Source of the DNA: a virus | Taxonomy: Duplodnaviria > Heunggongvirae > Uroviricota > Caudoviricetes | DNA: 4,000 nucleotides | Direction: 5' to 3' (one strand) | Virus record (IMG/VR): IMGVR_UViG_2711768018_000015 | In this document: positions 1 through 4,000 of the stretch, in pieces | How the letters are laid out: every line of letters begins with the position of its first letter | Position numbering within the stretch: the first letter of the stretch is position 1 | The notes under the pieces: generated by a model | The model's database searches: none | What the model was told of the DNA's origin: nothing | The model's input: only the letters and a program-made list of their open reading frames with translations | Translations under genes and position numbers: made by a program

Positions 1-65
1 ACGAAAGTATTTAGCGGGCATGAAAATGGCAAATAACGGTCAAACATCGTGGCGTTGACAAAAAA

Positions 66-113
66 GCGATCTTTTCCTGTGTGGTACGCCGTCTGCGTTT
101 CTCCGGCCCTAAG
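66..113 (-). mobile_element. Possible 48-nt fragment identical to the 5' part of IS2 orfA (insC), antisense to ORF1; recollection-based and unverified
   Basis: Translating the minus strand over 66-113 gives [16 protein letters not shown], matching residues 5-20 of IS2 InsC ([26 protein letters not shown]...) as I remember it. The flanks diverge immediately on both sides (ISCA instead of MIDV upstream; FLSTPR instead of IVQQSF downstream). There is no start codon and no IS end. Confidence 0.3.
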
Positions 114-122
114 GCGCAGGAA

Positions 123-323
123 ATGCTGCGTCATGCTGAACAACTCGAAAAAACGGGCATAACAAAAGACGCTATCCGTAAAGATATGGTACCCGCGCTT
201 CGGGAACTGATGCAGGCGAAGCATCGCGCACAGAAAGCAGTAGATGAGCTGGTGGACTGTGTGGCAGAGCTGGAAACCAGAGTCGGAAAGTTTGAAAAAC
301 TGGTGCAGGAGGTGCTGCGCTGA
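123..323 (+). CDS. Hypothetical small phage protein (66 aa from ATG 123; alternative GTG start at 81 gives 80 aa), predicted helical and charged
   Basis: Open frame 81-323 begins after an in-frame TGA at 21-23. ATG 123 has AAGG 8 nt upstream, while GTG 81 has no SD. The stop TGA (321-323) overlaps the rusA ATG (323-325), and AGGAGG at 308-313 inside this ORF serves as the rusA RBS. No family recognised. Confidence 0.45.
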   Translation: MLRHAEQLEKTGITKDAIRKDMVPALRELMQAKHRAQKAVDELVDCVAELETRVGKFEKLVQEVLR

Positions 324-697
324 TGCGCCATGAGTTTATTTTACCTTATCCGCCGACGGTGAATACTTACTGGCGACGTCGTGACAACACATATTTTGTA
401 TCAAAAGCCGGTGAGCGTTATCGCCGGGATGTGGCGCTTATTGTCCGTCAGCAGCGACTGAAATTAAGCCTGTCCGGAAGACTGGCGATAAAGATTATTG
501 CAGAGCCACCGGATAAGCGCCGTCGTGACCTGGACAATATCCTGAAAGCACCACTGGATGCACTGACACATGCGGGAGTGTTAATGGACGATGAGCAGTT
601 TGATGAAATCAATATCGTTCGTGGTCAGCCAGTATCTGGTGGACGTCTGGGGGTGAAGATTTACCCCATAATGCATGAAGAGCAGGTCAAAAAATGA
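323..697 (+). CDS. rusA: Crossover junction endodeoxyribonuclease RusA (Holliday-junction resolvase), lambdoid prophage type
   Basis: The 124-aa product has the acidic motif ...PPDKRRRDLDNILKAPLDALTHAGVLMDDEQF..., which closely resembles E. coli DLP12 RusA (…DRRRRDLDN…DAL…DD…) as I recall it. Strong SD AGGAGG lies 9 nt upstream. The position immediately upstream of a Q-like gene is typical of lambdoid nin regions. Confidence 0.9.
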   Translation: MRHEFILPYPPTVNTYWRRRDNTYFVSKAGERYRRDVALIVRQQRLKLSLSGRLAIKIIAEPPDKRRRDLDNILKAPLDALTHAGVLMDDEQFDEINIVRGQPVSGGRLGVKIYPIMHEEQVKK

Positions 698-1548
698 AAC
701 TGGAAGATTTACCGAAATACTACTCCCCAAAATCCCCTTGCCTGACCGATGCATCGGCCTCAACGTCAAAAGATGCGCTGAGTATCACTGATGTGATGGC
801 CGCGCAGGGCATGACACAGAATCGGGCTGAGATGGGGTTTTCTGCGTTCCTGGGGAAAATGGGCATCAGTATGAATGACAGGGCGCGGGCAACAGAATTA
901 CTGGCAGATTATGCACTCAGTCGGTGCGATCGTGTGGCGGCGTTGAGAAAACTTCCGGCAGAAATAAAACCGGTAGTGATGCGCATTATGGCTTCGTACG
1001 CTTTTGAGGATTATGCCCGCAGCGCAGCGAGTAAAAAGCAGTGCCCTTGTTGCTATGGGGAAAAATTTATTGAAAGCGTAGTTTTTACAAACAAGGTCCA
1101 GTATCCGGATGGTAAGCCGCCGGTATGGGCAAAGTGTACGAAAGGTGTGTATCCGTCTTACTGGGAAGAATGGAAAAAAGTCAGGGAGGTGGTAAAAGTT
1201 GCCTGTCCGGAGTGTGGCGGAAAGGGTGAGGTTTCCACCGCCTGTAAGGATTGCCGTGGGCGTGGTGTCGCCATTCATCGTGAAGAGTCGGTAAAACGTG
1301 GTATGCCTGTTATCAGAGACTGCCAGCGTTGTGGTGGTCGTGGCTATGAAAGACTACCATCAACGGAGGCATTTAATGCTATATGCGAGGTGACAAACCA
1401 GATAACACGCGCGTCATGGGAAAAAACAGTTAAGAAATTCTATGATGCGCTGGTGACTCGGTTTGATATTGAAGAAGCATGGGCTGAGCGGCAGTTAAAA
1501 AAGGTAACTAGGTTGATTTTTCCGGAATCTGTGGTAAATTCGTCATAA
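694..1548 (+). CDS. Putative late-gene antiterminator (Q-like) with cysteine-rich DnaJ-type zinc-finger repeats
   Basis: 284-aa ORF whose start overlaps the rusA stop by 4 nt (ATGA at 694-697). It contains three canonical CxxCxGxG motifs (CPECGGKG, CKDCRGRG, CQRCGGRG) and one degenerate copy (CPCCYGEK). The functional call rests on synteny (rusA, this gene, candidate promoter, tRNA) and on recollection that large zinc-finger Q-type antiterminators exist in E. coli prophages; it is not verified. Confidence 0.6.
   Translation: MKLEDLPKYYSPKSPCLTDASASTSKDALSITDVMAAQGMTQNRAEMGFSAFLGKMGISMNDRARATELLADYALSRCDRVAALRKLPAEIKPVVMRIMASYAFEDYARSAASKKQCPCCYGEKFIESVVFTNKVQYPDGKPPVWAKCTKGVYPSYWEEWKKVREVVKVACPECGGKGEVSTACKDCRGRGVAIHREESVKRGMPVIRDCQRCGGRGYERLPSTEAFNAICEVTNQITRASWEKTVKKFYDALVTRFDIEEAWAERQLKKVTRLIFPESVVNSS
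1513..1541 (+). promoter_or_regulatory. Candidate sigma70 late promoter (PR'-like) overlapping the 3' end of the Q-like gene
   Basis: -35 TTGATT (1513-1518), 16-nt spacer, extended -10 TGgTAAATT (TG at 1532-1533, hexamer 1535-1540). The predicted start is near 1547, at the Q stop codon. In lambdoid phages PR' and its Q-utilisation site lie directly downstream of Q. Most of the transcribed region is N-masked. Confidence 0.35.
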
Positions 1549-1588
1549 CTATGGGCGTTTTATGCCTGACGTTAGAAGAGTTTCTACA

Positions 1589-2203
1589 NNNNNNNNNNNN
1601 NNNNNNNNNNNNNNNNNNNNNNNNNNNNNNNNNNNNNNNNNNNNNNNNNNNNNNNNNNNNNNNNNNNNNNNNNNNNNNNNNNNNNNNNNNNNNNNNNNNN
1701 NNNNNNNNNNNNNNNNNNNNNNNNNNNNNNNNNNNNNNNNNNNNNNNNNNNNNNNNNNNNNNNNNNNNNNNNNNNNNNNNNNNNNNNNNNNNNNNNNNNN
1801 NNNNNNNNNNNNNNNNNNNNNNNNNNNNNNNNNNNNNNNNNNNNNNNNNNNNNNNNNNNNNNNNNNNNNNNNNNNNNNNNNNNNNNNNNNNNNNNNNNNN
1901 NNNNNNNNNNNNNNNNNNNNNNNNNNNNNNNNNNNNNNNNNNNNNNNNNNNNNNNNNNNNNNNNNNNNNNNNNNNNNNNNNNNNNNNNNNNNNNNNNNNN
2001 NNNNNNNNNNNNNNNNNNNNNNNNNNNNNNNNNNNNNNNNNNNNNNNNNNNNNNNNNNNNNNNNNNNNNNNNNNNNNNNNNNNNNNNNNNNNNNNNNNNN
2101 NNNNNNNNNNNNNNNNNNNNNNNNNNNNNNNNNNNNNNNNNNNNNNNNNNNNNNNNNNNNNNNNNNNNNNNNNNNNNNNNNNNNNNNNNNNNNNNNNNNN
2201 NNN
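1589..2203. other. Run of 615 N (masked or unsequenced bases); no content can be called
   Basis: Contiguous n characters. ORF-track entries spanning this block are translations of N (X runs) and are artefacts. By lambdoid synteny the block probably hides the pause/qut region, a tR'-like terminator and further tRNA genes, but this is inference only. Confidence 0.95.
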
Positions 2204-2255
2204 CAATTGCCTTCTAAGCAATCGGTCACTGGTTCGAATCCAGTACAGCGCGCCA
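2179..2255 (+). tRNA. tRNA-Arg (anticodon UCU), 5' portion masked; visible part is 2204-2255
   Basis: Seen directly: anticodon stem ATTGC/GCAAT (2206-2210 / 2218-2222) around the 7-nt loop CTTCTAA (2211-2217; U33, anticodon TCT, A37). A 5-nt variable loop CGGTC follows. The T-arm is ACTGG-TTCGAAT-CCAGT (2228-2244), then acceptor 3' strand ACAGCGC, discriminator G and CCA (2253-2255). The start at 2179-2180 is back-calculated from standard tRNA numbering. Confidence 0.8.
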
Positions 2256-2392
2256 TATTCATTCTTCCAGATTCCTTCCGGCAGAGCCTTATACTGAAAT
2301 ATACCTGGCTCAGGATATTGTTGAAAATATTTTATGTTTGTCAAAAATAAAAGTTCTGTTAAGTATTGATTGAGTGTTTGTTATACGGTCTA

Positions 2393-2719
2393 ATGGTTTT
2401 TTCAGCATTAAATATTTATCATTCATATGGTGTGGGTAGAGTGAATATTGATGAGGCGTCGGGGTGTTTCATCCTTAGGCAGCGTATTGATATAGTCAAT
2501 GCAGCACGAGCAAAGGCCTTCAGCCGTTTGACAGTTTTGTTCTGTACTCCTGATCGTCTTTCGGGAAGAGACGTTATTATTCTGAATAGTGATGCTATAC
2601 AGAGGGTTTGCGATGAGTTCATGGTTGCTAATTCAGAATTATTTGCTCTTGTTCAGGAGTACAACAGAATAGCCAGGACCTGTGGTATGGATGAACTTCG
2701 GATTACTCATCTGGGGTAG
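2393..2719 (+). CDS. Hypothetical cargo protein (orphan ORF A, about 92-108 aa depending on start), rich in rare codons
   Basis: Open frame 2366-2719. Possible starts are ATG 2393 (no SD) and GTG 2441 (weak GGTG/GGG upstream); none is strong. Of 11 Arg codons, 6 are AGA/AGG; of 10 Ile codons, 3 are ATA. The composition is protein-like. It lies 110-185 nt downstream of tRNA-Arg(UCU), in the position stxA occupies in Stx phages. No homolog recognised. Confidence 0.4.
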   Translation: MVFSALNIYHSYGVGRVNIDEASGCFILRQRIDIVNAARAKAFSRLTVLFCTPDRLSGRDVIILNSDAIQRVCDEFMVANSELFALVQEYNRIARTCGMDELRITHLG

Positions 2720-2822
2720 ATACATATCTGGATTATCACCTGTTACGGTAAAAAGTGATTGCTTACTGTTTTTGTGAATGGCATTGCAGCAGCCGGATAA
2801 TGTCAGTGCTGGCTGACGGTGT

Positions 2823-2830
2823 GCTGGTGG
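2823..2830 (+). other. Chi recombination hotspot octamer 5'-GCTGGTGG-3'
   Basis: Exact match to the E. coli Chi sequence on the + strand, inside a GT-rich stretch (2806-2850). Confidence 0.6.
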
Positions 2831-3110
2831 CGGGTGTGGTGGTTGTTGCTTTCCCGTTGCTGAAAAAGAAAACGCCAGACTGTTAGCCGGGTATCAGTTA
2901 GCGGGAGAAATTTTTAAATACTTCACAATTCAGGCGGTTGACTGTTGTCTGGTTTGCGGGGAGTTTGTTAAAAGAAACTGGCATGGTGAATCCCCCTGTG
3001 CGGAGGGGCAATCAGCGAGTAGGTATATGGGATAATCGCGGATTCAGGTGCTGGTACTGAATTCACCGGGAGGCACCCGGCACCATGCAATGGCACATAG
3101 CGCCACTCTC

Positions 3111-3140
3111 CAGCCCCTCTCCGGAGGGGCTGTTTATATT
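3111..3140 (+). terminator. Rho-independent terminator (9-bp perfect GC-rich stem, 4-nt loop, T-rich tail)
   Basis: CAGCCCCTC (3111-3119), loop TCCG (3120-3123), GAGGGGCTG (3124-3132), then TTTATATT (3133-3140). It sits tail-to-tail between the two convergent cargo ORFs. The U-tract is on the + strand only, so it is mainly a + strand terminator. Confidence 0.65.
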
Positions 3141-3166
3141 GATTTTGTCAGATGTGAGTAAACTCC

Positions 3167-3502
3167 TTATGGACTTTGTTGTTTTAGTCCATAAGGACAT
3201 ATTTGCAGAGTGCAACGGTTATTAAAGCATTCATTCAATACGTTATCTGTATTTGTAGGGCATTCCTGGCTATTTTTGATTGAATTCCAGAATGTTTTAT
3301 TGAATGGTACTACGTTGTAAATGGTTACAGGTAGCACTTTGTTATTGAGCATGATGCCTGTGTGAGTCAGTGTAAATATACTTTCAGGAGGTAAGAAAGC
3401 ATCCGATTGATACCAGATTATTAATTTTATTTTACTCCATATGACTGAAAAAGATATTCCGCATGATGGCTGGATAACTGTATCAATCACAATCCACTTC
3501 AT
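3167..3502 (-). CDS. Hypothetical AT-rich cargo protein (orphan ORF B, 111 aa) with a C-terminal Cys-x9-Cys-x4-Cys-x4-Cys cluster
   Basis: ATG at 3500-3502 (minus strand) is preceded by AAGGAA with a 6-nt spacer, a good RBS. Of 13 Ile codons, 6 are ATA, and GC content is low (I did not compute the exact value). The sequence has no obvious signal peptide. The C-terminus reads ...[27 protein letters not shown].... No homolog recognised. Confidence 0.5.
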
Positions 3503-3597
3503 TTAGTTTCCTTGTTTATGCCTTGCTGGTGATGTTCTGAAAAGTATAAATGATATTTTTGAATGTAAACCATAGAGCAGAATTATTTTTCTGATGT

Positions 3598-3611
3598 TGT
3601 TTATTGTTTAT
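3598..3611. repeat. Tandem direct repeat TGTTTAT x2 within an AT-rich divergent intergenic region
   Basis: TGTTTAT at 3598-3604 and 3605-3611. Further GTTTAT copies occur at about 3514, 3626 and 3645. The significance is unknown and may simply reflect AT-richness. Confidence 0.3.
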
Positions 3612-3762
3612 TTAAATGCAGGGTGGTTTATATCTCGTCTTGTAGTTTATCCATGCATATCTGCTTGATAATCAGGTTTTTATTTAAGGTATGGTTTTGT
3701 GTTTTTTCTGTATTACATGTCAGGTATTTTAAAGAATTATTTTTCAGATGGTGGAAAGAACC

Positions 3763-3936
3763 ATGGCATTTAAACACTATGATGTTGTCAGGGCGGCGCC
3801 GCCGTCAGATCTTGCGGAAAAGCTGACACATAAACTGAAAGAGGGCTGGCAGCCGTTTGGTAGTCCGGTGGCCATAACCCCTTATACCCTGAGGTGTACT
3901 GGCAATAGCGGACACTACCATTTGTTCTTTTTTTAA
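3763..3936 (+). CDS. Small conserved phage protein, DUF1737-like by recollection (57 aa from ATG 3763; alternative ATG 3748)
   Basis: Product MAFKHYDVVRAAPPSDLAEKLTHKLKEGWQPFGSPVAITPYTL... resembles my memory of small proteins found upstream of lysis cassettes in E. coli prophages. ATG 3763 has a GGTGGAAAG SD-like element upstream; ATG 3748 has none. The C-terminal tail ...RCTGNSGHYHLFFF looks atypical. Confidence 0.5.
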   Translation: MAFKHYDVVRAAPPSDLAEKLTHKLKEGWQPFGSPVAITPYTLRCTGNSGHYHLFFF

Positions 3937-4000
3937 GCAGCCATCTGATGATATTTTTCCCTGAAGGCTGCCGGGGAGATATTCCCCAGACGAGAGTGAC

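Follow-up and report, generated by a model that had tools for sequence, protein, structure and literature searches.

An apparent cargo cassette downstream of the Q antiterminator of a lambda-like prophage is very probably a mosaic that includes the published iraL region

The window analysed here, a stretch of 4,000 nucleotides, very probably represents the late-regulatory region of a lambda-like Escherichia coli/Shigella prophage of the CFT073 'potB-island' type, and with the same high confidence, as part of the same explanation, its flagged segment is read as a mosaic of four separate elements (ORF A, a DUF3927 gene, the small RNA STnc100 and iraL) rather than as one cassette. Most of this segment has already been described, and the main value of the analysis is corrective: the supposed novel cargo of a sequence-only reading consists of the published iraL locus, a catalogued sRNA and a Pfam gene.

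The sequence-only reading had placed the segment in the slot between the Q/tRNA module and the lysis genes, and this placement is correct. Upstream, on the plus strand, lie genes for a RusA Holliday-junction resolvase (323..697; PF05866, E=1.8e-16), annotated likewise in strains 042 and CFT073, and for a Q antiterminator of 284 aa that includes a DnaJ-type zinc-finger region (694..1548; PF03589, E=7e-55). Q is identical to the antitermination protein of strain 042 at 270 of 273 positions, and an 8-bp deletion at its stop codon has lengthened it by 11 aa relative to the latter. A putative PR'-like late promoter (TTGATT, 16 nt, TAAATT; 1513..1540, plus strand) is suggested by its hexamers; the same sequence stands just after Q in 042, where it is followed by a terminator (positions 8737-8756 of the 042 locus, L001), tRNA(CAU) and tRNA-Arg. 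The tR' terminator that matches this site falls in a masked stretch of the window (1590-2203). The mask also covers the 5' part (2179-2203) of tRNA-Arg (anticodon UCU), the 3' part of which (2204..2255, plus strand) gives a partial Rfam tRNA match and is identical to the tRNA-Arg of 042 (L001 8976-9052). ARAGORN returned no tRNA genes for the window because they are masked, and these genes were instead recovered from strains 042 and CFT073.

Downstream of the segment follows a DUF1737 gene (3763..3892, plus strand; PF08410, E=1.5e-15), whose homology to 042 and CFT073 stops at 3892, where its 3' end is cut by an insertion sequence. The remainder (3893..4000) is an end of IS600, an IS3-family element, copies of which on 755 plasmids share 99% identity with it. 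Holin and lysozyme genes lie downstream of the DUF1737 gene in relatives. This truncation, the pseudogene status of the DUF1737 gene in the PGAP annotation of 042 and CFT073, and the deletion that alters the Q stop codon would fit a decaying prophage remnant without current function. Such decay, the outcome against which the cassette had originally been set, is nevertheless improbable: intact frames were found in 57/57 copies of iraL, 84/84 of ORF A and 79/82 of the DUF3927 gene, and iraL is functional by experiment in CFT073 and Shigella sonnei.

On the strength of its sequence, ORF B is IraL, an RssB anti-adaptor of the IraM/IraL/RssC family (111 aa; 3167..3502, minus strand). Its 111 residues match the NCBIfam model NF007393 (IraM) with 162 bits (cutoff 121), over residues 1-110, and are identical to CFT073 IraL (WP_000871291.1, c1429) at 110 positions; the difference lies at residue 74, which is S in the window and L in CFT073. 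Identity to K-12 IraM is 61% over the full length, and the corresponding structure, PDB 8TWD, is matched with E=6e-31. The claim that neither ORF could be assigned to a family was thus mistaken for ORF B; for ORF A it was half right, since that ORF does belong to a family, phrog_2873, but one of unknown function. For CFT073 and Shigella sonnei, IraL has been demonstrated to function as an anti-adaptor for RssB that stabilises RpoS (Hryckowian et al. 2014, mBio, PMC4045071). Given 99% identity, the IraL of the window would likewise bind RssB and stabilise RpoS against ClpXP.

The gene also retains its published control region. On the minus strand, a 5' UTR (3503-3535) leads back to a transcription start site at 3535, a -10 element TATACT (3543-3548) and a -35-like element TTTACA (3564-3569), and of the 32 positions of the published 5'-RACE sequence, ACATCACCAGCAAGGCATAAACAAGGAAACCA, 31 agree with the reverse complement of 3504-3535. 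iraL lies on the strand opposite the late transcript, under a sigma-70 promoter of its own, and its expression therefore does not come from the Q-antiterminated message, contrary to the proposal that the whole cassette is. Its expression responds to loss of Fur and to 37 C. A 12-bp hairpin (3163..3198, minus strand; -17.5 kcal/mol, z -5.4) overlaps the iraL stop codon and is a possible 3'-end or terminator structure, followed by a weak U-run (UUUACUC). The foreign, rare-codon-rich composition first reported for both ORFs was confirmed: ORF A has a GC content of 44%, iraL one of 34.5% and the stretch upstream of iraL one of 29%, compared with 48-49% in Q and RusA, and rare codons account for 6 of 13 Ile in iraL (ATA) and, in ORF A, for 5 of 10 Arg (AGA/AGG) and 3 of 9 Ile (ATA). 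A low-GC gene on the opposite strand that alters host physiology, iraL is true accessory cargo.

What had been described as a GC-rich, hairpin-dense spacer between the two ORFs is in fact a protein gene followed by an sRNA. The former (2755..2886, plus strand) encodes a single-pass membrane protein of 43 aa that matches DUF3927 (PF13064, E=1.7e-27; 95.6 bits, gathering cutoff 25), and it is annotated as WP_000562553.1 in both 042 and CFT073. In Citrobacter-type prophages, the DUF3927 gene stands immediately upstream of the holin gene. The latter is the prophage sRNA STnc100 (2952..3141, plus strand; RF02076), which was matched over the full length of the covariance model (positions 1-206) at 132.4 bits (gathering score 47; E=4.4e-30). 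The conserved block continues upstream to about 2910 and, together with the terminator, is kept among the seven copies compared; this conserved upstream block suggests that STnc100 may have its own promoter. STnc100 units can also stand as four tandem copies. The terminator of STnc100 (3111..3132, plus strand; -20.3 kcal/mol, z -3.4) combines a GC-rich stem of 9 bp with the tract UUUAUAUU after it and is the only canonical intrinsic terminator of the flagged region. The terminator that the sequence-only reading took as tail-to-tail belongs to STnc100, and iraL ends in the separate hairpin described above.

The locus occurs in 862 of 5,426 complete E. coli genomes. Co-occurrence among the close E. 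coli relatives stems from recent shared ancestry and is not independent evidence, and comparison of neighbourhoods showed that the elements do not travel as a unit: at least 16 prophage loci that are nearly identical in other respects lack iraL but keep ORF A, the DUF3927 gene and STnc100, so that ORF A and iraL are separable. Phage mEp460 also lacks iraL, as do the ORF A homologs of five other genera. The junction between iraL-plus and iraL-minus loci falls inside STnc100, at about window position 3087, and STnc100 marks a recombination junction, the cargo downstream of it being swapped. These observations bear directly on the original proposal that ORF A, ORF B and the spacer are inherited together as a single undescribed module for toxicity, defence or virulence, carried on a Q-dependent late transcript. 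The location in the stx-equivalent slot, the composition of both ORFs and the absence of a known function for ORF A do speak for such a module. However, besides being separable from the rest, ORF B is a characterised anti-adaptor with its own promoter on the other strand, the spacer resolves into a gene with a Pfam match and an sRNA with an Rfam match, and a PADLOC search returned no match for ORF A and a single marginal one among nine relatives (E=0.009), which is not meaningful as a sign of a defence function. No sign of a toxin or defence module emerged, and a single module is therefore largely refuted and very unlikely.

Within the mosaic, ORF A is a real protein gene, as judged from homology, coding signatures and an intact frame. 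The frame and the convergent arrangement with ORF B had been read correctly, and only the start at 2393 was not upheld. Translation probably begins at a GTG codon at 2441, giving a protein of 92 aa (2441..2719, plus strand). Distant homologs begin at the equivalent point, and dN/dS is about 0.27 from codon 25 on, compared with 0.81 in the upstream extension. The profile of phrog_2873 carries an N-terminal extension of 16 residues, which the ORF A comparison suggests is untranslated.

An alternative would be that ORF A is no gene but a frame left open by chance within an AT-rich leader, and that the segment is non-coding late-leader sequence. RefSeq/PGAP annotates no CDS there in the three genomes inspected (042, CFT073 and O178:H19), the window copy has a GTG start preceded by a weak Shine-Dalgarno (SD) motif (GGGUAG) only, and a tblastn search of 50,697 phage records with ORF A returned a single match, mEp460_ev081. 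Against these points, other reading frames give dN/dS values of 0.8-1.2, changes are enriched at third positions (43 vs 24 and 23), and the frame is intact in every copy. Moreover, the protein belongs to a family of 91-110 aa whose members fall to about 21% identity while R23, N64 and N75 remain invariant across six genera; diverged members carry SD motifs ahead of the start, ORF A matches PHROG families 2873 and 4827, and its AF2 model is confident (pLDDT 88.7). A chance ORF is thus very improbable, and ORF A is treated below as a gene. RNA-seq supplements cannot show its expression, because their tables rest on the RefSeq annotation, from which ORF A is absent.

Searches with ORF A connect it to two PHROG families, phrog_2873 and phrog_4827, neither of which has a function attached. 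It matches phrog_2873 with E=5.6e-58 over profile positions 17-108, a family also matched by all nine diverse relatives tested. Pfam and NCBIfam gave nothing meaningful for ORF A, and Pfam matched none of 22 family members. Two ORF A profiles searched against PDB sequences gave a best E of 0.056. An identity as a GapR/UPF0335 DNA-binding protein was considered and rejected, as it was backed by a sub-threshold PDB match (E ~0.06) only. The predicted fold is a generic antiparallel helical hairpin.

In homologs across Enterobacterales, the Q antiterminator, one or more tRNAs, ORF A and the holin/endolysin genes stand in one fixed order; Q, tRNA, ORF A and lysis genes follow one another in E. coli, in the locus L090 and in Morganella, Serratia, Citrobacter and Salmonella. 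Owing to this fixed late-operon position in many genera, ORF A is not foreign cargo, as had been supposed, and ORF A and the DUF3927 gene are instead conserved late-operon genes. The idea of accessory cargo in the slot thus applies to iraL, not to these two backbone genes. Two outlying homologs of ORF A were also seen: one on a plasmid-like contig beside a PapB-regulated fimbrial operon, with a tRNA still upstream, and another in a Mu-like tail region in Xenorhabdus.

The surroundings of ORF A could also be taken to mean that ORF A and the DUF3927 gene are morons expressed in the lysogen, for example as regulators or connectors that act with AraC/LuxR-type regulators. ORF A follows an AraC-family gene in an Stx-like variant, a GerE/LuxR gene lies upstream in locus L091, the plasmid-like outlier adjoins its PapB-regulated fimbrial operon, and an AT-rich stretch with promoter-like hexamers precedes ORF A. 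Yet a sigma-70 scan of the region found such matches no more frequently than in shuffled sequence (6 vs 4.4), and for this reason no dedicated promoter is claimed for ORF A. The regulator neighbours vary from case to case, but the location of ORF A between Q/tRNA and holin is found again in six genera, and about 94 nt separate the AraC stop codon from the conserved GTG, so that the two genes are not tightly coupled. Expression as lysogenic morons is hence rather unlikely, and ORF A is placed first among the protein genes of the late operon. That ORF A, with or without DUF3927, amounts to an unrecognised conserved component of lambdoid late operons throughout the Enterobacterales, always between the Q/tRNA island and the holin gene, is a tentative suggestion that we regard as doubtful. 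If it is true, the role of ORF A may lie in lysis timing, in tRNA-linked late expression or translation, or in counter-defence.

Taken together, the preferred reading of four separate elements leads to the following model. The backbone would run from Q through PR'/tR', tRNA(s) and ORF A, sometimes with DUF3927, to the holin and endolysin genes. By position, ORF A, the DUF3927 gene and STnc100 lie downstream of PR'/tR' on the late-transcript strand, and iraL lies on the opposite one; ORF A and DUF3927 would be transcribed when Q lets RNA polymerase pass tR'. The AGA, AGG and AUA codons of ORF A could be read by the tRNA-Arg(UCU) and tRNA(CAU) encoded just upstream. An accessory late or lysis-associated role for ORF A (cytoplasmic) and DUF3927 (membrane) is a guess, weakly held. 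STnc100 would be produced as a structured sRNA, about 190 nt long, with an intrinsic terminator of its own at the end. In the lysogen, IraL would bind RssB and block delivery of RpoS to ClpXP, raising RpoS in growing cells. Upon induction, Q-driven transcription that reads past the STnc100 terminator would cross iraL in antisense and may turn it off. The layout thus suggests a switch between elevated RpoS in the lysogen and antisense silencing of iraL during induction. More broadly, the presence of STnc100 at mosaic junctions of the moron slot bears on how stx, iraL and AraC-type regulators are exchanged between prophages. ORF A, for its part, is under purifying selection yet unannotated in a common prophage region, and it defines an Enterobacterales-wide family.

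Among the closest known systems is the iraL locus of CFT073 (PMC4045071), which has the same flanks as the window (tRNA-Arg, ORF A, DUF3927, STnc100, iraL and DUF1737) and shares its iraL promoter and 5' UTR. The two differ in their insertion sequences: the window carries IS600 in the DUF1737 gene, 390 bp upstream of the iraL start, whereas CFT073 has IS200 between Q and the tRNAs, along with three tRNAs. K-12 IraM (b1160, PDB 8TWD) belongs to the same NCBIfam family as the IraL of the window; unlike iraL, however, its gene adjoins e14/icdC and is not accompanied by STnc100, ORF A or DUF3927. Published work ties K-12 IraM to Mg starvation and describes IraL as acting in log phase, and it shows that IraM contacts both domains of RssB, whereas IraL contacts only the N-terminal one. 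Two links to K-12 were rejected: ycgX is a DUF1398 gene, not the DUF1737 gene, and the notion that AppY acts through IraM was wrong.

STnc100 likewise has described relatives, namely the PasD sRNAs and EcOnc27/sRNA103, the latter encoded downstream of stx2B. STnc100 is reported to overlap EcOnc27/sRNA103, the stx2-linked copy, which is described as a discrete transcript bound by Hfq (PMC12711010). Like that copy, the STnc100 of the window follows a moron and precedes the DUF1737/esterase and lysis genes, and its terminator architecture is the same; it is preceded by ORF A and DUF3927, however, and EcOnc27/sRNA103 by stx2. Related Stx-type prophages also have slot morons flanked by STnc100, followed by DUF1737/SASA esterase. 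Compared with the stx/moron slot of lambdoid phages, in the order Q, PR', tRNAs, cargo, nanS-p/DUF1737 and lysis genes, the window has the same backbone, including ileZ/argO-type tRNAs and the DUF1737 gene. In contrast to Stx-converting phages, its slot holds no toxin, and where stx is Q-dependent cargo, the one true accessory gene of the window, iraL, lies on the opposite strand under its own promoter.

The window corresponds to the late-regulatory part of a lambda-like E. coli or Shigella prophage. A prophage of E. coli 042 matches positions 2204-3892 at 99.6% identity, and at least 80% of 2204-4000 is covered in 862 of 5,426 complete E. coli genomes. The flagged segment is preceded by the genes for RusA (323-697) and the Q antiterminator (694-1548; PF03589 with a DnaJ-type zinc finger), and then by a masked run of N of 614 nt (1590-2203). 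The counterpart of this masked stretch in 042 carries, in order, a lambda-like late promoter just past Q (TTGATT, 16 nt, TAAATT), a strong terminator and two tRNA genes, the first with anticodon CAU (annotated as tRNA-Ile) and the second tRNA-Arg(UCU). In the window itself, the PR'-like promoter hexamers TTGATT...TAAATT (1513-1540) and the 3' end of tRNA-Arg (2204-2255) are visible; ARAGORN found no tRNA in the window because the N run hides the tRNA genes, along with the terminator tR'. In relatives, DUF1737 and a small ORF precede the holin, lysozyme and spanin genes downstream. With Q and the tRNAs on one side and the lysis genes on the other, the sequence-only reading correctly placed the segment in the stx-equivalent slot.

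Several local differences from 042 were also recorded. An 8-bp deletion takes out the Q stop codon (window 1508-1548) and extends Q by 11 residues, such that the new stop overlaps the PR'-like promoter at 1513-1540. The interval from Q to tRNA-Arg is approximately 310 nt longer in the window than in 042; therefore, 1590-2203 probably contains an additional tRNA, such as CFT073 has, or some other insertion. The end of an IS600 element (IS3 family) is inserted in the DUF1737 gene at 3893-4000; such elements are frequent in Shigella, a hint as to the source. The same IS600 end recurs close to ORF A in several related viral contigs.

ORF B (3167-3502, minus strand) encodes a 111-aa protein that is IraL. 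The NCBIfam IraM model gives it 162 bits (cutoff 121); it matches the solved IraM structure 8TWD (E=6e-31), shares 61% identity with K-12 IraM and is identical at 110 of 111 residues to c1429, the IraM-family protein that the potB-island prophage of CFT073 encodes. The latter was named IraL and characterised by Hryckowian et al. (PMC4045071), with transcription from a sigma-70-type promoter (PMC4045071). The published 5'-RACE sequence (PMC4045071) matches the reverse complement of 3504-3535 at 31 of 32 positions, thereby mapping the start of iraL transcription to 3535, with TATACT at 3543-3548 as the -10 element. Cargo in this slot is classically expressed from the Q-antiterminated late transcript; since iraL lies on the strand opposite the late operon and has its own promoter, it is outside that transcript. 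A 12-bp hairpin of its own (3163-3198, z -5.4) lies at the end of iraL, whose GC content is 34.5%, as against 48-49% for Q and RusA.

The intervening "spacer" comprises two genes. The first, annotated by PGAP at 2755-2886, encodes a 43-aa DUF3927 protein (95.6 bits, cutoff 25) that on direct reading consists of a single hydrophobic span followed by KKK. The second is STnc100, a known prophage sRNA family, which matches over the full Rfam model at 2952-3141 (132 bits against a cutoff of 47, E=4.4e-30). The hairpins noticed earlier are internal stems of this RNA. The supposed tail-to-tail terminator (3111-3132) is the STnc100 3' end and deserves that name only loosely, as iraL has a separate hairpin. 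In the seven STnc100 copies compared, conservation covers the terminator as well as a block lying upstream of the Rfam model. The RNA has been reported 75 nt downstream of stx2B (PMC12370729) and overlaps the Hfq-bound sRNA EcOnc27/sRNA103 (PMC12711010); shared ancestry with PasD has been proposed (Zhu, Shabalina and Storz 2026). In 042 and CFT073, PGAP places a partial 'hypothetical protein' pseudogene on the minus strand (window ~2971-3096), wholly antisense to STnc100, which is probably a spurious artefact.

ORF A, originally delimited at 2393-2719, is a real gene, but it is shorter, most probably starting at a conserved GTG at 2441. PGAP makes no call here in 042, CFT073 or an O178:H19 strain. 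A first homolog search returned close relatives and one full-length homolog at 56% identity. Against the latter, dN/dS is 0.27 from the GTG onward, as opposed to 0.81 across the 24 codons upstream and 0.8-1.2 for the two alternative frames, with an excess of third-position changes; ORF A is under purifying selection. The frame is intact in all 84 copies, whose polymorphic sites comprise 7 synonymous and 5 non-synonymous changes. Exhaustive profile searching, together with a further homolog search, yielded proteins of 91-110 aa from Citrobacter, Salmonella, Morganella, Serratia and Xenorhabdus; the majority start at the equivalent of 2441, and all share invariant R23, N64 and N75. Ahead of this start, diverged members possess good Shine-Dalgarno motifs (AGGAG, GGGAG, GAGG) and nearby in-frame stops, while the window offers only GGGUAG. 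Neither ORF had been considered assignable. ORF B proved to belong to a well-characterised family, whereas ORF A matches only the uncharacterised phage families phrog_2873 (E=5.6e-58) and phrog_4827, with no match in Pfam or PADLOC and no significant match in the PDB. AlphaFold2 confidently models it as an antiparallel hairpin of two helices (pLDDT 88.7), whose structural neighbours are generic.

With two exceptions, the ORF A family occupies a fixed position. The order is Q, methylase, ORF A, holin and lysozyme in Morganella; Q of the window's type, tRNAs, ORF A, two small ORFs and lysozyme in Serratia; Q, tRNA-Thr and tRNA-Gly, ORF A, a Rha-like gene, holin and endolysin in Salmonella; and ORF A, a TerB-like gene, DUF3927, holin and endolysin in Citrobacter and contig L009. 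In contig L090, a Q-like gene and tRNA-Thr precede ORF A. The adjacent tRNA species vary (Ile/Arg, Thr, Gly), and the link between ORF A and tRNAs is therefore positional. One exception is a 34%-identical homolog on plasmid-like E. coli contigs (L092-L094), with tRNA-Thr 580 bp upstream, flanked by a PapB/K88-type fimbrial operon on one side and cation-efflux, Rep3 and integrase genes on the other; it looks like a phage late-leader fragment captured outside a prophage. The other lies in a Mu-like tail region of Xenorhabdus. In a Stx-like variant (L005 164-889, L006 6164-6889), the gene for a 241-aa AraC-family regulator sits directly upstream of the 56%-identical homolog.

At least 16 loci lack iraL; their stretch from ORF A across DUF3927 and STnc100 is otherwise 99% identical, and each extends for several kb further downstream. 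Phage mEp460 (mEp460_ev081) also lacks iraL and carries a TolA-like gene in its place. Rather than an undescribed two-ORF toxin or defence module, the slot holds one true cargo gene, iraL, separable from the backbone genes ORF A and DUF3927. Between window-type and mEp460-type prophages, homology breaks inside STnc100, near window position 3087 and just after the closing helix, and STnc100 may serve as a recombination junction for cargo exchange. A Stx-phage-like prophage of O178:H19 (NZ_CP024289.1) contains five late-strand STnc100 copies (L006 5575-5787 and 7547-8526), one after a TolA-like gene and four in a tandem array, at intervals of approximately 265 bp, that separates the ORF A homolog from a SASA esterase; every copy retains the upstream conserved block and terminator.

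What the four elements are, where they begin and end and how they are arranged was observed directly, and their workings can be proposed. ORF A and DUF3927 would be translated from the Q-dependent late transcript. AGA/AGG account for 5 of 10 Arg codons in ORF A and AUA for 3 of 9 Ile codons, which the tRNAs encoded just upstream would read. STnc100 would constitute an autonomous unit; after induction, Q-modified polymerase would pass its terminator, continue antisense through iraL and proceed into the lysis genes. The position of ORF A weakly favours a predicted accessory late or lysis-associated role. For a 99%-identical IraL allele, sequestration of RssB allows RpoS to escape ClpXP and accumulate in growing cells (PMC4045071).

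Overall, the initial observation is partly confirmed and its interpretation partly supported. Residual novelty lies in the unannotated ORF A family and in STnc100 as a possible junction in the moron slot, whereas the locus, taken as a whole, has already been described.

Follow-up and report, generated by a model that had tools for sequence, protein, structure and literature searches.

The open reading frame designated here as ORF A, which lies a short distance downstream of a phage tRNA gene in the 4,000-nucleotide stretch of DNA that was analysed (hereafter the window), is, on comparative sequence grounds, a real small gene of lambdoid prophages that is under purifying selection. The explanation that we hold to be probable is that this is a gene of 92 residues occupying positions 2441–2719 on the plus strand, that its rare codons are driven by base composition, and that any effect of the neighbouring tRNAs is a general one rather than one specific to ORF A. 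The original prediction had placed the gene at 2366–2719 and had proposed that its codon usage was matched to the adjacent tRNA-Arg(UCU) in a coupling like that suggested for stx, taking this as support for its being a genuine, horizontally acquired gene. The gene itself has been borne out; its proposed start, the argument from codons and the gene-specific coupling have not.

The prophage in the window is a lambdoid one of the E. coli/Shigella type, and what the window covers is its late-regulatory region. Before Q lies RusA (323–697), followed on the plus strand by a Q-type late antiterminator of 284 residues (694–1548; Pfam PF03589 Antiterm, E = 7e-55). Within 1501–1548 this Q gene lacks six nucleotides that create a stop codon in relatives (L005 3405–3420), with the result that the protein has 284 residues as against 273 and that its reading frame extends through the candidate late promoter. 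This promoter (TTGATT and TAAATT, 16 nt apart, at 1513–1540 on the plus strand) was read by eye from the sequence and overlaps the last codons of Q; we take it to resemble lambda PR′ (TTGACT-17-TAAATT). A scan for consensus promoters did not call the element at 1513–1540, as its score is 8/12. There follow, all on the plus strand, a masked run of 615 N (1589–2203), the last 52 nt of an argO-type tRNA-Arg(UCU) (2204–2255, with the anticodon TCT at 2213–2215) and, after a gap of 186 nt on the same strand, ORF A, which is the first open reading frame after argO and ends with a TAG stop codon at 2717–2719.

Beyond ORF A comes a gene for a DUF3927/TciB-like small membrane protein of 43 residues (2755–2886, plus strand; Pfam PF13064, E = 1.7e-27; phrog_1470), which commonly lies next downstream of members of the ORF A family, as shown by synteny in five of the related loci (L009 and L011–L014). 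Next on the plus strand is the prophage sRNA STnc100 (2952–3141; full-length match to RF02076, 132 bits), which ends in a strong terminator hairpin (3111–3132) and over which a minus-strand pseudogene is annotated in RefSeq relatives; STnc100 is related to the PasD sRNAs in a 2026 preprint (10.64898/2026.05.13.724894). Running counter to the late operon is a prophage-borne iraM (3167–3502, minus strand; NF007393, E = 6.5e-47), which encodes an anti-adaptor of RpoS degradation, is very AT-rich (35% G+C) and uses ATA for 6 of its 13 Ile codons. Finally, a fragment of a DUF1737/NanS-type esterase gene begins at 3748 and extends to 3892, where an IS600 element (IS3 family), whose end occupies 3893–4000, interrupts it. 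IS600 is common in Shigella; the window may come from a genome of Shigella type, and the prophage that bears this insertion may be defective. The genes present downstream of argO are thus ORF A, DUF3927, STnc100, IraM and the DUF1737 fragment, and the stx operon is not among them.

As regards the start codon, every one of the diverged relatives begins at the position aligned with GTG 2441, and in three of them (L006, L011 and L029) there are in-frame stops just 5′ of the aligned start. Alignment at the DNA level with L003 requires frame-breaking indels within 2366–2440, while PGAP has annotated a 92-residue relative (WP_001017777.1) at exactly matching limits (L017 4001–4279). From the aligned starts, the upstream stops, the indels and the PGAP limits it follows that the gene is best placed at 2441–2719, with GTG 2441 rather than TTG 2366 as its start, and that the N-terminal extension originally proposed (2366–2440, plus strand) is most likely a non-coding 5′ leader. 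The similarity that the window shares with L009 and L017 upstream of the gene starts only about 45 nt before the GTG, and the segment from about 2396 to 2440 is a region of translation initiation that has been conserved, its Shine-Dalgarno sequence being degenerate (GGGTAGA-GTG in the window as against AGGAGTAGA-GTG in relatives). In L009 and L017 a good AGGAG stands seven bases 5′ of the GTG, at the place where the window has GGGTAGA, so that the original remark on the weakness of the ribosome-binding site is quite correct. The family to which the protein belongs, phrog_2873, has a profile of 108 positions, since the start taken for its members was an ATG further upstream, corresponding to position 2393 of the window; the family-wide alignment favours the 92-residue form. 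Given the weak Shine-Dalgarno sequence, the GTG start and the fact that RefSeq skips the gene in all 36 of the matches sampled (see below), the window allele could be poorly expressed, or could be decaying in its lineage.

The membership of that family is clear: the ORF A protein matches phrog_2873 with E = 5.6e-58 (194.8 bits), its residues 1–92 falling on profile positions 17–108, and the same profile is also matched by the relative P0014 and by a plasmid copy (L006). No function is assigned to phrog_2873, which has phrog_4827 as a remote relative. Relatives of ORF A have 91–95 residues, extend down to 33% identity, and occur in prophages of E. coli and Citrobacter and on E. coli plasmids; a protein search returned few of them, some being full-length at 56–63% identity, and tblastn added the E. 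coli plasmid copies at 33–36% identity, annotated as hypothetical proteins of 91–94 residues. The family is in fact narrow, with 22 matches among 1.84 billion representative proteins and a range comprising Escherichia, Shigella and Citrobacter. Among its moderately diverged members the pairwise dN/dS is 0.22–0.31, and the differences at the three codon positions number 24/23/43, those at the third being about twice those at the first or the second. Both reading frame and length are preserved down to 33% identity across three different genomic contexts, and the large clusters of ORF A proteins are intact, local frame disruptions being seen in a few singleton variants (P0009, P0013). It is on the family match, the dN/dS values and the occurrence of relatives in both prophages and plasmids, then, that the view of ORF A as a real and horizontally mobile gene can be upheld.

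The genomic setting is also conserved, in the order Q, variable accessory genes, the ORF A family member, usually a TerB-like gene of 141 residues, DUF3927 and holin; in the window and in five of the relatives (L001, L002, L009, L011 and L017) the gene lies between RusA/Q and the DUF3927/lysis genes. The plasmid copies are flanked by IS elements and look like transplanted prophage fragments, and their convergent neighbour of 80 residues was found in no prophage locus. Two other features within ORF A were considered and rejected, namely a minus-strand open reading frame (2419–2622), because the pattern of substitutions suits the plus frame, and a terminator-like hairpin (2555–2573), because it lies inside conserved codons and is absent from L003.

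In annotation the gene is largely passed over. An identical 92-residue protein is present in GenBank as a hypothetical protein, and the exact protein has been recorded from Shigella sonnei. At a threshold of at least 99% identity the sequence occurs in 1172 of 5426 complete E. coli genomes, and among 36 near-identical matches (99–100%) sampled from complete E. coli genomes there was none with a RefSeq CDS beneath it; the CDS is likewise unannotated in E. coli 042 and in phage mEp460. Searches of Pfam, NCBIfam and PADLOC placed neither ORF A nor its relatives in a family, and Rfam gave no match within 2366–2719. The value of the present result for annotation is therefore that of a conserved, under-annotated prophage gene of 92 residues whose start is now set by comparative evidence, adding one such member to a phage family without assigned function.

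The tRNA upstream had been correctly identified as a tRNA-Arg(UCU), since positions 2204–2255 match the last 52 nt of the L005 tRNA-Arg(tct) (3739–3815) at every base and show one mismatch, within the readable 52 nt, to argO of the Stx-type phage Lahn2. There is also a weak Rfam tRNA match at 2205–2244; ARAGORN found no tRNA in the window, as the 5′ half of the molecule (about 25 nt) lies inside the masked stretch. What that stretch is likely to contain can be judged from L021 and L027, two IMG/VR contigs with flanks 100% identical to those of the window, in which the place of the window's 615 N is taken by 264 nt. In these relatives the 264-nt interval holds an intrinsic terminator, a tRNA of the Ile2 type (CAU), a degraded remnant of argN and the 5′ part of tRNA-Arg(UCU), the terminator being located precisely where the mask begins, between Q and the tRNAs. 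The masked run is about 350 nt longer than this interval, and the genome from which the window comes may carry an extra insert between Q and argO. Among complete E. coli genomes there was none that matched the window over its full length, and L005 is a relative of the source rather than the source itself.

A tRNA with anticodon CAU lies about 100 nt upstream of the tRNA-Arg in every close relative (eight loci, L021 and L027 among them), and is named tRNA-Ile by PGAP; CAU tRNAs of the ileZ type read AUA after lysidine modification. In the close relatives all that lies between the two tRNAs is a spacer of 100 nt bearing a 3′ remnant like argN. Full ileZ-argN-argO triples are present elsewhere in L025 and L027; the record for Lahn2 itself lists ileZ (CAU), argN (UCG) and argO (UCU) downstream of q. 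The L027 contig is complicated, containing within 1739–7480 three successive tRNA sets (one pair of Ile2 and Arg-UCU, and two ileZ-argN-argO triples) together with two copies of ORF A, an arrangement explained by a tandem mosaic or else by an assembly chimera. Beyond the 3′ end of argO the window remains similar to Lahn2 for about 10 nt (window 2255–2270), and the end of the tRNA therefore marks a mosaic breakpoint at which different cargo, stx or ORF A, has been joined. It may be added that a tRNA-Thr(UGU) is found upstream of diverged genes of the ORF A family in four loci (L006 3833–3905, L008 3829–3901, L011 2691–2766 and L015 2595–2670), so that the order of a tRNA followed by an ORF A-family gene recurs with different tRNA identities.

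Turning to codon usage, a recount over 2366–2719 agreed with the original figure of six AGA/AGG codons (AGA 3, AGG 3) among 11 Arg codons, and with that of three ATA codons for Ile, although the total of Ile codons is 11 and not 10 as had been given. Over the CDS as now defined (2441–2719) the corresponding counts are 5 of 10 for AGA/AGG and 3 of 9 for ATA, and of the five AGA/AGG codons only two are AGA, the cognate codon of UCU. How unusual these numbers appear depends on the baseline chosen. Against 37 core genes of E. coli 042, in which AGA/AGG make up 2.8% of Arg codons and ATA 5.1% of Ile codons, ORF A lies far outside (P about 4e-6 for Arg, 5/10). Its codon index relative to core genes is 0.47, the second lowest when set among 71 prophage CDS (prophage median 0.60, core median 0.68), which implies that ORF A is without adaptation to the host.

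Comparison with prophage genes gives a more qualified picture. In the same prophage region of a relative, the 71 annotated CDS have AGA/AGG at 19.3% and ATA at 18.1%, against which ORF A shows only a modest excess (P 0.03 for Arg and 0.2 for Ile, both values being uncorrected). When AGA, AGG and ATA are counted together its density is the highest, at 8.7 per 100 codons, the prophage CDS having a median of 2.4 and reaching 8.2 at most, while an AGA/AGG share of at least 40% is seen in nine other prophage genes. The third baseline is the base composition of ORF A itself (44% G+C), from which 42% AGA/AGG would be expected, compared with the 50% observed, and 22–33% ATA; the probability of obtaining five or more out of ten is then 0.41, so that there is no excess. 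Since composition alone predicts the rare codons, they cannot serve as evidence of coding, as had originally been supposed.

The most serious alternative to this account, though we consider it unlikely, is that the rare codons have been kept so that ORF A is made efficiently only when tRNA-Arg(UCU) and tRNA-Ile2 are co-expressed with it. Several observations lend it some colour: the density of AGA, AGG and ATA in ORF A exceeds that in all 71 of the annotated prophage CDS, the codon index is the second lowest, an interval of 186 nt separates the gene from the tRNA, both being on one strand, and some relatives (L027) retain the full ileZ-argN-argO set at that same 186-nt spacing. In addition, the argO-adjacent allele has AGA/AGG at 5 of 10 Arg codons as against 8 of 31 in the other alleles pooled, a difference that runs in the direction expected of either permissive or selected coupling. 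Against this, that difference comes from a small sample and is not significant (Fisher P 0.24), an AGA/AGG share of 42% is already predicted by base composition, and three of the five codons in question are AGG, which the UCU anticodon reads only through wobble.

Further evidence comes from the individual sites. A codon alignment of eight family members shows that the conserved Arg sites (15, 23, 29 and 39) use CGT, CGA or CGC everywhere, while all five AGA/AGG codons of the window occupy positions that vary, the residue in relatives being Leu, Lys, Met, Gln, Asn, Gly, Ser, Glu or another. Four of the five are a single base away from the codon of some relative at the same site, mostly one for Lys, Ser or Gly, as in AAG → AGG at site 55 or AGC or GGT → AGG at site 79. 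To judge from this alignment, the AGA/AGG codons of ORF A look like amino-acid replacements rather than synonymous choices, and the gene is a fast-evolving one without detectable selection on its synonymous codons.

Comparison between genomic contexts points the same way. Late regions with no tRNAs between Q and the gene (L009, L017) use AGA/AGG at 19–24% and ATA at 22–34%, which is equal to what is found in a late region having tRNA-Ile2 and tRNA-Arg (AGA/AGG 18%, ATA 28%); for prophage regions lacking these tRNAs the overall range of rare-codon use is 19–28% as against 18%. Where a tRNA-Thr(UGU) precedes the family member, as it does on plasmids and in prophages of Citrobacter and others, the gene contains only 0–1 ACA codons. 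Composition, the variability of the sites, the tRNA-less regions, the ACA control and the low share of AGA all tell against the gene-specific, stx-like coupling that had been proposed. The rare codons of ORF A are, on the sequence comparisons made here, a by-product of composition and not evidence of tuning to a phage tRNA; as the prophage region as a whole is rich in AGA/AGG (19% as against 3% in core genes), any benefit from the tRNAs would be the general one proposed for Stx phages. The case may serve as a worked negative control for arguments based on rare codons lying next to a phage tRNA, the pattern being explained jointly by composition, site conservation and tRNA-less relatives.

On the preferred reading, that of a real 92-residue gene with composition-driven codons, a fairly simple sequence of events can be envisaged. 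ORF A is the first gene after the tRNAs that follow Q, and lies upstream of TciB/DUF3927 and the lysis genes; its position after Q and the tRNAs makes it most likely that it belongs to the Q-dependent late transcript. Polymerase modified by Q would read past the promoter-proximal terminator and on through the tRNAs, ORF A and the genes downstream, and the co-transcribed tRNAs (Ile2-CAU and Arg-UCU) would plausibly ease the decoding of AGA and ATA throughout the prophage, ORF A included. The original assignment of the gene to the late programme thus stands as far as its place in the late operon, after Q and the phage tRNAs, is concerned, and expression in that programme is what such a place would lead one to expect.

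As to the protein, AF2 modelling using nine family members gave a mean pLDDT of 88.5 and two long helices (residues 3–33 and 50–81), joined by a loop bearing a conserved C-T/P-P-D-R/K motif, so that ORF A is predicted to encode a soluble two-helix hairpin with a conserved motif at its tip. Foldseek searches of the PDB and BFVD with this model yielded helical hairpins of a generic kind and nothing else, every E value exceeding 0.1, and a sequence profile search of the PDB gave nothing below E 0.08. Speculatively, the likeliest way for the protein to act would be through the hairpin binding a partner protein during late infection. A more elaborate proposal would have the ORF A family consist of first genes of the late operon, repeatedly placed straight after phage tRNAs (Arg-UCU/Ile2 in one lineage and Thr-UGU in another), with codons in the argO lineage that gate synthesis and so restrict the hairpin protein, acting on some target in the host or in lysis timing, to induced cells; we would rate this as more doubtful than codon gating taken by itself.

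Another suggestion, which we think has a slimmer chance again, is that ORF A is a small anti-regulator acting together with the AraC/YdeO/GadX-like regulator encoded directly upstream in some relatives, much as TraM and other hairpin anti-activators do. A gene of the HTH_18/AraC type (241–242 residues) does lie immediately upstream in five loci (L003, L004, L009, L010 and L029), and one of the weak Foldseek matches was to the TraR-TraM anti-activation complex (2q0o_D). However, no AraC-type neighbour is present in the window, in L001, L005 or L011–L017, or beside the plasmid copies, and the fold matches, with their E values above 0.1, are all to generic hairpins; it is because of the inconsistency of the neighbour across loci that the idea is held at low probability. 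The regulator (L003 164–889, L009 4142–4870 and L029 3147–3872) is closest to YdeO/GadX (NF007407, E = 4e-35) and is carried by some STEC-type prophages; we presume it to resemble the prophage-encoded acid-resistance regulators Psr and PatE.

Weakest of all is the notion that ORF A does not code, being a remnant or else a reading frame that arose by chance in AT-rich DNA 3′ of a tRNA, for although the gaps in annotation (the 36 sampled matches, E. coli 042 and mEp460), the weak ribosome-binding site with its GTG start, the frame disruptions in a few singletons and a richness in rare codons such as non-coding DNA read in frame would show are all in keeping with it, it is very improbable in view of the dN/dS values and the third-position excess, the retention of frame and length to 33% identity in three contexts, the match to phrog_2873 and the annotation of relatives by PGAP, the confident AF2 model obtained despite a shallow alignment and the intactness of the large protein clusters, and at the level of the family it is already largely refuted.

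It remains to set the real gene with composition-driven codons beside the systems that it recalls. In Stx phages (933W and its relatives) the ileZ-argN-argO tRNAs are reportedly proposed to aid the expression of genes rich in rare codons, of which stx is an example; within the paper collection that was searched, ileZ, argN and argO brought up nothing relevant, and no paper pairing ileZ with Shiga. The resemblances to that cluster are considerable. The window's tRNA-Arg(UCU) is nearly the same and has the same position after Q and the same orientation, a tRNA-Ile(CAU) accompanies it in all the close relatives of the window, ORF A is the first open reading frame after argO just as stxA is there, and AGA, AGG and ATA are frequent in the prophage genes. 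The differences are equally plain: the cargo is a 92-residue protein without assigned function rather than a toxin, argN(UCG) is reduced to a remnant in the window's close relatives, homology to the Stx phage stops about 10 nt after the tRNA and, in contrast to the coupling proposed for stx, the codon match of ORF A is no better than its composition would give and is not specific to the gene. The understanding of Stx-phage tRNAs is left unchanged by this. The concept is one that is already known.

With regard to phrog_2873, ORF A conforms in matching over all of its 92 residues and departs in length from a profile of 108 positions. More broadly, there is a general co-adaptation between the tRNAs encoded by phages and phage codon usage, the tRNAs of T4 being one example of it. 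The present prophage is like this in that codons read by its tRNAs are several-fold commoner in prophage genes than in core genes, but unlike it in that the same codon bias is found in prophage regions that have no tRNAs, so that the tRNAs here look like an optional add-on rather than the co-evolved partner of particular genes.

Follow-up and report, generated by a model that had tools for sequence, protein, structure and literature searches.

The GC-rich, hairpin-dense spacer in the window (the whole 4,000-nucleotide stretch of DNA that was analysed) is a gene for STnc100 small RNA, a prophage family already catalogued, and it is a known and ordinary member of that family. STnc100 RNAs are on record from prophages of E. 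coli and related bacteria and are known to bind Hfq, an RNA chaperone. The preliminary description of this DNA had put forward, as its leading idea, a discrete structured small regulatory RNA ending at the terminator at 3111-3140, and this idea is borne out by the STnc100 match, by identity to the Sakai RNA EcOnc05 and by conserved, covarying hairpins. The matches to the family and to its published member are as follows.

2952-3141, + strand: match to Rfam RF02076 (STnc100), found with cmscan and covering model positions 1-206 of 206
2923-3131, + strand: block 100% identical to the STnc100 copy of Sakai prophage Sp4 (EcOnc05), from the alignment and its mismatch list
3010-3044, - strand: exact match of the published EcOnc05 Northern probe, whose sequence is given in the supplement of PMC4104026

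The Rfam scan that had been proposed as a check returns a full-length model match at 132.4 bits (E = 4.4e-30), for which the curated gathering threshold is 47 bits; the Sp4 copy of E. coli O157:H7 Sakai (locus L275:946-1136) scores 138 bits for STnc100. EcOnc05 gives a Northern band of ~222 nt in Sakai, and its Hfq CRAC peak passed in 5/5 data sets (Tree et al. 2014, PMC4104026). Judged by its sequence, the window element is identical to this published Hfq-bound, Northern-detected RNA. Since the probe matches the minus strand, it detects + strand RNA, and this polarity, together with the many G-U pairs and the U-tract, fixes the + strand as the RNA strand. The same probe would cross-hybridise with sister STnc100 copies. 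The Sakai coordinates of the 2014 supplement are those of an earlier genome version and not of NC_002695.2; from probe positions and the AsxR match, the offset to NC_002695.2 is ~0 at 0.90 and 1.18 Mb and ~+137 at 1.27 Mb. RefSeq lacks an annotation of the RNA and places a pseudo 'hypothetical protein' over the element on the opposite (minus) strand.

What had been noticed in the letters themselves (three hairpins, a repeated 9-mer, a terminator and a contrast in GC content) is all present at the coordinates given for it. The hairpins CCCCT/AGGGG (2993-3008) and CCGGG-AGGCA-CCCGG (3066-3080) can be read directly, as can the 9-bp terminator hairpin CAGCCCCTC-TCCG-GAGGGGCTG at 3111-3132 with the TTTATATTGATTTTG that follows it; a terminator scan finds the same site with 9 pairs, 7 of them G-C. 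GC content is 51-57% over 2950-3149 compared with 27-44% in 2300-2750 and 3150-3750, and no ORF of at least 60 aa covers the segment, the longest being 50, 46, 42, 40, 37 and 37 aa. The 9-mer CGGAGGGGC occurs twice, at 3001-3009 and 3122-3130, where 0.01 matches are expected by chance and two matches were seen in 0/200 shuffles; the repeat reflects a wider similarity, with 15/17 identical positions, between hairpin 1 (2993-3009) and the terminator hairpin (3114-3130).

Folding of the + strand, a further check proposed at the outset, places all three hairpins in the minimum-energy structure together with an 8-bp closing helix (2981-2988 with 3081-3088). The elements of this core are listed below.

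2981-2988, + strand: 5' strand of the closing helix P1 (GCAUGGUG), pairing with 3081-3088 as an inverted repeat
2993-3008, + strand: hairpin 1, CCCCU-GUGCGG-AGGGG, with a conserved GCGG in the loop
3011-3016, + strand: 5' strand of a pseudoknot, AUCAGC, pairing with GCUGGU at 3050-3055 in the loop of hairpin 3
3040-3064, + strand: hairpin 3, GGAUUCAG at 3040-3047 with CUGAAUUC at 3057-3064; its loop (3048-3056) carries the 3' strand of the pseudoknot (3050-3055)
3066-3080, + strand: hairpin 4, CCGGG-AGGCA-CCCGG, nearly invariant and inside a 22-mer (3064-3085) conserved across genera
3081-3088, + strand: 3' strand of the closing helix P1 (CACCAUGC), the partner of 2981-2988

The folding energy by itself is only modestly unusual (z-score -2.3 to -3.0 vs dinucleotide shuffles), so the weight of evidence lies with the Rfam match and with covariation. 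Pair counts were taken from covariance-model alignments; a MAFFT alignment was dropped for this purpose because it aligned the variable region too poorly, with pairing in only 40.7% of cells for the pseudoknot and 56.9% for inner hairpin 3. Among 128 distinct sequences, 87.3% of the cells at consensus pairs are paired vs 75.3% in shuffles (0/500), and the covariation score is 0.363 vs 0.03-0.10 when partners are slid. Compensatory, both-side changes occur in 6/8 pairs of P1, in 3/5 pairs of hairpin 1 (85% of cells paired) and in 8/8 pairs of hairpin 3 (88.4% of cells paired). Several helices thus covary across genera, as the preliminary description had suggested checking, and the closing helix, hairpin 3 and the pseudoknot have support from covariation over at least 20 genera of Enterobacterales. 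The STnc100 consensus fold, consisting of a closing helix, internal hairpins and a 3' terminator hairpin, is reproduced and is supported by covariation.

The pseudoknot is absent from the Rfam structure line and from a 2026 preprint on PasD and STnc100 (bioRxiv 10.64898/2026.05.13.724894). Cognate strands pair at a mean of -9.85 kcal/mol vs -6.54 kcal/mol for non-cognate partners, and the cognate mean was reached in 0/10,000 permutations. When the alignment is not fitted to the pseudoknot, 71.9% of its cells pair, vs 60.7% in shuffles (0/500) and 17-46% when slid; after fitting, 89.3% of cells pair and compensatory changes are found in 5/5 pairs. The core is a compact five-way junction, which this covarying pseudoknot locks. 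Hairpin 4 presents a different picture: no covariation was seen in it among the 128 distinct sequences, because it hardly varies. Its exact 15-mer is present in 102/110 unique copies (copies found via a 5' anchor only), and the exact 22-mer around it occurs in 110 stretches of species-representative genomes and in >120 viral contigs. The near-invariant hairpin (CCGGGAGGCACCCGG) also holds a Shine-Dalgarno-like GGGAGG.

Downstream of the core, homology to other copies breaks at ~3089, so that the element consists of a core and a tail in a modular organisation with a recombination boundary at about that position. The tail has two parts.

3089-3110, + strand: variable linker AAUGGCACAUAGCGCCACUCUC, a putative seed region, with a small predicted hairpin (3091-3094 with 3102-3105)
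3111-3140, + strand: intrinsic terminator with a 9-bp stem (3111-3119 with 3124-3132), a UCCG loop and then UUUAUAUU

The linker may serve as a seed, by analogy with PasD, whose predicted seed UGUGAG sits at the equivalent position. The U-tract UUUAUAUU is interrupted, a departure from the optimum both for termination and for Hfq binding. Of 212 unique family copies, 107 have a terminator, by a strict definition, that ends 40-60 nt beyond the core; some genomes have, in place of a terminator, an ORF with a ribosome-binding site after the core. A switch between hairpin 1 and the terminator hairpin, prompted by the repeated CGGAGGGGC, was considered and rejected, as their similarity is confined to one tail type (31/188 unique copies).

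The element lies in the late region of a lambdoid prophage, which is the usual setting of STnc100. The gene order is Q, tRNA-Ile/Arg/Arg, DUF3927, STnc100, iraM (opposite strand), DUF1737, holin and lysozyme, with the Q antiterminator gene at 694-1548 (Pfam PF03589) and the holin and lysozyme genes read from the identical RefSeq locus. The immediate neighbours are the following.

2755-2886, + strand: gene for a DUF3927 small protein of 43 aa (Pfam PF13064, E = 1.7e-27), annotated in RefSeq and likewise present at PasD1/PasD2
3167-3502, - strand: convergent downstream gene for an IraM-family anti-adapter (NCBIfam NF007393, E = 4.7e-48), annotated in RefSeq

The preliminary description placed the element between two convergent ORFs; the convergent gene downstream is indeed there, but the real 43-aa DUF3927 gene between its upstream ORF and the element had been missed. 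All five other Sakai prophages checked carry an STnc100 copy in the same place, with the same layout from Q to the lysis genes. ORF clustering within 2 kb yields no gene family tied to the element; it returns the expected late genes (Q, holin, lysozyme, DUF3927, methylase) and spurious ORFs running through tRNA genes. A tRNA or tRNA-like origin, prompted by the cloverleaf-like topology and the tRNA array, was rejected: ARAGORN finds nothing, and the sole Rfam tRNA match is a real tRNA-Arg remnant at 2205-2244.

Comparison with named relatives separates what the window shares with the family from what is its own. EcOnc05 in Sp4 has the same fold, the same terminator hairpin and the same position between the late promoter/Q and the lysis genes; the two part at 3132, the final base of the terminator stem, and stay different beyond it. 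The Sp4 copy directly follows a tRNA-Arg gene and faces the convergent sRNA EcOnc08, whereas the window copy follows DUF3927 and faces the iraM-like gene. EcOnc27 (sRNA103), the STnc100 copy 75 nt downstream of stx2B in Stx2 phages, belongs to the same family (207.7 bits), with the same core and relative position, and is Hfq-bound and Northern-detected; unlike the window copy, it has another linker and seed, another terminator, and a back-to-back pairing with the anti-sRNA AsxR. Bands of ~235 and 247 nt have been described for EcOnc27, the 247-nt species being destabilised without hfq; its overexpression is reported to raise fimZ and espA, and sequence variants of this stx2-linked copy help to predict haemolytic uraemic syndrome. 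These effects (fimZ, espA and haemolytic uraemic syndrome) are not transferable to the tail of the window copy. In EDL933, 10/11 STnc100 copies have roughly 330 to 6,400 transcriptome reads, and one (STnc100_4) is Northern-confirmed. AsxR and AgvB, unrelated anti-sRNAs of 51-60 nt that sponge core sRNAs, occupy the same moron site, abut the STnc100 3' end on the opposite strand in Sakai Sp5, Sp9, Sp10 and Sp17, and are its usual convergent partners in Hfq-binding sRNA dyads. The window lacks such a partner: neither RNA matches anywhere in it at Rfam E values up to 1, and the iraM-like CDS takes that side.

PasD1 and PasD2 of EPEC E2348/69, the equivalents of EcOnc13 in Sakai Sp3, are more distant, and shared ancestry with STnc100 has been proposed (bioRxiv 10.64898/2026.05.13.724894). 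They resemble the window copy in having DUF3927 upstream, the closing helix, hairpin 1, hairpin 3, the pseudoknot (in PasD, AUGAUC with GAUCAU) and an aligned promoter element. At 37.7 and 41.4 bits, however, they score below the Rfam threshold, which the window exceeds, and a 7-nt deletion has removed the 3' strand of hairpin 4, which is complete in the window. In PasD, the predicted seed UGUGAG closely precedes a GGCUGCGC...GCGCAGCC terminator; the window has neither, and its aligned tail is unrelated to this 3' module.

With family membership, identity to an Hfq-crosslinked and Northern-detected RNA, covariation of the fold and genomic setting established, we consider it likely that the STnc100-family gene is a non-coding 'moron' of the lambdoid prophage late region and encodes a two-module RNA acting with Hfq. 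The first module would be the conserved folded core (2981-3088), in which the 8-bp closing helix surrounds hairpins 1 to 4 and the pseudoknot links the segment that follows hairpin 1 with the hairpin-3 loop; it may act as a stabilising or protein-binding scaffold. The second would be the variable, swappable 3' tail (3089-3140), made up of linker and intrinsic terminator. In the lysogen, a weak sigma-70 promoter belonging to the RNA gene itself probably drives its synthesis, which would begin near G2981 and end in the U-tract at 3133-3140, although longer species may start upstream of G2981. The RNA would bind Hfq, and its lineage-specific linker, which directly precedes the terminator, could base-pair in trans with mRNAs or with other sRNAs. 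In the lysogen, the terminator would halt moron-driven transcription running antisense into iraM and toward the lysis genes, and during lytic growth Q-modified polymerase would presumably read through it. Reviews assign STnc100 no function. A base-pairing sRNA would not need so elaborate a core, nor one so well conserved across genera, least of all the almost invariant hairpin 4, and the scaffold idea may therefore understate the role of the core.

The origin of the 5' end bears on the first of the alternatives. Two sites upstream of the closing helix are relevant.

2945-2974, + strand: candidate promoter with -35 TTGTCT (2945-2950), an 18-nt spacer, TG (2966-2967) and -10 TAAAAG (2969-2974)
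2938-2943, + strand: -35-like TTGACT, conserved in copies of the Sp4, Sp5 and Sp9 types

The TTGACT pointed out in the preliminary description is present, but is probably not an operative -35, because the alignment with PasD gives another promoter; the accompanying remark that it has no convincing -10 holds, the best hexamer at 17-nt spacing being GAGTTT (total 7/12). The candidate at 2945-2974 is suggested by its alignment with the TTGACT-N17-TTAAAA element upstream of PasD1/PasD2, whose 5' end, estimated from RNA-seq coverage, is the G of GCAUGGUG; by this analogy, transcription in the window would start near G2981. TTAAAA is invariant in 7/7 window/Sakai copies, and the promoter of the window copy is weak. 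The RNA could instead lack a promoter of its own and be cut from a longer transcript started upstream (DUF3927 mRNA, the tRNA array or read-through from the late promoter), which we regard as unlikely. Such a 3'-UTR- or trailer-derived sRNA would differ only in how it is made, and could serve the same function afterwards. No promoter-like site placed to drive the element turns up in the promoter scan, and upstream of the closing helix no hexamer pair scores above 7/12. An RNA starting at 2981 would be ~60 nt shorter than the published ~222-nt band, and the Sp4-type (~222 nt) and Sp5-type (235/247 nt) bands exceed the distance from closing helix to terminator by 60-70 nt. Identity to Sp4 begins only at 2923, and the Sp4 DNA upstream of it is a tRNA-Arg gene. 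Against processing, the estimated PasD 5' end is the first base of the closing helix, behind a promoter element with an aligned counterpart in the window; 15/59 diverse copies have a sigma-70 match scoring 9/12 or better with its -10 ending 2-11 nt before the closing helix (shuffled control, 5%), so good promoters abut this helix in diverse family members; and ChIP-exo in Salmonella LT2 (Figure 6D) records RpoD and RpoN binding patterns at STnc100 promoter regions. A structured 3' UTR, offered in the preliminary description as another explanation, fares less well than a separate sRNA, but a 3'-UTR or processed origin may still apply to the longer RNA species.

The other alternatives concern what the element does. 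Selection might act on the core (2981-3088) and not on a base-pairing seed, making it a binding module for a protein, the ribosome, RNA polymerase or a small ligand; we hold this as a tentative possibility. Temperate phages from at least 20 enterobacterial genera carry the core, and two or three copies are common. If this were true, Hfq-dependent sRNA behaviour would be secondary or one use among several, for example alongside 5' leaders of moron genes. It is quite improbable that the core is a cis-acting sensor or leader, riboswitch- or attenuator-like, deciding between stopping at 3111-3140 and reading on into downstream genes. The compact pseudoknotted fold with near-invariant nucleotides across at least 20 genera would fit such a role, some copies have an ORF with its ribosome-binding site 30-90 nt further downstream, and the 15/17 identity between hairpin 1 and the terminator hairpin makes alternative pairings possible; yet the downstream genes are mutually unrelated (lipoprotein, porin-like protein, small acidic proteins), the gene that follows in the window is encoded on the other strand, a terminator ends half of the copies, the window has no match to any Rfam riboswitch family, and stable, discrete Hfq-bound RNAs are observed. 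We give very little credence to a small protein encoded by the 46-aa ORF at 3085-3225 (+) or the 42-aa ORF at 2968-3096 (-). The SD-like GGGAGG (3068-3073) does lie 11 nt before the AUG at 3085, two EDL933 copies have ribosome-coverage values of 3.2 and 2.2, and there is the RefSeq pseudo 'hypothetical protein' over the element on the minus strand. None of the four overlapping short ORFs, however, has a Pfam or NCBIfam match; the AUG lies inside the closing helix and is replaced by CAC in most genera (CACCAC instead of CACCAUG); core length varies from 100 to 145 nt with no multiple-of-three pattern; the + strand ORF passes through the terminator; and ribosome coverage is low in most EDL933 copies. 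The antitoxin-like RNA that the preliminary description also entertained finds no toxin ORF, antisense overlap or repeats in its favour. Prophage morons do often include hok/sok, and hokD lies ~4 kb upstream in the identical locus, but neither a hok-like nor any other toxin ORF lies over or next to the element, ToxI-type tandem repeats are lacking, and no Sok or other antitoxin family matches in the window, which leaves an antitoxin of a type I or type III system with a negligible probability.

STnc100 is among the sRNA families most frequently annotated in bacterial genomes; it directly adjoins stx2 in Shiga-toxin phages and has been detected in outer-membrane vesicles, and reviewers see no clear reason why these sRNAs occupy the prophage late-region site. 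The window adds nothing new on where the family occurs. As a practical point, RefSeq shows an opposite-strand pseudo 'hypothetical protein' where this RNA should stand. Several by-products of the analysis may be useful to experimenters, namely the covarying pseudoknot, the near-invariant hairpin 4, the core/tail boundary at ~3089 and the promoters that abut the closing helix in distant members of the family.

The GC-rich, hairpin-dense spacer at ~2930-3140 (+) of the window (the element) is an ordinary and already known member of the catalogued STnc100 family. A scan of the window with Rfam 15 gave one strong match, to RF02076 ("Gammaproteobacterial sRNA STnc100", gathering score 47), at 2952-3141 (+) with 132.4 bits, E = 4.4e-30 and positions 1-206 of 206 aligned, and its consensus structure contains all three hairpins of the preliminary description. 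For an identical sequence, experimental data are already published. The window is 100% identical over 2923-3131 to the copy in prophage Sp4 of E. coli O157:H7 Sakai, and the Northern probe for the Sakai RNA EcOnc05 (PMC4104026 supplement) matches the minus strand exactly at 3010-3044 and therefore detects a + strand RNA. EcOnc05 has an Hfq UV-crosslinking (CRAC) peak in 5/5 data sets and gives a band of ~222 nt (PMC4104026); by our own coordinate mapping the peak lies at about 3013-3121. The identity with this Hfq-bound, Northern-detected STnc100 RNA supports the small regulatory RNA that had been the lead reading from inspection of the sequence, and we found no support for an antitoxin-like RNA.

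The gene order in the identical RefSeq locus (L001) is RusA, antiterminator Q, tRNA-Ile, tRNA-Arg, tRNA-Arg, DUF3927, element, iraM-like (opposite strand), DUF1737, holin and lysozyme, with the neighbouring families confirmed by Pfam and NCBIfam searches. The element lies downstream of the late promoter, at the "moron" site for which Tree et al. (2014, PMC4104026) described Hfq-binding sRNAs in at least eight Sakai prophages. Comparison with L001 shows that the masked N run at 1590-2203 covers the tRNA array (~2006-2255 in window coordinates); a weak Rfam tRNA match at 2205-2244 comes from the last tRNA-Arg, whose 3' part is left unmasked. The contrast between the GC-rich spacer and its AT-rich flanks holds (51-57% GC over 2950-3149 vs. 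27-44%). The gene layout first proposed had overlooked a genuine 43-aa DUF3927 gene at 2755-2886. The "ORF A" of that layout is probably a TTG-initiated ORF of 117 aa at 2366-2719 (+), in an AT-rich stretch that separates the tRNA array from the DUF3927 gene. RefSeq leaves it unannotated in the identical locus, neither Pfam nor NCBIfam gives a match, and the ORF may not be genuine. The last codons and stop codon of the iraM-like gene on the minus strand fall within a perfect 12-bp inverted repeat (3164-3175/3186-3197; TCCTTATGGACT / AGTCCATAAGGA, 10 nt between).

All the features first noted lie at the positions given for them, and the ORF listing has none of 60 aa or more across the segment. 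The main features of the element are:

2938-2943 (+), TTGACT, the -35-like motif noted earlier
2981-2988 with 3081-3088 (+), 8-bp closing helix bounding the core
2993-3008 (+), hairpin 1, CCCCT-GTGCGG-AGGGG
3011-3016 (+), AUCAGC, just 3' of hairpin 1
3040-3064 (+), hairpin 3, with GCUGGU in its loop (3050-3055)
3066-3080 (+), hairpin 4, CCGGG-AGGCA-CCCGG
3089-3110 (+), linker
3111-3132 (+), 9-bp terminator hairpin followed by TTTATATTGATTTTG, also found by a terminator scan

In the + strand fold the closing helix surrounds four hairpins and is followed 3' by a small hairpin and then the terminator. The folding z-score is -2.3 to -3.0, so folding energy by itself is just mildly unusual, and the strong evidence for the element comes from other sources. 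With a covariance model built on 55 aligned cores sharing <80% identity (136 hits aligned, 128 distinct), standard pairs make up 87.3% of pair cells compared with 75.3% in shuffles (0/500), and the covariation score is 0.363 vs. 0.03-0.10 when partners are slid. Both-side changes occur in 6/8 pairs of the closing helix and 8/8 pairs of hairpin 3. Hairpin 4 is 99% paired almost without variation, and its exact 15-mer is kept in 102 of 110 unique sequences retrieved by a 5' anchor only. The many G-U pairs, the U-tract and the polarity of the probe agree in indicating + as the RNA strand. The repeated motif CGGAGGGGC (3001-3009 and 3122-3130; 0.01 matches expected by chance) recurs because hairpin 1 (2993-3009) and the terminator hairpin (3114-3130) are identical at 15/17 positions (CCCCTGTGCGGAGGGGC and CCCCTCTCCGGAGGGGC), a likeness that could reflect duplication or convergence and is limited to one tail type (31/188 unique copies).

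AUCAGC and GCUGGU are complementary, and the partners co-vary among diverse cores: CUGGU/ACCAG (Sp5), CCAGUC/GACUGG, GGCAAA/UUUGCC and UUAACC/GGUUAA. Three tests support this pseudoknot. Cognate partners have a mean energy of -9.85 kcal/mol vs. -6.54 for non-cognate ones, and 0/10,000 permutations attained the cognate mean. In the alignment not fitted to the pseudoknot, 71.9% of its cells pair; shuffles give 60.7% (0/500) and slid partners 17-46%, the register having been picked by scanning, which somewhat favours the result. A second covariance model, in which the pseudoknot replaced hairpin 3, produced an alignment fitted to the pseudoknot; there pairing is 89.3%, and each of five pairs shows 4-6 pair types. 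The pseudoknot is absent from the RF02076 structure line printed by cmscan, and the word from a 2026 preprint on PasD and STnc100 (bioRxiv 10.64898/2026.05.13.724894); it may be recorded elsewhere.

Homology between STnc100 copies stops at ~3089, where the closing helix ends. In one phage the first 160 query bases are 99.4% identical and the remainder divergent, and Sakai Sp11 has the core common to Sp10 and Sp17 with a different tail. By a strict definition, an intrinsic terminator ends 40-60 nt past the core in 107/212 unique copies; among the rest are copies with looser terminators and copies in which an ORF with its ribosome-binding site follows after 30-90 nt. One subfamily (L008, L009, L014, L033, L050 and L003; e.g. 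L008:2313-2445) has GCGGCUCAGCGCRCGC as hairpin 1 instead of CCCCCUNNGCGGNGGGG. Five of the six (not L003) have an ORF with a ribosome-binding site directly 3' and no terminator, and there the core may be a 5' leader. A sigma-70 match of at least 9/12 with the -10 ending 2-11 nt before the closing helix is present in 15/59 diverse copies (shuffled control, 5%). Aligned with the PasD element TTGACT-N17-TTAAAA, the window has TTGTCT (2945-2950) and then TG-n-TAAAAG (2966-2974), and TTAAAA is invariant across all seven window and Sakai copies. This alignment predicts a start near G2981 and an RNA of ~160 nt, in agreement with the RNA-seq-estimated PasD 5' end (bioRxiv 10.64898/2026.05.13.724894); with the published band of ~222 nt, the 5' end would be expected near 2917 instead.

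We compared the corresponding regions of Sakai Sp3, Sp4, Sp5, Sp9, Sp10, Sp11 and Sp17. All have STnc100 matches of 105-208 bits except Sp3, whose PasD-like copy (37.7 bits) is under the Rfam threshold. EcOnc27/sRNA103, located 75 nt 3' of stx2B, gives bands of ~235 and 247 nt, the latter species being destabilised in an hfq mutant (PMC4104026). In EDL933, 10/11 STnc100 copies have ~330 to 6,400 transcriptome reads and one is Northern-confirmed, and ChIP-exo in Salmonella LT2 treats STnc100 as a multi-copy sRNA with RpoD and RpoN binding patterns at promoter regions. In Sp5, Sp9, Sp10 and Sp17, STnc100 and an AsxR/AgvB-type anti-sRNA encoded on the other strand meet 3' end to 3' end, with 0-1 nt between them (L234 523-782; L276 1022-1291; L278 1087-1339; L279 928-1182); the window has no such partner. 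The Storz laboratory preprint (bioRxiv 10.64898/2026.05.13.724894) proposes common ancestry of STnc100 and the EPEC E2348/69 sRNAs PasD1 and PasD2, which our comparison confirms. These score 37.7 and 41.4 bits against the STnc100 model, share the upstream DUF3927 gene, align through promoter region and core, and retain the pseudoknot pairing as AUGAUC/GAUCAU, but have another tail and a 7-nt deletion that takes out the hairpin 4 3' strand.

Among 5,426 complete E. coli genomes, 2,860 contain the 261 bases around the element, at as many as 12 sites each; these bases are also found in 284 phage records, mainly Stx2-converting phages, and one of the records annotates the site as STnc100. The 22-mer CACCGGGAGGCACCCGGCACCA (3064-3085) is exact in 110 stretches of species-representative genomes from at least 20 genera, including Kosakonia, Enterobacter, Klebsiella, Raoultella, Citrobacter, Pantoea, Erwinia and Buttiauxella, and in more than 120 viral contigs, frequently two or three times per contig; 16 of 18 scanned loci carrying it reach the Rfam STnc100 threshold. 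It also occurs in assemblies labelled Prolixibacteraceae, Mucilaginibacter, Vagococcus and Geobacteraceae (L011, L037, L048, L071); as the copies there look typically enterobacterial, contamination of these assemblies is likely. Two or three cores within 220-490 nt of one another are present in many genomes and viral contigs (L022 3441-3788; L026 6365-7005; L119, L126, L127, L135, L143, L157, L166, L177), each with a different tail, in effect arrays of the element. In genomes of Enterobacter and Citrobacter, STnc100 copies have Rfam matches to isrI and isrJ, two Hfq-binding RNAs encoded on Salmonella islands, a few hundred bases away or less (L016 6864-7657; L004 7338-7434; L047 1537-1607), which suggests a common prophage RNA neighbourhood.

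RefSeq annotates no ncRNA over the element; a CDS marked pseudo or "hypothetical protein" stands there on the strand that does not encode the sRNA, and likewise over PasD1 of E2348/69 and EcOnc13 of Sakai (window 2971-3096 (-); L001 6072-6197; L232 401-799; L235 367-765). These CDSs look like annotation artefacts, and the 42-aa minus-strand ORF of the window has no family match. That the segment codes for a small protein is unlikely. Ribosome footprints do fall on two EDL933 copies, for which the conserved GGGAGG in hairpin 4 might be the source, but there are no family matches, core lengths vary regardless of reading frame, and the AUG at 3085 lies within the closing helix and is missing in most genera. 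A riboswitch-like leader is also improbable, since downstream genes are unrelated to one another and, in the window, the gene that follows has the opposite orientation. The longer RNA species could possibly originate from processed transcripts, which is compatible with the same function.

Our comparisons establish the family membership of the element, its identity to an Hfq-bound, Northern-detected RNA, its covarying fold and its prophage late-region setting. We propose that the RNA would be a non-coding moron expressed in the lysogen and bound by Hfq, with the core as a scaffold. By analogy with PasD, whose predicted seed is at the equivalent position (bioRxiv 10.64898/2026.05.13.724894), the variable linker just 5' of the terminator may be a trans-acting seed. 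The terminator would keep moron-driven transcription out of iraM (antisense) and away from the lysis genes, and Q-modified polymerase would read through it. With its pseudoknot and a nearly invariant hairpin, the core looks more specialised than base-pairing sRNAs typically need, and only by this route could the locus lead to something new.

Follow-up and report, generated by a model that had tools for sequence, protein, structure and literature searches.

The minus-strand open reading frame near one end of a 4,000-nucleotide stretch of viral DNA (the whole stretch analysed here, referred to as the window) is very probably iraL, a moron of a lambdoid prophage that is transcribed from its own σ70 promoter and whose product blocks RssB and thereby stabilises σS in logarithmic phase. 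The reading frame had been singled out as ORF B in a first-pass annotation made from the sequence without database searches. Among the RssB anti-adaptors of E. coli and Shigella, IraL is the fourth (Hryckowian et al. 2014, mBio 5:e01043-14; PMC4045071). The name of the gene, its function, its promoter, and its distribution are already known; it has been characterised since 2014 and is annotated routinely by the NCBI pipeline. The window can therefore be taken as a calibration case, in which a reading from sequence alone correctly picked out the gene, the hexamers of its promoter, and its character as a host-modifying gene expressed in the lysogen. The part that the literature we found does not cover is a near-invariant four-cysteine tail at the C-terminus of the protein.

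Identity of ORF B and of its allele

The list of open reading frames and a script agreed on a gene of 111 codons with an ATG start (Table 1). Its product matched the NCBIfam profile NF007393, "anti-adapter protein IraM", with 162 bits (the cutoff is 121), residues 1-110 being aligned with positions 1-113 of the 114 in the profile. A phmmer search matched it to chain A of PDB entry 8twd, which contains residues 1-78 of IraM, with E = 6e-31. When the window was aligned with the potB prophage of strain CFT073, the iraL coding sequence of CFT073 and ORF B were identical at 334 of 336 nucleotides (99.4%), the two differences being one silent change and one that replaces Leu74 with Ser (L74S). Hryckowian et al. 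(PMC4045071) draw the boundary between iraL and iraM at a nucleotide identity of at least 95% over the whole coding region. ORF B lies above this threshold, while iraM of the K-12 type is only ca. 70% identical to it by blastn. A blastn search with ORF B alone returned two classes of sequences, one ca. 95-100% identical (1,415 records) and the other, K-12-type iraM, ca. 70% identical; these classes are the iraL/iraM split described in that paper.

The 1.8-kb neighbourhood of the gene was found by megablast in 862 complete E. coli genomes at a coverage of at least 80%, and the reading frame is annotated there as IraM. RefSeq uses the name "anti-adapter protein IraM" for the same gene, in the same context, in CFT073 and in E. 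coli 042. General-purpose family collections said less about it. A Pfam search with ORF B gave no meaningful match, model PF11183.13 barely detecting the family even in the case of a Klebsiella member; the precomputed Pfam matches, made with PF11183.15, assign the family to PmrD (PF11183). The PHROGs entry reads "unknown function" only. The match to NF007393 and the near-identity to iraL of CFT073 bear out the proposal that the minus-strand reading frame is a real gene. The description of it as an orphan was mistaken, for the gene belongs to a curated family, the structure of a homologue has been solved, and one paper is devoted to it.

Table 1. Coordinates of iraL and associated features in the window
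Feature	Position	Strand	Remarks
iraL coding sequence	3167-3502	-	111 aa and TAA stop; Shigella allele with Ser74; from NF007393 and comparison with CFT073
Residues 1-78, PmrD-like β-barrel and helix	3269-3502	-	Predicted RssB-binding core; from 8twd match, AF2, and Foldseek
Four-cysteine tail, C81-x10-C92-x4-C97-x4-C102	3197-3262	-	Codons 81-102; ends ICPYG
Shine-Dalgarno AAGGAA	3508-3513	-	5 nt before ATG; inside the published mRNA 5′ end
5′ leader, 33 nt	3503-3535	-	Transcription starts at 3535 (minus-strand A)
-10 element TATACT	3543-3548	-	7 nt before the transcription start; same sequence in CFT073 and E. coli 042
-35 element TTTACA	3564-3569	-	Same sequence in CFT073 and E. coli 042
GC-rich nine-pair hairpin	3111-3132		35 nt past the iraL stop; T-run on the + strand only; terminator scan

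The AT-richness and frequent use of ATA noted at first were confirmed. The GC content of ORF B is 34.5% (33% at third codon positions), whereas RusA and Q in the window have ca. 49%, and six of its 13 Ile codons are ATA. The further suggestion of a recent acquisition from a low-GC donor did not hold up in a comparison with K-12 iraM, which has a GC content of 34% and ATA at 8 of 18 Ile codons. Low GC content and ATA bias are common to both genes and are therefore traits of the family that give no sign of recent acquisition; the ATA bias is older than the split between iraL and iraM.

A tRNA gene with the anticodon CAT lies just upstream in the prophage and is called tRNA-Ile by RefSeq in CFT073 and 042. 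In the window, a run of N at positions 1590-2203 hides phage tRNA genes, as can be seen from the identical locus of S. sonnei 53G. The CAT tRNA of that locus corresponds to window positions ca. 2003-2078, and a tRNA-Arg (TCT) to ca. 2179-2255, its 3′ end being the unmasked segment 2204-2255. A tRNA-Ile with the anticodon CAT is of the lysidine-modified type, which reads ATA. If the tRNA-Ile call is right, the CAT tRNA of the prophage could read the six ATA codons in iraL.

The exact ORF B protein carries the database name "MULTISPECIES: anti-adapter protein IraM [Shigella]" and is encoded on ca. 1000 contigs, those of S. sonnei 53G among them; the collection searched lists it in 4016 blocks. 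Positions 3480-4000 of the window, the junction with an insertion sequence (IS) included, are base-for-base identical to S. sonnei 53G. We conclude that the window is a prophage remnant of Shigella sonnei and that ORF B is its iraL. The Shigella-named allele is marked by codon 74 (window 3282), which is TCA in place of TTA.

Position 74 is occupied by Leu or Ile in all other close relatives. The Ser of the window allele is part of the protein's single helix, beside the equivalent of IraM Leu75, a residue that contacts the C-terminal domain (CTD) of RssB, and the allele is for that reason possibly weakened. This substitution, together with the degraded neighbourhood, in which a DUF1737 gene is cut at position 3893 by an IS3-family element and more IS elements flank the locus, would be expected if iraL were a decaying passenger, dead or weakened and turning into a pseudogene in an IS-disrupted Shigella remnant. 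We consider such decay improbable. The reading frame, its Shine-Dalgarno sequence, and its promoter hexamers are intact, and the exact Ser74 protein has been kept on all the contigs counted above. In addition, deletion of iraL from S. sonnei is reported to give a σS phenotype, though the strain and allele are not stated in the parts of the paper available (PMC4045071). A functional iraL is the reading that we retain, and the Ser74 allele would be expected to behave like that of CFT073.

Promoter, transcript ends, and prophage setting

The first-pass annotation had placed a promoter of the gene's own, with a TTTACA/TATACT pair, between positions 3503 and 3620. This prediction proved correct, as the pair lies immediately upstream of a transcription start that had been mapped in CFT073 by 5′-RACE. 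With RNA from mid-log cells, the iraL product begins ACATCACCAGCAAGGCATAAACAAGGAAACCA (PMC4045071); 31 of these 32 bases match the window, and the first of them falls at the start given in Table 1. In the same paper, transcription of iraL is ascribed to σ70 acting at a predicted promoter, and the complementing fragment is described as extending from "-100 to +33", a boundary with which the length of the leader in the window agrees. Between these limits, the window differs from CFT073 at two positions, -1 (A instead of G) and +31. The criterion used there for the promoter region of iraL is an identity of at least 96% to CFT073, and the window, with two differences, identical hexamers, and the mapped start present, falls within it.

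The spacer between the two hexamers is 15 nt, which is sub-optimal. Because of this length, the real promoter is missed by a generic σ70 scan requiring spacers of 16-18 nt, in the output of which the TTTACA/TATACT pair is not listed. Two other sites that the scan does list were considered as the iraL promoter and rejected, as neither has support from the RACE data. Regulation by PhoP, as in iraM, was likewise considered: a PhoP-box-like string is present at 3598-3614, but it was matched equally well in 145 of 200 shuffled sequences and was discarded. The upstream regions of iraL and iraM cannot be aligned. As for the ribosome-binding site, the AAGGAA motif recognised at first is present, while its distance from the start codon had been overestimated by one nucleotide, the spacer being 5 and not 6 nt.

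Downstream of iraL, the hairpin listed in Table 1 is conserved in CFT073 and 042. It is read as a terminator of the + strand, since its T-run is found on that strand only; the terminator scan of the window revealed no U-run terminator for iraL on the minus strand. The hairpin therefore probably ends rightward transcription, and for the iraL mRNA it would provide at best a hairpin-only 3′ end. It lies past the 3′ end of iraL, at the point where transcription from there and from the DUF3927 side converges, and would block an antisense run into iraL unless RNA polymerase is modified by Q.

The gene order is common to CFT073, E. coli 042, and the phage genome ON470612: RusA, Q, tRNAs, small reading frames including one for a DUF3927 protein, iraL on the opposite strand, DUF1737, and holin/lysozyme/Rz. 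With Q upstream and holin and lysozyme downstream in the intact relatives, the orientation of the gene against the late genes was rightly recognised from the sequence. Since iraL opposes the late operon, it cannot be expressed by Q-dependent late transcription, which would instead traverse the gene in the antisense direction. The interval from Q and the tRNAs to the lysis cassette is a classic moron slot of lambdoid phages; stx of the Stx phages is a moron in the Q-to-lysis slot. Several properties mark iraL as a moron: it lies inside a prophage, its GC content deviates, and its promoter is directly upstream of the published start. The cassette is also present, between Q/tRNA and holin, in a phage genome record (ON470612). 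Lambdoid morons such as stx, and bor in lambda, resemble iraL in deviant GC content, possession of their own promoter, and a host phenotype conferred from the prophage. Unlike the toxins and surface proteins that such genes encode, the iraL product is a cytoplasmic regulator.

Some morons are defence genes, and superinfection defence was raised in the first-pass annotation; a prophage gene for superinfection exclusion or anti-phage defence would share the position, the orientation, the AT-richness, and the separate promoter of iraL. Such a function nevertheless appears extremely unlikely: no PADLOC family matched at E ≤ 1, the PHROGs label is "unknown function" only, and the IraM/IraL family has a different, demonstrated target, RssB, whose inhibition is the known activity. 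The alternative suggestion of a lysogenic-conversion gene can be upheld in the broad sense of a moron, because both expression without induction and an effect on the host have been published: a mid-log transcript in CFT073, and a σS phenotype in CFT073 and S. sonnei.

Several other elements of the window were identified in passing. Similarity to E. coli prophages ends at 3892, and positions 3893-4000 belong to a multi-copy element, present at as many as 43 sites in one genome and on plasmids too. In the S. sonnei loci, this segment is part of an IS3-family transposase gene (HTH_Tnp_1 and rve domains) on the opposite strand, which truncates the DUF1737 gene (3748-3936). The reading frame at 2366-2719 (+ strand; probable ATG at 2393, 108-117 aa) matches PHROG 2873, of unknown function, end to end with E = 4e-70; its annotation in phage mEp460_ev081 is "hypothetical", and there is no PGAP call for it in CFT073 or E. 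coli 042. Positions 2755-2886 (+ strand) encode the 43-aa DUF3927 protein (95.6 bits in Pfam), which belongs to PHROG 1470, [quoted passage not shown]; its gene adjoins iraL and is likewise small and of the moron type. The Q antiterminator gene (694-1548, + strand) codes for 284 aa and is a different allele from the Q genes of CFT073 and E. coli 042, which are 822 nt long. Q also showed a weak similarity, at 29 bits and below the Pfam cutoff, to the DnaJ-type CXXCXGXG zinc-finger repeat.

Protein core, RssB contacts, and function

Structure prediction, which had been recommended at the outset, reproduced the fold of IraM. The AF2 model of ORF B has a mean pLDDT of 86.8, with values of 89-97 over residues 1-78. 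In Foldseek comparisons, the first AF2 model superposed on 8twd chain A with a TM score of 0.90 and an rmsd of 1.2 Å, and matched PmrD (4hn7) with E = 7e-4.

In the crystal structure of the IraM-RssB complex, the contacts form three clusters, on the N-terminal domain (NTD), the CTD, and the linker of RssB (PMC10844676). All five IraM residues of cluster I (I4, I6, W22, K26, and I42), which faces the 4-5-5 surface of the RssB NTD, are identical in IraL. Three of five are identical in cluster II, directed at the CTD, where the changes are T13S and L75I, and two of four in cluster III, directed at the linker, where they are H63N and I64V. The substitutions at these contact positions are conservative. 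[quoted passage not shown] The retained NTD contacts would fit the reported NTD-only binding, and the four differences from IraM fall among the CTD and linker contacts. IraL appears, from this pattern of conservation, to use the same NTD contacts as IraM.

The effect on the host has been documented in the same paper (PMC4045071). Both CFT073 and S. sonnei have less σS in log phase when iraL is deleted, and the half-life of σS in CFT073 then falls from ca. 5 to ca. 2.5 min; conversely, σS is raised in K-12 cells that carry iraL under its native promoter. In later work, iraL (c1429) was up 1.6 log2-fold after a shift to 37 °C, and IraL levels were up in a fur mutant. The rise at 37 °C would be compatible with repression by H-NS, a possibility raised in the first-pass annotation, but is no demonstration of it.

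In the mechanism that we adopt as very probable, the constitutive σ70 promoter drives production of IraL during growth, leftward and against the phage late operon, the 33-nt leader with its good Shine-Dalgarno sequence serving translation. The PmrD-like core of IraL would occupy the face of the RssB N-terminal receiver domain that is needed by σS, and RssB so occupied would be unable to deliver σS (RpoS) to ClpXP. As a result, σS would accumulate in logarithmic growth, before any stress, and the general stress response would be pre-armed.

PmrD (4HN7, 2JSO, and 2RQX), a PhoP-activated protein that binds the receiver domain of phospho-PmrA, has the same small β-barrel and helix fold as IraL. 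The two also share their logic, a small protein acting on the receiver domain of a response regulator (PMC10844676), but differ in target. The PmrD chains, of 81-88 residues, end where the cysteine tail of IraL begins. The matches of the predicted fold to all three PmrD structures, the precomputed assignment of the family to PF11183, and the reported binding of IraL to a receiver domain only, the RssB NTD (PMC4045071), could be read as pointing to a PmrD-like connector with another response regulator, e.g., PmrA, as its target instead of or besides RssB. This we hold to be highly improbable. Sequence identity to PmrD is merely 14-21%, direct interaction with RssB and a σS phenotype have been published (PMC4045071), and the literature found on IraL reports no partner other than RssB. 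Inhibition of RssB thus remains the function assigned here.

Among characterised proteins, IraL of CFT073 (c1429; WP_000871291.1) is the closest: the gene, its length, the promoter hexamers, and the neighbours (Q, tRNAs, DUF3927, iraL, and DUF1737) are the same as in the window. The window differs from it by L74S, by single bases at -1 and within the leader, by the IS elements that cut the prophage, and by its Q allele. IraM of K-12 (YcgW, b1160; PhoP-activated; 8TWD) matches NF007393 as IraL does and has 61% ungapped amino acid identity to it over 107 residues. It shares with IraL the fold, the four C-terminal cysteines, AT-richness, and ATA bias, but its gene adjoins e14, while iraL sits in the Q-to-lysis slot.

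The four-cysteine tail

A cluster of four cysteines at the C-terminus, with a possible role in metal binding or disulfide formation, had been noted in the first-pass annotation. The cluster is present, but the first spacing is x10 rather than x9; a script placed the cysteines of ORF B at residues 14, 81, 92, 97, and 102. A profile search of 1.84 billion representative sequences returned ca. 45 full-length relatives of 108-125 aa, with identities down to ca. 20%; proteins of ca. 260-3000 aa that matched in several stretches were set aside as repeat-protein noise. By their database names, the relatives sampled come from Salmonella, Citrobacter, Enterobacter, Intestinirhabdus, Kosakonia, Klebsiella, and Cronobacter. 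A contig scan with a closer alignment returned six loci, all from Escherichia or Shigella, and was uninformative on other genera.

In a 43-sequence alignment of the family, C81, C97, and W72 are present in every sequence, and C92, C102, and P103 in all but one. Few positions in the family are thus as highly conserved as the four tail cysteines. Cys14, which is at an IraM contact position, is not conserved and is replaced by Thr in 35 of the 43 sequences. When the tail alone was aligned in 29 sequences, all four cysteines and the Pro that follows them were invariant, with the spacing C-x10-C-x4/5-C-x4-C. The confidence of AF2 in the tail depended on the sequences supplied: pLDDT was below 50 with 12 close sequences and 65-73 with 43 diverse ones, a short helix and a β-bridge then being predicted as well. 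In the structural study of IraM, residues 79-107 were removed, the full-length protein being proteolysed or unstable, and the tail was described as less conserved and flexible (PMC10844676).

The proposed role in metal binding or disulfide formation gains weight because the four cysteines are near-invariant across the family. In a cytoplasmic protein, a near-invariant set of four cysteines would favour metal binding or redox switching over structural disulfides. A profile of the tail gave four matches among PDB sequences, with E values of 0.056-0.95, none of them significant; they include at least three zinc fingers of the tristetraprolin CCCH (C3H1) type, the remaining match carrying just the name "Cytoplasmic zinc-finger protein". 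Our literature search on IraM and IraL found no study of the four-cysteine tail. We tentatively suggest, as a possibility that we rate well short of an even chance, that the tail forms a conserved module, either Zn(Cys)4 or redox-sensitive, by which IraL, IraM, and related proteins are controlled in their stability or activity. If so, the IraM/IraL/RssC anti-adaptors would take metal or oxidative input on σS at the protein level, beyond the regulation of their promoters, and the instability that kept full-length IraM from being crystallised would also be explained.

In a genome labelled E. coli ECGI0523 (CP178306.1, positions 5001-5318), a family member only 32% identical to IraL occupies the chromosomal site that holds iraM in another E. 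coli, which suggests that allelic diversity at the iraM locus is much deeper than the dichotomy of iraL and iraM.
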